In this document: positions 1 to 64,000 of the stretch, one piece after another
Position numbering within the stretch: position 1 is the first letter of the stretch
Layout: every line of letters begins with the position of its first letter
Assembly (NCBI GenBank): GCA_020619395.1
Contig: GCA_020619395.1_4860.1
Length of the DNA stretch: 64,000 bases
From: a phage
Strand: one strand, 5' to 3'
The notes under the pieces: model-generated
Seen by the model: the letters and a program-made list of their open reading frames with translations, nothing else
Database searches by the model: none
Told to the model about the DNA's origin: nothing
Translations under genes and position numbers: made by a program

Positions 1-50
1 AAAAAAAAAAAATAAATACCTACCCTCGCTAAACGGGCGAGGGTAGTGTC

Positions 51-668
51 TTAAACAAACACACGATAACGAAAACCGTTAAGCTTCGTGATAGTCACTT
101 CTTCTAACAGCTTACGCCCCCAGAAACCAGCCAAGTCGTATTCCAGACCAGGCAGCGTTGTCTTGGTTAAGTCTTGGCCGATATGGTACGGTAGCGTAAT
201 ACGTGTGCGTGATTCGTAAACAAACGATTCACATTCATAGACGAGGATGTATCGATCGGTCAGGATGTCGTACTCTACGTGGCATTGCGCGGGGTTTTCC
301 CACGCCTTACTTACAACGATGCCGCGTTCTGCACACGCCGATTCAAAACTGGCCATTGCATGTTCAGACCATACGCGCAAATCGGCCGGTTTACCTTTCG
401 ACAAATCAAACCACGTGAGATGTTCAGGTCCCAATGTGATTATATCATTTAAGCTCAATTTGCGGTAACGCACAACCACATAGTCATCTGGCTTACTCTT
501 ATTAGTCAGCAAAGCACTTACACGACCGTCCGGTTCCGGTGGACCATAACTCTCCACACGGATACGTTCTGTGGTCAGGGGCGTATAAACGGTTTCAGCA
601 TTAAAAGCATTGACTAAATCGAGCAAGGTTTGACTATGATGGTGGTTAAAGTCAATAACAAAAGACAT
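51..668 (-). CDS. hypothetical protein (205 aa)
   Basis: Intact ORF; AGGAG ribosome-binding site 5 nt upstream of ATG; terminator hairpin directly downstream at 21-45. Confidence 0.6.
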   Translation of the reverse strand: MSFVIDFNHHHSQTLLDLVNAFNAETVYTPLTTERIRVESYGPPEPDGRVSALLTNKSKPDDYVVVRYRKLSLNDIITLGPEHLTWFDLSKGKPADLRVWSEHAMASFESACAERGIVVSKAWENPAQCHVEYDILTDRYILVYECESFVYESRTRITLPYHIGQDLTKTTLPGLEYDLAGFWGRKLLEEVTITKLNGFRYRVFV

Positions 669-759
669 GCCTCGCTCCTGGTATTTGATTAAGGGGGGTC
701 ATAATACTTCACAGGAAAATAATAAACAGTATAGGGGCCGAAGCCCCTATACGCTGTGT

Positions 760-1149
760 TTAATAATCGTACAAAGGATACCGTGCGGAAATTTCTTTAC
801 CTACCCAAAAAGTTAACCGTAGGTTATTAACTCTGCAGTGTGTTCGTACTGACGGGGCAATTGTCGCTTTAACTTTCGACGAACACGTACCCGCATCTAT
901 TGGCTGGTACGTCTTGCGCTTTGTGTTAACGAGATAAAAGCCACCGCCTGGACACAGTTCAGAACGTCCGTAGTTAACCACGGCAAACTCACCATTTTCC
1001 ACCGTCACGACTGGTTCATCTTTGTCGCTGAATTTCACAGGTGCGTCAGTTTCCCACATCGGTTTATACTGCGGGAAGTCCTGAATGGTAAAGGCGTTTA
1101 CTGGCGCAGTAACGCAGACTATAAACACAGCTAATACAGCACGCATCAT
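760..1149 (-). CDS. hypothetical secreted protein with N-terminal signal peptide
   Basis: N-terminus MMRAVLAVFIVCVTAPVNAF is hydrophobic and signal-peptide-like; terminator hairpin downstream at 730-751. Confidence 0.5.
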   Translation of the reverse strand: MMRAVLAVFIVCVTAPVNAFTIQDFPQYKPMWETDAPVKFSDKDEPVVTVENGEFAVVNYGRSELCPGGGFYLVNTKRKTYQPIDAGTCSSKVKATIAPSVRTHCRVNNLRLTFWVGKEISARYPLYDY

Positions 1150-1151
1150 AT

Positions 1152-1628
1152 CTAGTCCTCTTCCAGATAGGGTAGAAGCCAGTCCATTTTCTCCAAACGG
1201 TGAATCATGTTGCGAGTGTTTGGCGATACCTGTAAGGCATCATGGAACTGTTTTTTGAAGTGATGCCAGTGATAAGAGAAAGGTTTTGTTGGATAGCCCG
1301 CTTCCTTGAGAACTTCTTCCCACTCCAACCTCTGGATAAGGTGCTCGTCGACCAAAACCTCAACTAAAGCCTTCCAGGCACTCCGACGAAAATGCCGGGA
1401 CAACCGACGTTTTAAATCGGCATAACTTTTTCTTTTACTGGACCGTATTGCTGGTGATGTCTTACTGTGATGAAAAGAACATCTCGTAAGATTCAGAATC
1501 TTAACAGGAGTGCCCCTAAGCGAACTGTCTGCAATATTCAGTTCATGCTGAGGAACAAGCTCCACACGGCGGATGACGTTTATACGGGTTCCATCCGTAT
1601 CTCGTGTTTCGTAAGCAACACGTATCAT
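1152..1628 (-). CDS. hypothetical protein (158 aa)
   Basis: ORF tightly packed between neighbours on the same strand; weak ribosome-binding site. Confidence 0.45.
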   Translation of the reverse strand: MIRVAYETRDTDGTRINVIRRVELVPQHELNIADSSLRGTPVKILNLTRCSFHHSKTSPAIRSSKRKSYADLKRRLSRHFRRSAWKALVEVLVDEHLIQRLEWEEVLKEAGYPTKPFSYHWHHFKKQFHDALQVSPNTRNMIHRLEKMDWLLPYLEED

Positions 1629-1645
1629 TATACACTCTCGCTCGT

Positions 1646-2131
1646 TTAGACGAAATGACCTTCTGCCATCGAAAGAAAAATGGGAACGCTTTCAGCGTAA
1701 TGAGTTAAAAGCTTTTCCTCCGGCGGCGTGTGTGACGAAATAACATTGTAGTTCGTCATACGAAAATACCGTTGGCCGTCAGCAGCAATATACCATCGGT
1801 CAATCTGGAAGCCTTGTTGGTGAAAGAATCCTAGCGCGGGAATGTTGGTCGGGTGAACACGACAGCTGACGTGTTTACGATCGGAGTTCTGCTGAAGATA
1901 CTTAAGCATAAATCTGCCGACACCGCCCCGGCGCGATTCTTCGGGCACAACCATATAGACCAAATGGCCAGGTTCCCATGCCATGATTCCCCGCACGATA
2001 TCATCCTCAACAAACATCGTGAGTTTAATAGGCTCCTCGCGGATACTGTTTAAGTCGCGTACCCATTCAACCAGTTCAGGATAAACATTCGCGGGAATCT
2101 TATCCTCGACCACATTAATAACAAGCATCAC
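1646..2131 (-). CDS. GNAT-family N-acetyltransferase-like protein
   Basis: Motif EESRRGGVGRFMLKYL resembles the acetyl-CoA-binding R/Q-x-x-G-x-G/A motif A of GNAT enzymes; size (161 aa) fits. Confidence 0.5.
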   Translation of the reverse strand: MMLVINVVEDKIPANVYPELVEWVRDLNSIREEPIKLTMFVEDDIVRGIMAWEPGHLVYMVVPEESRRGGVGRFMLKYLQQNSDRKHVSCRVHPTNIPALGFFHQQGFQIDRWYIAADGQRYFRMTNYNVISSHTPPEEKLLTHYAESVPIFLSMAEGHFV

Positions 2132-2766
2132 TTCTCTCCACTAAGCAGGTATCTGGCTTCTGCCAATGACAGGGACGGTTTTAACAGCATGTGTAGCGGC
2201 AGGATTGTTGAACGGTGAAACTGTGCCGGTGTTTTTGCCAGGTGTTCCAGATAGCGATTGACCGACATTTCTTGCCAATCGATAGTAGGACGAACCCAAC
2301 TTATCTGTAACCATTTCCCCAATGAGACGTCACGCTTACCGCGTGGCATAATTATACTTAACTTGTACCCGTGGTCAAACTGACGCGGTGGATGACCCGG
2401 TTCCCAAGGAACCTCGGGACCTAACGCATCTGCAAGAAACCCTTCTTTAATTAACACATTTCTGATGGTAGCGAATATCCGTCCTCGTTGCGCGGTGATC
2501 TCTTTGACATGCGCCATGGCATTTAGTTTACGTTTGGTAATTGCAGCGGAAAGCGCGCTGACAAACTGCCCTTCAACATACGGGGCGTTTAAGCAGCTAC
2601 GAAACGGCACTACGTAAAACGCCTCCCACAATACTTCTTCGACTGCCGCCAATAACAGCGCTTCTTTCTCAGCTGCAGTAAAATCCACAGACAGCATTTT
2701 GGTAAACGAACCTAATATAGCGCTAAACGGTAGTAGTACAGACCGTTGACGAAATTGTAATTGCAT
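2128..2766 (-). CDS. hypothetical protein (212 aa)
   Basis: ORF with 4-nt overlap to the downstream gene (translational coupling). Confidence 0.5.
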   Translation of the reverse strand: MQLQFRQRSVLLPFSAILGSFTKMLSVDFTAAEKEALLLAAVEEVLWEAFYVVPFRSCLNAPYVEGQFVSALSAAITKRKLNAMAHVKEITAQRGRIFATIRNVLIKEGFLADALGPEVPWEPGHPPRQFDHGYKLSIIMPRGKRDVSLGKWLQISWVRPTIDWQEMSVNRYLEHLAKTPAQFHRSTILPLHMLLKPSLSLAEARYLLSGEK

Positions 2767-2862
2767 TTTTATATTCCTTTTGGGCCGTGCTTACACAGTA
2801 ATTTACGTAGACGTAATAAAAAAAATAAGAAGCCTCTTCTCCAGGAGGAGAAGAGGGCTTAA

Positions 2863-3435
2863 TTACTCTTTAGGTGCGGTAGTCTGTTGCTTCGCGTTGC
2901 TCTTATTCAGCTTGTATTCAACAACCTTGGCACCAATGGCCATCGAATTGTAAGCAAGCGTCTTAATCGGCCATGTAAAGAACACGGCCTGAGCAAACAA
3001 AGGTAAGAGCGCCACAATCAGCACATCCGTTAACTCCTGTGGATAATGCAGGTGCGTGTCCCAGGCCATCGCGCCAGTAATCACCACAGTGGTCAGCACC
3101 AACAAAACGATAAGGACTTTCTGCAGACCTTTCAAATTTGGCCACAGGGTCAATAGCGTTTCTTTGGCGAGCTTTTCATCCATGCTTTCTACGGCGGCTT
3201 TTGCTTGCGATTCAAACGTTTTCGCCATGTTCCCCACCTGCTCAAGAATGAGGGGGCGTAAAGAAGTAAGAATCACGTTAGCAGGTTTAGTGACATCAAT
3301 TTCAACATCACTTCCCAAAGCGGTCTGGGCGGCTGTTTTTAGTCGGTTACTCTCTTCCAGGCTTAATTTATTGGTGCCCGCCTGGATAAGAACATCCAAC
3401 ACATCCGTCGAGGCTTCTTGCAAAGACTGCGACAT
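2863..3435 (-). CDS. hypothetical membrane protein
   Basis: GGAGG ribosome-binding site upstream of ATG; hydrophobic segments (LIVLLVLTTVVITGAMAW, LIVALLPLFAQAVFF); terminator at 2829-2859. Confidence 0.5.
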   Translation of the reverse strand: MSQSLQEASTDVLDVLIQAGTNKLSLEESNRLKTAAQTALGSDVEIDVTKPANVILTSLRPLILEQVGNMAKTFESQAKAAVESMDEKLAKETLLTLWPNLKGLQKVLIVLLVLTTVVITGAMAWDTHLHYPQELTDVLIVALLPLFAQAVFFTWPIKTLAYNSMAIGAKVVEYKLNKSNAKQQTTAPKE

Positions 3436-3437
3436 CG

Positions 3438-4088
3438 CTATTTCCTCCGGCGTCTTCCTTTCTGCTTACCGGCCTTAGCTTTAGGAACTTTAACCTTGGG
3501 CGGAAGAAGACTATTTAGGTTTAATAAGTTGACCCTGACGAAGATATTACCCACCGCCACGGCATCGATACTGTGTTCATCCAATACCGATAAGTCGCAC
3601 CGGGTATGGTTCGCGTAGAGTTTGGTCACCGCTTGTTGCATATGCGATTTATCTGTACCCTTTGCTTCCACACCAACGTACGACTTCACAATAATAGGAT
3701 TAAACCCATGGAGATATTTTTCGGGAAACACGTCCCAAAGCGTTCGCCGCAACATCAGTTGCAATTCCACCCCAGATTCGTACGCTGAGAGCTTAGCTCT
3801 TCGCATGAACGGAGTTTCGGTAGCGACAAAAGTCGGCCTTGCCAGTTTTAAAAACTCACGAAAGCGTTCTTCTAATTCTACCAAACGCGCATCGCGTTTC
3901 CCTACGCACTCACCAAAAGAGCCATTGTGCGTAGGGTCCGCAACATGAGCCGTGCCCGCCCAGACAACTTCACCTTGAGGTTGGCCAAATTCCCAGTCGA
4001 TAACCGCCATCCCAAGATGGGCAGTACCGGGGTCAACAGCCGCAATCCTCACCATACTGTCGGGTAACCTCGGCTCAGGAATCAGCAT
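3438..4088 (-). CDS. RuvC-like Holliday junction resolvase
   Basis: IAAVDPGTAHLGMAV matches RuvC N-terminal ILGIDPGSRVTGYGV; FVATETPFM matches catalytic Glu region YFAIEQVFM; KSHMQQAV matches KSQVQHMV; DEHSIDAVAVG matches C-terminal acidic motif. True start may be the internal Met near 4055. Confidence 0.8.
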   Translation of the reverse strand: MLIPEPRLPDSMVRIAAVDPGTAHLGMAVIDWEFGQPQGEVVWAGTAHVADPTHNGSFGECVGKRDARLVELEERFREFLKLARPTFVATETPFMRRAKLSAYESGVELQLMLRRTLWDVFPEKYLHGFNPIIVKSYVGVEAKGTDKSHMQQAVTKLYANHTRCDLSVLDEHSIDAVAVGNIFVRVNLLNLNSLLPPKVKVPKAKAGKQKGRRRRK

Positions 4089-4975
4089 CAGTTAGCTGTC
4101 CCTAAGAACCACGGTGCCGGCTGGCCGATACGGATGGTCAGTGACAGACGATCGTTGGTCTGTGCCAGGTTAGTGAACAGGGAGATGTAGTACAACGCCT
4201 GCACACCGATAGCTTCGTCGTAGCTGAACTGTGAACCGGTAGCCGACTCACCCGTTTCAGGGGTATCAACGCCAGAGCACAGCGCAATTTCAGAGATAAT
4301 CGAACTGCGTGGCGTACCACGTAGAATCGCCGTCACGTTCATGTATTCCTGAACATCAAACTCAGTCCATGGAATCACCAGGTCTGCGCCCGATTCAACA
4401 TAACGACCGTCGGGGATCTCTACAGTGCCGTCATCGTCGTAATCGTAGTCTGGGAGTTCTTTCGGTACCGGGTTCAGTTCCGCATCGGTATAGACGAAAT
4501 CTTTGACGGTTTCAACACCGTTTTCGCGAGTGATATCCAGGTCAGTGGTCTTCACTGCGCGCATGTCGATACGTTTCAGATAATACGCCCAGTAATCCCG
4601 CGCGCCGATAGTTTCACGAGTACGGAAAGCGTACTGTTTACGTTGCTCATCAGACAAGTCATTATCCAACGTACGCAGTACCAATGGAACGCGCGAGAAC
4701 ATCCCTGACGCAATCGGGGATTTCGCGACGGGAACAACGTCTGCCACAACATCAGACTGATCAACGATGTGACCACGGTTACCCACGCACATGTATCCTA
4801 AATGCGGACGTGTAGCGCCATCGGGAACTTTCGAGGTCATGAGTTTATAAAACTCGTTCATCGTGGATTTCTGTGGGTACTGCACGTCAGCACCTGTCAA
4901 TAACGCGGTCGTAAGTCGCATCGCGTTAAGAGTCACTGTTGACAGTTTACCATCGTAAACTTTGGTGTTAGCCAT
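4088..4975 (-). CDS. hypothetical protein (295 aa)
   Basis: AGGAGA ribosome-binding site upstream of ATG; ORF intact. Confidence 0.55.
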   Translation of the reverse strand: MANTKVYDGKLSTVTLNAMRLTTALLTGADVQYPQKSTMNEFYKLMTSKVPDGATRPHLGYMCVGNRGHIVDQSDVVADVVPVAKSPIASGMFSRVPLVLRTLDNDLSDEQRKQYAFRTRETIGARDYWAYYLKRIDMRAVKTTDLDITRENGVETVKDFVYTDAELNPVPKELPDYDYDDDGTVEIPDGRYVESGADLVIPWTEFDVQEYMNVTAILRGTPRSSIISEIALCSGVDTPETGESATGSQFSYDEAIGVQALYYISLFTNLAQTNDRLSLTIRIGQPAPWFLGTAN

Positions 4976-5495
4976 TTAAAAATTCTCCTGGGCGAAACCC
5001 GTCGAGTGCCCGTTTAGTTACCAGCTGCGCCAGCTTACGGGGAGTTGGGTCAACAAAAGTAATCGCAATCGTGCCTTTGAAAGATAGATGGTGCGGGATT
5101 AAGCGCGCCTCATACGATTCCATTTCTGGGGTAATCGGTTCAACCATGATATCGTAGGTGTCAAGCTGGAGACCCAGCTCATCGACAATATACGGAACTA
5201 ATTCATGGCTCCATTCTGCCGCACCCTTCGGGACTTCAACCGTTACGTCTTTAAGTAACTTGTTTAAGTCCGCACGAGTCAGGTAAAACTCTTGAGTGCC
5301 GTGTACCCCATTTACAAAGCGCGCCGCAACTTTAGACTCCACACCTTTAGCGCGTCGCTCTGCTTGGGTTAGCGGCCACACCCCACGTGGGTTAAACTCG
5401 TAGTTATTTTCACTATACGATAACTTAAAAACGTAATTGATTCTCTCAACCAGAATCTGTTTCGGGGTTTTTGATAAATCTATACGGTATCCCAT
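4968..5495 (-). CDS. hypothetical protein (175 aa)
   Basis: ORF overlapping downstream gene by 8 nt. Confidence 0.5.
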   Translation of the reverse strand: MGYRIDLSKTPKQILVERINYVFKLSYSENNYEFNPRGVWPLTQAERRAKGVESKVAARFVNGVHGTQEFYLTRADLNKLLKDVTVEVPKGAAEWSHELVPYIVDELGLQLDTYDIMVEPITPEMESYEARLIPHHLSFKGTIAITFVDPTPRKLAQLVTKRALDGFRPGEFLNG

Positions 5496-5502
5496 AAGTC
5501 TC

Positions 5503-7686
5503 TCACTTTGGTAATTGGTCTAGCCGGAAGCCATCCATGTCACGGTCGGCCACGCGCTCGGCAAGCGTCCACTCCTCAAATGACGTCCGCACACGGATAA
5601 CATCAATAGGCGGCTGTACCATATCGATCACAACATCCTGCTCGACCTTCACGCGGATACCAGGGTAGACATTCATCCGCAACTTAATACGTTGCGGGAT
5701 TGCCATTTCCTTTATCACGGGAGCGACAGGGATGGGCTTATCCGTCGTCATGAATGAACTACGGCTCACACGCTGCACGTCTGTCAGAGGGTAAATGATA
5801 TTTGTTGTATCGGCAGCCTCTGCGAGAATATCATCCAGAATCGGGATGACTGGGTCGGTGACATCGTAGGTGTCAGAACCCATACGTGCGGCAAAATGGA
5901 CAGTGTACGACGAGAGTTTCGTCATTAACCGCACCATCGCGCGTTGTATTTCAGCTTGTGAGACAGACGCACGTGTTTCCAGATTAGTGGCCACGTTTAA
6001 AGCGTCGGTGGCGATGTCCTGCCAGGTTTCCGCGGAGACTAACTCGTAATCAAAACCAAACGTTTTGAAGAACTCGTCGTAATCGCGGTAAGGTAGGTCA
6101 AGATCGCACTTATAGTCACGGTAATGGTAGGTAAACAGCATTGTGCCAGCAGCACGGTCGGCTAGCTTGTGTCGATTATACGAGTAACGGTAACGACGAC
6201 GCTTCTGCACCATGATTTCGCTGATTTCATCGTACAACTCATCTGCAGACATCAAATTACCGATAACTTCATGATGCGTGTCCGTGTAATAGTTAATCAA
6301 CGCATTAAAACGGCCGGGCCATGAGCTTGGCAGATGCTGCTCCATCTCATCAAAACCAACCCAGCGTTTGATTAGTACACCAAACACGTTCCACACCGGG
6401 ATTTTATCCAGTGCTACACCCGAATAACCTTTGAAGCTCGCATACAAGAACAGTGCCAGCAGCTCTTTTGAAGTGAGCTTTAGCGTATCCCCGTTCGTTG
6501 GGTTAAGAATTTCGTGGTAAATGTTGTACTGTCCACGTGCCACGATATGCATCCACTCGTTGAACAAGCCATGCATAAATTCCCAACGTTCGATGGCCTC
6601 TGGGTCAATCGCCGTTACCTCAACTAACTTCGTTGGCAGGTTCGGATACTGCGTCAAGCTCAAACGCCGATCGAGGTCTTCCTGATAGTCAGGTTCGTGC
6701 ACTGGGTTATTGTACGCCAGATTGATTTCTTTCTGGATGATGTCAGTTGTGCTAACAATGTCCAGGTCACGGCCCGAGTCACGTTCAGTATAGTTAAGCG
6801 ATGACTGGTAGCCGATCGGGAGTGGTGTCAGGTCATCGTCACTGCCCGTCGTCGGGTCGTGAATCTGCTGGGCGACCTTATATCCAACAGCAGGCATACC
6901 CCAACCCGTCAGCAGGGTGTCAATCATCCAGGTAAAGATTTCTTCCTTACCAGAGTTACGTTCCCAGTAACGGATGTTGCGATACAGTGTGAATTTCTGC
7001 TTGAGGGTCAGGTACGGCATGAACTCGTGCAGTTCTTGGTGCGAAGCCAAGAACTCGGTCACGTAGTAGGAGTGCGTTTCGGTCGTAAACTGTAACCGTT
7101 TGCGGATGTACATGATAAGCCCCGGCCACACCGGGTACTGCTGCATGTAAAAGGCCAGTACGAAACAGTCGTTGTGAACTTTCCAGCCATCGGCCATGAA
7201 CCGCACATGTGCTGCACGAATAAAGTTCTCAATATGTGTAATTAACGACGTCTCCTGCGGTTCAACTAAAGCAGGATCGTAATACAAAATTGAGCAGTCA
7301 TCGACACGTATCGCGTATGCAATATCAATCGGATTGAAAGTACCGCGAATGTATACTGCGTAGTCCGGATACTCGGCGATTAAGTCGTCGATATACTCCG
7401 GGTTAGAACGATATACGTTTGAGGTCTTTTTATGACGGGAGAGGTTCTGCGTCGTTAACTCTATCTGCTCTTGCGTGTCGAGTGACGTAATGTATATCGG
7501 CTTGTCGATTGCATGTCGTTTACCTGCTAAGTGTAGGTAATACCGCCACGTCTCACGGTTCTCGGAAACGAAACCGCCGTTTTTGGTTATTGCCAGGTTC
7601 ATCTGTTGTGCGATGCTCTCTGATTTGACAATCAGGGATTTCGCTAACTGGATAGCCTGGTCACGAAAAATGTTAAATCTCTGCAT
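5503..7686 (-). CDS. hypothetical large protein (about 727 aa)
   Basis: Track ORF begins with TTG at 7698; first ATG is at 7684-7686 (protein MQRFNIF...). Start lies 11 nt from the divergent plus-strand gene start. Confidence 0.6.
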   Translation of the reverse strand: MQRFNIFRDQAIQLAKSLIVKSESIAQQMNLAITKNGGFVSENRETWRYYLHLAGKRHAIDKPIYITSLDTQEQIELTTQNLSRHKKTSNVYRSNPEYIDDLIAEYPDYAVYIRGTFNPIDIAYAIRVDDCSILYYDPALVEPQETSLITHIENFIRAAHVRFMADGWKVHNDCFVLAFYMQQYPVWPGLIMYIRKRLQFTTETHSYYVTEFLASHQELHEFMPYLTLKQKFTLYRNIRYWERNSGKEEIFTWMIDTLLTGWGMPAVGYKVAQQIHDPTTGSDDDLTPLPIGYQSSLNYTERDSGRDLDIVSTTDIIQKEINLAYNNPVHEPDYQEDLDRRLSLTQYPNLPTKLVEVTAIDPEAIERWEFMHGLFNEWMHIVARGQYNIYHEILNPTNGDTLKLTSKELLALFLYASFKGYSGVALDKIPVWNVFGVLIKRWVGFDEMEQHLPSSWPGRFNALINYYTDTHHEVIGNLMSADELYDEISEIMVQKRRRYRYSYNRHKLADRAAGTMLFTYHYRDYKCDLDLPYRDYDEFFKTFGFDYELVSAETWQDIATDALNVATNLETRASVSQAEIQRAMVRLMTKLSSYTVHFAARMGSDTYDVTDPVIPILDDILAEAADTTNIIYPLTDVQRVSRSSFMTTDKPIPVAPVIKEMAIPQRIKLRMNVYPGIRVKVEQDVVIDMVQPPIDVIRVRTSFEEWTLAERVADRDMDGFRLDQLPK

Positions 7687-7697
7687 CGGAGACCCCA

Positions 7698-10442
7698 ATG
7701 GAAGATATTAGTAAATTAACGGGCGACCCCGCGGTAGCTGCCATACTGCGTAAGTCCACGAGCCCGTCGGCTCAGCAGCAACGCGGTAAGCGTGAAGATG
7801 GCGGCGTTACACCAACCCGTACAGAACTCACGGGCATTGCGAGTAGCCGCATTCGCACCGTTAAAAATGCCGAACGTATCTTTGATGCGCTCCCTGAGTT
7901 AGAGGTCATTGTTACCATCGCGACCTCCTCGCTCCTGTCCACAAAAGATTTGATTAACACCACGCTGATTTACGACAACGTGGCTGATATCCCGATCGAC
8001 CTGCGTCAACAGTTGTTAGAACCCGTGCGTGAATTCCATGACCACACGCGCCAGTTACCCAACAAACTGTATCAGTGGATTTACGATGCACTGAAATCCA
8101 AAGGCGCGAGCCCGGTGTTGCTGATTTCAGATACCGGATTCGATGAACTCTTCGGCTTAAAGCCGTCTGTTGCAACCGAATCGTTGCGCCGTAGCCAATC
8201 TGACTTCTTTGAACGTCAGTTGGGTATCCTGGGCAAGATTGGCGGTGAAAACAAACCGAAGGTTGGTGTAGAAAGTATTCTGGGTCGTGCACGTGGCGCT
8301 GACAAGCCCACCAAGCCACAAACCATTAAACTTAACTTTGCAGCAGCCCCTAACAGTCCGTTTAAAGCAGACGGTATGTTAGCTTCCCTGGATATCGTTA
8401 TCACCGACAACCCGCGTATTACCCTGCTACCAGAGGCTTATCGCCGTGTGGCACAGGAGAATGCTCGCACCGGCCTGTTCGGTCAGTTAGAGCAGTACGC
8501 ATATGAACAACCTTCTACGCCGACAGGTGCGTCAGAGTATAACGCTGACCAGTTCACAGACAGCGAACAAGAGAAGGCAAAACTCGGTTTAATCAACATC
8601 GGCGACCTCAACGAAGCGTACCAGAAAACGCCTGAGCAAAAGCTTTACGGCGAAGTACCGAAGATGAGTTTCTCCGATGCCAACAAAATCGAATACACGG
8701 AACGATTACTGCCAGCAGAGTCCACACTCCCACTCGTTATCGGTGACGATGTTCGTAACCCCATAGGTTATCTGGCCATCGTTGACGAAATGGGTAACTT
8801 CATTAACTCGCGTTCCACACTTTACGGGGATGCGAACTTCATGAACTACCTGAACAACGACGGTATGGTAGATTCGACAATCAACCGTGCGAATCTGGGG
8901 ATGGGCAACACAACCCGAATCACGCCAGACATTGCTAACCGTTTAACAGCGCGTTATGGTGAGATTGCTGAAGACCAGCTGACAAAAGCGTTGGGTGAGG
9001 CGTTGGGTGGTGCTGAGATTAGCATGACGGTAACCGAAACGTTCAGCCGTATCATGCTGGCGCGCCATCTGGCAAAACGTCATACGCAGGTTATTTATAT
9101 TCCTGCGGAAAACCTTTGCTATTTTGCCACGGACTTTGATGAAGATGGTATCGGTGTATCTATTACCGAACGCTCGTTCGTTATCTCTACTGTCCGTATG
9201 GCGCTGTTGTTCGCTACCATGAACTCTGCGGTGTTGAACTCTGCACGTCACATGCAGTACGACATTGAGTTGGCACCAGATGACATGAACGGTCAGAAAA
9301 CAATTGACCAGCTGAAAACAGACATCATGAACTCCTATAACCGACGTCAACCGATGTGGGGGGACATGAACGACACCTGGGCAATGACGACAAACGCAGG
9401 TATTGCGTTTAACGTTATTGGTAACGACTACTACGGTAGTACCAAAGTGTCTGTGTCGGACACTACGCCGGATTATAAATACCCGGATAAGGATTTCGAC
9501 GAAGGTCTGTTACGTCGCACTTGTCACATCGCAGGTGTTGACCCTGACCTGGTAATGACCCCCGAGAACATCGAGTTTGCTTCACAGATCTTCTCTAAAT
9601 CGTTACTGGTCACCCAGCAGGTTGTTAAGAAGCAAGAGATTCTCTCTAAGCCACTGACACGTTACGTAGTTAATGGGATGTTGGCCTCTCCGTCGTTGCA
9701 ATCAGCGATGATTAAAATCATTGCAGAGTACATCAATGCTAACGGCAATGGGATGACTACTGACCAGATTACGAAAAAGGTCTCTGAGTATCTGGCTGCG
9801 TTTATCAACGGTATGAAAGTAACCTTACCACCACCCGACACATCGGCAGCAGCTTCGCAGATGGAGCTGTTCGATAAACGTACGGAGTTCTTTGAGAAGC
9901 TGGCTGATCTGGTTGTAACGGATGACATTGCTGCGCAACTCCAGCAAGAAGGCATCTCGATGGACCCGAACGATCTGAAGACGATGATCAAGTCCTTCTA
10001 TACGCGCAACTGGCTGCGTAAACAAGGTATTGAAACCGACTTCTTCGATCTGGTTTACGACGATGATTCTCGTCAGGACAACATCACCATGATGACTGAT
10101 GAAGCGATGGCTGCTTCGAAAACGCTGATTCAATTGGCGAAACGTTTCACCGGGCGACTGGAAACGTTAGCGAAGAATGCCGACCTTGATCCTAACGATG
10201 CTTCCGGCGGATTCGGTGGTGGTTTTGATGCGGGCGGTGACACCGGCGGCGGTGATGGGGATCTCGGCGGTGGGGGTGACGATGATTTAGACCTCGAACT
10301 CGATACGGATAACGGCACCGGTGGTGATAGTACAGAGGAAACTACTGAGTCGACCGAAACCACGGAAACAACTACCGAGGGAACGGAAGGCACAGAAGGC
10401 GGTGAAGGAACTACCGACGACAACCCAGACAACGTCCTCTAA
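7698..10442 (+). CDS. hypothetical large protein with Gly/Asp/Thr-rich low-complexity C-terminus
   Basis: 914-aa ORF, GGAGAC ribosome-binding site upstream; C-terminal 80 aa are GGxGG/acidic/TE-rich; bidirectional terminator follows. Confidence 0.6.
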   Translation: MEDISKLTGDPAVAAILRKSTSPSAQQQRGKREDGGVTPTRTELTGIASSRIRTVKNAERIFDALPELEVIVTIATSSLLSTKDLINTTLIYDNVADIPIDLRQQLLEPVREFHDHTRQLPNKLYQWIYDALKSKGASPVLLISDTGFDELFGLKPSVATESLRRSQSDFFERQLGILGKIGGENKPKVGVESILGRARGADKPTKPQTIKLNFAAAPNSPFKADGMLASLDIVITDNPRITLLPEAYRRVAQENARTGLFGQLEQYAYEQPSTPTGASEYNADQFTDSEQEKAKLGLINIGDLNEAYQKTPEQKLYGEVPKMSFSDANKIEYTERLLPAESTLPLVIGDDVRNPIGYLAIVDEMGNFINSRSTLYGDANFMNYLNNDGMVDSTINRANLGMGNTTRITPDIANRLTARYGEIAEDQLTKALGEALGGAEISMTVTETFSRIMLARHLAKRHTQVIYIPAENLCYFATDFDEDGIGVSITERSFVISTVRMALLFATMNSAVLNSARHMQYDIELAPDDMNGQKTIDQLKTDIMNSYNRRQPMWGDMNDTWAMTTNAGIAFNVIGNDYYGSTKVSVSDTTPDYKYPDKDFDEGLLRRTCHIAGVDPDLVMTPENIEFASQIFSKSLLVTQQVVKKQEILSKPLTRYVVNGMLASPSLQSAMIKIIAEYINANGNGMTTDQITKKVSEYLAAFINGMKVTLPPPDTSAAASQMELFDKRTEFFEKLADLVVTDDIAAQLQQEGISMDPNDLKTMIKSFYTRNWLRKQGIETDFFDLVYDDDSRQDNITMMTDEAMAASKTLIQLAKRFTGRLETLAKNADLDPNDASGGFGGGFDAGGDTGGGDGDLGGGGDDDLDLELDTDNGTGGDSTEETTESTETTETTTEGTEGTEGGEGTTDDNPDNVL

Positions 10443-10468
10443 ACAAAAAAAGAAAAAGAAATAAGGTT

Positions 10469-10492
10469 TACCTCTCCCTTCGGGGAGAGGTA
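10469..10492. terminator. bidirectional rho-independent terminator
   Basis: Hairpin tacctctccc-ttcg-gggagaggta flanked by an A-run upstream and a T-run downstream, between convergent genes. Confidence 0.7.
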
Positions 10493-10505
10493 CCTTTTCT
10501 TTTTT

Positions 10506-10808
10506 TTAATCTTCTGTAGCAGCTTTAGGTTTATTAACCAATTCGTCGAGCATGATACCAATCGCCAGAGGGTCGTTCTGGAAAGGTTCTAGCTTTTCCA
10601 ATACCTTTGTATCCTTTGCTGCTTTTAACGCCTTCAGGAGGCCTTTACGGGCGTTATAGAAGATTTGCCAGCGACGTCCATGACTGATCGCAGTTTTGGC
10701 TTTGTGGAAGTCGGCTAAGAAAGCTTCAGTCGCTTTGTTTTCAGGTAACTCAAAGCGAAAACGCACACTACGCTCAAAATCCATATTGACAACAATGAAC
10801 TTTACCAT
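10506..10808 (-). CDS. hypothetical small protein (100 aa)
   Basis: ORF between terminator and next small gene. Confidence 0.45.
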   Translation of the reverse strand: MVKFIVVNMDFERSVRFRFELPENKATEAFLADFHKAKTAISHGRRWQIFYNARKGLLKALKAAKDTKVLEKLEPFQNDPLAIGIMLDELVNKPKAATED

Positions 10809-10842
10809 GCTCGAACCTCATTATAGAGCTACTCTATAATAA

Positions 10843-11109
10843 TTACACCAGCGTAATGTGGTACTTATCAATGTCAGGGAATCGCTCTTTGATCATCCCG
10901 CAGAACATACCCAACACCGGATCAACTTTTGCAGCCTTCTCCATCTCAGGAAAAACACTACGCAGCGGCACGCCAGGGTTCTGCCCTGCCGTTTTCTTAA
11001 GCTCTTCTTTATACTTTGCCAACAGAGATTTAACCCCAGCTGTCTTCGGGAAGCCGCACCCCGCGACCCCATCGTTTTCAAAATAGATTACTGCTTCAAC
11101 ACTAGACAT
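10843..11109 (-). CDS. hypothetical small protein (88 aa)
   Basis: Perfect AAGGAG ribosome-binding site upstream of the ATG at 11109 (internal Met of the longer track ORF). Confidence 0.5.
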   Translation of the reverse strand: MSSVEAVIYFENDGVAGCGFPKTAGVKSLLAKYKEELKKTAGQNPGVPLRSVFPEMEKAAKVDPVLGMFCGMIKERFPDIDKYHITLV

Positions 11110-11149
11110 TTTAATACTCCTTTTCACGATAGAATAAAAAATAATAATA

Positions 11150-11167
11150 GGAGACCCGAAGGTCTCC
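11150..11167 (-). terminator. rho-independent terminator
   Basis: Hairpin ggagacc-cgaa-ggtctcc directly after the stop of 11175..12845, T-run on minus strand. Confidence 0.6.
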
Positions 11168-11174
11168 GTATTAC

Positions 11175-12845
11175 TTAGTACAACACTGGTGCAGTTTTCT
11201 CACCATTGCTCAGAAGCAAGTAAGTGTGCTGCGGCAGCTGCATCAATACAATTGCATGTGGCACGTTTTCCTGCACTGCTTCGTAGATAGACACAACCGG
11301 GTCTGCGGTATTGCCCAGAGACGCTACCGTAACTACGTCATGTTTATCAACAGAATGGTACATGCCTGGAATCACGATGGTGAACTGGCTCTGAATCAGA
11401 TTAACCACCTTGCCAGAATCGCTCAGCTTGATAGTCAGTTTGCGCAGAGAGTTCGCCACCATCAGGAACAGGTCACGGAACCAGTCTTCATATTCACTTA
11501 CGCCGTTGTCGCCAGCGGTTGCAGTGAACAGATCTTTTACGAAGAAGTCGATATCGCTGATTTTCCGTTCGAAATCGATAGCTTTGAACTTCGGCACATC
11601 TTTACCACGCTTAGTGCCCAGCGACAGCGCGTTGTGTACCAGGAAAGTGATATTCGCCAGGTACGCATTAGCAAAGCGAGAAATTTCACTGATAACCACT
11701 TCTGCTTCGCTGCTGTTCGCAATCGCATAGTCGTGCAGTTCTTTCGTGTTCTTACGCAGCTCATCGATCGTACGTTTCACCTTAGCCATGATAGTTTCAA
11801 CATCTTCTACCAACGCCAAGTTGTCGAGATCGGATTTCAGTGCGTCGTGCTTAGCAACAAATTGCTTCATGCGTTCGCACATATCAGTGTTAACACCGAC
11901 CAGATACGCGCGATAACTATCCCGTGCACGCACAATCAGGTCAGCCCCGTCGTAGAAAACAACCTCTTCATTACCGTTAAAGATATCTTGCAACGGTGTA
12001 GCCCAATCACGCGTTTCCGCGTAAACAGATTGCTTAATGCGACTGTTAGCTTCCTTCGCTGGGATCGACATTTTAAGCTCGGGGGTTTTCAGCTCGTGAA
12101 GTGCGTAGTCTTCCATCAAATCAATCTCCTGCAGAATGTTGTTAATTGGGCCATTGGTAGTGTCCTTCTCGGTTTCTTCTGTTGCGCCGAGTGGGGAAAG
12201 CACTGGGTTATTAACTGTAGCATTAGACACCGGCATTGGTTGTACAGGCACCGGTGCTGGTTCAGGCTGGGGCTGTTGTGCTGGGGCTACTTGCGCCGGT
12301 TGTGGGTTCAGAATAGGATCACTGACCAGGTTAAGACCTGCACCGCCAGCAATCACGGTTAGTGCCGCATCTGTGTTACCAATCTTAACACCACCGGATG
12401 GCGCAGAAGACATAGTCAAGCCGTCAGTAACACGCACACCGCCAGAACTGTTACCGCCCAGTAACCCGCCTGCGTTGCTACCACCACCTAAACCACCACT
12501 GCCACCCAAACCGCCGGACTGCTGAGAACGAATTTCGGCAAGAATCTTACCGACTTGTTCCCAAGCATTAACCAGTTTGGTGTGACGATCGTCGTTATAC
12601 GCGTCGCCTGCGTTATGCACTTGCTGATAGGCAGCTGCTTTATACGCATCGACTGCATATGCGATAACCTGTGCTTCACTACCCCCTTTGGATGCTGCCC
12701 ATGCCGCAACATACGTCGCAATCTTTAACGCCTGATCTGGCGGAATGCTACGACTACGCATCACGTTATTCAACTGCGACAGTACCGCGTCCTGATCGAG
12801 GTGTTTAACGATGACGTTTTTGATTTGTTCAACAGTAATGCTCAT
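11175..12845 (-). CDS. hypothetical protein with internal Gly-rich and Pro/Gln-rich linkers
   Basis: AAGGAG ribosome-binding site; internal GGLGGSGGLGGGSNAGGLLGG and PQPAQVAPAQQPQPEPAPVPVQP low-complexity segments. Confidence 0.55.
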   Translation of the reverse strand: MSITVEQIKNVIVKHLDQDAVLSQLNNVMRSRSIPPDQALKIATYVAAWAASKGGSEAQVIAYAVDAYKAAAYQQVHNAGDAYNDDRHTKLVNAWEQVGKILAEIRSQQSGGLGGSGGLGGGSNAGGLLGGNSSGGVRVTDGLTMSSAPSGGVKIGNTDAALTVIAGGAGLNLVSDPILNPQPAQVAPAQQPQPEPAPVPVQPMPVSNATVNNPVLSPLGATEETEKDTTNGPINNILQEIDLMEDYALHELKTPELKMSIPAKEANSRIKQSVYAETRDWATPLQDIFNGNEEVVFYDGADLIVRARDSYRAYLVGVNTDMCERMKQFVAKHDALKSDLDNLALVEDVETIMAKVKRTIDELRKNTKELHDYAIANSSEAEVVISEISRFANAYLANITFLVHNALSLGTKRGKDVPKFKAIDFERKISDIDFFVKDLFTATAGDNGVSEYEDWFRDLFLMVANSLRKLTIKLSDSGKVVNLIQSQFTIVIPGMYHSVDKHDVVTVASLGNTADPVVSIYEAVQENVPHAIVLMQLPQHTYLLLSNGEKTAPVLY

Positions 12846-12876
12846 TGTAAATAATACTCCTTAAGAGATGTAATAA

Positions 12877-14655
12877 TTAGCGGCCGATTTTAGCAATGTC
12901 TTCTTCGGTCGGTCTGATGTACGGGTCCAGTTTAGGATTCCGCATCATTACCAAACTTGGGTTGGTCTTCATGTACGGGTTGAGGATGTTCGCCTTAAAC
13001 GGTGCCGACTTAGGAATATAATAGACGTTACCACATTCCAGATGCGACGCGGATGCGTGCTTAGTACGGTCGTTCAAGTTAACGGTCTTGCCTCCTTTCT
13101 TCGAACGCTTAGCATCGGTTTCGGTTTGACCGATGGCGTGCGTAGACACTGCCAATACCATTGATTCTGTAGAGGCATTGAAGAAACTGATACCGCCGTT
13201 GCTCGTAATGGTGCGCATCACCAGATTGAGCACGATCTGTTTGTTCAGTGCGTCTCGAATAGACTTTGCCGCTGTCTCTGGAGTCCGATGTTCCAACTGC
13301 CCCAGCTTCCAACGTATTTTCGAGATCGTTGTGGTAAAGCCACGTTGGCCCAACAGTAAGTAATCGGTTACCGTGAGACGTTTTCCGTACATAGACGGAA
13401 TATCATCTTGTTTGGTAAGACGAGTACGCACCATCAGCTGCGTGGTGTACCAGAGGAAATCAAACATATCCAAATCATCAGGGATGGACGGATCGTTTGC
13501 CATCAGCTCACCACGGAAGGTGCTGTTGACATAGCGTTCACATTCCTGGAAGTGGCTGTCCATACTGCGACTCAGTTCGATATCCGAAGGCTTCAGTCCG
13601 CGAATACTGCGGCCCAACACTTCACGCCAAGACGCTGCAGAGTTGAGGTTTGCAATATCTTCGTCCATTGCCATTTCATTAATCTGTGTAAACAGCCCCG
13701 GCAGTGTTGGTGCACGACCGTTCTTACTGTTCTGTTTACCTGCGTAATAGTGCGCCGCTTTGAAGAATGCGGCAGTCGCTACCAGCAACAGATGTTCGTT
13801 TTGATCCCAACGCCCTGCATCGGTGTTAGGCATATCTTCACGTTTAACCAACAGCACGTACTGGATGGTCTTCGCGAGTTGTGGCTCACCAGATTGAATC
13901 ACCACATACTTCGTTAAGTCCACATCACGTACTTTAATCGCTGGCCAAATCGTCACATCAACGCCCGCATAACGCTTCACGGCTTGTTTAAAGCCATAAC
14001 GCCCAAAGAGCCAATACATCAGTGGCTTCTCATCTGTGTCGTGTCCAATCTGTCCAGTGGAGACAAACAGATTCGATGTACCTGGCAAGAACAGCTGCTC
14101 AGGGCGACCATTCACCAGAATCTTCGTTGGTTTCTTACAGAACTTGATAGACACCTTGCGAGTGAAGTCAAAGTTAATAAAGATACCACCGTGCTCACGA
14201 CATATACCAGGTTGATGGATTACAGGTGCTACGTGGTACGTTGTACCATAGTAGTTCATTAAGCCGCCACGACGAATAAACGGCAGGCTCATTGGTCGTT
14301 GCACCGGGCGAGGATCGCCTGGAACTCGGAACGAGGCCATTACCATATACGTGTCAGTGGATGAGATGTTAATAATTGACCGGCCACGATTGTTTCGTGA
14401 ATTGTTATCCGACTTCGATAACTTAAAGATAAAAGCTTCAAACGGGGACATCTGACGGCAGCCTAACACCGTTAACCCTTCTGGTAATTTCGGGTTATCG
14501 ATTTCATCATACGTCAACTCACGACGTAGAATGGTTGCCACACGATCATGTATCCCGTCTTTAGCTTGTGTGTACCCAACTCCTTCTGCAATTGCACGAT
14601 TAAAAGGCACTATTTCGCCTGCCTCTTTAATCTTCCTAATCGCATCTTTAAACAC
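12877..14655 (-). CDS. multisubunit RNA polymerase beta-subunit homolog, N-terminal half (split rpoB-like)
   Basis: YGTTYHVAPVIHQPGI...FINFDF parallels E. coli RpoB NGTERVIVSQLHRSPGV...WLDFEFD; HASASHLECGNVYYIPKSAPFKANIL parallels [22 protein letters not shown]; protein ends where bacterial beta continues. GTG start with GGGAGG ribosome-binding site. Confidence 0.7.
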   Translation of the reverse strand: MFKDAIRKIKEAGEIVPFNRAIAEGVGYTQAKDGIHDRVATILRRELTYDEIDNPKLPEGLTVLGCRQMSPFEAFIFKLSKSDNNSRNNRGRSIINISSTDTYMVMASFRVPGDPRPVQRPMSLPFIRRGGLMNYYGTTYHVAPVIHQPGICREHGGIFINFDFTRKVSIKFCKKPTKILVNGRPEQLFLPGTSNLFVSTGQIGHDTDEKPLMYWLFGRYGFKQAVKRYAGVDVTIWPAIKVRDVDLTKYVVIQSGEPQLAKTIQYVLLVKREDMPNTDAGRWDQNEHLLLVATAAFFKAAHYYAGKQNSKNGRAPTLPGLFTQINEMAMDEDIANLNSAASWREVLGRSIRGLKPSDIELSRSMDSHFQECERYVNSTFRGELMANDPSIPDDLDMFDFLWYTTQLMVRTRLTKQDDIPSMYGKRLTVTDYLLLGQRGFTTTISKIRWKLGQLEHRTPETAAKSIRDALNKQIVLNLVMRTITSNGGISFFNASTESMVLAVSTHAIGQTETDAKRSKKGGKTVNLNDRTKHASASHLECGNVYYIPKSAPFKANILNPYMKTNPSLVMMRNPKLDPYIRPTEEDIAKIGR

Positions 14656-14666
14656 ACCGGCCTCCC

Positions 14667-15671
14667 TCAGAGAATCATCCCAACGAGTGCTACCCCTGCA
14701 GCCAAATACGCGGGAATGGATTTCAAGAACTCCGAGCTATCTTTTCGCTGATAAGCTCGGGACTCGTATTGGTCTTTACGAACATCGGAACGCAACTTAA
14801 GCTCATTCGTCTGGATTGTGTTAAGGGTGTTAATCCTCTCCTTCTCTAGCGCCAGATTATTAAGTTGTGTACGATAATCGAGGTCTTGCCGATTCTTTTT
14901 CTCATCGAGATCTTGCAACTTGGCCTGATACGTGGCTTCCAGCTTCGCACGAACATCTCGCAACTCTGGAATGTTATCGAGCCACCGATAACGCCTCGCT
15001 TCATCTTCAGATGCAAACGCCCGGAACGGGGACATCGGGTCATCGAAAGAGTACATTATCATCTTACCCCCTTCGACGCACTCCGCACCACCGATTACCA
15101 TGTAAATACCCTCGTCGTAATATTTCGATCGAATCGGTTCGACTTCCAACATCGTTGTATAGAACCTCAGCCACTTTAAAGGTGCTGGGTCTTCGTACTT
15201 CTGTACAACTACCACGCCCAAGGCAAATTCTTTACGATCCCCTCCTGGCTTACCAATAACCTCAGAATCGAGTTTTACTGGTTGAGTAGAGAAAGCCATT
15301 CCTAGCTTCTTCAACACCACCAAGTCGCCTCGCATTAACGCACCGATATCATCAACTACATACATCAGCGTTGTTTCGCCGTTCGTAGTTAATTCCTTAC
15401 ATATCTGCGCATACTGCTTTGGCGAATGTGCGTCGCGCAAACCAGATAGGTTCGCACCGTTCGCAAACACCGTATAGGTCACGTAAATAACAATCCCAAA
15501 TTCCGCCGCTGTGGTGGACGACGGGGCTAAAACAAAATGCCCGCCACTGAGTTCAGTGACGTATATGGGAAACCCGGTATTATTTTCGTACGTGATAGTC
15601 TTCGACACGGCACCACGGTGCATGGGCCGCTGGGTTAGCGTTGGCTGAACGTCTAAATCATAACGGTTCAT
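14667..15671 (-). CDS. hypothetical protein with C-terminal hydrophobic anchor
   Basis: Track ORF starts with TTG at 15695; first ATG at 15669-15671; C-terminus IPAYLAAGVALVGMIL is hydrophobic. Confidence 0.5.
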   Translation of the reverse strand: MNRYDLDVQPTLTQRPMHRGAVSKTITYENNTGFPIYVTELSGGHFVLAPSSTTAAEFGIVIYVTYTVFANGANLSGLRDAHSPKQYAQICKELTTNGETTLMYVVDDIGALMRGDLVVLKKLGMAFSTQPVKLDSEVIGKPGGDRKEFALGVVVVQKYEDPAPLKWLRFYTTMLEVEPIRSKYYDEGIYMVIGGAECVEGGKMIMYSFDDPMSPFRAFASEDEARRYRWLDNIPELRDVRAKLEATYQAKLQDLDEKKNRQDLDYRTQLNNLALEKERINTLNTIQTNELKLRSDVRKDQYESRAYQRKDSSEFLKSIPAYLAAGVALVGMIL

Positions 15672-15704
15672 TGAGCATCCCAGTAATAATACCAAAAGAA
15701 TTAT

Positions 15705-15730
15705 TCACGTAGATAATATCTATCTCAGAT
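15705..15730 (-). promoter_or_regulatory. conserved 26-nt AT-rich promoter-like motif (copy C)
   Basis: tcacgtagataatatctatctcagat, about 34 nt upstream of the minus-strand start; one of six copies of the same motif. Confidence 0.5.
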
Positions 15731-15776
15731 TACTTTGGGCACGGGTTCATACCCAGTGCCCGTAACGTAAAAAACT

Positions 15777-16475
15777 TTAGGGTATTAGGCGTTGGGCTAT
15801 TTCGCGGAGTTGGTCGCGGGTTAAATCAGCCAACTTCTGGTCGCCGAAGCCCAACTTCAGACCCAGCTCGTATCCAGCTTGCGGATACGTGTTCGTGTTT
15901 GCTACTGAGAGGAGTGCATCGGCTATCTTTACCATCGTTAACTCGAGAGACGCATACGGGGCGGGGATCGGCTGATTCACGATTTGGTAATTATAACGCA
16001 CTGCGGCGTTATCGTAGTCAAACTCCATCCTTCTGCCGAGAACGTTAAACGACTCCGCAGAATAACTACCAAGTGGGTGATTGGCTTTTTCCCACAAATC
16101 TTTCCGTTCAGTAAACCCAGTCGCGAAGTTCTGACGTATGGTGTCGAATATTTGCGTTGCCTGGCTAGGGTGTATATCTTTCAGCTCATTGTAGTCGTAG
16201 TCGGCGATGGAATATAGAGTGAACACAACACCGTTTATATTTAACTGCGGATAATCCATCCGCAAACTGTCATCACCTTGTAAATGAAGTTCCCACATCC
16301 TTACCCACTGCAATATCGCGCTTACCGCATCGTGACTGAGATAAAAATTAGTAGGTTCTTCAGGATTTTCACGGAAGAGAACGGAGCATTCCGAAACAAA
16401 AAAGCCGGCTGCCATAAATCCTCTGCCGTCGAACATAGGCGCAACTAATCTTGATTTTTCTAAATTGATTACCAT
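15777..16475 (-). CDS. hypothetical protein (232 aa)
   Basis: AAGGAG ribosome-binding site upstream of ATG at 16475. Confidence 0.55.
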   Translation of the reverse strand: MVINLEKSRLVAPMFDGRGFMAAGFFVSECSVLFRENPEEPTNFYLSHDAVSAILQWVRMWELHLQGDDSLRMDYPQLNINGVVFTLYSIADYDYNELKDIHPSQATQIFDTIRQNFATGFTERKDLWEKANHPLGSYSAESFNVLGRRMEFDYDNAAVRYNYQIVNQPIPAPYASLELTMVKIADALLSVANTNTYPQAGYELGLKLGFGDQKLADLTRDQLREIAQRLIP

Positions 16476-16511
16476 TACTGTCTCCTTAAGTTAAAACCGA
16501 ACGACTCTCTC

Positions 16512-16538
16512 CCTAAGATAATATCTATCTATAAAATT
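16512..16538 (-). promoter_or_regulatory. conserved AT-rich promoter-like motif (copy D)
   Basis: tccctaagataatatctatctataaaat, about 37 nt upstream of ATG 16475 and just downstream of the terminator of the preceding operon. Confidence 0.5.
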
Positions 16539-16555
16539 TTAGAAAAAAAGAAAAA

Positions 16556-16579
16556 GCTTACTCCCCGAAGGGAGTAAGC
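16556..16579 (-). terminator. rho-independent terminator
   Basis: gcttactccc-cgaa-gggagtaagc hairpin with flanking A/T runs after the stop of 16611..18911. Confidence 0.7.
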
Positions 16580-16610
16580 TAATCTTAGGCAACGTAATCC
16601 TTACGGATTA

Positions 16611-18911
16611 TTAGCCGCCAGCGCCTTCACCGCCAGTACCTGGCTGGGTAGCACCGCCGCCAACATCACCAGCATTACCGCCGTCAGTACCATTAGTACC
16701 GTTGGAAGTAGTAGTGACGTTGAACGCCAGTTTCTCTTCCACGAACTTGGTGATACCTTTAATCCAGATCAGACCAGTGATCGGGCAGTGGCAGATGTGC
16801 GCGTTACGAGGCTGTACTGCCAGCTCTTTGCTGGTAGCGCCGTTACGCTGGATGTTGATGTTGGTTACCATGATCGGAGACCAGAAGTGGTTACCCCAGT
16901 TCAGAACACAGTAAGAACCATCATCAGCGGTTGGAACTTTCAGAACCCACTGCAGGCGACGAGTCCAGCTGCCGTCAGCTTCGTTCTTCACACGCCAGCG
17001 GTCATCGTTGGTGGTGATAACTTCGTACTCGTAGCGATCGCCCAGCAGACGCTGGTCGCCCTGAACCAGCAGCAGCATTGCAGCAGTCGGTTCGTCAGTT
17101 GCGATAACAACTTTCGGCAGCGCGTTCGGGTCCGCAGTCAGCAGGCGCAGAGCCGGCATGAAGCGAGAGTCCTGAATAGCACGAGTTACCTGGTCACCGA
17201 TACGCTGTACCAGACCCTGACGGGCGTTGATGAGCGCATCTTTGGTATCCAGAGACTGGATCACTTTGTCCACTTCGTAGTCGCTTTCGCTGTACCACGG
17301 AGCAACCCAGTGACGGCCCAGGCCGCGGATAGCAGGTTTGTCCCACGGAGTGATCATGGACGCAGCTGCGTTCTTAACCGCTTCGGTGTAAGACAGAGTC
17401 TGAGTAATAGCCAGCATTTCGTTACGGATGTTAACCGCAGAAACGAGGTCGTCCAGACGTTCGGTGTCGTCGTATTCAACGCCAACCGGAGATTTGGTCA
17501 TGATTGGAGAACCGTACTGCAGTTTGTAGTTCTCTTGTTCCCAAATCGGGTCGAGCAGAAGGCCCTGGGTTCTCCGGTTCTCGTTGGTACGAGTACCGTC
17601 GAAGCGCCAGCCCAGCAGCTCCAGTTTCAGGTTGTCGATGATGACTTTGCCGGTGCCGCTTTCGATATCAACAGCAGTACCAGTTGCGTCGTACAGACCT
17701 TCGATTTCCAGAGACGGTGCAGTCACGTCAACACGACCAGAGAACTGACCGTTGGTGAACAGAGACATGCTGATGTTCATGGAATAACGAATGGTGTAGT
17801 CGTTCTGTGCCAGAGCGGCCAGTGCCGGGATTTCAGCACCTTTCCAGTCCAGAGACTTGGCGTTCAGGGAGAACACGGTGCGACGGAACTGCAGGACCAG
17901 CTCACGGCCGTCACCTTCAGGAGGACGCTGGAAGGTAGCGAACTGCATGTCGCGTACGTTCAGTTTGATCAGTGCGCCATCTTTCGCTTCTTCGGTCGGC
18001 TTACGCACAGACAGCAGCAGGCTACCCAGCGCTGCACCCGGTGCGATTTCGTCGGTTTCGTCGTAACCTTCCTGCACGATACCCGGATGGGCAGACAGCT
18101 GGAACAGGTTCAGACGACGCTCAGAGAAGCTCAGGTAGTTGGTCGGATACGCCGGCACACGACCCAGCTGAACGTTTTCGTTTTCGATGATGTCTTCGGA
18201 TACGAAGAACTTCGCGTTCTCACCGGTTTCCATCACGTAAGGAACGATACGGATAGCATCGTCCTGCAGGACTTTGTGGTTAGACAGCGCGTTATGCAGC
18301 GGCTGACGGTTGTCTTCAACCACGTCTTTGGTCAGCAGGGCGTTCAGGATACCACGAGTTACAGTAGTAACTTTGGTACGAACGGTGATGCCGACGTCGT
18401 TGGTGTCCACAGTGATGGTCGGGAACAGGGTTTCTGCAAACTTGGATTGAGTTTCCAGAGCACGCACGTTCAGCGTCCAGGTCAGACCCAGGTTTTTGTC
18501 CAGGTCTTTGTTGGTGTAGTATTCGGTTGCGACCAGCGGAGTTTTACCGTAGTCAGCAGCCAGAGATGCTGCACCGGAAATAGCGATCGGCATGTAGCTG
18601 GCATATTCCGGCTTCGCGCTCTCAGCAGCAACACGGGTCATGAAGTCATCTTCGTGACCGGCAGCAGCCAGAATCATCGCAGAAGCAACCTGAGCAGCGT
18701 GGCTCATGGTTTTGCCAGGGTTTACAGCTTCGTAGTGCTGCTGAGCAGTGTCACGCAGGTTGGTGAAGCCGGCAGCATTTTTACGTACAGATTCGCCAAC
18801 GGCTACGGTTTGCCATACGTCATTAGCGGAAGAGCCTGCCTTGGCAGCAGCGACCAGAGCATTGCCCTGCTGAACCAGCTGGTCCAGACTAGCGATACGG
18901 GTATCTTTCAT
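16611..18911 (-). CDS. abundant structural protein, putative major capsid protein (766 aa)
   Basis: Size matches the roughly 750-aa major capsid proteins of phiKZ-like phages; strongly biased high-expression-like codon usage; strong terminator. Product call is by size and context only. Confidence 0.4.
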   Translation of the reverse strand: MKDTRIASLDQLVQQGNALVAAAKAGSSANDVWQTVAVGESVRKNAAGFTNLRDTAQQHYEAVNPGKTMSHAAQVASAMILAAAGHEDDFMTRVAAESAKPEYASYMPIAISGAASLAADYGKTPLVATEYYTNKDLDKNLGLTWTLNVRALETQSKFAETLFPTITVDTNDVGITVRTKVTTVTRGILNALLTKDVVEDNRQPLHNALSNHKVLQDDAIRIVPYVMETGENAKFFVSEDIIENENVQLGRVPAYPTNYLSFSERRLNLFQLSAHPGIVQEGYDETDEIAPGAALGSLLLSVRKPTEEAKDGALIKLNVRDMQFATFQRPPEGDGRELVLQFRRTVFSLNAKSLDWKGAEIPALAALAQNDYTIRYSMNISMSLFTNGQFSGRVDVTAPSLEIEGLYDATGTAVDIESGTGKVIIDNLKLELLGWRFDGTRTNENRRTQGLLLDPIWEQENYKLQYGSPIMTKSPVGVEYDDTERLDDLVSAVNIRNEMLAITQTLSYTEAVKNAAASMITPWDKPAIRGLGRHWVAPWYSESDYEVDKVIQSLDTKDALINARQGLVQRIGDQVTRAIQDSRFMPALRLLTADPNALPKVVIATDEPTAAMLLLVQGDQRLLGDRYEYEVITTNDDRWRVKNEADGSWTRRLQWVLKVPTADDGSYCVLNWGNHFWSPIMVTNINIQRNGATSKELAVQPRNAHICHCPITGLIWIKGITKFVEEKLAFNVTTTSNGTNGTDGGNAGDVGGGATQPGTGGEGAGG

Positions 18912-18923
18912 TTCAAGTTTACC

Positions 18924-19448
18924 TTATTTAGATAAATGACATGCGTACAACTGCGTCAGCACTTCGTGCGCAGCAAACTGCGTCGACGTACTGAACGTAT
19001 CATCCACGACACGAGTCTTGGGACGCATATATTTAAAAAGTTCTGCGCAGAACATCTTTTTCGCAGCGTGGTCTTCACTTAAAGAAAAACCCGGTCCGGA
19101 TTTAGCTTCTGCAAAAGACGCCACAACAACATCGCCACGTTGTGAGAACACCCAACGTAAACGACCGTCGAATGATTCCCCATATAAATCAGCAAGGGTT
19201 TCATTCGTACCTTTCTCAACCAGGTTTAAGACCTGGTCATAATAAAGAGTCGGAAGTGCAGGTGGTGCCATAATCGATTTATAAATCGAAATAGGGTCAC
19301 TCACTGGCAGTATGATGGAACTAAAGCCCGACGAGCAGTCATATAACCAGTTAAAGAAGCTTGCTTGGAGTTCCTCCAACTTTTTAACGCCAGCCCCTTT
19401 ATCTATGTTAGATTGAACTTCCCACGGTGGACTAAAACGAATTTGCAT
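18924..19448 (-). CDS. hypothetical protein
   Basis: Track ORF extends to 19502 and overlaps the divergent plus gene; first ATG (MQIRFSPPWEV...) is at 19448. Confidence 0.45.
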   Translation of the reverse strand: MQIRFSPPWEVQSNIDKGAGVKKLEELQASFFNWLYDCSSGFSSIILPVSDPISIYKSIMAPPALPTLYYDQVLNLVEKGTNETLADLYGESFDGRLRWVFSQRGDVVVASFAEAKSGPGFSLSEDHAAKKMFCAELFKYMRPKTRVVDDTFSTSTQFAAHEVLTQLYACHLSK

Positions 19449-19462
19449 TTTAAGGATGCTCC

Positions 19463-21025
19463 ATGAATAGTAAAATGATGTTGATAACCGCCTTAGCCGC
19501 ACTGTATACAGAATCTATGCTGACGGACCCTAGCAAGGATCATGATGTCATAAGAAAAGTTCTGATGCAGATCAAGCTTCCGGAATATGCGGAAGATGGC
19601 GAAGAGCGCTTTGCACTCATCGAGATCAAGGACATTATCACATCTATCATAGACGGCGGCATGGAATACGACCACGCGAGCGTTATGAAGCGCTTGAAGC
19701 TGGCCACCACTCAAGTACGTCCTCTATACGATACGATTACCAAATTCCTCGAAGACGATTTGCCCGAGGAAGAAGACAAACGTACCGAGCATCTTAATCG
19801 ACAACTGTCTCAATATTATTTCCAATTACGTCAATGTTTACAGAGCGTCGAACTCAAAACAAAAATGGGTCGCGCGTTCGGAGCATTGAATGGAACTGAG
19901 ACACGTGTTGATCTGAACACCGCAGTGCTCGAACTCAAAGAGGCGCTATCTACGTTCGGTGAACGCTCTCATAATAAGATTCCATCACTGGTTGGTGAGC
20001 TGGTTACGGATAATCGTGCTCCGTTTGTTAAAGTGTTCGACTCGATTAACAAGAAAGCAGCAGGTAATGGTTTGCAGACGGGCTGGAAAGCCATTAACCA
20101 AATGCTCGGTTGTAACAAAGGGATTACCGAAGAACTGTGGCTAATGCCGGCGTTACCTTTTAACTGTAAGTCTTTGTTCAGTCTCTTACTGAGCTTGTCG
20201 ATTCCTATCTTCAACACGCCTGAGAAAGTAATGGCGGATGTGAAGGGCACACTGCAACCAATTATTCTTGACTTGAGTTTAGAAAACGAACTCGACGTTA
20301 ACTTAGCTTACGGCTATCAAGCACTGTACGGTCATTTTGAAGGACAAGTTCCACAGATGACCATTGCCCAAGATGCGACCGCTGAAGAGAAGTTAGCACA
20401 CACAACAGCAATGTCTGATTACCTCTGTGGTAAGATTCGCGCAAACGGTTGGGACTACGTTTTCCAAAAGCACACCAACTCCGATTTTAAAGTGCACTAC
20501 ATCAACGACCTTATTCTCGACTTACGTCGTCGCGGTTATCATGTTGTTGGCATTCGCGCAGACTACTTAGGCACAATCAGCAAAGCAGGACACGGCAACG
20601 GTATTGCCGGGAGTGATATCAAAGAAATTTATCGTATTGCTCGTAACATCCAAGTGGTACGCAACCGTGGGTTCTTAATTGCCCCACACCAGATTTCCCC
20701 AGAAGGTAAGCGCTTAAAAGCGTTAGACCCGGTAGGTTTCTGTAAGAACTTACCTGGTCGTGGTCTTTACGATAGTTGTTCGAGCCTTGATAACGAGGCC
20801 GATGGTGAAATGTATTTTAACAAGCGTGTGGTCAACGGCCATAGCTTCTTAGAAGTTCAACGCGGTAAGCACCGCACCATTATCGATACTAAAGAATCTT
20901 ATCACTACACAGTGATACCTTTCCAGGATGTTGGCATCCTGCCTTGGGATTGTGATAAAGAAGAAACCGTAACAGCGTCGTCTATCAACTTCTTCACCGG
21001 TGGAATGGGTGATGATTTGTTCTAA
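19463..21025 (+). CDS. hypothetical protein (520 aa)
   Basis: AAGGA ribosome-binding site; followed by plus-strand terminator hairpin ggggagc-ttag-gctcccc. Confidence 0.55.
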   Translation: MNSKMMLITALAALYTESMLTDPSKDHDVIRKVLMQIKLPEYAEDGEERFALIEIKDIITSIIDGGMEYDHASVMKRLKLATTQVRPLYDTITKFLEDDLPEEEDKRTEHLNRQLSQYYFQLRQCLQSVELKTKMGRAFGALNGTETRVDLNTAVLELKEALSTFGERSHNKIPSLVGELVTDNRAPFVKVFDSINKKAAGNGLQTGWKAINQMLGCNKGITEELWLMPALPFNCKSLFSLLLSLSIPIFNTPEKVMADVKGTLQPIILDLSLENELDVNLAYGYQALYGHFEGQVPQMTIAQDATAEEKLAHTTAMSDYLCGKIRANGWDYVFQKHTNSDFKVHYINDLILDLRRRGYHVVGIRADYLGTISKAGHGNGIAGSDIKEIYRIARNIQVVRNRGFLIAPHQISPEGKRLKALDPVGFCKNLPGRGLYDSCSSLDNEADGEMYFNKRVVNGHSFLEVQRGKHRTIIDTKESYHYTVIPFQDVGILPWDCDKEETVTASSINFFTGGMGDDLF

Positions 21026-21033
21026 CGAACACT

Positions 21034-21051
21034 GGGGAGCTTAGGCTCCCC
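21034..21051 (+). terminator. rho-independent terminator
   Basis: Hairpin ggggagcttaggctcccc immediately after the stop of 19463..21025. Confidence 0.55.
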
Positions 21052-21157
21052 TACGGGCAGTTTATGCGTCCTGCCAAGATCAAAAAAAATACGACGAACT
21101 ATTTATATGCATGGAATTACCCGAGTGCTGGAACACTCGGGTAAGAGTTATTTCATG

Positions 21158-21304
21158 TTAACTTTTGTTTAGTAGTATTTCACCTCCTAAACCCTTGATA
21201 CGACGAACAGTGTTCTGCTTGGGCGCAGTCAACTGTTGTACACGTTGGTTGAATTGGGTTTGCTTAACGTAATGGTTAAGTATTTGCGAACGTAGTTGTT
21301 CCAT
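21158..21304 (-). CDS. small protein, IKGLGG-motif paralog 1 (48 aa)
   Basis: MEQLRSQILNHYVKQTQFNQRVQQLTAPKQNTVRRIKGLGGEILLNKS; GGAGG ribosome-binding site 6 nt upstream; own terminator hairpin (21120-21141); paralog of the next gene. Confidence 0.55.
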   Translation of the reverse strand: MEQLRSQILNHYVKQTQFNQRVQQLTAPKQNTVRRIKGLGGEILLNKS

Positions 21305-21416
21305 GTAGTGCCTCCTTAGGCAGGTTGTTAATATATCGCTGCGCTGTGGTGGTACACAATGCACCGATATACTGTCACGGGAGTTAAAAGGGGTGCTCGA
21401 ACACCCCTGGTTAGTG

Positions 21417-21563
21417 TTACTTCTTATTGAAGATGATGTCACCTCCTAGTCCTTTAATGGTACGGGTGGAAGTCTGCGTTGGGCGGCTAACCTCTTGCAG
21501 ACGTTGTTGAAAAGCGACTTGTTTCAGCTGTTGCTGACGCAGTTGTTGCATAAAGGTATTCAT
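21417..21563 (-). CDS. small protein, IKGLGG-motif paralog 2 (48 aa)
   Basis: MNTFMQQLRQQQLKQVAFQQRLQEVSRPTQTSTRTIKGLGGDIIFNKK; below the 60-aa track cutoff; GAGG ribosome-binding site; own terminator (21390-21407). Confidence 0.55.
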   Translation of the reverse strand: MNTFMQQLRQQQLKQVAFQQRLQEVSRPTQTSTRTIKGLGGDIIFNKK

Positions 21564-21676
21564 GTTAACCTCTAAGTGGATGTGAATAAGCTCTCTCCTT
21601 CGGGAGAGAGCGCCTTTTATTTTCTTTTCGGAAAATAAATATAAAACCCTCTTACCCGAAGGTAAGAGGGGTACTA

Positions 21677-22537
21677 CTACGGTTTATAATCAACTTCGTT
21701 GATCTTGCCGCAAGCCGGACAAGCAATGTTCATTGTCTGCGAAGTATAGCGATGGGTTCTCGGTACTGTAGCGACATGGTTGCGGTTACAGCCGGAACAC
21801 GTCCAGCCAACCACTGGTGCCTTCGATTGTTTCTGGGCAGGTGTGTCTTCTTTTAACAATGCGACTACCGCGTGAAATTTACGAAGCTCTGCGTTAACAT
21901 GCGCTTCCCAGTCGGCGTCCAAACGCGCCGTGAACCAACGTTGAATCTTCTGGCCAAGTCCGTCTTGATTTTCTTCTTCATGGGACATCACAAACTTGAG
22001 ATTTGCACGACCCCATTGCACGACGTTCTCTACTTTAATCCCGTCTACGGTGTCGCTGATTGGCGTATAGTTAAAAGTTGGATAGGTGAGATAACAAGCT
22101 TCAGCTGTTGCAAAGACAGTATTGCCTTCAAACAGTGCCATGGCCTCATCGCCCTTAGCATCCTTCTGTGCGGCTTCCAATCGTGGGCAATGGAAACCTT
22201 CAAGTTGCTGGATTTTGGTCGTTAGCGCATTGATACCCTGTAGCACGGCAATGCGCTTTTTGCTGTCTGTGATCGTCGCCATTACCTTGCACAACGCGCG
22301 CGAGATAGCGCTATACATTGACGTTTTGCGGTTTTCATCGAGGAAACGCTCTTGCTGCTCCAGGTCGTAAGAAGACAGGCCGTAGCTCTGCCCTTCGACC
22401 AACACGACATAAGTACGACGTTTGTCGCGGTCCAGCTGGACAATGGCCGCATCGGTTAACGGATCGCTAGCCAATACTTCGTGGTTGGGAGGTAGGGGGA
22501 AATCCGAACTTTTGATAAAATCAGTAATGCTGTACAT
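21677..22537 (-). CDS. hypothetical protein with C-terminal zinc-ribbon-like Cys pairs
   Basis: AAGGAC ribosome-binding site; C-terminus contains CSGC...(19 aa)...CPAC. Confidence 0.5.
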   Translation of the reverse strand: MYSITDFIKSSDFPLPPNHEVLASDPLTDAAIVQLDRDKRRTYVVLVEGQSYGLSSYDLEQQERFLDENRKTSMYSAISRALCKVMATITDSKKRIAVLQGINALTTKIQQLEGFHCPRLEAAQKDAKGDEAMALFEGNTVFATAEACYLTYPTFNYTPISDTVDGIKVENVVQWGRANLKFVMSHEEENQDGLGQKIQRWFTARLDADWEAHVNAELRKFHAVVALLKEDTPAQKQSKAPVVGWTCSGCNRNHVATVPRTHRYTSQTMNIACPACGKINEVDYKP

Positions 22538-22540
22538 TTT

Positions 22541-22963
22541 TTAGTCCTTAAGAGAGTTAATAAAGTCATCTAAACTAATATCACGGAATGGGAAGTAAAC
22601 ACCTTCAAGCGGAATCGTGTAGTGTTCACTAATGGCACGTTGCCAATCCAGAACAGTTGCAGGGTAGTTCACAACCTCAAAGTTAGGATGCGTGATTGGC
22701 GGAATTGCGTTGTAAACATAGCCGTTAATATTTTTCGATGGGAACGCTGCACGGAACTTCGGCTCCATGTAGAACATTTCTTCTTTTACTTCCTGGCCTT
22801 CCCAGAAACGATAGCCACCCTTACCGTCAGGAATATAAATCGCCTTGTCACGGGGTATAGGGGAATCCTTGGATAGCGGAACAAATCGCCCGTACTGGTC
22901 AAGAACCATCCAGTCAGTGTCATTCTTTAAATACTTTTGGAGCTTCTCATTAATCATTTTCAT
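22541..22963 (-). CDS. hypothetical protein
   Basis: Start set at internal ATG 22963, which has an AAGGAA ribosome-binding site; the track ORF start at 23038 would run through the terminator hairpin 22982-23003. Confidence 0.45.
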   Translation of the reverse strand: MKMINEKLQKYLKNDTDWMVLDQYGRFVPLSKDSPIPRDKAIYIPDGKGGYRFWEGQEVKEEMFYMEPKFRAAFPSKNINGYVYNAIPPITHPNFEVVNYPATVLDWQRAISEHYTIPLEGVYFPFRDISLDDFINSLKD

Positions 22964-23015
22964 GTTCCTTAGGCAAAAAATAATACCACCCGTAGGTGGT
23001 ATTAAATTATCTATA

Positions 23016-23204
23016 CTACTTCTTCCCGAGTTCCCCACGGAACTTCGCCAGCTCTTCTTTCCAGTCCGGCTTCGGTAGTGCGCTTTTCGGCCCCACGATA
23101 AACGTACGTTCTGAGGTTTGCGGATTCACCTCTACTGTTTCGTTATCTTCCACTTCGCGAAGCACGATTCCGTTTTTACCATCGTAATTAACTAAAACGC
23201 CCAT
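23016..23204 (-). CDS. hypothetical small protein (62 aa)
   Basis: AGGAG ribosome-binding site upstream of ATG 23204. Confidence 0.45.
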   Translation of the reverse strand: MGVLVNYDGKNGIVLREVEDNETVEVNPQTSERTFIVGPKSALPKPDWKEELAKFRGELGKK

Positions 23205-23386
23205 TAGTAAATCTCCTGCTGCATTGGAAACACATTACCTGTCGGTGAGACGAGTAAGACTTGCGCGGTAACGTGAACAATTTCTTCTTCGTCCTGATGA
23301 CGAACACCGTTAGTGAGATTATCCCACTCACGTTTAACACGAGGGTGAGATAAGAACTCGGCAAACTGCGTATCAGAAAAGTCCAT
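23204..23386 (-). CDS. hypothetical small protein (60 aa)
   Basis: ATG at 23386 overlaps the stop of the upstream small ORF in a TAATG arrangement; track ORF uses a GTG at 23404. Confidence 0.4.
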   Translation of the reverse strand: MDFSDTQFAEFLSHPRVKREWDNLTNGVRHQDEEEIVHVTAQVLLVSPTGNVFPMQQEIY

Positions 23387-23529
23387 TAGCCGCGACCTGT
23401 ACACATGGCAACAGAGTTACCGTTATCGATGCACTTGTTGTAATCTTGAGTTACAGTGATAGACAGTACCGCGAAAGCAACAACAGCAACGATTGCGAAG
23501 ATGGCACGTTTATGGTTACGAGTTAACAT
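23386..23529 (-). CDS. small single-pass membrane peptide (47 aa)
   Basis: Not in ORF track. MLTRNHKRAIFAIVAVVAFAVLSITVTQDYNKCIDNGNSVAMCTGRG; AAGGAG ribosome-binding site 7 nt upstream; first gene after promoter-like motif A. Confidence 0.4.
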   Translation of the reverse strand: MLTRNHKRAIFAIVAVVAFAVLSITVTQDYNKCIDNGNSVAMCTGRG

Positions 23530-23580
23530 GGTAATACTCCTTTAGCTTAATAGTCGATTGAGTTGATAGATTGTCTTCTA

Positions 23581-23606
23581 TCACCTAGGTAATATATATC
23601 TGAAAT
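23581..23606 (-). promoter_or_regulatory. conserved AT-rich promoter-like motif (copy A)
   Basis: tcacctaggtaatatatatctgaaat; identical 26-mer also at 32085-32110; about 52 nt upstream of ATG 23529. Confidence 0.55.
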
Positions 23607-23636
23607 TATTTTTATTCAGAGTACACCCTCTATAAC

Positions 23637-23727
23637 GCTCTCAAACGCGTTTTGAGAGCTTTTATCACTTTAGAGGGTCGTTCTACCGTTAGAGTGGCTT
23701 TAGAAGGTTGTGTGTGCGTTTAGAGGG
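23637..23727. repeat. intergenic array: 9-bp inverted repeat plus four helically phased direct repeats TTAGAG(G/A/T)G
   Basis: Palindrome gctctcaaa-cgcgt-tttgagagc (23637-23659); direct copies at 23669, 23689, 23699, 23719 (spacing 20/10/20 bp). Confidence 0.5.
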
Positions 23728-23741
23728 CTAAAATAAAGAGA

Positions 23742-23764
23742 CCTGGTCTCACAAGGAGACCAGG
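23742..23764 (-). terminator. rho-independent terminator
   Basis: cctggtctc-acaag-gagaccagg hairpin after the stop of 23772..24569, T-rich tail on minus strand. Confidence 0.6.
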
Positions 23765-23771
23765 CACACTT

Positions 23772-24569
23772 TTACATCAAATCCAGGCTCTGAGAGACCG
23801 CAACTTCCGGTTCACTGATGCCGCTGGTCACTGACAATGTAAAGCGACGATCGTTAATCACTTCAACTGCCTCGCTCGCACGCAGTGAATACTTATCGGC
23901 GATTGGCAGTACACTGTTATCGTTCTGTGGCGGCAGAATCTGTGCCGGGAACGGAATGTACGAGTTGAAAGTGATATACGGACCGACTTGCATCATCGGG
24001 AACACTTCGTTCACGTTATTCGACATCCCTTCATCCGAAGAGATAACGGAGTGACGCAGACAGGCACGCAAGCCAACGGTGTACTCCGGATCGCGCGATT
24101 CGCCGATCAGTGCGAAACGGAACACGTTGAAATCGTAGTCGTCTGCAGCGAAGTGTTCTGGCAGGATACGCTGTACGTATTCAGGGTAAGTGGTCACGTC
24201 ACCCGGAATAACATTCACGGCGAGTTTCTGTGCCAGGAAATACGCATTCGCGAAACCGTACTGCCCCGCCAGCGCAGCTGATATCGGTGCAGTGGTTACG
24301 CAGTGCAGGAACAAGTGATAACCCAGCCCGCCTTTATCTTCGATTGCCAGGTCCTTCTTACTCTGCACACCGTCAGCAGTATAAATAACTGCCACTGTTT
24401 TATCCAACGTCGATGCCATGACAAAATCCAACTGCACCTCACCGCTTTGCGGCAGTACCTTAACCAGGCGATCCCAGAGCTTGGTCGGTTTGGTGAAGTT
24501 AGCGGCTTCGTACGCATCAATGTCGAGAACAGTTTGGCCGGTCATGCGAAAGGTGTGAATCGCTTTCAT
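23772..24569 (-). CDS. hypothetical protein (265 aa)
   Basis: ORF, last gene of an operon before the terminator. Confidence 0.55.
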   Translation of the reverse strand: MKAIHTFRMTGQTVLDIDAYEAANFTKPTKLWDRLVKVLPQSGEVQLDFVMASTLDKTVAVIYTADGVQSKKDLAIEDKGGLGYHLFLHCVTTAPISAALAGQYGFANAYFLAQKLAVNVIPGDVTTYPEYVQRILPEHFAADDYDFNVFRFALIGESRDPEYTVGLRACLRHSVISSDEGMSNNVNEVFPMMQVGPYITFNSYIPFPAQILPPQNDNSVLPIADKYSLRASEAVEVINDRRFTLSVTSGISEPEVAVSQSLDLM

Positions 24570-24612
24570 TGCAATATTTTCCTTAAGGTTACTTACGGGT
24601 CATACTAGATGA

Positions 24613-25926
24613 CTAAGCTGTAAATTTTTCATCTTTGAGCCAAAGACTCAGTTGTGATTGGGTGTTATAGCGTCCTGATGCCATCGTTTGACCGTCGACA
24701 GCAGACTGGAACACTTCACCCACCAACGTGCCGTAGCGGGTATAGACCCCATACTCGTTGGCAAAAACGTATTTTACCGGCATACCGGGATATAGGATGC
24801 CGTGCGTTGAACGGTTCCAGGTTGTTTGCACAATCGTACCCAGACTCATCTCCAGTTTAGACCGCTGTGGTTTATCGGTATCGCTAAAGTGCTTATCAGG
24901 ATCGATTGGTGCGTTAACCACACCACCTGGATACGCAGCAGGGTCAGCCTGTGCCACAAATTTATCAGGTGTAGTCATACTGATGTCGCCAGGCGTAAAT
25001 GAACTACTACGCCCATCCAACACACGTACAGACCCTACCCGGTAACCCGTACCCTGGTTAAGCGCGGCCTGGTCACGGTATTCCAAACTACTGGTGTCGC
25101 CGCCACAAATCAGATAGATAACATTACCCGCGATATCGGTGGTGCGGTCAATGTGAGCAGCCTGTTCACGAGGCAGATTATAGATGACCAGTTTAGGCTT
25201 CGTTGTGTTATTAAACTTCAACGAGTCCCAAGGTCGATACAGATACCATCGTTGTAGGTATTGGAAGACCCCAATACCTTTGCTGTAAACACCGTAATGG
25301 TTCTGCAGATAATCAAACACGCTTAAGAAGTCTTCGGAGTCTGGTATAACGATGTCCCGATATGCCTGCTGTTCTTCTTCATCGTATTCAATCCCTTTCA
25401 ACTGCCCCTCTGCAGCCACCCCTTCCGGCAACGTATCCGCCAGTATCGAGCGTGCCACTGTTAACCCATCTGTTTCGTGGTAGATGCCGCCCACTTGACG
25501 ATTACGCAGGAACCACATCGACTCATCCATCAGCTCCAATGTTACCAAAGCGATAGATTTCTCATCAGACTGACTCAAGAACATCGTCGGTGTTTCCGCG
25601 TTGTGGTCGCGGTTATTTATCACGATGCCGCGGTAGTTAAAGACCCCCGCGATTTTCTGTCCACGACGCAATAACAGCTTTACCTTCAAATCCCCTTCTG
25701 CGGACGACGTGATCATTCGCATGTGGCTGTAGGGTATAGCCAAGGTGAGATGTGTCAATAAACAGATATCACGCGTAAAGTGACCGGTGTGAATGATAGA
25801 CAGCATCTTCAACACCGTCACTGGGGCACCGTGTACCGTGAGGAATATCCCGTAGTCGATAGCCGGTAACCCCCGAGCATTAGCGATGTGACCGTTCGCC
25901 ATCTGTTGTAACCGACCAAACGACAT
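24613..25926 (-). CDS. hypothetical protein (437 aa)
   Basis: ORF in a coupled gene series 24613-29300. Confidence 0.55.
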   Translation of the reverse strand: MSFGRLQQMANGHIANARGLPAIDYGIFLTVHGAPVTVLKMLSIIHTGHFTRDICLLTHLTLAIPYSHMRMITSSAEGDLKVKLLLRRGQKIAGVFNYRGIVINNRDHNAETPTMFLSQSDEKSIALVTLELMDESMWFLRNRQVGGIYHETDGLTVARSILADTLPEGVAAEGQLKGIEYDEEEQQAYRDIVIPDSEDFLSVFDYLQNHYGVYSKGIGVFQYLQRWYLYRPWDSLKFNNTTKPKLVIYNLPREQAAHIDRTTDIAGNVIYLICGGDTSSLEYRDQAALNQGTGYRVGSVRVLDGRSSSFTPGDISMTTPDKFVAQADPAAYPGGVVNAPIDPDKHFSDTDKPQRSKLEMSLGTIVQTTWNRSTHGILYPGMPVKYVFANEYGVYTRYGTLVGEVFQSAVDGQTMASGRYNTQSQLSLWLKDEKFTA

Positions 25927-26465
25927 TAGCGACCTCCTCGGGCTCTATAAGCGTACTCAATACGTTTCATAATCGTATCATTAAAACGGTGGAGTTTAGA
26001 CTCCAGGCGGACCTGCCCAAATAACGACTGAACACAGTCCGCCATCGTTGCCGTGGGTTTCTTGAAATACCCGTAGCGGTTAGCCACAGGAAACAGTTTC
26101 GAAGCCAGCACATTGAACTGACGCAACCCTTCGATAGGGACTTCCCGGTAAATCAGCGTCGGGTTCTCCAGATAGTTCAGCCAGTCCGCAAGGTGTTCCA
26201 TAATCCACCCGTACACTTTAATCCCGTCATGCGGGTCGTGTACATCTAACGCACCACCGGTCGCTAAATACTCAGCAGCTTCTGAGGGGTGCAGATAGAT
26301 AGGCTTCATGTTCAGTAACAACGCTTGTCGTTTCTTCGGGTCTTCTGGCAAGAACAATCCGTGTTCCTGACTGGCGTAGGTTGTGATGGTTGCGTATTCC
26401 GGTACCCGGAAGAACACCCACGCTTTAAACAGCATAAATGCTGCACTGCGCTTCTTCTCCGACAT
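25926..26465 (-). CDS. hypothetical protein (179 aa)
   Basis: Start/stop overlap with neighbours. Confidence 0.5.
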   Translation of the reverse strand: MSEKKRSAAFMLFKAWVFFRVPEYATITTYASQEHGLFLPEDPKKRQALLLNMKPIYLHPSEAAEYLATGGALDVHDPHDGIKVYGWIMEHLADWLNYLENPTLIYREVPIEGLRQFNVLASKLFPVANRYGYFKKPTATMADCVQSLFGQVRLESKLHRFNDTIMKRIEYAYRARGGR

Positions 26466-26467
26466 TA

Positions 26468-27823
26468 CTACCTCGCGTATTTCAAAATCACGTAGACCAT
26501 CGGGACGTAATAGAACTGACTGTCCTTCGGTAAAGCCAGCACCAATTCTGCTAAACGCGCAGCCACTTCACTAGGTACCGGTTGTTTGTTCAGATACAGG
26601 TACAAACAATGCTCCAGAACCGAGCTGTACGAGCCGCTATAGAACGTTTCGCTTAACAGGTAGGGTTTATACGTCAACGGCAGAAAAGCCACCATATCCT
26701 CGCCTGCGTTGCCCTGATACTCAGGGAACATAACCGGTTCGAATGCTTCGAACTCTGGCCACTCCCCATCGTACGTTGCCAACTGACGAATCTGTGATGT
26801 AAAGAAGCGCGTTGAACTGAACTGTGACCACGCGATGGTGTTGCGGGTCTGCATCGTTCTGAAAGTGCGCGGGTTAACTGCGCTGCATTCTTTCTCGACG
26901 TACGGTAGTAGTCCTGGCTGTTGATTTAACAACACCGTGAACAGCGTTTCGATATCTTGCACAGGTTTCGGCGGGTGTGGGTAAATACGGATATCTTTAC
27001 CAACGGTTCGAAGACCGATAGCCTTCACAAACATCGCCAAGAAGACGTCGTAGTAGCCACCTGCCTTTAACCCGTCAAGTTTCCAGTCACGTGGATAGGC
27101 GAGGGTTTCTAAACTGGTATCGTAGAAACGGCGAACAAACGTCGTCTCAATGTCCTTAATGCGGTCTCCCAGCTCCAGGAACGTACGATACTCGTTGGGG
27201 GTCAGTAAGGTATCACCACCGGTCCACGCGCGCTCACGGACGTAATGGAGCGTTCTCACAGTGCACAGACGAATCGTCTCTGCAATCTGCGGTGTAATCT
27301 CGTACAACATCGTGTAACGTATCTGGTACGTTGCAATTTTGTTGTTCGACATTCGGGTAACGGCAGTGATGTTAAACAGTCCGTGTCGATGGTCGCCTAT
27401 CGGCGCAACAAAGAAGTCACCCTCGTTCGGTGTAATCGATGCTACCAGGGTCGACGTCCCGGTCAGTTCGAAAGTCTTACGTTGTTCGTCCTGCGTACGG
27501 TCGAGCGGTGCGTTAACACGTAATGACAGATTAACAATCTTAAGCAGCTGTTGCGTAGGGCTGTCATTCTGAGTATCGAACATCGTCTTCGGATCGTTGC
27601 GACCCGACAACGCGTGATAAAAATCAACCGGCCATTCAGAACCTTCGTTGTATTGCAGGAGATACTGTTTCGGAATCCTGTCGAAGTCCGTTACCGTGGT
27701 GCGGGTTGGAATCGTTACCAAGTTGCTGGCTTCTTTCACCCCGTCCTGCGGTTTATTGATAATCGGAATTTCAGGTTCAACAGGAACGAATTTGGTATCA
27801 CCCCTCTTGTTCGCCTTGAGCAT
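26468..27823 (-). CDS. hypothetical protein (451 aa)
   Basis: ORF; overlaps upstream gene end. Confidence 0.55.
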   Translation of the reverse strand: MLKANKRGDTKFVPVEPEIPIINKPQDGVKEASNLVTIPTRTTVTDFDRIPKQYLLQYNEGSEWPVDFYHALSGRNDPKTMFDTQNDSPTQQLLKIVNLSLRVNAPLDRTQDEQRKTFELTGTSTLVASITPNEGDFFVAPIGDHRHGLFNITAVTRMSNNKIATYQIRYTMLYEITPQIAETIRLCTVRTLHYVRERAWTGGDTLLTPNEYRTFLELGDRIKDIETTFVRRFYDTSLETLAYPRDWKLDGLKAGGYYDVFLAMFVKAIGLRTVGKDIRIYPHPPKPVQDIETLFTVLLNQQPGLLPYVEKECSAVNPRTFRTMQTRNTIAWSQFSSTRFFTSQIRQLATYDGEWPEFEAFEPVMFPEYQGNAGEDMVAFLPLTYKPYLLSETFYSGSYSSVLEHCLYLYLNKQPVPSEVAARLAELVLALPKDSQFYYVPMVYVILKYAR

Positions 27824-29300
27824 TATCGGCTCCTCTGATGGCTATAATCGTGGTATTAAATTGCGTCAACAGGACACGGCGATAGAACTTCGTGATTTCG
27901 TCAATCACACTTGGTGGTAACACAGGTTTATCCCACCACCAATCCGGGCAATCCCAATCTGGGAATAACCACTCAATAAGCACTTTTGCCGCTTTTGGAT
28001 AAAGATGCAGTGGCCATAAGTCCAGATTACGCCAGTCGTGTATTGCCGACTCTGTTAAGTAGTACGCTTTCTCGACATGAACTTCACGGTTACGTAGCGA
28101 GAAGACGCCGTTCTCCCAATGATAGAAACGCGGTTCAATAATTTGACCGTTCTCGAACAATTCCATACGGATAATGCCCGTCTGACCTGTCGGGTCTATC
28201 GTGCGACAATGTTCGATATAAGGAACCACGTCGGCATTCCAGACATACGGTAAATCATCGATACTACAAACCTCAGGGTCGATCATGTTTTCTTCACCGA
28301 ATGCTACATCGGTGCCGAACACATGCAGAAGCTTTGCTTTTAGCGGCGAGTGTGTACGTTCAAACTGTTCTGTCGGTGACAGCAGATACGGTAGGCGTAA
28401 GAACTGGCGAGATTCATTAATCCACCAAGTACCGTCAAGGTTCTTTTGCTGTTGGTGACGTTGCACGCCCTCTTCATTACTCACAAACGGTGGGTCTATC
28501 TCAGGCCACCATTCATCAGGCAACGGTGTCTGGTTGATGATGTACGGGTAGGTAATCACCACCTCTTCGGGTCGCTGATATGAGAAGCGTATAACGAAGC
28601 TGGTCTCGTAATGGTTTTCGTCGTTATCCCAGGTAGGAGAGATAACATCGTAAACCGTCTCGATACGGGTTGGTGCGTAGCGTACCGCTAAGACATTCTG
28701 ACCACCGGCGACATTACCTGTGGTGAAAACGTCTGGTGTGAAGTGCGCCTTTAGATAATCTTTAAAGTCGTCGTACTTCGGCACACGTGTCCCTGCGGCG
28801 ATATAGCATTCGTTCAATAGCTTAAGCGCAGGTTTTGGAATCAAGTAATACGCTTCGGATTCCGTCATGGTCGAATAGCGACCCATGTCGATAAGTGAAT
28901 CCAGGCGGTTCGCCCAACGTAACAATTCGTCGCGTGATGGGCCGACACGCCGGAGCGTGATGGTCACGTTATACATTACGCGGACAGGAGCAGCGCGTAC
29001 TTGGTCTTCGGGATTATGGAAGAATGGAATCTCTGCCGCTAACCCAACTTGACGGTTAATGCGTGCGCGTTCATCACGTTCTTCTTCCACTTCGACGTAG
29101 ACACGGTTCGGTGCTGAATAGTCCACCGGTGTCTCATCGCCGAGCGTAGAGCCTGGCTGATGGGCGGTGTTGAAGCTATCCGTGAAAACAACACTGGCAC
29201 GTTCAATACCAGATTCGTTTAGCACACGTTCTACGACGCCGTCGACCACAGCTTTGCGCATGGTCTTGTCCAACGACGGAATTTCAAAATACTGTTGCAT
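27798..29300 (-). CDS. hypothetical protein (500 aa)
   Basis: ORF; Trp-rich C-terminal region. Confidence 0.55.
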   Translation of the reverse strand: MQQYFEIPSLDKTMRKAVVDGVVERVLNESGIERASVVFTDSFNTAHQPGSTLGDETPVDYSAPNRVYVEVEEERDERARINRQVGLAAEIPFFHNPEDQVRAAPVRVMYNVTITLRRVGPSRDELLRWANRLDSLIDMGRYSTMTESEAYYLIPKPALKLLNECYIAAGTRVPKYDDFKDYLKAHFTPDVFTTGNVAGGQNVLAVRYAPTRIETVYDVISPTWDNDENHYETSFVIRFSYQRPEEVVITYPYIINQTPLPDEWWPEIDPPFVSNEEGVQRHQQQKNLDGTWWINESRQFLRLPYLLSPTEQFERTHSPLKAKLLHVFGTDVAFGEENMIDPEVCSIDDLPYVWNADVVPYIEHCRTIDPTGQTGIIRMELFENGQIIEPRFYHWENGVFSLRNREVHVEKAYYLTESAIHDWRNLDLWPLHLYPKAAKVLIEWLFPDWDCPDWWWDKPVLPPSVIDEITKFYRRVLLTQFNTTIIAIRGADNAQGEQEG

Positions 29301-29352
29301 TAGCTGTCCCTCGTTGTAGTCATATCACTGGCCTAAAACGCAAAAAAAAAGA

Positions 29353-29372
29353 AAGGGAGCCGAAACTCCCTT
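29353..29372 (-). terminator. rho-independent terminator
   Basis: A-run + aagggag-ccgaaa-ctccctt hairpin after the stop of 29379..29708. Confidence 0.5.
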
Positions 29373-29378
29373 CGTGTT

Positions 29379-29708
29379 TTAGTGGGCCAGCCAAGCTAGC
29401 TGCCACTTCTTACATTTTATTCCGCTGTGTCCAACCGGATTGCGGATAATGTCCATCGTTTTCCCGACAACGAATTCAATCATCTTGTCTGATAGCATTT
29501 TACCCATCGCGATAGAGAGGGCCGTAACCTGATCAGGGTCATCGATGTACGCATAGACCGGCTCATTACTGCCGAAGATAAGATAGAAGGAACCCTCGCA
29601 GGCCACGATTGAGGTCAGTGGCACGATGCACCCGGTATACACTCTCGCCAGTTCAGCCGCTTTTGGGGTTACTTCCATTACGTAACCCTTAACAGATTTC
29701 TTTTCCAC
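29379..29708 (-). CDS. hypothetical protein (109 aa)
   Basis: ORF 1 nt downstream of the dihydrofolate reductase gene. Confidence 0.45.
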   Translation of the reverse strand: MEKKSVKGYVMEVTPKAAELARVYTGCIVPLTSIVACEGSFYLIFGSNEPVYAYIDDPDQVTALSIAMGKMLSDKMIEFVVGKTMDIIRNPVGHSGIKCKKWQLAWLAH

Positions 29709-29709
29709 T

Positions 29710-30261
29710 TTAAACTCCAGCGATACGGTTTAAAATTTGATACGTCCAACGGTGCGTGTGTTTCTGGCCGTCGGGTAAATGGGTCATGGTGTAGTCGACT
29801 TGAAAAACATCTCTGTCGATTTCTGGGAAGAAAGCATCGGCACCTTCAACAGCGATGTCAATACGCGATAGATAGATACGATCCACTCGAGCGAGGGTTT
29901 GTTGATAAACTGATGCGCCACCAATAATCATCACCTCTTGCTCTTTCCCGGTATCTTTCTCAATACGTTCCAGAGCTTTGATAGCTAAGTCAATACTCGT
30001 GTGATACGTCACCAAACGCATGTCCGTGTGTTCTTCCCGGCCACTAATATAAGCTTCTGGGTTACGAGTAACGATTAAGTTACCGCGGTTAGGCAAAGGA
30101 CGACAACCTAACGATTCCCAGGTCTTACTACCCATGATAACGTTCTTCCCTGTGGTAATTGCCTTAAAGTTAGCCAGGTCGGCAGGCAGACGCCACGGCA
30201 GTTCATTGTTTTTACCGATGGCATTGTTGCGGTCCATCGCGACGATAATAGAGAGTTTCAC
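29710..30261 (-). CDS. folA: dihydrofolate reductase
   Basis: IVAMDRNNAIGKNNELPWRLPADLANFKAITTGKNVIMGSKTWESLG..RPLPNRGNLIVTRN and MIIGGASVYQ align to E. coli FolA ([66 protein letters not shown]). Confidence 0.9.
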   Translation of the reverse strand: MKLSIIVAMDRNNAIGKNNELPWRLPADLANFKAITTGKNVIMGSKTWESLGCRPLPNRGNLIVTRNPEAYISGREEHTDMRLVTYHTSIDLAIKALERIEKDTGKEQEVMIIGGASVYQQTLARVDRIYLSRIDIAVEGADAFFPEIDRDVFQVDYTMTHLPDGQKHTHRWTYQILNRIAGV

Positions 30262-30629
30262 GGTTTGCTCCTACGGGCTTTAGATAATTCTTTCATTGCG
30301 TGGCGTAAATGGCGACTAAATTCAAGACGGCTATACGAGAATGTCACCGGATAGTCCAGAATCACCGACAGTGATACCGTTCTGGCATCCACATCGACCA
30401 ACAGACTGTTCGTACAGCAACCTGCAAACATCCCACCACCAACCAACGGCCTCTTAAGCCTAATAGTTAGCGTGCCAAGCCATTCCCTGTCGCCGAGCAG
30501 CAACAAGGCCTCTGCCAGGTCTTCTTCAACTATCGCTAGACAGTATTCGTCATCTCGTACACGGAGGCGAATCTGCGGTTCTACGTTTGTGGTTTCTGGC
30601 ATCATCTCAAATTTAAATTTATCGGTCAT
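30258..30629 (-). CDS. hypothetical protein (123 aa)
   Basis: ORF overlapping the dihydrofolate reductase start by 4 nt. Confidence 0.45.
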   Translation of the reverse strand: MTDKFKFEMMPETTNVEPQIRLRVRDDEYCLAIVEEDLAEALLLLGDREWLGTLTIRLKRPLVGGGMFAGCCTNSLLVDVDARTVSLSVILDYPVTFSYSRLEFSRHLRHAMKELSKARRSKP

Positions 30630-30676
30630 CTCACAATCCCAAAAAAGAAGGTGGCTTGTTAGGCCACCTTATTAAA

Positions 30677-31222
30677 TCATTGAACCATACGCTGCGCGTC
30701 GTAAGACGGTGCGAGGTTCACAACACGACCATGTAGAGTTTGCTCTGCTTCGTCTAACAGGTCATCGCGTACGAGCGTCTGGCGAATGTAAAGCGTTGCC
30801 CGTATCCCCTCAGCGCTGTAAGGCGCGGTGACCATTTTGGTCTGGTAACCTTCAATCGTCACCGGAACACGCTCGCCATTACGACGAACAAAATGCTCCA
30901 GCTTACCGTAATCGTGACTGCAGACTTTAGACATGTCAGACAATCCCGCATCGATTAAGTATTTCCAAAGACTGACGATGCCTTCTGAGCAATGTTTGTT
31001 AAGTTCACCTTCGACGACAAACTCGTACCCACCGTACGTTAGAATGTGCGTGCCTGCTGAACGACGGTCACATTCTAAAATGAACACGCCCAGACCAATC
31101 ATAACCGGACGTGGGATTGTCATGACACTGGTACTAAATTGCAGCGTAGTAACCTCATCCCAAAGGGGCGATGATTTGTCGTTGCTTACACTAATAACAT
31201 CTTTGAGATTGACACGTTTCAT
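30677..31222 (-). CDS. hypothetical protein (181 aa)
   Basis: ORF; promoter-like motif F lies upstream. Confidence 0.5.
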   Translation of the reverse strand: MKRVNLKDVISVSNDKSSPLWDEVTTLQFSTSVMTIPRPVMIGLGVFILECDRRSAGTHILTYGGYEFVVEGELNKHCSEGIVSLWKYLIDAGLSDMSKVCSHDYGKLEHFVRRNGERVPVTIEGYQTKMVTAPYSAEGIRATLYIRQTLVRDDLLDEAEQTLHGRVVNLAPSYDAQRMVQ

Positions 31223-31263
31223 TATAAATACTCCTTACGATTAATGGTCGATTACATACGGTT

Positions 31264-31288
31264 TCAGGCTAACGTAATATTTACGCTG
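31264..31288 (-). promoter_or_regulatory. AT-rich promoter-like motif (copy F, degenerate)
   Basis: tcaggctaacgtaatatttacgctg; minus-strand core TAAATATTAC; about 42 nt upstream of ATG 31222. Confidence 0.35.
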
Positions 31289-32042
31289 CTGGTTCTTCAG
31301 CGGTTTTCACTTCAACTGGTTTCATCAACGAGTTCGCACAGTCGAAGATAGCATCCAGGAAACCACGGAACGGCTTCATGGCTTCACGCTGGGCGTTCTG
31401 ACGTTCTTCTTCAATTGCGTCTTCTTGCGCCTGAATTTCTTCAGCAGTCAGCTCCGGGTGTTCCATCATGCTTTCTGCCAGGGTCATCACTTTCGGCTGC
31501 GCATTCAGAATCGGAATACGGCGGATGACCTTGGTGATATTCCCGAGCTTCATGCCACCCAGCATGGTATCGAACAACGTACCGAAATCTTGCAGTGGGT
31601 CTTCGCTGATTTCCAGTACCGCCGGAGTCGCAACCAGACCAAAGGCAATGACCAATTCAACAGCAGTGTCAGTGACGTGCGCAGCGAACGGAGTGTCTTC
31701 CATCTGCAGGTAATTGTTACCATTATAGGTCACCGGAATGAATTTGATTTCTTCCCCTTTCTTCAGGCGCAGTGTATCGACTGCGGCTTTGTACTGAACT
31801 TCGTACAGTTCCGGTTTAACACCGTCAACGTTATCCAGTGTAAAGAGCAGGTCGCCAACCGCCATACGGCGCGGTAGTTTGCGTTTGTTGATTTCGCGCA
31901 GCCAGACTTGTAAGCCGGTGAATTGAATTGGGGACAGTCTAATTTTAAAGCCGTTGGTTGCTTGCAGGATAGCACCGTCGTCTTCGCTACGTTCGATAGA
32001 GCCATTAGCCAGAGTGAGCAGATTGATAGTTTTCATTTTCAT
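31281..32042 (-). CDS. hypothetical protein (253 aa)
   Basis: ORF; first gene after promoter-like motif B. Confidence 0.5.
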   Translation of the reverse strand: MKMKTINLLTLANGSIERSEDDGAILQATNGFKIRLSPIQFTGLQVWLREINKRKLPRRMAVGDLLFTLDNVDGVKPELYEVQYKAAVDTLRLKKGEEIKFIPVTYNGNNYLQMEDTPFAAHVTDTAVELVIAFGLVATPAVLEISEDPLQDFGTLFDTMLGGMKLGNITKVIRRIPILNAQPKVMTLAESMMEHPELTAEEIQAQEDAIEEERQNAQREAMKPFRGFLDAIFDCANSLMKPVEVKTAEEPAA

Positions 32043-32084
32043 ATTCCTTAAGTGATGGTCGGTTAAAAGATTACCAATGCAATC

Positions 32085-32110
32085 TCACCTAGGTAATATA
32101 TATCTGAAAT
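32085..32110 (-). promoter_or_regulatory. conserved AT-rich promoter-like motif (copy B)
   Basis: tcacctaggtaatatatatctgaaat, identical to copy A; between terminator 32144-32167 and ATG 32042. Confidence 0.55.
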
Positions 32111-32143
32111 CTTTTCTAATCTGAGACAAAAAAAGAAAGGGTA

Positions 32144-32167
32144 AATCCCCCACCGAAGTGGGGGATT
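32144..32167 (-). terminator. rho-independent terminator
   Basis: aatcccccac-cgaa-gtgggggatt hairpin with A/T-runs after the stop of 32179..33438. Confidence 0.7.
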
Positions 32168-32178
32168 CGCCAGTCTAA

Positions 32179-33438
32179 TTACTTAGACTTTTCATACGCA
32201 CCGATACCGGCGCTGATGTAGCCGTTAACGCCGGCGATCAGGTTTTTCTGGCCGGTTGCAACGCAACGTTCGGTCCAGGAGATGTACTGGTTCGCAACGG
32301 TGATTGCACGACGTGCAACACGGACGTTGGAAGTCAGTTCAGCGTTGTCGTCGATCTTCACGCCGTCGATACGTTTCAGCAGCGCCTCAATAGCCCGCTC
32401 GTACGATTCTTGAGCCTGGTTATTTTTGTGGTACGCTTTCACGTTCTCTTCGACTGCTTTACCCAGCTGGTTGAAGAACGCAACCAGAGAAGACAGCGTC
32501 TGAGCAGACGGAGTAGAAACAGATTTTTCTACGCTGCCTTCAGCATCGATAACGGTGAAGGAAGCTTCCAGGTCATCCCCGTTCACTTTCACGTCAGCTT
32601 TACCGATCTGGTTACCCAGCAGTTGAACTTCGCCCGCTTTGCCTGCAGTGGCTTTGTTAACCGCTGCTGCGAAGCCGCTGTTCAGTTTGCCGCCTTCAAC
32701 TGAGCTGACCATGCGGGTTGCATCTTTGACCACTGCTTCCTGCTCGCCGTAGATGCTGCCGATAGTAGACAGAACACCTTTCAGTGCATTGATGTCGTCA
32801 CCAACAAACTTACCACCGGTGGTCAGGTTCTTAATGAACCCACCGCTAATGGTGTCTTTCTTCTGCTTGCCCAGGCCACGCAGAGCCGCGTCATATTTCT
32901 TAGCGCGTGCCTGAATGGATTTACCCTGGTTGCTGAACTTGAGCCAGCGATCTTTGATTTTACGGCCTTGTTCTTTCAGCCAGTCGAAGATACGCTGCAG
33001 GAACGCTTTGATGTCGTCCCACAGTGATTCGCGAGCAACCTGACGGCGTTTACGTGCGCCGTAAGATTCCTGCGCAACGCTTACGCGGTGATCGAATGCC
33101 CAACGCTTACGGATAGATTCCTGCGCAACGTCCAGCTGCTCAGCAGCTTCGTCAGGCATATCTTCTTCCACTTCCATTGGCTCTTCGCCATCTTCGCCTT
33201 CGCCGTCAGCGGCGGCTTCAGCAGCATCAACTGCATCCAGCTGTGCATCAGTTTCGTCACCGTCTTCTGCCAGCACGTCTGCTTCTGCGTCCAGCTGGTC
33301 GATCGGTTTGGTGTCATGCTCGATGTCAGCCAGAGTACCTTCCACGGACTCAGCCGGCAGCTCGATGCCATCTGGAACGACAGTGCCTGCGCCTTCGACA
33401 GATTCACGAGCGAGTTTACTTTTTACAAAGTTAGCCAT
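32179..33438 (-). CDS. acidic paralog A (419 aa), possible virion/internal head protein
   Basis: Shares N-terminus MANFVKSKLARESVE, internal VAQESIRKRWA and C-terminus GAGIGAYEKSK with the adjacent gene; highly acidic N-terminal third; biased codon usage. Confidence 0.6.
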   Translation of the reverse strand: MANFVKSKLARESVEGAGTVVPDGIELPAESVEGTLADIEHDTKPIDQLDAEADVLAEDGDETDAQLDAVDAAEAAADGEGEDGEEPMEVEEDMPDEAAEQLDVAQESIRKRWAFDHRVSVAQESYGARKRRQVARESLWDDIKAFLQRIFDWLKEQGRKIKDRWLKFSNQGKSIQARAKKYDAALRGLGKQKKDTISGGFIKNLTTGGKFVGDDINALKGVLSTIGSIYGEQEAVVKDATRMVSSVEGGKLNSGFAAAVNKATAGKAGEVQLLGNQIGKADVKVNGDDLEASFTVIDAEGSVEKSVSTPSAQTLSSLVAFFNQLGKAVEENVKAYHKNNQAQESYERAIEALLKRIDGVKIDDNAELTSNVRVARRAITVANQYISWTERCVATGQKNLIAGVNGYISAGIGAYEKSK

Positions 33439-33454
33439 CTTTTTCTATCCTCTA

Positions 33455-33475
33455 GGCGGTACGCCGTGTACCGCC
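33455..33475 (-). promoter_or_regulatory. inter-paralog stem-loop (possible attenuator or RNA processing site)
   Basis: ggcggtac-gccgt-gtaccgcc hairpin between the paralogs with no T-run, followed by GAGGA ribosome-binding site of the downstream paralog. Confidence 0.3.
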
Positions 33476-33515
33476 ATTAATGATTTGTCAACTGACGTTC
33501 AGTACGTAAAGCGGA

Positions 33516-34793
33516 TTAAGCTTTAGACTTTTCGTACGCGCCAATACCAGCGCCGATGTAGCCGTTCAGGCCGCTAATAACAGTGTTACCAACGTGAGCC
33601 ACAGCACGGTTCAGAGTCTGGTAGTTACGCACAGCCTGGTCAGCTGCAGTACGTGCATTACGCAGCGCTTCCCACTCACCTTCGTCGTTGGATTTTTTCA
33701 GAGCGGCAGCAGCTTTGGCAGCAGCCTCTTCCAGTTTCTCAACGTCAGCGTCGTAGCTGCGGAAGTCTTGCAGGACTTTCTCGAAACCTTTACCGATAAC
33801 GTCCAGGGCAGACGCAGCAGATGCCAGTGCAGAAATAGCCGGAGTAGCGATTTCTTTCGTTTCAGAAACGTCACCCGTCGACAGGAAGGCCACTGCGGTG
33901 AATTCCTGGCCGCCTGCCAGAGTTTTGCTGCCGGTCTGTACATAGGCGTTGCCTGGCAGTGCCAGAACTTTCTGACCGCCTTCGCCGTCTTCGAATTGCG
34001 GCAGTGCGCGCAGTTTCTTCGCAGCGGTACCAAACAGGGCAACGTCAACAGCGCCTTTAGCAGCGGTTGCGGTACCGTCTGAAGTTTTGGTGATCGCTAC
34101 AGCAGAGTCAGCCGCCTGAGAGGACAGCTTGTTGATGGCATCTTTCGCTTTACCGCCGGTCAGCTCTTTCGCGATAGCGATAGAGTTGGCCACATCGAAT
34201 TCACCTTCGATAGACAGTTTGCTAATAAAGCCACCAGAAATGTTTTCTTTCTTCTGTTTGCCGAGCTTACGCAGCATCTCCTGGTAAGCTTTCGCACGTT
34301 TCTGCGCGGACTTACCAACGTTGATGTACTTCAGTTTCAGCTCTTTCGCTTTCGCGATAACTGCTTTACACAGTTCAACGAAGCGTTCGAACAGATCTTT
34401 CAGGGTTTCTTTCCAGCCTTCCTGAGCTGCTTTGGTCATGCCACGGCCACGGCGATAAGATTCGCGCGCCAGTTTGGTACGATCGATAGCCCAACGTTTA
34501 CGGATAGATTCCTGCGCCACTTCGGTGTGAGCGATGGCTTCTTCAGGCATCTCTTCACCGTTTTCGATTTTTTCGTCAGCAGCGTCGATAGCAGCTTCGG
34601 TACGCTCGGTATCAGCAGCCAGAGTTTCCTGGTCGCCATCGAGCTGTTCCAGCTGACCGTCGATAGACGCAACTTCTGCCAGCTGGACGTCGATGTTCTC
34701 TTCTGCCGGTTCAACGTTGCTCAGACCGTCGATTACGTCGCCGGTAGCTTCAACGGACTCGCGGGCGAGTTTACTTTTTACAAAGTTTGCCAT
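33516..34793 (-). CDS. acidic paralog B (425 aa), possible virion/internal head protein
   Basis: Paralog of 32179..33438 (same N- and C-terminal peptides, about 85% nucleotide identity at the ends). Confidence 0.6.
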   Translation of the reverse strand: MANFVKSKLARESVEATGDVIDGLSNVEPAEENIDVQLAEVASIDGQLEQLDGDQETLAADTERTEAAIDAADEKIENGEEMPEEAIAHTEVAQESIRKRWAIDRTKLARESYRRGRGMTKAAQEGWKETLKDLFERFVELCKAVIAKAKELKLKYINVGKSAQKRAKAYQEMLRKLGKQKKENISGGFISKLSIEGEFDVANSIAIAKELTGGKAKDAINKLSSQAADSAVAITKTSDGTATAAKGAVDVALFGTAAKKLRALPQFEDGEGGQKVLALPGNAYVQTGSKTLAGGQEFTAVAFLSTGDVSETKEIATPAISALASAASALDVIGKGFEKVLQDFRSYDADVEKLEEAAAKAAAALKKSNDEGEWEALRNARTAADQAVRNYQTLNRAVAHVGNTVISGLNGYIGAGIGAYEKSKA

Positions 34794-34849
34794 TTGTTTC
34801 GGTTCCTTTGGTTATAACCCAATTACACGCCCCTAGATAAGGGGCCCCC

Positions 34850-35407
34850 TTAGGGACGTGCGATTTTTAAAAACACTGCTAACGACGAGATCATATCGGA
34901 TAACCCGTTCGGACGTGTCAACCAACGTGCCAGCAGTTCGTGGTCTGCATAAGATAATAGACGCCGGTCAGGCGTGTACGTCTGATGCGCAGTTCCCATA
35001 CGGCGAACTTGCCCACTACGACCGTAAGCCGCAGCAAGAAGTCGTGAGCCCAGGGAACCGGTTCGCTCTACTTGCTTAGTAGAGTGGATATCGTTCATGT
35101 ACGATACCAGAAGAACGGACCACTGTCCTGTTGACACTGTACGGCGTTTACCGTCAAGTATGAACGATGCAGATTCGTTATAAAACGTATTAAACGTAAA
35201 ACCGACCTGCGGATATTCGTCATATAATACTTGTTGGACAGAGTCAGCGCCCATCATGCGGAAATACGGCAGCACAACGGCTGCAGCTTCCAGGGTTTCA
35301 TGTATCAGTTCGTCGTCATGAACCAGCACGGGGTTTTGGGTCAGTTTCGCCATGTAGTTTTTAATCAACTTCTCGGCGAGGTTAAAATTCTGGTCATTGT
35401 CAAACAT
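34850..35407 (-). CDS. hypothetical protein (185 aa)
   Basis: AGGAG ribosome-binding site upstream. Confidence 0.5.
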   Translation of the reverse strand: MFDNDQNFNLAEKLIKNYMAKLTQNPVLVHDDELIHETLEAAAVVLPYFRMMGADSVQQVLYDEYPQVGFTFNTFYNESASFILDGKRRTVSTGQWSVLLVSYMNDIHSTKQVERTGSLGSRLLAAAYGRSGQVRRMGTAHQTYTPDRRLLSYADHELLARWLTRPNGLSDMISSLAVFLKIARP

Positions 35408-35430
35408 GAGACTCTCCTGATAATACGGCC

Positions 35431-36363
35431 TTAAACCAGACCGTATTTTTTCTCCAGACGTTCACGTTTGTACTTGAGTTCCATCAAGCGCTTTTCGTGT
35501 GCTTCGATGAGTTTCTCAATGTGCACGTCCCCTTCACCGGCAGCCTGTTGTTTCTTGTACAACAGAATACGCAGCTCAGTCGCTTTCGCGGCTTCCACGC
35601 ACTCGTCATAACGATCCATTTGCCATTCTGCAATATTCAGACGCACGCGGTAGACAATTGACAGCGGGAACGGAACGGAGGACATACCCAGTGGATCAGT
35701 GGTGTTCGAACCGAACTGCTGAACCAATTGGCTATATGTCTCTTCGTCAAACACCGCTTCAGGTATCTCAGCGTAGTCTGCTTTCAGTTTGGTAATGGGG
35801 GTTGCCAGGACGCGCACCGCAATACAGAAAGACGTCTTACGGGTTTGCAGATACTGAAGGTCTTTCGGACCGATTCCCTTCACTGCAATGTTCGAGTCTT
35901 GTACAGCGGCAATCTCTTCGGCCGTGATGTAGTTAATCAGGGTGCTAGCGTAACCGACGAAGAATTCGATCATATCCAGCAACTGCAACACGGTTTGTTT
36001 GTTGAACGTTAGAGATGAAGTCACCAACGTCTTCCCGATGTCGCGGTCGATACACTGCTCCAGGAAAGGTCGCAGCGCCTGTACGTTCTGCATAGACGCG
36101 ATGACGTACTCCAGCATACTTGCGTTACGTAACCCTTTAACTTCCAAACCGGAGCTATGCAGGTACTTAACGATTTCAGTAGAAAGGTCTGCAACAGGCT
36201 TCGCTTTAAATGGCTTACCCTGGACACTTCCCACCAGTTCCTGGAGGTTCTGGAACTGTGGCTCTAACGCAGCAATCGAGTCGCAGTTAGATGACAGTTG
36301 GTTTTTTAAGTTCGTGGCTTCGAAGCTCGGCAGCAACATCGCCAACATATTCGGAATCGGCAT
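35431..36363 (-). CDS. hypothetical protein (about 310 aa)
   Basis: Start moved to internal ATG 36363 (MPIPNMLAML...), which sits just downstream of the stop of 36374..37492. Confidence 0.5.
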   Translation of the reverse strand: MPIPNMLAMLLPSFEATNLKNQLSSNCDSIAALEPQFQNLQELVGSVQGKPFKAKPVADLSTEIVKYLHSSGLEVKGLRNASMLEYVIASMQNVQALRPFLEQCIDRDIGKTLVTSSLTFNKQTVLQLLDMIEFFVGYASTLINYITAEEIAAVQDSNIAVKGIGPKDLQYLQTRKTSFCIAVRVLATPITKLKADYAEIPEAVFDEETYSQLVQQFGSNTTDPLGMSSVPFPLSIVYRVRLNIAEWQMDRYDECVEAAKATELRILLYKKQQAAGEGDVHIEKLIEAHEKRLMELKYKRERLEKKYGLV

Positions 36364-36373
36364 TCTTTTCCCC

Positions 36374-37492
36374 TTACAGTACCGGATTCGCGCCGACGCG
36401 ATAGGCATCGATGATTTTGTTTACATCGCCGCTACCGGACTTCGCCTTGCTAAAGTCTGATTTGTCGAGTTCTTGAGACCCGGTCTGACCACGCGTATAA
36501 ATGGTTACACGGTTCCAGGTCTGGTCGACAACCACGTAGTAAACAGTCAGGGTGTCTTTGAACACACGCTGGCGGATATTGTAATCATCGAAGTCACCGC
36601 CCAGCTGAGCAGTCAGATCGTCGATAGTTTCTTGAGAAACCACCATAACCGAAGACGCGTTGTTGATGGATGGGCTCAGCGTCAGCAGGCCAGACAGCCA
36701 GTTGGCGTTTTTCTTTTCCATCATCTTACGGTAATAACCGGACTTATCACGGAAGCGGTTCTTACGGTATTCTTCAATGAGGTCATTACACAGCGCGATA
36801 TCTTTCGCGTAGCTGAGAGAACCGACCTTCGCACGCAGCACACGTTCCCAGAAGGTTTTGGTTTGATCGCTGAACGCAATGAGCGTTTTCATTTCGTCGG
36901 TCGGCAGAGACTTCACATCAAGACGCAGACGCATCGGCAGCTCGACTTTATTACCGTCACGTTCGAAGGTAACAGAGAACACTTTACCGTTGGACAGACC
37001 TTCTTGATCATGCAGGAGCTTCAGCGTGTTGTTCGGCAGCACAGAACCTGCGGACGATTCAGTCGCTACTTTGTTATCGGATTTCTGGCGACGGGATTCA
37101 CCGACCGCAAGCCCGATTTTATCGTATGACGGCAGCGTGTGACGGGAGGACTCGCCGATTGCGAAAGACGCTAAGCGAGAACCCGAACGTGCAGCCGCAT
37201 CGAGGGCATTACGACGGGTGCTAACCTGGTCAAGCGTACCAAGGATATCAACCTCAGGAACACCCACCAGAATTGAGATGGCGGTAAGTTGGTTGCCCGC
37301 GAGCAGGATTTGGATTTTCTCCAGAATACCTGGCAGGTAATCTAAGCCCAACAGACTTTGTTCAACCAGCGTGGTGTGCTCGTTGTACAGCACAGAGTTG
37401 AATTCTTCCGTCGATTCCGCCCGCTGGCGAAGCAGCATGGGAAACTTAGAAAGAAAGGAGACGAGCGATGTCTCAAATGTTTTTTCTGCCAT
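36374..37492 (-). CDS. hypothetical protein (372 aa)
   Basis: ORF; start 22 nt from the divergent plus-strand start at 37515. Confidence 0.55.
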   Translation of the reverse strand: MAEKTFETSLVSFLSKFPMLLRQRAESTEEFNSVLYNEHTTLVEQSLLGLDYLPGILEKIQILLAGNQLTAISILVGVPEVDILGTLDQVSTRRNALDAAARSGSRLASFAIGESSRHTLPSYDKIGLAVGESRRQKSDNKVATESSAGSVLPNNTLKLLHDQEGLSNGKVFSVTFERDGNKVELPMRLRLDVKSLPTDEMKTLIAFSDQTKTFWERVLRAKVGSLSYAKDIALCNDLIEEYRKNRFRDKSGYYRKMMEKKNANWLSGLLTLSPSINNASSVMVVSQETIDDLTAQLGGDFDDYNIRQRVFKDTLTVYYVVVDQTWNRVTIYTRGQTGSQELDKSDFSKAKSGSGDVNKIIDAYRVGANPVL

Positions 37493-37514
37493 TTTTAACT
37501 AAACTCCGGAGTTA

Positions 37515-38777
37515 ATGATGAGTAACGAGACCGATAAGAACGATCCGGGGTATGACCCGAATACCGACTACGACAATTCGTATCAAAACCCGAATAATAT
37601 CGATGCAGTACCATCGGTCGCCGACTACTTTGACCGTCGACTGTCCGATGCGAAACCCACCACGGCGTACAACGTTAATGATGAGTTATCGGGTTGGAAT
37701 GACCGTATCCGTCTTACGTTAGGTTTGGGTCTGGCTGCGCAGCGTGTGACCAACCCCTACATGGGGTTCAACCATATGATGGCGTCGAACCCGACGCCTG
37801 TTAACCGTGAGTACGGTGGCCTAACCTTCATTACCCGCCCTGACTTCAACTTGTGCTTTGACAACATTGCCAACTCGCGCAAGATGTCGAACATGGCTTC
37901 TCAGCCGAAATCGTCACTCGACTATTCCATTCTGGCAGCGTTAGACCCAGATTTTGAATTGGGGTTCTCTGATTCACCGATGGAAGATGGGCGAAGAAAG
38001 AACCGTTTGGGCACGCCATTCATGAAGGACATTATGTTTGACAATCTTCAGGCATTCATACCATTGCTGAGTACGCAGATGCTGAGCCTCTCGGGGATGC
38101 CTGACCAGTCTGTCGATAACTGGATGTCTGAAGAAGGTTTAATGCGCGAACAGTGGGGTATGGTTGACTCCACACATGAAATCAATAACCAGTACAGTAT
38201 GTCGATGTCGCTGAACAACCCATACGGCAACCCTATCATGCGAATGATGGGCGTGTGGCTGGAGTATATGTCCGGCATTAAGATGGGTAAGTTCAAACCG
38301 AAGATGCGTAACTCCATCCAACGCCGCATTGACTACCAGTCGAGGATGTACGGGTTTAAATACGACGCGCTCGGAAACATCACTCGTTTCTGGACAGCGT
38401 GTGTTTGTTGGCCGATGAACGATAACGCCGGTCAAATGGCGAATGTCGATAACACCAAGCCTCAATTAAATGACGACACCACAATTAACCTCAACTGGCA
38501 ATGTATCGGGGCGCGCTTCGATGACCCATTGTACATGGAGATGTTCAACTTGACGGTGTCTATGTTTAACCCGGATATGATGCCGCAACCAGGGAGTGTT
38601 GCAGCGGGTAACTTTATCCCGATTGCTGAAGACCAGCTTGTGCCGATTGCACCACAGCTACTACCGCTGTTCAACTACTACGGCTATCCGCACATCGACT
38701 CCCTGCGTCGTAAACTGACCTGGTATGTTTATCAGGCAGATTACCAATTCATCCTTAAACGAGCGGGCTTACTGTAA
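37515..38777 (+). CDS. hypothetical protein (420 aa)
   Basis: GGAG ribosome-binding site; stop overlaps the start of the next plus gene. Confidence 0.55.
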   Translation: MMSNETDKNDPGYDPNTDYDNSYQNPNNIDAVPSVADYFDRRLSDAKPTTAYNVNDELSGWNDRIRLTLGLGLAAQRVTNPYMGFNHMMASNPTPVNREYGGLTFITRPDFNLCFDNIANSRKMSNMASQPKSSLDYSILAALDPDFELGFSDSPMEDGRRKNRLGTPFMKDIMFDNLQAFIPLLSTQMLSLSGMPDQSVDNWMSEEGLMREQWGMVDSTHEINNQYSMSMSLNNPYGNPIMRMMGVWLEYMSGIKMGKFKPKMRNSIQRRIDYQSRMYGFKYDALGNITRFWTACVCWPMNDNAGQMANVDNTKPQLNDDTTINLNWQCIGARFDDPLYMEMFNLTVSMFNPDMMPQPGSVAAGNFIPIAEDQLVPIAPQLLPLFNYYGYPHIDSLRRKLTWYVYQADYQFILKRAGLL

Positions 38778-41737
38778 TGACTACGAAAACGTACGACGCA
38801 TTATCGAAAGACTTGCTGCTGATGGCACATAACCCATCGGCAATGCAGTCATTAATGCTGAACCAGCTCCAAGACGTGCAGGACGCCGACGGGCAAATCC
38901 TGCTACGTGACCCGACCGACCCGGTGGTCTACATGACCGAGGTCGGAATTACGATGGGCCACACTATTATCCAGGGCGATCGGGACACCATTCCGAAAAT
39001 GTTCCCCTCTATGGCACAAACTCACGATGATCTGTTCCGCCACATGTCTGACGTGGATTATGTCGATGTTTTTGCCCAGCCATCACAAGCGACCTTACTG
39101 TTGCTTCTAGATGTCGACTCTCTATTAGCGAAGGCGATGCCGTTAAACGTGGCAGGTATTCGTAAAGTCGTGATTCCACGGGATACCGTCTTTACTGTTT
39201 CAGGTTACAACTTTGCCATTCAGTATCCCATCGAAATTCGAGTGCTGCCGTATGGTACCGTTGATAATCCAGCCTTCCAGGTCTTGTGGATTACCGAAAC
39301 CCAGTCACCGATATCGCCCGTAACCACTAACGCGTTGGACTGGGAACTGACAAGTGTTCCTAGCACACCGTCGCAGATACTGGCTATCCGTATTCCGGTG
39401 ATGCAGTACAGTGTAAAGGACGAGAACGATACGTTGTTGGGGCAGAACACGTTTGTGATGACGCGCACGTTCACCAACAAGTTCTTCTACGCACGGGTGT
39501 GGAATAAACCGTCCAATTCAAACACCTGGACAGAAATCCACCACACGCACAGTCGTGACGTTTACGATCCAAACACGCCTACGGCGCTGATTCAAGTCGT
39601 TAACCAGTCCATTCGTTGTACGATACCGTCTATCTACATGGCGAAGAACCTGGTAAGTGGTGAAATCCGCATGGACGTATATACGACCATCGGGCCACTC
39701 GACCTCGACGTTTCTGCATTCCCGGCGGACGAGTACACCTTCTCATTGCGCGACTTGAACGGTGAATACGATGCGGGATACATCAACCCGTTAAAATCAT
39801 TCTCCATCAAAATGCTGGTTGCGGAAGAAGGCAGTTACGCCACCGGGGGCCGTACACAACTTTCGTTTGATGAGTTGCGTGACCGTGTGGTAAACAATGC
39901 AGTGGGGATTCGCAAACTGCCAGTAACAGAGAAGCAGTTAGAAGCCACGGTATCGGATTACGGCCTGACCTTGTCTAAGCCAAACGACTACGTAACTGGG
40001 CGTACTTACTTCCTGACTGCGCCGATGCCGGAGTCCACGTTATCTAAAGTGAGTTCCCCTATCGGGACCATCACCGCCCCGCTGTACTTTAGCTGGGATG
40101 AACTGGTGAAACTGCCGACGGTCCGTATTAACGGCAACCGTTTGACGATTGAGCCAGATACACTGTATCGCTTTACGGATACCAGTCTGCAAATCGATGC
40201 GGAGATGACCATCCTTGCGAAGACCATGCGTAAAGAAGATTTGGTTAACGCGGGTAACACTAACCGTTACCTGTTCACGCCGTTCCATTACGTGGTGGAC
40301 ATTAACAACAAATCTTGCGATGTTCGTATTTACCAACTCGATAAACCGCAGTTGAACTCAAAACGTTTCGTTAGCACCAACGTGACAACGGAGCTGAGTG
40401 TTGTCACTGCAGATTATCAGATTGAGAAAACGGCCGAAGGTTATATCCTGCGCACTGTGACTAAATCAGAACCGCCATACCAGGCGTTAAGTGATGACCA
40501 AGTCTTTGCGCAGATTTCCTTCTCGCCACGCAACGCAGACGGTAAGTTGGCGTACATCAACGGCACCTTAGTGGGTCGTCAAGGTTCGGAGCGTGTATGG
40601 GAATTCTTGTTGAAAACCAATCTCGATGTTGACCGTAACGATGAGTTGATTATCAACAACACCCGAATCACCACCGAAGTGGATGTGGACACACCTGCAC
40701 CGTTGTTAACCGAGTATAACGTGTTCTACGGCTGTACGGGTTACTACCCCGGTAATTACGAACGCGCTGAAATGGATACAATGATTGTACCGCCTGCGCG
40801 CGATGGTATTGGGATTACACATGAGATTTTCAAAATCGAGCTGGGTAAAGCCATGTCCTATTACTGGCGAAAAGCACGTGCAGTAACGGACAGCATCAAC
40901 TACGAATACTACCAGGAGGACGTTCTGGCGTATTGGGAAAAGGATGTTATTAAAACCAAAGACGATGGCGTAACACCTGAGTACACGTACGACCCTGATG
41001 CTGTTCCACCGTTGCAAATCACGTACCTGCATCGTAAAGGCGATCCGAAGATAGACCCGAAGACCGGTGAACAAGAAATCGCTCACCACATTGGGGAACA
41101 AATCTTCGACGGGAACGGTCAGCCTATTATTGCGAAGCCGCGCAGTATTAAGTTCCGTAGTGAAATGGCTGTATTCGATGCCCGTTATAAGTTCGCAACC
41201 TCGAAAGCGGTTAAAGCGTACCTTGATAGCGTGATTGACAATATCATCAACTACGTTACGGTGGTACTACCGAATCTGAAACCGCTGCTGTTGGAGCAAA
41301 CTGAAGGCTTCTTTGTTCCTATCACCACGATGGGTTATATCGATGTACGTACCGAAGACGGAGTTGTGTCACCGTTGCCTGCTGAAAACCAGTTCACTGT
41401 CAAATATTACCTCACGGCAGCGAACCGAGCAAACAGCGAGCTTCTGGCACAAATCCGGAAACGGACTTCGCAAGTCATTAACGACTATCTGTCAACACAT
41501 CTGACCGTTTCAGCAACCGAGATCGGTAATGCGTTACGCAATACGCTTAACGATGCCATTATCGGTGTTGAACTCGACGACATGGGGCCAGATAAAGACC
41601 TGCGACTGTTCACTGTCATTACCGAAGCAGCGCGAGCTACAATTGGTAAGAAACTCGATATTGAAGCCAACGGCGACATCGGTTTGAAAGATGACATCGT
41701 ACTGTCGTACAACCGTCACGATACCGAAAAAGAATAA
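38777..41737 (+). CDS. hypothetical large protein (986 aa), likely structural
   Basis: Long ORF translationally coupled to 37515..38777; followed by bidirectional terminator. Confidence 0.55.
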   Translation: MTTKTYDALSKDLLLMAHNPSAMQSLMLNQLQDVQDADGQILLRDPTDPVVYMTEVGITMGHTIIQGDRDTIPKMFPSMAQTHDDLFRHMSDVDYVDVFAQPSQATLLLLLDVDSLLAKAMPLNVAGIRKVVIPRDTVFTVSGYNFAIQYPIEIRVLPYGTVDNPAFQVLWITETQSPISPVTTNALDWELTSVPSTPSQILAIRIPVMQYSVKDENDTLLGQNTFVMTRTFTNKFFYARVWNKPSNSNTWTEIHHTHSRDVYDPNTPTALIQVVNQSIRCTIPSIYMAKNLVSGEIRMDVYTTIGPLDLDVSAFPADEYTFSLRDLNGEYDAGYINPLKSFSIKMLVAEEGSYATGGRTQLSFDELRDRVVNNAVGIRKLPVTEKQLEATVSDYGLTLSKPNDYVTGRTYFLTAPMPESTLSKVSSPIGTITAPLYFSWDELVKLPTVRINGNRLTIEPDTLYRFTDTSLQIDAEMTILAKTMRKEDLVNAGNTNRYLFTPFHYVVDINNKSCDVRIYQLDKPQLNSKRFVSTNVTTELSVVTADYQIEKTAEGYILRTVTKSEPPYQALSDDQVFAQISFSPRNADGKLAYINGTLVGRQGSERVWEFLLKTNLDVDRNDELIINNTRITTEVDVDTPAPLLTEYNVFYGCTGYYPGNYERAEMDTMIVPPARDGIGITHEIFKIELGKAMSYYWRKARAVTDSINYEYYQEDVLAYWEKDVIKTKDDGVTPEYTYDPDAVPPLQITYLHRKGDPKIDPKTGEQEIAHHIGEQIFDGNGQPIIAKPRSIKFRSEMAVFDARYKFATSKAVKAYLDSVIDNIINYVTVVLPNLKPLLLEQTEGFFVPITTMGYIDVRTEDGVVSPLPAENQFTVKYYLTAANRANSELLAQIRKRTSQVINDYLSTHLTVSATEIGNALRNTLNDAIIGVELDDMGPDKDLRLFTVITEAARATIGKKLDIEANGDIGLKDDIVLSYNRHDTEKE

Positions 41738-41744
41738 AAAGCAC

Positions 41745-41769
41745 TACCCTCTCCCGAAGGAGAGGGTAG
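41745..41769. terminator. bidirectional rho-independent terminator
   Basis: ctaccctctcc-cgaa-ggagagggtag hairpin with A-run/T-run flanks between convergent genes. Confidence 0.7.
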
Positions 41770-41778
41770 CCTTTTATT

Positions 41779-43512
41779 TTATTCGCCGTCAAGCATGTTT
41801 TTGCGATTATTACCTTTCACCAACGGGTTACGTTTGGCCAGGTTCAGTATCGTCTGCAGTGTAGCGGCAGCACCGCAACAACGACGCACCAACGACAGGT
41901 TACGACGCAAGCCGACGAAGAGGTCTTCATCACCGTCTGGGGAGAATAACACCATCGAGAGTTCACGACCGTCGGTGCGCAGACCAGAAGGTTGATTAAG
42001 CTCGTTCATAATGACTTCGCTAATCAGGTTAACGTATTCAGCGTTATCCTTGGTTGCTTTCTGGAACTGCTCCAACACTTTAATCGTGTTATTAACCGCC
42101 TTATCCAGTGCACTGTAACGGTTCAGGTTAGTCGCGGCGGTGTCGTTGGTAAAACCTTGTTTACCTAGCGTTACCACCACGGCCAGCAGCTCACGTTCGT
42201 CACCAACCGATAACGTGCCCGCTTGGCGCATTTGCTCTAAGCACTCGCGTCCCAAGAACGCCGATGCTTGTGCATTAACCAACACTTTACCAGGCACGAA
42301 GTCCACACCATCGTCATGACCCACTAAACCACGAACTTTGTTTTCTGGGATAACGACCAAAGGTGCAGTAGCGTATTCGAATCCTTTGCGGGAAACGTCG
42401 CTGATGATGAAGTTCATCGTGGTGTTCAGCTGCGCTAACGCCTGACCGAAAATAAGCGCGGTGTCGTGTGCTGCTTTGTTAACTTGCTTACCGTTGTGCG
42501 TGGTGGTTGAACCTTGCTGATTCTTAAAACCTTCGGCGACGCTTGGGTCAATCATCGCTTTAAAGGCACTCTGGAGCGAGCCAAAGTAACCGATAAGTTC
42601 GCTGGCAACATTCGACATCTGTTGGAAGTTCAACAGGTTCGGAATACGCACACCGGCTTCACGCGCAGACTTCGGCAATGCCTGCCAGGCTTTCTTACCC
42701 ACCTCAATCGGATAGATACCGTAAGTTACGTTGTGTTGTAACAGGGTATCTAACAGGTCGTGAATAACCTGCTGGCTCGATTGGCGTTTCTTAGTGTAAC
42801 CTTTGAACAATTCAGTGAACGGCGAACGACCCAGCGCGCTGCTCAAGTCATTCAGATACTCTTCCGCGTTCATGTTCGTAAACACTTCGTCGGCCATCGC
42901 GATAGCCAAGTTCAGGTTTTCCAGGTCACGACCTTTCAGACCCTTAGAGGCTTCGATGTATGCATCTTTCACTGCGCTGATTTTCAGCTGACCGATGATA
43001 GTGTTTTCGGTCTGGGAGAAACTCTCTGCTTTTTCGCCGACTTTCTCAGCGTAACCTTCGCCGTCGAATTCGCCATTACCAGCAAACCCGTTACCGTTGC
43101 TGATAATCCAACCGATGATTTTGATAATCGCGGTCATGATTAACACAACCAATCCCACTTTACCTGCATTTGCCCAGGATTCGAGCGCAACAATAGTCTC
43201 TTTCTGGTGCGTGCGGGTATAGTTAGAGGTCAGGATTTTGCGGACAGCTTCGGGAATTGTGCCTGGGCGAGAAGATTCAACAGCGACAGCGACATCTTTC
43301 GATAGGCCAGCGCGTCGCACCTCATCAAGAATCGCGTCGATTTGCAGAATCAGTCGAGAGCCGTAGATTAAGTCGGCTTCGTTGCGTTGCATGTACAGAT
43401 TGAGCTGGTTGACAGAATCAATACGCTCGGCCATACGTGAACGCAGGACTTCACCGATCTCCCCCAAACGCCATTTGGGGTGGGTGGCGTTACCTGTCAT
43501 TTCCATGCTCAT
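41779..43512 (-). CDS. hypothetical protein (577 aa) with one hydrophobic segment
   Basis: ORF; segment GKVGLVVLIMTAIIKIIGWII is transmembrane-like. Confidence 0.55.
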   Translation of the reverse strand: MSMEMTGNATHPKWRLGEIGEVLRSRMAERIDSVNQLNLYMQRNEADLIYGSRLILQIDAILDEVRRAGLSKDVAVAVESSRPGTIPEAVRKILTSNYTRTHQKETIVALESWANAGKVGLVVLIMTAIIKIIGWIISNGNGFAGNGEFDGEGYAEKVGEKAESFSQTENTIIGQLKISAVKDAYIEASKGLKGRDLENLNLAIAMADEVFTNMNAEEYLNDLSSALGRSPFTELFKGYTKKRQSSQQVIHDLLDTLLQHNVTYGIYPIEVGKKAWQALPKSAREAGVRIPNLLNFQQMSNVASELIGYFGSLQSAFKAMIDPSVAEGFKNQQGSTTTHNGKQVNKAAHDTALIFGQALAQLNTTMNFIISDVSRKGFEYATAPLVVIPENKVRGLVGHDDGVDFVPGKVLVNAQASAFLGRECLEQMRQAGTLSVGDERELLAVVVTLGKQGFTNDTAATNLNRYSALDKAVNNTIKVLEQFQKATKDNAEYVNLISEVIMNELNQPSGLRTDGRELSMVLFSPDGDEDLFVGLRRNLSLVRRCCGAAATLQTILNLAKRNPLVKGNNRKNMLDGE

Positions 43513-43952
43513 GAAATCTGCCCTTTCAGTTCTGCCATGTAGAAACCAACCACTTCCATAAAGCGGCTAATCCACAGACCGACGGTTTCCCAGATATCTT
43601 CCCCGAGTGCCTGGTTGAAAATCTCACGAACTGAGAAACTTTCCAGAGCTTTAGCGCCGCCATACACGTTGCAGTAACGATTGCAGTACAGACCCACGGT
43701 CATGTCCTCAATCACGCCTAAATCAACACAGTACAGCTCGTTAACGTCAGAGACGATGTTACGCATTACCGGACGTAAAAACGTCCCAGCGGCCTCTGCA
43801 GCGCCATATTGGCCATTGTCAGCCAATACCGCGTTATACGCCAGTGAGAAAGCAACCAGACCGGTCAAAGCACGCTGGGCGTGTACACCTTTCCCTTCGT
43901 TGGTACGTTTGAAATCCAGTACCAGGTTATTTAAAGAAACTTTATGCGTCAT
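43509..43952 (-). CDS. hypothetical protein (147 aa)
   Basis: ORF overlapping downstream gene by 4 nt. Confidence 0.5.
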   Translation of the reverse strand: MTHKVSLNNLVLDFKRTNEGKGVHAQRALTGLVAFSLAYNAVLADNGQYGAAEAAGTFLRPVMRNIVSDVNELYCVDLGVIEDMTVGLYCNRYCNVYGGAKALESFSVREIFNQALGEDIWETVGLWISRFMEVVGFYMAELKGQIS

Positions 43953-43967
43953 GTTAAGTACCCTTAC

Positions 43968-44405
43968 TTAAGAAACGGTAAGACCGGCTTCTTTGATGTG
44001 GTTGTGAATCGTGTCGAAGTAGACTTCTTCGTAGTCTGTCACGCCACGTGTGTAATATTCGGGGGAACCTTCGTAGGCTTGCTGCCAGGGTTCGGAGCAT
44101 TTACTAGGATCAATCCGATACAGATGCAAGCTGTCCTGCATCGAAATATTGTTCCAGTAACCGTTCGATTTCAACAATAGCTCGTTGCCGCGCTGTTGTA
44201 CGCGTACGGAAGCGATAGGCTGCCCCGGTGCCGATGAACGATTAGTTCGACAGGCATACTCGATGCCCGCTTTAACCGCCTCTGCGCGCGTCGCATACGC
44301 TTCGAGGGTCGGTGTGTCAGTTCCAATACGGTCACCGTATAAGTCACGGTCAATCTGACTGGCTGACAGCACCTTCCAGTGGTACGGCAGCATCACCCAC
44401 AACAC
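43968..44405 (-). CDS. hypothetical protein (about 141-145 aa)
   Basis: GTG at 44405 or ATG at 44393; no clear ribosome-binding site. Confidence 0.4.
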   Translation of the reverse strand: MLWVMLPYHWKVLSASQIDRDLYGDRIGTDTPTLEAYATRAEAVKAGIEYACRTNRSSAPGQPIASVRVQQRGNELLLKSNGYWNNISMQDSLHLYRIDPSKCSEPWQQAYEGSPEYYTRGVTDYEEVYFDTIHNHIKEAGLTVS

Positions 44406-44431
44406 GCGAGGTGATGTGGACGAAGATTCCC

Positions 44432-45781
44432 CTACGACTTTACCGTGGCGAGCTTCGCAGAAGCCACACGCAGGTCATTAGAAAGATAACGCTCCATCGT
44501 ACGCTGATAATCCACACCAGCGCGCTCACGGCGACCGCCAGGGGTCAGCGTTTTCATGATGAAGCTAAAGACGTTGTCTTTGTCTTTCACGGTTTTCAGT
44601 AATTCGTCGATAGACGCAATGCCCTGCAGAATACGTTTACGATGTTCGTTCGCTTCTTTCGTGGTGCTACCTTTTAAGGTGTTCAGCTCTTCCACTAAGT
44701 TACGACGCATCGTCTCAAAACGTTCCTGCGGCGGATCGTAGATGGTGTTGCGTGGGTCGTTCACAATCAGACCGAACGCCACCGAGATAGTCGTGAAGAA
44801 CAGGCCAACTGGATTAGTCGAAGCCACAATCAGCAGCGAAACGTTAAGCATTTCCAGCATCAGATGCACACCGTAGTTCATGTACGACGCGTTCCGGCAG
44901 AGATAGAATTGGGACGTTTCGATTTTGTACAGGGCTGACGCCAGGTACGGGGCTGCACCAAAACGAGCTGCGAAGTCATCTGCAGCACGTTCCCAGGTAC
45001 GGTTAGCGAACCCTTCCGAACCGGTAACAAACGGACGCTCAAGCAGAATGTCCGTCACCAGATGCATGTAGATGTTCTCTTTAGACATCTCTTTGCAGAT
45101 AGTTTCCGGCTGATTCACTTTGGTGTTCAGCATACGTTCAACGTCTTTTACGACTTTCAAACGCACTGTCGGGTCTTCGGTTTGCATCATGCGGTTCGCT
45201 GCAGCATCCGCAATCAGGTTCGTTACCACCGTACGCATCAAGGTACGGAAATAGTAATAGACGTGGCCGACTTCATGTAGAATAATCGCCGCGACTTCTA
45301 AATCCGTTAAGTCGATACTGGTCAGTAGTTTCGGGGTCAGCCAAAGTGGGGACGGCACCTTGCTGAGTTCGCCTGAAAGCTTCGCATTTTTATCGTCGAA
45401 CTCGCCGTTCAGTTCGTTCTCTTTTAAGAACTTACTGTAGACATCCAGGTCGGTGTTACCCTGCACCATTTTGCGTTGCAGGTCGGCGATAATTGGGTTG
45501 TTCGCGTCGAGCTTCGGTGGCTCCACACCCGCAAACACAACGTCCGCCACACCTAAGTCGGACCCGTTACGAGGCAGGACTGTAATACCGTTGTTGTCAA
45601 AGACCCAGGCAGCAATACCAGAACTCTGATAACCCGCTGGCGAGAAATCGCCCGCATCACGGAACTTACGTACCACTTCCGCCAAAGAGGCGAGTTTCTT
45701 TTTATCTTGGAATCCGATGGACTCCGAGGCCACGGCTTTCGCGTCGGCCAACGAGGTTATGTGCTTTTGCCAGTGTCCCAT
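44432..45781 (-). CDS. putative membrane-associated Zn metalloprotease (HExxH)
   Basis: LHEVGH (HExxH) followed by hydrophobic stretches (LLIVASTNPVGLFFTTISVAFGLIV), reminiscent of M48/HtpX-like peptidases. Confidence 0.4.
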   Translation of the reverse strand: MGHWQKHITSLADAKAVASESIGFQDKKKLASLAEVVRKFRDAGDFSPAGYQSSGIAAWVFDNNGITVLPRNGSDLGVADVVFAGVEPPKLDANNPIIADLQRKMVQGNTDLDVYSKFLKENELNGEFDDKNAKLSGELSKVPSPLWLTPKLLTSIDLTDLEVAAIILHEVGHVYYYFRTLMRTVVTNLIADAAANRMMQTEDPTVRLKVVKDVERMLNTKVNQPETICKEMSKENIYMHLVTDILLERPFVTGSEGFANRTWERAADDFAARFGAAPYLASALYKIETSQFYLCRNASYMNYGVHLMLEMLNVSLLIVASTNPVGLFFTTISVAFGLIVNDPRNTIYDPPQERFETMRRNLVEELNTLKGSTTKEANEHRKRILQGIASIDELLKTVKDKDNVFSFIMKTLTPGGRRERAGVDYQRTMERYLSNDLRVASAKLATVKS

Positions 45782-45851
45782 TTAGACGTTCCTTTTAGAA
45801 AATACGTTACCCACAAATCAGTATAGCAGACACCATATTTGAGAGTAGACC

Positions 45852-47636
45852 ATGGAAATCAATACCTATTACGCACCCGAGGATGTCATCGCTAAAGAGT
45901 GCAAGCACGTCGCTTATGCGACGGACGAAGAAAAAGAAAATGACTTTGTCCTCATCAAAGAGGTCATCCATACTAAGGATGGCAGGCTTATCCCGCGCTT
46001 GGTAATGCGTGAGAATTTAAAGCGTCCGGTGTACGTTACCCGTGAAGAATATCGTAACCACCAGGAGAAAAAAGAGTTCGAAGAAAAAGGAAAATGTCAA
46101 GAACTCTGGACCACCGATGCACAAATGGCGAAGACGTTGCAGATGGGTTTAGGTGCACGTTTCCCTGACCCGAAAAAGAACCTGCGTCGTGTCTGTACTA
46201 GCCCGTACGTTTATTGGGCCGACTTACCGATTACCAGCTGGATTAAACAGAAATACTTAAAGCGCTGGCCGAACAATATCAGTCCTAACCGTCTTTGCGT
46301 ATACGACGTGGAGACTAACGAAATGGACGGCACGAAGGAACCGTGGATCGTGTCATTTATCTTAGACGACGAAATCCATTTCTTTGGTGCTAAGAACTAC
46401 ATGGACCGCATCGGTAAAAACGCGGAAGAAGTCATTCTCAAAAAAGCGCAGGAACTCTTAAGCAAAATCGAATTCGATGAGAAAGACAAAAAGACTGGCG
46501 AAAAGGTGACAAAGACCAAAGACATTATCAGTGGTTATAAAATCTTCACCTATACCTGCGCTACGGCAGGGCAGTGCATCGTCAGGATGTTCGAAGAGAT
46601 TCATCCGCGTCTTCCTGATTTGCTGGTCGCATGGAACCACCAGTTCGATATTTCACGCATGTTGGAAACCTTGCAGAAAGAAGGTATCGATCCACTGGGC
46701 GTCTTTAACCATCCGGATGTGCCGGAGAAATACCGTCGTCTGTGGTTTAAAGAAGACCAGGCGAACAAAAAGACGGAATCCAAGTCACTCACCAAAGCAC
46801 CGTCACAACAGTGGCACGTACTCTACTGTACTGCGTCTTTCTACTGTGTGGATGCCATGGTGTTATTCCGTTCGTTGCGTGTCCACGAAGGGCAACGTCC
46901 TTCGTACAAGTTATCTGCCATACTGTACACCGAACTCGGTTTACACAAACTCGACATTCCTGGACTGCCGTATGAAGATAACCTGCAATGGCACATAAAA
47001 GCACAACGGGACTACCCTGCCGAATATGCCGTATACAACATGATGGATAACTTGTTAATCGTGTTGTTGGATAAGAAGACGAACGACTTGTCTTCGGCAA
47101 TATCCATTCTGGCAGGTTTCTCGATGTACGATATCTTCCCGTCGCTACCAAAACGTATCTGCGTGGCCTTTACCTATTATCTGTATGACAAAGGATACGT
47201 CATCGGTTCCGTAGGGTCTGCAATGCGTAACGATTACGATGAAGAAGTTATCGGTACGGACGGTTGGATTGTTACCCTGACAGCATGTATGAATGCTGAG
47301 AACGGTCTGAACAACATTCTGGAGGAGATTGACGAATATTACTCTGCGTTCCGTGGACAAACTGCGGATGCGGACTTAACCCAGGCCTACCCTTCGGCCA
47401 CAAACATGATGAACCAGTCTCGTGAGACCACACTCATCGAACTACTGTCCATCAATGGGGTTAGTGAAGAGATTCGACGTCGCACGGGCGTCAACTTAAC
47501 TGCTGGGCGAGTTAATGCCATGGAAATAGCGACAGACTTCTTCTGCTTACCGGACAAAGACACTGTCCTGTCCACGTTCTTACGTAAGCAAGGGGAAGTA
47601 GTGACAGAGCCTATGGAGTACATCTGCGGGTTCTAA
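45852..47636 (+). CDS. family-B DNA polymerase fragment: 3'-5' exonuclease domain plus palm motif A
   Basis: Exo I YDVETNE; Exo II WNHQFD; Exo III YNMMD; motif A DLTQAYPSA (D-x-x-x-x-Y-P-S); ORF ends before motifs B/C (K-x3-NS-x-YG, DTD). Confidence 0.75.
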   Translation: MEINTYYAPEDVIAKECKHVAYATDEEKENDFVLIKEVIHTKDGRLIPRLVMRENLKRPVYVTREEYRNHQEKKEFEEKGKCQELWTTDAQMAKTLQMGLGARFPDPKKNLRRVCTSPYVYWADLPITSWIKQKYLKRWPNNISPNRLCVYDVETNEMDGTKEPWIVSFILDDEIHFFGAKNYMDRIGKNAEEVILKKAQELLSKIEFDEKDKKTGEKVTKTKDIISGYKIFTYTCATAGQCIVRMFEEIHPRLPDLLVAWNHQFDISRMLETLQKEGIDPLGVFNHPDVPEKYRRLWFKEDQANKKTESKSLTKAPSQQWHVLYCTASFYCVDAMVLFRSLRVHEGQRPSYKLSAILYTELGLHKLDIPGLPYEDNLQWHIKAQRDYPAEYAVYNMMDNLLIVLLDKKTNDLSSAISILAGFSMYDIFPSLPKRICVAFTYYLYDKGYVIGSVGSAMRNDYDEEVIGTDGWIVTLTACMNAENGLNNILEEIDEYYSAFRGQTADADLTQAYPSATNMMNQSRETTLIELLSINGVSEEIRRRTGVNLTAGRVNAMEIATDFFCLPDKDTVLSTFLRKQGEVVTEPMEYICGF

Positions 47637-47653
47637 AACAAAAAAAAGAAAGG

Positions 47654-47678
47654 CCTCTCTACCCTAGGGTAGAGAGGT
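47654..47678. terminator. bidirectional rho-independent terminator
   Basis: cctctctaccc-tag-ggtagagagg hairpin with A-run/T-run flanks between convergent genes. Confidence 0.7.
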
Positions 47679-47686
47679 ACTTTTAT

Positions 47687-48187
47687 TTAACCGCCAAAGG
47701 CGTGCATAACCAGCGAACGCAGGTCCGGGTCGTTCAGGCGACGAGCCAGACGGTCAACATCGTTGGTATCACGGAAACGGCCTTTATCGGCGCAACGTGC
47801 GTAACGAATCAGCATGTTAATAAAGATAACGAAGACTTCACGCTCGTCACGATTCGGGAAGTTCTCACTGATACGGTTATTAGCAGCCGGTGCGTAGAAA
47901 ATACCGTTACGGTGCTTATTAGCCGCTTCTACAAAGGCGTAGAAACCGTCCAGGAAGGCCTGACCGCGCAGTTTAAACAGCTCACGGAAAGAGTGATGCA
48001 GCTTATTATACGCATCTTTCTCAGCCTGGGTACCAGATGCTTTACGTGGGCCGGCATTGTTACCTGCTTCATCGAGCATCGTGGTGATCAGTTTAACACG
48101 ATATTGGTCGTCGTTGCTGTAAGAAGCGCTATCACGGACCACGCCTTCTGTACGCGGGTCAAGGGTAGTAGTGTCTTTCTTAGTCAT
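47687..48187 (-). CDS. hypothetical protein (about 166 aa)
   Basis: Start set to ATG 48187 with AAGGA ribosome-binding site; track start 48262 would overlap the upstream gene by 62 nt. Confidence 0.5.
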   Translation of the reverse strand: MTKKDTTTLDPRTEGVVRDSASYSNDDQYRVKLITTMLDEAGNNAGPRKASGTQAEKDAYNKLHHSFRELFKLRGQAFLDGFYAFVEAANKHRNGIFYAPAANNRISENFPNRDEREVFVIFINMLIRYARCADKGRFRDTNDVDRLARRLNDPDLRSLVMHAFGG

Positions 48188-48200
48188 GAGGAAACAATCC

Positions 48201-49499
48201 TTAGGTGATGTGGAATTTAGGGATGTACTCTTTAACCACGGTTTCGCGACCGTGCATCGCACCCATTGCAGTGGTCATAACGTTCGAGAAGCCGGAAGAG
48301 ATATCCGCAGCGATTGCCCGTGGCTCTTCTGCTTTGTGTGCAGAGGCGCACGCCGCACAACAGTCTACGTGACCTTGCTGACATAAGATGGGTCGGCGGA
48401 GTCGAACAACTTTACCAAATTGTGTTTTCAAATACTCTTCGGTGAGTTGGGTAACTTTACCGTTAATCATCGCGTTCATGCCAACATAACGCTTGTAGTT
48501 ATACTGGTTAATTACAAGTGCATGTGTCAGTTTTGTCCCGCAATCACCAGGTACGATTTTGTGGTTCTGGAAGATCATCTGGATGATACGTACTTGCTCC
48601 CCGCCCTTGGCAGTTTCTGCACCACGCATGAAGGAACCTTCTCGCGTATCATTGAACTTCTCTACCAGATACTTCATCCCGGTCTGATCAACTTCCATCA
48701 GACTCGTTGGGATTAAGGTAAAATCTGCACCTTCTTTAAAAGCGGTCTGAATACCATACATCAGCATCAGCTTACGGCGACGCATACGCGCTTTAGGAGA
48801 GCTGTAGAACTCAACGGACTGGTCGCCACTCAACCACTCTTTATCAAGTTCGTCGAGAGCTTTTTCAATCATAACGATAACCGCAGGGTTATCCAGTTCG
48901 TCTTTGTGCTTCAACAGCAACGCATCTCGTACCTTATACGCGTCAGGATGCGTTGTAAGGCTTCTAATAGTTCCTGTTGGGGCAATCCCACGACACAACG
49001 GAGCAAGCTCGTGTAGACCCCCTACAAAGCGTCCTATCATGTACGGTCGAATCGCGTCTTCGTTGTCTGGATCGGTGTCATCATATTCCACACAACGCTC
49101 ATACATCTCTTTACGGTAGGCTAGCGGGTCACGAGACTCTGCCAGATACGGGAGACGGGTACCGAAAGCGTAGTAGATAGCAATCCAGTTAAAGACATAG
49201 CGACCCACGGTAGTCGGAATGGGACCAGCTAAACCTGGGTACATCTCAGGACGCAATTCAAACTGCTCTTCCGGCACGAACAGCTCTTCATCTTTTTTGC
49301 ACCCTTCAATCGGCACCCACTTGGTTTCTTCGTTTTCCCAGTAGTGGGGTAAGCCGTCAATATAGTTCAGGTCGTATTGCTCAGGCGGCTCACCTTTTTC
49401 ATTAAAGATAGCCACGTTGAAAACCGCAATACGCCACACCAGTCTACGCCAAGCTTCTGCTTTACACGCAGCAACCAGATAATCAATCTTGTTCATCAT
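48201..49499 (-). CDS. hypothetical protein (432 aa) with C-terminal Cys cluster
   Basis: ORF; C-terminal CQQGHVDCCAACASAH. Confidence 0.5.
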   Translation of the reverse strand: MMNKIDYLVAACKAEAWRRLVWRIAVFNVAIFNEKGEPPEQYDLNYIDGLPHYWENEETKWVPIEGCKKDEELFVPEEQFELRPEMYPGLAGPIPTTVGRYVFNWIAIYYAFGTRLPYLAESRDPLAYRKEMYERCVEYDDTDPDNEDAIRPYMIGRFVGGLHELAPLCRGIAPTGTIRSLTTHPDAYKVRDALLLKHKDELDNPAVIVMIEKALDELDKEWLSGDQSVEFYSSPKARMRRRKLMLMYGIQTAFKEGADFTLIPTSLMEVDQTGMKYLVEKFNDTREGSFMRGAETAKGGEQVRIIQMIFQNHKIVPGDCGTKLTHALVINQYNYKRYVGMNAMINGKVTQLTEEYLKTQFGKVVRLRRPILCQQGHVDCCAACASAHKAEEPRAIAADISSGFSNVMTTAMGAMHGRETVVKEYIPKFHIT

Positions 49500-50367
49500 C
49501 TACCTCCGCGTCCCCACTAGCGTATATGACTTTCAACGCTTCCAATCCTTTCCGCAAGATTTCTCCAGGCGGGACGTTGTCGACGTTCAACAAGGCAAGG
49601 TTCTTTTCTAAGTCACCGTAAGCCCCGTCAAACTCCGCATGAGGAATAATCGATAAACCTACCGCATACATCGTCAGCAAATCAATTTCGCTAATGTCTT
49701 CTACGCGAAACTCTAACGACTGCTGCACTACCGTTAAGTCTGGCTCAGCAGGCAGATTCATAAAGACAAACGCTGACGGGTTCTCAGGGAACAACCGCAA
49801 GTAAGTGACGATACGCTCTTGGCGCACATCATCGCTGTTTCGTTTCTGGCTTTCCAACGACTCTGCTGCTAAGAAGTTTTCCATCACGGTAAGCACGCGT
49901 GGGCTGACAACAGTAATCAGGTCTTCAAAGTGCAGGTTTTCGTCACCGTAAACATAACGACACATGTTCTCCAGGATATACTCTGGTGTCTCACCAGAGG
50001 AGACGATCCCGTAAAGAGCGTCGCTGTCTTCGAACTCTTCGAAGGCTTCCAACACACCGTGAAGGATACGTACGGTTTCTTTCGGTTTCTGGAAGACGAT
50101 TTGTGGATTAAGTCCGATACCGAGGCGGTTGCCTAATCCAACCGCTACCTTCACGATAATGGATTCCAGACGAACAGTTTCGTCCGCAGGGTCAGACAAC
50201 GGGTTGCTATAAACATCGGATAACGCCACATCGTAACCGTAATCCATACCGAGCGTCACTAAATCTAGCATCGGTGCTGCACGACCTTCGTGACGGTTGA
50301 CTGTCAATACAGCCGCATAGTCGGTATAAATATCAATCATGGCTCTGTTCCATAGTGAAAAGGGCAT
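49483..50367 (-). CDS. hypothetical acidic protein (294 aa)
   Basis: ORF; start uncertain (no clear ribosome-binding site). Confidence 0.45.
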   Translation of the reverse strand: MPFSLWNRAMIDIYTDYAAVLTVNRHEGRAAPMLDLVTLGMDYGYDVALSDVYSNPLSDPADETVRLESIIVKVAVGLGNRLGIGLNPQIVFQKPKETVRILHGVLEAFEEFEDSDALYGIVSSGETPEYILENMCRYVYGDENLHFEDLITVVSPRVLTVMENFLAAESLESQKRNSDDVRQERIVTYLRLFPENPSAFVFMNLPAEPDLTVVQQSLEFRVEDISEIDLLTMYAVGLSIIPHAEFDGAYGDLEKNLALLNVDNVPPGEILRKGLEALKVIYASGDAEVDDEQD

Positions 50368-50395
50368 TCATACCAAGGCGAATAAAAAAAGAAAA

Positions 50396-50411
50396 CGGGG
50401 CCGAAGCCCCG
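50396..50411 (-). terminator. rho-independent terminator
   Basis: A-run + cggggc-cgaa-gccccg hairpin downstream of the stop of 50420..50791. Confidence 0.6.
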
Positions 50412-50419
50412 AATTTCTA

Positions 50420-50791
50420 TTAATGTCCCGTCAGATCTTTCTCCAGCTCTTTTAGCGCACGTTCACCTGCCACCTGTTCGCCGGCTTTGGCGATAATCGC
50501 TTTGCGACGACGGATGTTGTCGAGCATCAGGAGTATCTGCCAGCGGGGGCGGTCGAGGAACTCGTCTATCGACATCCGGTAGTTTTCACCGACCTCTTCA
50601 CGTAAGTAAGTGGCGTACCAGATATCGTAAAGACTACCGTATACCGGGTTTTCAAAATCCGACAACCCTACCTGATGGTCGCCGGTATTAAGAGCCAGTG
50701 TACGGTCATACGCTTCCAGAAGCTCGTTATGGGCTTCCTGATACGTAATAGGACGTGTGCTACGCTGCTTGAAGAGAGAGGTGGTATCCAT
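50420..50791 (-). CDS. hypothetical protein (123 aa)
   Basis: ORF but no recognisable ribosome-binding site; frame stays open upstream of the ATG. Confidence 0.35.
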   Translation of the reverse strand: MDTTSLFKQRSTRPITYQEAHNELLEAYDRTLALNTGDHQVGLSDFENPVYGSLYDIWYATYLREEVGENYRMSIDEFLDRPRWQILLMLDNIRRRKAIIAKAGEQVAGERALKELEKDLTGH

Positions 50792-50835
50792 CTTGAGCGT
50801 TGTAATGATTTGCTCGGACGGAACGTCTTCCTGGT

Positions 50836-52806
50836 CTAGCCAATATCGGCGTATTGATCCAGCAAGAATTTCTGAATCTCGGACACCACTCGAGAGAGCA
50901 CGAAAAAAACCCTGTCCGGTGAGATGGTAACAATACCACGATACAGACCGTCTTTCTCGCCGTGTGTTTTACCGCACGCCGGGCAGCGTTTACCCATGTA
51001 ACCGAATACCGCTAAACGTGTACGTTCGTTGTATTCAGCAATTGCGTTTTCAAACTGGCCAACGTAGATACGGTCGGAAGACAGCTCTTCTAGCATCTCA
51101 ACGATTTTCGCTGTGTCGGTTTCAGTTTGTGGGATAACCTGCATTTCACCGTTTACTTCACGTTGCTCGTTAACAGTGATAGATTTCACCATGTGAGCAT
51201 AGCGCGTTAAGCGACGGGCTTCCGCAGTTAAACGCATATGGGATTCACGTTCACGCTCGGTAGCAAATTCAGACAGCGCTGCCGTAGTTGACGCGTTAAC
51301 GTCTTCAATCCACTTCTCAGTGGAGTCAAAGAAGCTACCCAGGGTAGAACGGCCAAATTCAACACGCACGTCGTGGTATTCAAATACCGAGGATGGGTCA
51401 ACCTGATGCGCCGCGATATATTCGCGCTGTTCAGCAATAGAAATCACAGGACGCTCAGTACCGCGTTGACGTGCCCACAGTTGTTTCTGCAGGTCGCTAA
51501 ACAGACCGGAACCGAAACGGATACAACGCGCGATATTCAGCTTCACATCTTCCTGCTGAGTACAACCGTCCTCACCGCACATCAGCGTCCATGGAATACC
51601 AGACGGCCATTTCGCTTGCAGCGGACCCAGAATTACCAGCCAGTAGTCAGCCAGATCAATGGTATCCAACAGCACAGTACGCAGATCGTTACCCGCGCAG
51701 TCGATGGTTGCTTCAGTAACAAACTGAAGTGCGAATTCAACCATGTGACGCATGTACACACCAGAAGACGACGACAGCATCAAACCGTAGGTCTGCATAC
51801 CGATGGTCGCAGTTTCCAGTGTGAGGCGCATGTCGAAGTCACAAAGGTCACGTTCATGCGGTGCGCGGAAGCCCACGTAGATACCTGTGGCCGGCAACCA
51901 AACCATATTCGGAATACCCGACTTACGTACACGGCGCAAAGCAGCCAGCGCGCCAGTGTGCATATTGTCACGCGGTGCAATAGCACCAGATGCCTTACCG
52001 TCCGGCAACATCACACGCTGTTCCCAAGCGGTGTCGCCACGGTCCAGTGCACCCGCGAATGCTGGTACGCCGTCCTGTAGACGTGGCGGGGTCATGTTCA
52101 AAGCACGATAGATGTCGTCGTATACCTGTTGCTGTTCAGGGCTTTCGAATAGCAGCCGGCCGTCTTTCGGTGAACGTTTAATATTACCGAGGAACTTTTG
52201 CAGGGAGTCTGCAATGATGTTAGGGTCTTGTTTCAGACCAATCAACATCTTCGACTGTGTCAGAATACGATCAGCTTCGTCTTCACCCATTTCGGCAGTT
52301 TCAGCTAAATGGGTATTACCGAAGTTAATCTCACGCACCTGTTGTTGTTCCGGAACCTTCGGTGCTGCATCTTCCATTTCTTTTACAGCCGGCTGGGCCG
52401 GTGCAACCGCTTCCGGAGCTTTTGGCTGCGGAGCAGGTTCTACCGCAGGCGCTTTCTCTACTACCGGTTCCGGGGCACGATGTAGGTGCTCCTGCACCTG
52501 TTCAGCAAAAGTCTGAGGTGCCGGTGGTACAGGCGCAGCAGGTTCAGGCAACGCCTCTTCTACAAACGTCGGACGCTCAAGCTTAGGCTCAGGACGATGA
52601 TAGTGTTGGTGATAAACTTCTTCTGCACGGGCAAAAGAAAAATCGGGATTGGCTTGTTTAATAGCCATGATGATTGCATCCGAGGTCGCGTCATCAGGCA
52701 CGGTCGGAAGAATCATCTCTTGTTGGGTAGCAGCCGCCACAGGGGCTGGCTGGTCGGGATTAGGGCGACGGGCATTACCCGGACGCTGATCTTGGATCTC
52801 AGACAT
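50836..52806 (-). CDS. hypothetical protein (656 aa) with Pro/Ala-rich N-terminal region
   Basis: GAGGAAG ribosome-binding site; residues about 70-160 are PEP/APE-rich low complexity; C-terminal C-P-A-C-G Cys pair. Confidence 0.55.
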   Translation of the reverse strand: MSEIQDQRPGNARRPNPDQPAPVAAATQQEMILPTVPDDATSDAIIMAIKQANPDFSFARAEEVYHQHYHRPEPKLERPTFVEEALPEPAAPVPPAPQTFAEQVQEHLHRAPEPVVEKAPAVEPAPQPKAPEAVAPAQPAVKEMEDAAPKVPEQQQVREINFGNTHLAETAEMGEDEADRILTQSKMLIGLKQDPNIIADSLQKFLGNIKRSPKDGRLLFESPEQQQVYDDIYRALNMTPPRLQDGVPAFAGALDRGDTAWEQRVMLPDGKASGAIAPRDNMHTGALAALRRVRKSGIPNMVWLPATGIYVGFRAPHERDLCDFDMRLTLETATIGMQTYGLMLSSSSGVYMRHMVEFALQFVTEATIDCAGNDLRTVLLDTIDLADYWLVILGPLQAKWPSGIPWTLMCGEDGCTQQEDVKLNIARCIRFGSGLFSDLQKQLWARQRGTERPVISIAEQREYIAAHQVDPSSVFEYHDVRVEFGRSTLGSFFDSTEKWIEDVNASTTAALSEFATERERESHMRLTAEARRLTRYAHMVKSITVNEQREVNGEMQVIPQTETDTAKIVEMLEELSSDRIYVGQFENAIAEYNERTRLAVFGYMGKRCPACGKTHGEKDGLYRGIVTISPDRVFFVLSRVVSEIQKFLLDQYADIG

Positions 52807-53419
52807 TAGCCGCTTCCTCGGTTTCTACTACAACGTCGTTGTGATCGACGATGGCGTTTTTAGGGAGTTCTTTCGAATTATTAGCCAAAGCTTCGGCCAA
52901 CAGAACTTCGGCTTGTTCCACGGTATGACCGTTATTCAGCGCCTGCTTCACGAACTTCACTTTCGCGTTATACGTGGAGAAGATTTCGATACTGGTGCCC
53001 TGAATATCCATCGCAAGCATGTTTGCCCGCTGGTCAATCAGGGACAGTTCGGTGTGGTCGACGTGGAACTGGTCTTTGATTTCTTTCCACGTTTTGCTGT
53101 TATCGTTCAGCATGTCAAACACCGGCACAGCCTTAGCATCTGCCTCAACAATCAGTTTACCGAACAGCTCTTTGCCCTGTTGGCACATGCCAAGGAAAGC
53201 CGCCTGTGCTTCATCCAGCGCTTTCAATGTGAAAGCTTTCAGCTCTTCGTGCGCAATGGCTTCAGTTACTTCACGCTCCCGATCAATTTTGCCTGACAGG
53301 AATTCGGTACTTTCGATAAACACAGCTTGTTTTTTCAACACAGACTGCATCATCGCCTTGACGAAATCGCGTGCGTCTTTACGTGGGTTATAAGCGGGTT
53401 TCTTTTTGCGACGACTCAT
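52799..53419 (-). CDS. hypothetical protein (about 206 aa) with basic N-terminus
   Basis: ATG at 53419 preceded by AAAGGA ribosome-binding site (MSRRKKKPAYNPRK...). Confidence 0.5.
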   Translation of the reverse strand: MSRRKKKPAYNPRKDARDFVKAMMQSVLKKQAVFIESTEFLSGKIDREREVTEAIAHEELKAFTLKALDEAQAAFLGMCQQGKELFGKLIVEADAKAVPVFDMLNDNSKTWKEIKDQFHVDHTELSLIDQRANMLAMDIQGTSIEIFSTYNAKVKFVKQALNNGHTVEQAEVLLAEALANNSKELPKNAIVDHNDVVVETEEAANV

Positions 53420-53479
53420 CGTAATAATCCTTTTGCAATTAGGGGTTGGGTGTATACACAATATACACCCAAAACGTGA

Positions 53480-53863
53480 TTAACTTGCATCGTGTGGAAC
53501 AGTCACCCAATCGTGCCATTTTTCAGAGTAAAGACGATAAGCCATCTTTGGATTCTGATCGACGCTGCCGGCCGGGTTCTCATTCCACAACACGTACGTA
53601 TATAACTCGTACGACGAAGTGTTACGGATACTTGACGTGCGGGTGACGTAGTACGTCAACCCGCGTTGGTTAAGGAACAGGCCGCTGTAATGTTCAGTGA
53701 CCATGTAGTAGTGAAACGCCTGGTTGATAGTGGCGTCGGTGCAGAGTTTCTTAGCGACGTCTTCTACGCCGGGATACGCCTTTAGAATGTTTTCGAGAAA
53801 ACTTGCTAAAGTCATTCCGATGTAGGGTGGCAGCGGCTCTGCTGGACGCGGCGGAGTGAGCAT
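53480..53863 (-). CDS. hypothetical protein (possibly spurious or shorter)
   Basis: Track ORF overlaps the 3' end of the helicase gene by 113 nt; true extent uncertain. Confidence 0.3.
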   Translation of the reverse strand: MLTPPRPAEPLPPYIGMTLASFLENILKAYPGVEDVAKKLCTDATINQAFHYYMVTEHYSGLFLNQRGLTYYVTRTSSIRNTSSYELYTYVLWNENPAGSVDQNPKMAYRLYSEKWHDWVTVPHDAS

Positions 53864-56495
53864 GTGATTTCCTTACAACGTAGGGGGATGTCGCGATACG
53901 GAACGACAATACGACATCCTTGAGTGATTTCTGGCGGGCATTCAGGTAATTGCAATGCTTCGGTACGTTATACGCATGGAATAACCACACCGTTGGGTCT
54001 ATTTCACCCCACTCGTTGTGGAGAATCTTACGTGGACGACCGGCCATCTGTTCGTTCAGTTGCTGGTCTTCTACCGGGGTTGAGATGTACATGTGCACCA
54101 ACCCAGGTTTATCGACCGCAGTCCCCGCTTTCCCCGGTGTGGAGATAGAGAAGTCTGCTTGGATAAAGTCGTCATACGAATCGCCTGCATTATATTTCGC
54201 CACCATGAGTGGATGGAATACAGGGTCACGCGATAACTTATCTTTCACATACTCGGTAAAGAACTCACACATTGCAACCGTAGCAAATAGCAGCAAACAC
54301 TTCTGGCCGGGTTGATACCGTTTAAGGAACGATTTCTCAACCACATCCCAGATCATGTTCGCGTATTCTAAATGCAAGTTCTCTTTAATCAGCTTCCCTT
54401 CGAAGAGTTTGTGGTTATACGGCGTCATCTTCGACGCCCACCACGCGAACTTCTTATCATCCAGTCGATAGTACAACGCTTTCACGTCAACCACCGGAAT
54501 GATTGGAATACTGATTCGGTACTCCATTGGGAAGCGTTCTAAATACCGCTCCGCGATAAAGGCTTTACTGCTACCCGGTTTAAGAGTTGCAGACATCTCT
54601 ATCGATGCCGGCGGGTTCAACATTATACCAGCCATGTAAACGAGGTGAAAATGCTCGTGCACCTCATCCATCGCCACCAGACCCACACCCAGAACATCAT
54701 AAAACGTATCCAGGTCCACAGGGTTAGTCGCAGCAGTGTTAATGTACTCCTTCAGGAAACGCTGTAGAGAGACCGTGGGGAGGATTATTACCTTAATACC
54801 GCGTCTATCTAGCTCTCCCGACTTACCCATCTCCAGCGCGTCGTAAATCGCCTGTACGCCTGTACAAACTAACACCTCGTCACGAAGTATACGAAGTCCT
54901 GTTTCATCATCACAGACGTCAAACAGCCATTTGGGAACGTATGACGGACGGTGAATCAATGCGGTACGGGTTCCCCGTTTAACCATCGACTTCATACAGG
55001 TCTTGGTGTTGTGCGTAACGATCCACTTGTCCACCACAAACAACGCATCGTCGTTCTCGACACGAATACACGTGGCAAGATCACGACCAATGGGTTCGAT
55101 AGACTTAACACGGAGTTTCAGTATATCGGTGTATTGTCCGTTATCACGACACAGTTCTTTCTTCCTTGGAAGATGGAACAGTTTCGATGGTGTTTTGTGG
55201 CGGATGGAGACGTTATAAGCCAAACGACCTTCACGACGTTCGCCGTTGTGTGTGAAGAACGGACGTTTCTCGCGTAGTGTTGCAATCCCTCCTAAAGACC
55301 GCACAAGTTCCTGAACACCTAAAGCCAATTCTTTACTGGTGGAACAGAAAGAAGGCGTACCACCATCCTTATCCACAGTACCGTCAGTATCCATCAAGCC
55401 ACGCAACAACTCCCACCGTTGTTCGATGGACGTTTCGAAGTAATCTCCAGGTATGAACTTTTCCCAAGACCTGCAGCCAATTAACCCTAACCGCTCAAGC
55501 TCTCTGCGGACAAGGTTAACACCGCCGGGACAAGAGATGCACTTCGTTATCCCATCGCTGTACGATGAATCATGGATTGCATGTCCAGCGGGCATGACCT
55601 CAGCAACACGGTCACGAATCTCCACATCGCCTTTGGTGTATAAAACACCAGGCATCGATAGGGAGCCATCACCCAAGAGGATACCGAGTAAATACGGATG
55701 AATGACAAAATCCTTAGCTGGCTTTTCCTCTGGTTCTGGTAATGGGATGTATACCCGTGGATTAGGCATCGAAATTAAACGTTTCATCTCTAGGGTATCA
55801 CGTACACCCCAGCGACGATTCTCGGTGGTATTAACGTAGTAGCTTTGCCACAAGTGCTCGCCACATACGTCAACACTCCTACCATCCCAAAACGTCACCT
55901 GATACAGGTCAACCACACCCTGTGGGAACACTCCAGAGACCATTGCTGGTTTTCCGTCACGCCCCGTAACGTAATCACCTAGCTGTATATCCTCAATGTT
56001 CTTCCAACCACCCGGTACACGCACACGCGTACCATGCGCGAGAGCTTTTCCTCTTCCTGTTTGTATCGCGAAAACCGTTTGTGAGCGCGATGGATCTGTT
56101 GCGGCGGCTACGACTTCATTCTGATAATAGAAACGCGACTCTGGGTCTGTCTCTTCCATCTTGAATCCGTAATTATCAAACGTGCACTTATAAGGTGTTC
56201 CTCGTACAGGACGGTGCTCTGTTAGCTTGTACTGAAAAGCGTATTCAATTGCTGCTCGTTGGAGGATATGTTTAATCTTCTCAGCGAACACTTTATGGAA
56301 AATGAACGTCCTTAAAGACGGAATGTGGGCGTAGTACGCGTCACCGCGTTCCGTGGTTATTCGTCCATGTTGCTTGCCCATCTTTGGGGCGTGCATATTC
56401 TCTTCGGCCCACGCGAGTATGGCCCTTTCAGCCTGGCGGATAGGGACTTCAACCCGTACCCCCATACTCGTGTAAGTCATTTGAATTTCTACCAT
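53751..56495 (-). CDS. SF2 DExH-box helicase interrupted by an intein
   Basis: Extein motifs: Walker A AIQTGRGK|T (split by the intein), Walker B LVAMDEVHE, motif III SAT, motif VI QMAGRPRK; basic RRRRRR C-terminus. Start set at ATG 56495 because the longer track ORF runs through terminator 56520-56538. Confidence 0.8.
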   Translation of the reverse strand: MVEIQMTYTSMGVRVEVPIRQAERAILAWAEENMHAPKMGKQHGRITTERGDAYYAHIPSLRTFIFHKVFAEKIKHILQRAAIEYAFQYKLTEHRPVRGTPYKCTFDNYGFKMEETDPESRFYYQNEVVAAATDPSRSQTVFAIQTGRGKALAHGTRVRVPGGWKNIEDIQLGDYVTGRDGKPAMVSGVFPQGVVDLYQVTFWDGRSVDVCGEHLWQSYYVNTTENRRWGVRDTLEMKRLISMPNPRVYIPLPEPEEKPAKDFVIHPYLLGILLGDGSLSMPGVLYTKGDVEIRDRVAEVMPAGHAIHDSSYSDGITKCISCPGGVNLVRRELERLGLIGCRSWEKFIPGDYFETSIEQRWELLRGLMDTDGTVDKDGGTPSFCSTSKELALGVQELVRSLGGIATLREKRPFFTHNGERREGRLAYNVSIRHKTPSKLFHLPRKKELCRDNGQYTDILKLRVKSIEPIGRDLATCIRVENDDALFVVDKWIVTHNTKTCMKSMVKRGTRTALIHRPSYVPKWLFDVCDDETGLRILRDEVLVCTGVQAIYDALEMGKSGELDRRGIKVIILPTVSLQRFLKEYINTAATNPVDLDTFYDVLGVGLVAMDEVHEHFHLVYMAGIMLNPPASIEMSATLKPGSSKAFIAERYLERFPMEYRISIPIIPVVDVKALYYRLDDKKFAWWASKMTPYNHKLFEGKLIKENLHLEYANMIWDVVEKSFLKRYQPGQKCLLLFATVAMCEFFTEYVKDKLSRDPVFHPLMVAKYNAGDSYDDFIQADFSISTPGKAGTAVDKPGLVHMYISTPVEDQQLNEQMAGRPRKILHNEWGEIDPTVWLFHAYNVPKHCNYLNARQKSLKDVVLSFRIATSPYVVRKSHAHSAASSRAAATLHRNDFSKFSRKHSKGVSRRRRRR
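55008..56045 (-). mobile_element. class-3 (WCT-type) intein with LAGLIDADG homing-endonuclease domain, 346 aa
   Basis: Block A ALAHGTRVRV...QLGDYV (Ala at position 1); block B GEHLW; LAGLIDADG motifs LLGILLGDGS and LLRGLMDTDGTVD; block F ATCIRVENDD; block G WIVTHN followed by +1 Thr. Confidence 0.8.
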
Positions 56496-56519
56496 GCTGC
56501 CCCTCTTCGCACAAAAAAA

Positions 56520-56538
56520 GAGGGGCGCAAGGCCCCTC
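56520..56538 (-). terminator. rho-independent terminator / attenuator between beta-prime fragment and helicase
   Basis: gaggggc-gcaag-gcccctc hairpin preceded by an A-run (T-run on minus strand) just after the stop of 56542..58647. Confidence 0.55.
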
Positions 56539-56541
56539 GGT

Positions 56542-58647
56542 TTACAACTCAATTACCACAGCGGCTCCTAGGTCATCGTACAACGATGCCGGGATTTTGT
56601 ACTCGGTATAAAAACCAACGCGATCGATATTCCCCTGCTGTCCTTCAAACAACAACATCGGAATTGCCGAGCGCAAACTAATGAGCGTGTTGTGATCGAC
56701 AAACCGTTTCCCGGTGGCATTAGTAGAATCCTCACTGTCAAATCCTACTGCCGGGAACGGATTGGTTGGTGACTCTACACGAGATATCGCCAACATAATC
56801 GCAATGTGCGTCATCGGTATACCGCTCAGCTTACGCTGGATGTACTTAAACGTATCCATCAACGCATAAGTACACTGTTTCTCTGTAGCACCACCCATTT
56901 CAACCAACGTTACCGGTTTCACACGACCTTGTTTCTTGTTCAACTTCACAGTCGAGGCTGTGTTGATGATTTCCACAATGTCTTCGTTCTTATCGGCTGC
57001 GATTGAACGTAGCTTGGTTTCTAACCCTGCCACGAATTCTGCCATCGATTCAGAACGGTTGGTGTAGACCAGTACCGGGTGTTTCGGGTTCCATCCTTTC
57101 AAAGGAATCTGAACCGTCTTCTTCTCGATACGAATGTTCGCACGTTGTTTCAAGAAGTAATGCAAGAACGGTTTAGAGAAGTTCCCACAAACACCCATTC
57201 GCACATCGATAGAATCTGCAGCGATGATTTGCCCATCTTCTAAACGACGCTGGAATGTCAAGTCGGTGATTTCCGGCAATGCTGTTTCATCGATTGCATC
57301 GAGATCTTCATGATACGCAATCTGGCTCAGCTCCGAATAAACTTTGTCGGTAACGACCAACTCGTATTCTGACCAATTACCACGCTGTGGTTTTGGTAGC
57401 AAGCACAACCCTTTCAGAGAGTTATGTTTGTATTCGGTCATGTACTCACGCATTCTCGGCGTGAGTACCAGGTTGAGCAGATAACGCAAGAAGTCAAGGT
57501 GCTTGGTAGAGAGAATTCCCTGTGTACCCTTTTCCGAGATGGACGTGGACGCCAGGTGACCTGGTGACGTACCTTCAGAGAGGTTATAAATCAAATCCCC
57601 CATACAGGTCGCACAGATGGACTGATTCGCCATCTCTTTACAGGTCATGGCACTACGGAAGACCAGCGGTTTGCCAACCAGGTCTGCGTATCCGCCTTTC
57701 TCAAATCTCAACCACGGACCATTATCACCTTCTAAACGATAACGCATCCCCACCATCGCTTTATAGGCACGCTCATCCAGCTGCGTATCCTTAAACGTGT
57801 AGCGGTGTGCGTGAGTTGTACCGCAGTCGTCGTACGTGAAATACATCAGTACGTTTGCTGCCAACTGCAGTTTACGTGAGGCGTATTCTGCTTCGGCAAT
57901 CTTGTCAGTGTTGTACAAGTGGGAACGTGAAGTTGCACCGGATTCTTTCAAACGCGAAATAACCGAGTGCATTCCGGTAAAGAAGCCTTCCCACACCTGA
58001 TTGGTGTATACACGTGAGTCAATTTCTGACGTTTTACCACGCACGAAGGCTTGCAGTACCTGGTTCATCTTCACAGTACCGTCCAGTACCGACATCACGA
58101 CCGGGTTATACCGTAGCGCAGGGTCTTTGAAGATTTTCTCGATAAGCTTGTACGCTTCTTCAACCATATCCCGACCATCTTCATCGTAGCCAGTAGGATA
58201 TTGCACTTCCCACTGACGGATGAGTTCGAAGTTCGGATGGTCGTAGATCTCCATCATCGTATCAAAGTCGATTGTCGTACAATAGGACAGCAAGTTCTTC
58301 ACTGTCATGTTGAACGCATCGGCGTAGACATGTTGACTCAGGATATAACGCGTTTCAGCAAGGTCGACGCCTGCTTTACGGGCCAGTACCGCTGCTTCCG
58401 ACATAAAGTCCAGATGCAGGTCATCTGTTGCTACCTGACCTGGACGATACGCCATGGTCGATGGAGTGGGCACCTGCGGATACAGACGCGACACACCCCA
58501 ATACGGCCAGCTGAGTTTGATGTGGCGACTAGACATTTCCAACGACTTACCATCGTCGAATGTCACGTAATAACGCCCGCGTAGTTTCCACACCTGATCA
58601 GAGTTAAGCATACGCAAATCACGTACGTGTACAGAACGACCCGCCAT
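56542..58647 (-). CDS. multisubunit RNA polymerase beta-prime homolog, C-terminal part
   Basis: LMYFTYDDCGTTHA parallels E. coli RpoC LVVTEDDCGTHEG; FRSAMTCKEMANQSICATCMG...ASTSISEKGTQ parallels VRSVVSCDTDFGVCAHCYG...AAQSIGEPGTQ (trigger-loop region). Confidence 0.7.
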   Translation of the reverse strand: MAGRSVHVRDLRMLNSDQVWKLRGRYYVTFDDGKSLEMSSRHIKLSWPYWGVSRLYPQVPTPSTMAYRPGQVATDDLHLDFMSEAAVLARKAGVDLAETRYILSQHVYADAFNMTVKNLLSYCTTIDFDTMMEIYDHPNFELIRQWEVQYPTGYDEDGRDMVEEAYKLIEKIFKDPALRYNPVVMSVLDGTVKMNQVLQAFVRGKTSEIDSRVYTNQVWEGFFTGMHSVISRLKESGATSRSHLYNTDKIAEAEYASRKLQLAANVLMYFTYDDCGTTHAHRYTFKDTQLDERAYKAMVGMRYRLEGDNGPWLRFEKGGYADLVGKPLVFRSAMTCKEMANQSICATCMGDLIYNLSEGTSPGHLASTSISEKGTQGILSTKHLDFLRYLLNLVLTPRMREYMTEYKHNSLKGLCLLPKPQRGNWSEYELVVTDKVYSELSQIAYHEDLDAIDETALPEITDLTFQRRLEDGQIIAADSIDVRMGVCGNFSKPFLHYFLKQRANIRIEKKTVQIPLKGWNPKHPVLVYTNRSESMAEFVAGLETKLRSIAADKNEDIVEIINTASTVKLNKKQGRVKPVTLVEMGGATEKQCTYALMDTFKYIQRKLSGIPMTHIAIMLAISRVESPTNPFPAVGFDSEDSTNATGKRFVDHNTLISLRSAIPMLLFEGQQGNIDRVGFYTEYKIPASLYDDLGAAVVIEL

Positions 58648-60884
58648 TATTTATCCTCCCGAATTGGACGCACTAATTCAAAACCTTCACAGCGATGGAT
58701 GTTACGTATCATCCTGTCAATCTGCGAATCTCCCATTGGCAGTTTCTTACGATCGACCAGCACCCCCGGATTGGTTGGTGTTGGCGAGTTATACAGCCCC
58801 GTTACGATCGCACGGTGTACCGCAGGGTTATTAGCGCGGTCATGAGTTTCGGGGAAGTTGCCCGGACCAAAGCCGTCGGTAAGACGCTGCTCGGAAGGAC
58901 CACCCCACTTCAACCCTTTCAGGTTAATCGGATATGAACCACGTCCTTGGTTGGATGCATCAATACAACCCAAATAGTTCGTGTACATCGACGAGATACT
59001 GGAGAACTCACGACCGGTTTTATCCAGGCGCAGAGTCTCTACCATGCCGACGTAGAACTGGTTCTTCGTCCACTCTTTCTCACCCTGATAGTTAGTAATC
59101 AGTAGCTTAGACTTGCGTGGTGCATACTCGCCTAGAGCACGGCAGATTTCTACCTGGGTGGCATTCAATTCGTGGGGAAGCCAGATACGAATCGTGAAGT
59201 CGTAAATCTCTTTAAAGAGTTCCAGACGTGACTCAGTATCTGGGTGACTGGCATTGAGATAGAATGTCCAGCGTGGGTTATAGCGATCGATATAGTCCAT
59301 CAGGATTTCCCAGGCTTCATCAACCTGGTTGGCAGCAAGTAATGGTTTCAACCGCATCTTCAACTGCTCGGATGCAGCAGACCAATACATGTGGAACAGC
59401 GCAGCATAAGTCGAACGACGAATTACGGCGTTCATGGAACGAATGACATGCACACGTTCTCCGAACTCGTTAATCGGCATTTCTTCATCAGGCCGCACTG
59501 CACCCACGATACCTTTTGTACCTGAACGGTCGGTGATTTTCGATGAGACGGTAACTGGGATTGGATAACGTACCACGATGCGTATCGTGTAACTACCAAT
59601 TGGGTCCCAGAGACCACGCTGAACCGGCTGCGCCAGTTTGTTTAACACGTTCTTATCAGCAGAACGGTTATACTCGCCTTTGCGCATGGCTTCATCGTAT
59701 TCACGACCAATCTCTTCACGGAAGTCGTTATAGACTTCATACGTCTCAGAACAGAACGCCTTGTCAAGAATCTCAAACGCTTTCGGTGACCAGACAATAT
59801 TCTTGTCCTTGGACATCGCAAAATAGAACCGCACGATATCATTGTAAAAACGTTTCAAAGCGTTCGCGTAGTGATCTAACTCGCGTTTGTTCTCTTCGGT
59901 ACATGCGATATTGTTAACACCACGATCGCATTTGGTTTCGTCCCGCCATACCTGAATATCAACGACACGAGAACCAGTACGTTCCATCTTTTCAAAGTCG
60001 CCAGCCTGACGCGCTTTGTAATGCTCAGGGTCAGCATCAACATACTCACAACGGTCGAAGTGCGGAGAGATATGTTGTGTTTCACCTACGTGCGAGTCAA
60101 TGGCTGCCCATAGCTTATCGAAACGGCGCGCGGCAATAACCAACCCATCATCACGAATTGCCTGTCCTTTATTGGGCAGGTACTGTGGTCGACGAACGCC
60201 ATCAATACCCGTTGTCCCATACGTATCAAGCAGGTACTCGTCGTCGCGCAAGGTAAAGTCGATTGCACGCAAACCATAAGCGTGCATCGCTTTCGCTGCA
60301 GTTTCGGAGATGGTGTACGAGTCCTCGATAATGTCCGGGTGCGACATTGTCACAGTGTGCAGGTTGACCCCATCGACAAACTCACCGTCTTTCTGTGCCG
60401 GCAGTACGGTAAGCATTTCATCTTTTTCCAGGTGCTGCGTCTGCCCGCGCAGCAACGCCTGAAGTTTCCCAGTAGCCTCTTTCTTAGACGAGAAAATGTT
60501 ATCGTGGTTGGTGTAATACTTAATATCGATTACATCAATCATCACTTTGCGCTGGTTGGTTAAATCTGCGCGCGTGAAGAAGATAACATGCTGGAGCGGT
60601 TCGTGATCCCCTTCACGACCATAGCGTGCAAAAACAGCTGCACGAGTAACACCTTCTTTGGTTGTGTAACTGCACACGGTACCACTGTCTTCCACGATAT
60701 CGTTAAAACAATAATCGTGGTAGTTCACATCAGCGCCGGTAAAATGGATAGTCGGATCTGGATTGTCCAGTGGTACCGCCGACTTCATATGTCCACCCAC
60801 CATTGAGGCACGTGCCCCAGATACGCCAGTGATATTCACCTCACGGTCAGCAACGCTTGACATGAGTTCGACTGGTGTTTTCAT
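58647..60884 (-). CDS. multisubunit RNA polymerase beta homolog, C-terminal half
   Basis: DIIEDSYTISE parallels YNFEDSILVSE; SRVVDIQVWRDE parallels GTVIDVQVFTRD; ITDRSGTKGIVGAVRPDEEMP parallels [26 protein letters not shown] parallels VPSRMN. Confidence 0.8.
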   Translation of the reverse strand: MKTPVELMSSVADREVNITGVSGARASMVGGHMKSAVPLDNPDPTIHFTGADVNYHDYCFNDIVEDSGTVCSYTTKEGVTRAAVFARYGREGDHEPLQHVIFFTRADLTNQRKVMIDVIDIKYYTNHDNIFSSKKEATGKLQALLRGQTQHLEKDEMLTVLPAQKDGEFVDGVNLHTVTMSHPDIIEDSYTISETAAKAMHAYGLRAIDFTLRDDEYLLDTYGTTGIDGVRRPQYLPNKGQAIRDDGLVIAARRFDKLWAAIDSHVGETQHISPHFDRCEYVDADPEHYKARQAGDFEKMERTGSRVVDIQVWRDETKCDRGVNNIACTEENKRELDHYANALKRFYNDIVRFYFAMSKDKNIVWSPKAFEILDKAFCSETYEVYNDFREEIGREYDEAMRKGEYNRSADKNVLNKLAQPVQRGLWDPIGSYTIRIVVRYPIPVTVSSKITDRSGTKGIVGAVRPDEEMPINEFGERVHVIRSMNAVIRRSTYAALFHMYWSAASEQLKMRLKPLLAANQVDEAWEILMDYIDRYNPRWTFYLNASHPDTESRLELFKEIYDFTIRIWLPHELNATQVEICRALGEYAPRKSKLLITNYQGEKEWTKNQFYVGMVETLRLDKTGREFSSISSMYTNYLGCIDASNQGRGSYPINLKGLKWGGPSEQRLTDGFGPGNFPETHDRANNPAVHRAIVTGLYNSPTPTNPGVLVDRKKLPMGDSQIDRMIRNIHRCEGFELVRPIREDK

Positions 60885-60907
60885 TCGTAAATGCTCCTTT
60901 TGGTTAC

Positions 60908-60935
60908 CTCGGTAAGATAATATCTATCTGTTTTA
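60908..60935 (-). promoter_or_regulatory. conserved AT-rich promoter-like motif (copy E)
   Basis: tcggtaagataatatctatctgttttat about 24 nt upstream of the beta-fragment start; sits in a divergent intergenic region. Confidence 0.5.
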
Positions 60936-60950
60936 TTTTAAGGAGAGACG

Positions 60951-61274
60951 ATGCTAGATAAATTTGCTACCTTATCCGAAATAATACCTTCGCCTGATTC
61001 GACCAAGTATAAGGTGTTGCATGACTATACAGACTTCCTTCGCAAACACCCAGATACTACAGAAGAAGTTGTTGACCCAAAATATGCCTACCCAGAGGTA
61101 CACAGTTTCTACGCGTACTGTCGTCTCAAACAGTACGATAATAGTATTATTTATCCGATGATGTTAATGAACGGAATTTCTACTCCGTTTGATTTCACGC
61201 CAGAGATAAGAACCTTATTGGTTCCTAGTGTCGGCGTGGTAAGTAACATCTTATCGACTATCGTAGAATCTTGA
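60951..61274 (+). CDS. hypothetical protein (107 aa)
   Basis: Perfect AAGGAG ribosome-binding site; followed by bidirectional terminator. Confidence 0.5.
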   Translation: MLDKFATLSEIIPSPDSTKYKVLHDYTDFLRKHPDTTEEVVDPKYAYPEVHSFYAYCRLKQYDNSIIYPMMLMNGISTPFDFTPEIRTLLVPSVGVVSNILSTIVES

Positions 61275-61280
61275 AAAAAA

Positions 61281-61301
61281 GAAGGGACGCCCAGTCCCTT
61301 C
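61281..61301. terminator. bidirectional rho-independent terminator
   Basis: gaagggac-gccca-gtcccttc hairpin with A-run/T-run flanks. Confidence 0.65.
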
Positions 61302-61311
61302 TTTCTAACGC

Positions 61312-62679
61312 TTAACGTAAATTAGCTGATGAGAATGGTAGGTTGCCTAAACTGCTGCTACTTCCGCCACCTAAACCACCCAGACCACCTAACACGTCAC
61401 TACTCCCTCCTAAGAGGTTGGTGCTACCGCCGCCCAACTGCGTGCTACCCCCCAAGAGATTATTACTACTTCCCAGCAAACCAGAACCCAGACCACTTTC
61501 TTTCGTCACCGCATTACCACGCAGCGCCTCACCGAGAGACAGTTCTTTAATTGTCCCTTTCGGTAAATGGCCGTTGTTCTCACGCAGCGCTTCCTGAATC
61601 TTCGGTGCTAACGCATTGAAGCTATTAGCTGAAGACGCCTGTTGCGCTTTCTTCGCACGGAAATAGTTTACCGGATCGTTGAGATCAAGATTTTCCTGCG
61701 GAGCTTGTTGAGAAGCTAAAGCAACGACCGGCTTTGTGCCGGCAGGTGTACGCCCGATACGGAAATCCGTTGCGGTGGTGTCTGTTGCCTGATCGGTGCG
61801 TGGGCCGGTATTATACGGCAGAGTTTGGATAACGTTATCATAAACGCTCATGTTATCCAGTTGGCCAATCCATTCTTCTTCTAACGGACGCAGTGGAGTG
61901 TGGTCACGCAGACCACGAACCACTTGATTGTAGTTGGTCACGTATTGTGCCCAACCGCGTGCCAAAGAACCGAAGTACGGACGCGGATCGTTAGAACCAG
62001 TAACCGAAGGATACCAACCAAACACTGCAGTTAGCAGGTTAAAGATAATGACCTTATCCTGCTTACGCTGGAGCTTGGCACCGAAGAATGTTGCCGTACC
62101 ATCCAGTGACTCTTCTTCAAACATGTGTTTGTAGTTCGCCACACGGATATATTTGATACCTTCAATGGTCATATCGCTGGAGATGAAGATACTGGTGATC
62201 TTTGTCTTTTTATCTTCTTCCAGCAACCCGTAAACGTAGTTCTTCACTGCGTGCCAGCTCTGAACCAGTTTCTTATCCATCGTTGGATCTTTCAGGTCAG
62301 CACAAACCACATCGCTTAAAAACTTCTTGTACGCTGCCAGACGGATATTTTTTCCTTCGGCTGCTGTTTCCAAAATCGCATCGATTAGCTCGAAGCTTTT
62401 CAGGAAGAGGTTCGCGTTGATGGCTTTCTTCAGGAAACGAATCGTTCCAGATTCGCCAGCCAGCACCGATTCACACAGCGGGTGGAACGCATGACATTCA
62501 CTACCTTCGTCATCTTCCAACCCACGCTTAATCATCGCTGCAGTTGGAAGCACCAAGCGGCGCTTCACTTTGTTGTAGGTGAACATTGCCGGATGACCAT
62601 CATCGATAGTCAGCATGTCACCTTCGAATCCGTATCCGAGCGAGGTCAGAAACGAACGGTAGAATTCAATCAATTTCAT
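61312..62679 (-). CDS. hypothetical protein with Gly/Ser/Leu-rich C-terminal tail
   Basis: C-terminal 60 aa are LGSGLLGSSNNLLGGSTQLGGGSTNLLGGSSDVLGGLGGLGGG. Confidence 0.55.
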   Translation of the reverse strand: MKLIEFYRSFLTSLGYGFEGDMLTIDDGHPAMFTYNKVKRRLVLPTAAMIKRGLEDDEGSECHAFHPLCESVLAGESGTIRFLKKAINANLFLKSFELIDAILETAAEGKNIRLAAYKKFLSDVVCADLKDPTMDKKLVQSWHAVKNYVYGLLEEDKKTKITSIFISSDMTIEGIKYIRVANYKHMFEEESLDGTATFFGAKLQRKQDKVIIFNLLTAVFGWYPSVTGSNDPRPYFGSLARGWAQYVTNYNQVVRGLRDHTPLRPLEEEWIGQLDNMSVYDNVIQTLPYNTGPRTDQATDTTATDFRIGRTPAGTKPVVALASQQAPQENLDLNDPVNYFRAKKAQQASSANSFNALAPKIQEALRENNGHLPKGTIKELSLGEALRGNAVTKESGLGSGLLGSSNNLLGGSTQLGGGSTNLLGGSSDVLGGLGGLGGGSSSSLGNLPFSSANLR

Positions 62680-62691
62680 GGTTAATAATCC

Positions 62692-63999
62692 TTAATCAAT
62701 GAGACCGTTGCCGAGTCCGTTTCCGCCTATACCGCCTAAGCCACCACCCAGGTCAAGACCTCCAAGAGGATCTAAGCCACCTGTGTTAGTTGGAATGTTA
62801 GATAGCATTCGACCCCGGCCTTGGCCTTTCTCGAATTCTGTATAACCTTCTTCCACGGCTTTCAACAGCGTTGCGGTGTTCTGTGCCAGCTCACCAACGT
62901 ATTTGAGATCGGTGGTGTTGCCGGTATGGAGACGGAATTGCATAAACGACGCGTAGGTGTAATATTCCAGCGGTTCGTCGTCGACACGGATTTCAATACG
63001 AGTAACGGTCCCCAACAATGCGGTGACCAGCATGTGGCAGCGAATATGGTTATGTTTAGTAACCTGAACCATCGCTTCTTTCATGTTCTGCAAGAAACGA
63101 CGACCTAACGCAGCAGGTAACTGATGGTGCGTGATGCTGCTGACTGAGTTAGGAATAACTTCCAGCGTAGGCTCTATCATGATATCTGTGTTGCGGTTAT
63201 CAAAGACAAAGCTCACTTCACCAATCAGGTTACGTGACATAATCGGCCCGATAGACATAGCCAGATCATACGCAACTAGACTACCCTGCGTGGAGAAGCC
63301 ATTACGTCCAATCCAGTGGTCGGTTTGGTTAACCAGCCCTGCACCCAACCCACGGCGACTTGCCAGCGCCAGCGATTCACGGATACATTCATCCAACCGC
63401 ATTGGGTTGACAATCGCATTACGCAAATCAGCCAAACGGAACGTCGCCTTACTGGTTGCTTTCCAGCCGCCAGATACATCAGACATCCCGTTCTGGAGTG
63501 CTTGACGCATCGCAGCAATCAGTTCGTGGTTGCTGTAGTTACGGATAACACCACGTTGCTTCAATTCAGATTCAACGCCGATGGAGTTATTACCTGCAAA
63601 GAAGCTTTCCACGCTACCGAGTTCGGTATCTACCCCAGAGCTTGCCAGATACGCATTACTGATGGCAGATACGTAGTTTTCTGGACGCTGGAGTTGGGAT
63701 ACCATCAACTGTGGTGCAGAGCTACTGGTTGCGGATAGCACAGAGTCGCTCGTTGGGACGAACTTCTCACCGCTATTCATTTCAATACGTTTTACCATAT
63801 CCGCCGCTTTCGCGATCGAAATGATATCTACCGTACTTTCCGTTTGACCTTCAACAGACAGCGCTTTCGATAAAACGTAGTTATCCAGTAGACGGAATGA
63901 GTCTGGGTTCAATGTTTTGCCGCCCAGGGCATCGTGTGTATACGTTGCCTGTAAGCCGTAGATGTCGTTAATGTACAACACCATATCGTCAGGCAGCAA
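62692..63999 (-). CDS. hypothetical protein with Gly-rich C-terminal tail; 5' end uncertain or truncated by window
   Basis: C-terminus GGLDPLGGLDLGGGLGGIGGNGLGNGLID; track start is a TTG 1 nt from the window edge, so the gene probably continues beyond 64000 or starts at ATG 63984. Confidence 0.5.
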   Translation of the reverse strand: MLPDDMVLYINDIYGLQATYTHDALGGKTLNPDSFRLLDNYVLSKALSVEGQTESTVDIISIAKAADMVKRIEMNSGEKFVPTSDSVLSATSSSAPQLMVSQLQRPENYVSAISNAYLASSGVDTELGSVESFFAGNNSIGVESELKQRGVIRNYSNHELIAAMRQALQNGMSDVSGGWKATSKATFRLADLRNAIVNPMRLDECIRESLALASRRGLGAGLVNQTDHWIGRNGFSTQGSLVAYDLAMSIGPIMSRNLIGEVSFVFDNRNTDIMIEPTLEVIPNSVSSITHHQLPAALGRRFLQNMKEAMVQVTKHNHIRCHMLVTALLGTVTRIEIRVDDEPLEYYTYASFMQFRLHTGNTTDLKYVGELAQNTATLLKAVEEGYTEFEKGQGRGRMLSNIPTNTGGLDPLGGLDLGGGLGGIGGNGLGNGLID

Positions 64000-64000
64000 G

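Follow-up and report, generated by a model that had tools for sequence, protein, structure and literature searches.

A predicted class 3 intein with a LAGLIDADG endonuclease in the Walker A motif of a Seoulvirus SF2 helicase

The class 3 mechanism of protein splicing, the preference of these inteins for P-loops and their association with phages were already described between 2010 and 2016. Their biochemically characterised prototype is the 'DnaB' intein of mycobacteriophage Bethlehem, MP-Be (Tori et al. 2010, PMC2807308), which we located at residues 141–481 of Bethlehem gp11, upstream of the portal gene, with extein flanks (VSQDQ/.../TKNTF; a slash marks a splice junction or insertion point throughout) that agree with those in PMC2807308; gp62, which is annotated as DnaB-like, is too short to be the host, and a tblastn search for the intein over 25–52 kb of the Bethlehem genome gave no match. 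The closest solved splicing domains are those of the Msm DnaBi1 and M. chimaera (Mch) DnaB-1 inteins (6BS8, 6RIX/6RIY; PMC6195587, PMC7664689), mini-inteins of a bacterial replicative helicase that, like MP-Be, are proven by biochemistry to be class 3. The Lys/Thr position of the P-loop is a 'classic' intein site (PMC5050341, PMC2807308), and many of the inteins inserted at a Walker A Lys/Thr or Lys/Ser, as in the TerL1-a terminases of mycobacteriophages (PMC5050341), PhoH, DnaB and Snf2, including Dra Snf2 (PMC3196547), are class 3. Although the original prediction for the locus described here called such inteins rare, they are common in phages, making up 287 of 784 actinobacteriophage inteins (bioRxiv 10.1101/2025.01.02.630785), and 581 phage records match the intein reported below.

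A helicase gene interrupted in the Walker A motif

The window, a 64,000-nucleotide stretch of DNA, is from a jumbo phage of the Seoulvirus (SPN3US-like) group and contains a helicase gene adjoining the phage multisubunit RNA polymerase genes. Its parts are as follows.

53751..56495, minus strand: helicase precursor gene, ATG start, stop codon included; 914 aa, 104 kDa
56046..56495, minus strand: N-extein, aa 1–150, ending in the Walker A sequence ...QTGRGK
55008..56045, minus strand: predicted intein of 346 aa (precursor aa 151–496), Ala1...Thr-His-Asn346, placed by its exact absence from intein-free alleles, by its fold and by alignment with the prototype
53751..55007, minus strand: C-extein, aa 497–914, beginning with the +1 Thr (55005–55007) that completes Walker A

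The same gene ends are annotated in phages Lh1B, SPLA3, JN03, SPLA5c and EC001, and a Shine-Dalgarno-like AGAGGGG lies upstream of the ATG. The reading frame, the insert and every motif that had been quoted for it are present at 53751–56495 on the minus strand, but the length of 933 aa originally assigned applies only to the frame as listed from an upstream TTG (53751..56552), which is a mechanical start; residues 170–515, correct for the insert in that numbering, become 151–496 in the 914-aa protein.

The host protein had also been predicted to be an SF2 helicase; several lines of evidence support this and place it in the XPB-like, DEVH type. The C-extein contains DEVH, SAT and QMAGRPR helicase motifs followed by a disordered, arginine-rich tail; in the numbering of the spliced protein the motifs are GRGKT147 (I), DEVH264 (II), SAT289 (III) and QMAGRPR470 (VI). 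The spliced sequence matches PHROG_16 'DNA helicase' (E=4e-58), and Pfam ResIII and DEAD give scores below their cutoffs. A sequence search of the PDB with the spliced helicase returned no matches even at E=10, so that a fold comparison was needed; an intein-free orthologue, modelled with AF2 at pLDDT 85, matched XPB/Ssl2, HsdR, Rad54, RecQ and DEAD-box helicases in Foldseek, with E-values down to 1.7e-12.

The insert is 1038 nt long, in frame, and lies exactly between the Lys and Thr of Walker A (GRGK/T), the precursor reading ...QTGRGK/ALAHGTRVRV...GEHLW...LATCIRVENDD...KWIVTHN/TKTC... Phage SPFM19 has an allele without precisely those 1038 nt, which reads QTGRGKT and encodes a protein of 568 aa identical at 555 of 569 positions to the product spliced in silico, and about 30 close relatives likewise have GRGKT intact and are without exactly this segment. 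More widely, the insert is missing from 90 of 120 orthologue clusters (GRGKT reads in 82 of those 90), and it is thus not a conserved non-intein domain of the helicase.

An AF2 model of the insert has high confidence (pLDDT 94, pTM 0.92), and its closest whole-molecule structural matches in Foldseek are the bifunctional Hint plus LAGLIDADG inteins PI-SceI (E=6e-17, TM 0.73), TliVMA and PI-PfuI (TM 0.6–0.73 for the three), in line with the Hint and LAGLIDADG fold that had been predicted. These three differ from it in being class 1 (Cys1, Asp-type F:4) and only ~16% identical, and in PI-SceI there is an additional region for DNA recognition. Further matches are the class 3 mini-inteins MchDnaB-1 and MsmDnaBi1 (TMt 0.77–0.78), I-DmoI, and Prp8, RecA and DnaB inteins. 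A phmmer search of the PDB recovered the class 3 inteins 6BS8, 6RIX and 6RIY together with gp41-1, and BLASTP aligned residues 2–346 with MP-Be (E=4e-28, 28% identity). The profile search originally suggested was successful only for the endonuclease: LAGLIDADG_3 (E=1.3e-10, 41.9 bits against a cutoff of 22.5) and Hom_end (E=1.4e-4) are the only models above cutoff in Pfam and NCBIfam, whereas Hom_end_hint reaches 29.3 bits against a cutoff of 32.1, all Pfam Hint models fall below their gathering cutoffs, and the NCBIfam models of intein-containing DnaB and RecA give partial or below-cutoff matches. We therefore base the Hint assignment on the fold and on the matches to the PDB and to the prototype. 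Its predicted Hint fold, its exact absence from sister alleles and the His-Asn followed by a +1 nucleophile confirm, at the level of sequence and model, that the insert is a complete intein. A tblastn search of the window for a second intein or a free-standing LAGLIDADG gene found none; a match at 32476–32838 (E=0.1) is due to chance and falls in a phiKZ-like internal head protein.

Class 3 signature and proposed splicing route

The elements of the predicted intein, all on the minus strand, are listed here, with approximate limits for the N-lobe and the endonuclease domain.

55731..56045: Hint N-lobe, intein residues ~1–105, with block A (ALAHGTRVRV) and block B (CGEHLW)
56043–56045: codon GCT of Ala1
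55854–55856: His64 (B:10)
55848–55850: Trp66 (B:12)
55146..55730: LAGLIDADG homing-endonuclease domain, intein residues ~106–300
55668–55670: Asp126, in motif 1 (LLGILLGDG, from intein residue 119)
55383–55385: Asp221, in motif 2 (LLRGLMDTDG, from intein residue 213)
55008..55145: Hint C-lobe, intein residues 301–346, with blocks F and G
55068–55070: Cys326 (F:4), in block F (LATCIRVENDDALF)
within 55008..55145: block G (WIVTHN), with Thr344 (G:5), His345 and Asn346

The first residue is an alanine, not a Cys, Ser or Thr, and the residues expected of class 3 are found at B:12 (Trp), F:4 (Cys), G:5 (Thr) and +1 (Thr), the first three making up the WCT triad. The alignments bear out the class 3 signature that had been proposed: GEH64-L-W66 is in register with His65/Trp67 of MP-Be and Msm DnaBi1, Cys326 (LATCIRV) with Cys320 (KCI) of MP-Be, and Thr344-His-Asn/Thr with the Thr-His-Asn/Thr of MP-Be. 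H64, W66, C326, T344, H345 and N346 are invariant among 46 homologues. By similarity rather than phylogeny, the nearest solved or characterised splicing domains are those of class 3 (6BS8, 6RIX and MP-Be) and also gp41-1, a class 1 intein that has a Thr at the triad Thr position (G:5).

The resemblance to MP-Be extends to the arrangement of Hint, two-motif LAGLIDADG and Hint segments, the length (341 versus 346 aa), a phage NTPase host, the His-x-Trp, F:4 Cys and Thr-His-Asn residues, the +1 Thr and a residue 1 that is no nucleophile. MP-Be is a distant relative only, however, with Pro1 rather than Ala1, a ...SQDQ/P junction rather than GxGK/A, and a terminase-like host rather than an SF2 helicase. 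Msm DnaBi1 and Mch DnaB-1 share the insertion in a helicase P-loop, the Ala-Leu-Ala start, the Thr-His-Asn end and the triad, and are the best solved-structure matches of the splicing domain; they differ in having no endonuclease, in their SF4 DnaB host and +1 Ser, and in a Cys48-Cys118 redox regulation that has no demonstrated counterpart here. The classic P-loop inteins interrupt Walker A at the same Lys/Thr or Lys/Ser, but in host proteins other than an XPB-like SF2 helicase.

The central domain is predicted to be a monomeric LAGLIDADG homing endonuclease with two motifs, as originally described, and with both catalytic aspartates present. D126 and D219 are invariant, and D221 is conserved in at least 90%, of the 46 homologues; the AF2 model has LAGLIDADG helices at intein residues 117–126 and 207–221, and Foldseek places the domain with I-DmoI and PI-SceI.

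We estimate a probability of about 0.88 that the insert is a class 3 intein encoding a LAGLIDADG endonuclease, in an SF2 helicase host, for which we propose both splicing and homing. Because the intein splits the Walker A loop, lying between Lys150 and Thr of the 104-kDa precursor, the precursor would not form a normal ATP site, and we think it most likely that the intein excises itself after translation by the class 3 route. [quoted passage not shown] The predicted products are a helicase of 568 aa and 65.4 kDa and a free intein of 39.0 kDa, in agreement with the ~65 and ~39 kDa given originally.

A comparison of 95 homologues, nearly all of which follow the GxGK of PhoH, DnaB, terminase or helicase P-loops and nearly all of which have the WCT triad, shows where the intein varies. 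Residue 1 is an Ala in 54; the Trp is present in 72 of 76, the F:4 Cys in 80 of 85 and the G:5 Thr in 78 of 82, and 74 have Thr or Ser at +1. Among the 30 inteins at the orthologous site, residue 1 is Ala (nine), Cys (seven), Val (six), Ser (six), Met (one) or Gly (one), but HLW is invariant, the +1 Thr is present in 28 of 28 and the G:5 Thr in 27 of 28. Freedom of residue 1 to vary on a fixed triad is expected if that residue is not the nucleophile, and together with the invariant Cys it is consistent, if only indirectly, with a requirement for the F:4 Cys. In the class 3 behaviour described in PMC2807308, loss of the F:4 Cys stops N-terminal cleavage and splicing, and replacement of residue 1 is tolerated.

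Distribution, flanks and mobility

The intein is present in five of 40 related phage records and in 30 of 120 orthologue clusters, scattered sporadically at every level of divergence in the helicase tree. Inteins at the same QTGRGK/T site of the same gene, with the same layout, occur in Erwinia phage Kwan (gp48) and Xanthomonas phage RTH11 (50–57% identity), and those of Escherichia phages Lh1B and EC001 and Salmonella phages SPLA3, SPLA5c and JN03 are up to 99–100% identical to the one described here; residue 1 differs, being Val in Kwan and part of a Cys-Cys pair in Lh1B and EC001. None of these is annotated as an intein, and we found no description of the present intein in literature on inteins and SPN3US, Seoulvirus, EC001, Lh1B, SPLA3, JN03 or phiEL. 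The intein is an unannotated new case of a well-known type, class 3 inteins being common in phage helicases and terminases, and it leaves the open questions of the field unchanged; it does place enterobacterial jumbo phages among the carriers of such inteins. The gene should be annotated as an intein-containing helicase, rather than as a 914-aa helicase or, as in the two GenBank records of SPLA3 and SPLA5c, a 'terminase large subunit'.

Every intein-bearing allele has sequence changes abutting the insertion site on both sides, and the donor-type flanking tracts come in two lengths. The relevant sequences are these.

56037..56190, minus strand: divergent tract, ~145 nt of the N-extein continuing into intein codons 1–3 (gene nt ~306–459)
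54999..55007, minus strand: short 3′ flank change common to every allele with the intein, which reads ACCAAGACC where the intein-free allele has ACGAAATCG
SPFM19-type intein-free target sequence: ATTCAGACAGGTCGTGGGAAG/ACGAAATCGTGTATGAAG

The divergent tract differs by ~26–31% from both the intein-free SPFM19 and the intein-bearing Lh1B and is identical in SPLA3; we read it as a probable donor-derived co-conversion or recombination tract. A Kwan-like donor is ruled out, as Kwan is even more different (55–58 mismatches in 150). The 3′ change replaces the Thr-Lys-Ser of the intein-free allele with Thr-Lys-Thr. Such foreign flanks point to recent homing, in which, during mixed infection, the intein nuclease would presumably cut intein-free helicase alleles at GRGK/T, and the recipient allele would acquire the intein through repair, along with part of the sequence that flanks it in the donor. 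Presence/absence alleles and putative co-conversion tracts together give a population-level picture of an intein that appears to be still moving. Mosaic flanks could, however, also arise by ordinary homologous recombination between co-infecting phages, with no initiation by a nuclease.

Alternative readings and variation at the helicase site

In one alternative reading the intein can splice but has lost its endonuclease activity, and general recombination among co-infecting jumbo phages, with occasional precise loss, would by itself have produced the patchy distribution and the mosaic flanks. It would account for recombination mosaics that reach beyond any plausible nuclease site, among them the breakpoint within intein codons 1–3, a swapped endonuclease domain in a Derby contig and a divergent patch in the C-extein (gene nt 1505–1620). 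We nonetheless regard it as unlikely, since both LAGLIDADG aspartates and the motifs around them are conserved in the homologues, the domain folds at high confidence, presence and absence are sporadic at all levels of the helicase tree, and every intein-bearing allele has changes next to the insertion site, on either side. The rate of substitution in the domain is uninformative, synonymous sites being saturated relative to the Derby variant. A more thorough decay, in which the insert is a non-splicing remnant and the unspliced helicase is inactive or dispensable, has a precedent in the Arthrobacter Arth_1007 intein pseudogene (PMC3196547), but that pseudogene is without the F:4 Cys, and here all catalytic positions are intact. 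In addition, the Hint lobes have a dN/dS of 0.04–0.05 relative to an 81%-identical variant (comparisons with Kwan and RTH11 are saturated at synonymous sites and uninformative), the open frame of the intein is kept in six genomes, and the extein is full length rather than a stub, with helicase motifs invariant in the 22 orthologues compared, all of which makes decay highly improbable. The five intein-bearing GenBank phages were all isolated as viable phages, which is indirect evidence only for splicing.

It is also very improbable, in our judgement, that the intein is genuine but follows a class 1-like or class 2-like path of splicing instead of one through the block F Cys. In Lh1B and EC001 the same intein begins with Cys1-Cys2, and a Cys or Ser comes first in 13 of the 30 orthologous-site inteins, so that a position-1 nucleophile is frequent in the lineage; yet Ala1 cannot form the class 1 thioester, and class 2 inteins (KlbA) depend on a Cys at +1, an Asp at F:4 and a Ser at G:6 (PMC4031507), where the present intein has Thr, Cys and His, respectively. 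The essentially invariant WCT triad, alongside a residue 1 that drifts, likewise argues for class 3 splicing.

The Lh1B and EC001 inteins are identical at 343 of 346 residues to that of the window, which starts Ala-Leu rather than Cys-Cys. The chemistry of these Cys1 sister alleles would permit a class 1 route, and it may be that not all members of the intein family are obligate class 3. Inteins at the helicase Lys/Thr site are 56–73% identical to each other in exteins that are 98–100% identical, and we tentatively raise the possibility, which we think is rather less likely to be right than wrong, that in SPN3US-like and related jumbo phages this site is an arena in which diverged intein lineages repeatedly replace one another or recombine, a position-1 nucleophile being gained and lost on a fixed WCT scaffold. 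Attempts to engineer such a switch have so far failed: gp41-1 did not splice productively when the WCT triad was grafted onto it (PMC7664689). If the Cys1 forms do use class 1 and the Ala1 forms class 3, the two would be a natural pair for studying a switch of mechanism, and could be handy both for work on intein mechanism and for protein-engineering tools.

Gene limits and genomic setting

The helicase gene, the intein that it carries and the genes upstream of it, which encode split beta-type subunits of a multisubunit RNA polymerase, are arranged as follows:

53751-56495, minus strand: gene for the SF2 helicase precursor, 914 aa
55008-56045, minus strand: intein of 346 aa, between the Lys and Thr of the Walker A motif
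56542-58647 and 58647-60884, minus strand: two adjacent genes for phage multisubunit RNA polymerase pieces (phrog_3015, E=1e-240; Pfam RNA_pol_Rpb2_6)

The helicase gene has an ATG start with AGAGGGG just upstream, and five near-identical genomes in GenBank carry a gene annotation with the same ends; a mechanically called ORF (53751..56552, minus strand, 933 aa from a TTG) encloses it. The original prediction had these limits right, and all of the motifs it quoted are found in the window sequence, but its residues 170-515 for the insert follow the 933-aa numbering and correspond to 151-496 in the 914-aa protein. Four Seoulvirus (SPN3US-like) jumbo phages match the region: Salmonella phage SPLA3 at 99.3% identity, and Escherichia phages Lh1B and EC001 and Salmonella phage JN03 at 97-98%. 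The position of the helicase beside the RNA polymerase genes is kept in Erwinia phage Kwan and in Seoulvirus relatives, and a phiKZ-type internal head protein is encoded elsewhere in the window. A 127-aa ORF at 53480-53863 (minus strand, in another frame) overlaps the 3′ end of the helicase gene by 113 nt; Lh1B, JN03 and EC001 list it as a hypothetical protein, the annotations of SPLA3 and of SPFM19, a phage with an intein-free Seoulvirus allele, lack it, and it may be spurious.

An intein with the class 3 signature

The insert is an intein with a predicted LAGLIDADG endonuclease. The precursor reads, in order, QTGRGK/ALAHGTRVRV, CGEHLWQS, LLGILLGDG, LLRGLMDTDG and LATCIRVENDDALFVVDKWIVTHN/TKTCMK, with slashes at the splice junctions. 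Pfam LAGLIDADG_3 matches the insert above cutoff (E=1.3e-10) and Hom_end is also found, while the Pfam Hint models score below cutoff; a phmmer search of the PDB retrieves the class 3 mini-inteins Msm DnaBi1 (6BS8) and Mch DnaB-1 (6RIX, 6RIY), as well as gp41-1 and PI-SceI. An AlphaFold2 model of the intein, built from 46 homologues (pLDDT 94, pTM 0.92), matches the full-length intein endonucleases PI-SceI (Foldseek E=6e-17, TM 0.73), TliVMA and PI-PfuI, together with class 3 mini-inteins (target-normalised TM ~0.78) and I-DmoI, and the aligned homologues conserve the LAGLIDADG aspartates Asp126 and Asp219/Asp221. The model, the PI-SceI match and the Pfam endonuclease match thus bear out the Hint fold and LAGLIDADG endonuclease that had been proposed.

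Class 3 inteins are marked by a residue 1 other than Cys, Ser or Thr, by Trp B:12, Cys F:4, Thr G:5 and Ser or Thr at +1, and by a class-specific branched intermediate formed by the F:4 Cys (PMC2807308; PMC3196547; PMC5222942). The window intein carries Ala1, His64-Leu-Trp66, Cys326, Thr344-His-Asn346 and a +1 Thr. For comparison we traced the MP-Be 'DnaB' intein of Mycobacteriophage Bethlehem, the prototype with biochemical characterisation, to residues 141-481 of gp11, where the flanks VSQDQ/P...THN/TKNTF and His65, Trp67, Lys319-Cys320-Ile321, Thr339 and Asn341 agree with the MP-Be publication (PMC2807308). The two inteins align over residues 2 to 346 with 28% identity (E=4e-28) and with every signature position in register, which, together with Ala1 and the full Trp-Cys-Thr set, supports the class 3 reading of the original prediction. 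Of 95 database homologues, nearly all immediately follow the GxGK of a P-loop, in PhoH, DnaB, terminase or helicase proteins. Ala is the first residue in 54 of the homologues, the Trp is present in 72 of 76, the F:4 Cys in 80 of 85 and the G:5 Thr in 78 of 82, and 74 have Thr or Ser at +1. From these sequence comparisons we infer that the window intein would splice in dependence on its F:4 Cys and that its endonuclease would be active; its Hint lobes have a dN/dS of 0.04-0.05 in comparison with a variant of 81% identity on a contig of a Salmonella Derby assembly.

Intein residue 61 (55863-55865), at block B position 7, is a Cys, and the homologue consensus here is C-C-G-E-H-L-W. That Cys61, another conserved cysteine close to the active site, might form a redox switch with Cys326, by analogy with Cys48-Cys118 of Msm DnaBi1, is pure speculation.

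An optional insert with several lineages

The whole query is matched in only five of 40 related phage records, and about 30 (95-99% identity) match in two pieces covering 1764 nt (2802 less the 1038 of the insert). Alignment of the window with SPFM19 has one gap of exactly 1038 nt, and the 568-aa SPFM19 product, which reads QTGRGKTKSCMK, is identical at 555 of 569 positions to the window protein spliced in silico. A survey of 120 orthologue clusters found 90 without the insert (~565 aa, with GRGKT in 82) and 30 with it (~910 aa), all at the QTGRGK/TK position. The insert-free orthologues, with their intact junction, therefore exclude a conserved non-intein domain as the identity of the insert. 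In records LR535903-LR535917 (SPFM5, 6, 7, 8, 9, 10, 12, 14, 15 and 20) the helicase region aligns as 26-27 short fragments, with the gene split into several 'hypothetical proteins', which suggests indel-rich assemblies and not a biological difference.

In all intein-bearing alleles the sequence next to the insertion site differs on both sides from that of intein-free alleles: the SPFM19-/SPN3US-type allele reads ATTCAGACAGGTCGTGGGAAG/ACGAAATCGTGTATGAAG and the recoded site is GGAAGAGGAAAA/ACCAAGACC. On the 5′ side GGA AGA GGA AAA (GGG AGA GGA AAA in Lh1B) stands in place of GGT CGT GGG AAG, and on the 3′ side ACC AAG ACC in place of ACG AAA TCG. The window, SPLA3, SPLA5c and JN03 have in addition a ~145-nt N-extein tract that differs by 26-31% from the intein-free background and from Lh1B alike, with 0-5% difference outside it. 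Flank changes and a divergent tract of this kind are the pattern expected if homing were accompanied by co-conversion of donor flanks; the same pattern is compatible with general recombination.

The divergent tract runs past the splice junction into intein codons 1-3 (56037-56045). The Lh1B and EC001 inteins are identical to the window intein at 343 of 346 residues and start with Cys-Cys (TGCTGT), where the window, SPLA3, SPLA5c and JN03 have Ala-Leu (GCTCTC); none of the six bases of codons 1-2 is shared, and there is therefore a recombination breakpoint within the first few intein codons. Residue 1 in the 30 orthologous-site inteins is Ala (9), Cys (7), Val (6), Ser (6), Met (1) or Gly (1), and in the 28 that can be delimited His-Leu-Trp and the +1 Thr are invariant, the G:5 Thr is present in 27 and the block F motif Cys in each. 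This free drift of residue 1 beside a fixed triad lends comparative support to the F:4 Cys as the putative initiating nucleophile. Trp-Cys-Thr inteins with Ser1 or Cys1 have been known since 2010 (3 of 37; PMC2807308).

Several pairs of phage lineages have exteins that are 98-100% identical and inteins at the same site that are only 56-73% identical and begin with different residues (A, C, V), as in the helicase alleles P0154/P0156, P0188/P0189, P0192/P0193, P0175/P0176/P0177 and P0132/P0136. Such alleles show what appear to be several intein lineages that circulate together and recombine at a single site, with diverged lineages seemingly displacing each other within one host gene. The Derby variant (contig AAPGIT010000170.1, record L010; protein P0001), a phage sequence within a bacterial assembly, keeps almost the same Hint lobes, but its LAGLIDADG domain (gene nt 725-1265) has diverged strongly and its C-extein also contains a divergent patch (nt 1505-1620), which suggests domain-level mosaicism.

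Known relatives and the host helicase

Insertion between the invariant Lys and Thr is the 'classic' P-loop insertion of Kelley et al. 2016 (PMC5050341); class 3 inteins have been proposed to form a monophyletic group that arose in phages (PMC3196547; PMC4031507), and account for 287 of 784 actinobacteriophage inteins (bioRxiv 10.1101/2025.01.02.630785). The window intein is thus a typical member of class 3 in its most typical location. Relatives match in 581 phage records, with orthologous-site copies in Kwan and Xanthomonas phage RTH11; PhiPA3 and phiEL carry related copies within other P-loop proteins. In phiEL there are four tblastn matches, in ORF039 (record L005) and at three other genome sites; the ORF039 intein follows NAAGK, its exteins align poorly with the window helicase, and RefSeq labels the protein RNA polymerase beta subunit. 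We found no mention of an intein in publications on EC001, Lh1B or SPLA3, and what is new is only that the window intein was undescribed.

The host was predicted to be a DExH SF2 helicase, and we retain this designation because the spliced product hits PHROG_16 'DNA helicase' (E=4e-58), motifs I (GRGKT), II (DEVH), III (SAT) and VI (QMAGRPR) are found, and the fold of an intein-free orthologue, modelled with AlphaFold2 (pLDDT 85), matches those of XPB/Ssl2 of TFIIH, archaeal XPB, HsdR, Rad54, RecQ/WRN and DEAD-box proteins; a PDB sequence search with the spliced helicase gave no match. The C-terminal ~36 aa (53751-53860) form a disordered, conserved basic tail ending in FSRKHSKGVSRRRRRR (pLDDT below 50), which Kwan and the orthologue consensus share and which might be involved in targeting or nucleic-acid binding. 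GenBank labels the gene helicase, hypothetical protein or, wrongly, terminase large subunit; the last label stands in the SPLA3 (L003) and SPLA5c (L012) records, and its likely cause is that the intein matches intein-containing PHROG terminase families (phrog_19299, 36964 and 15).
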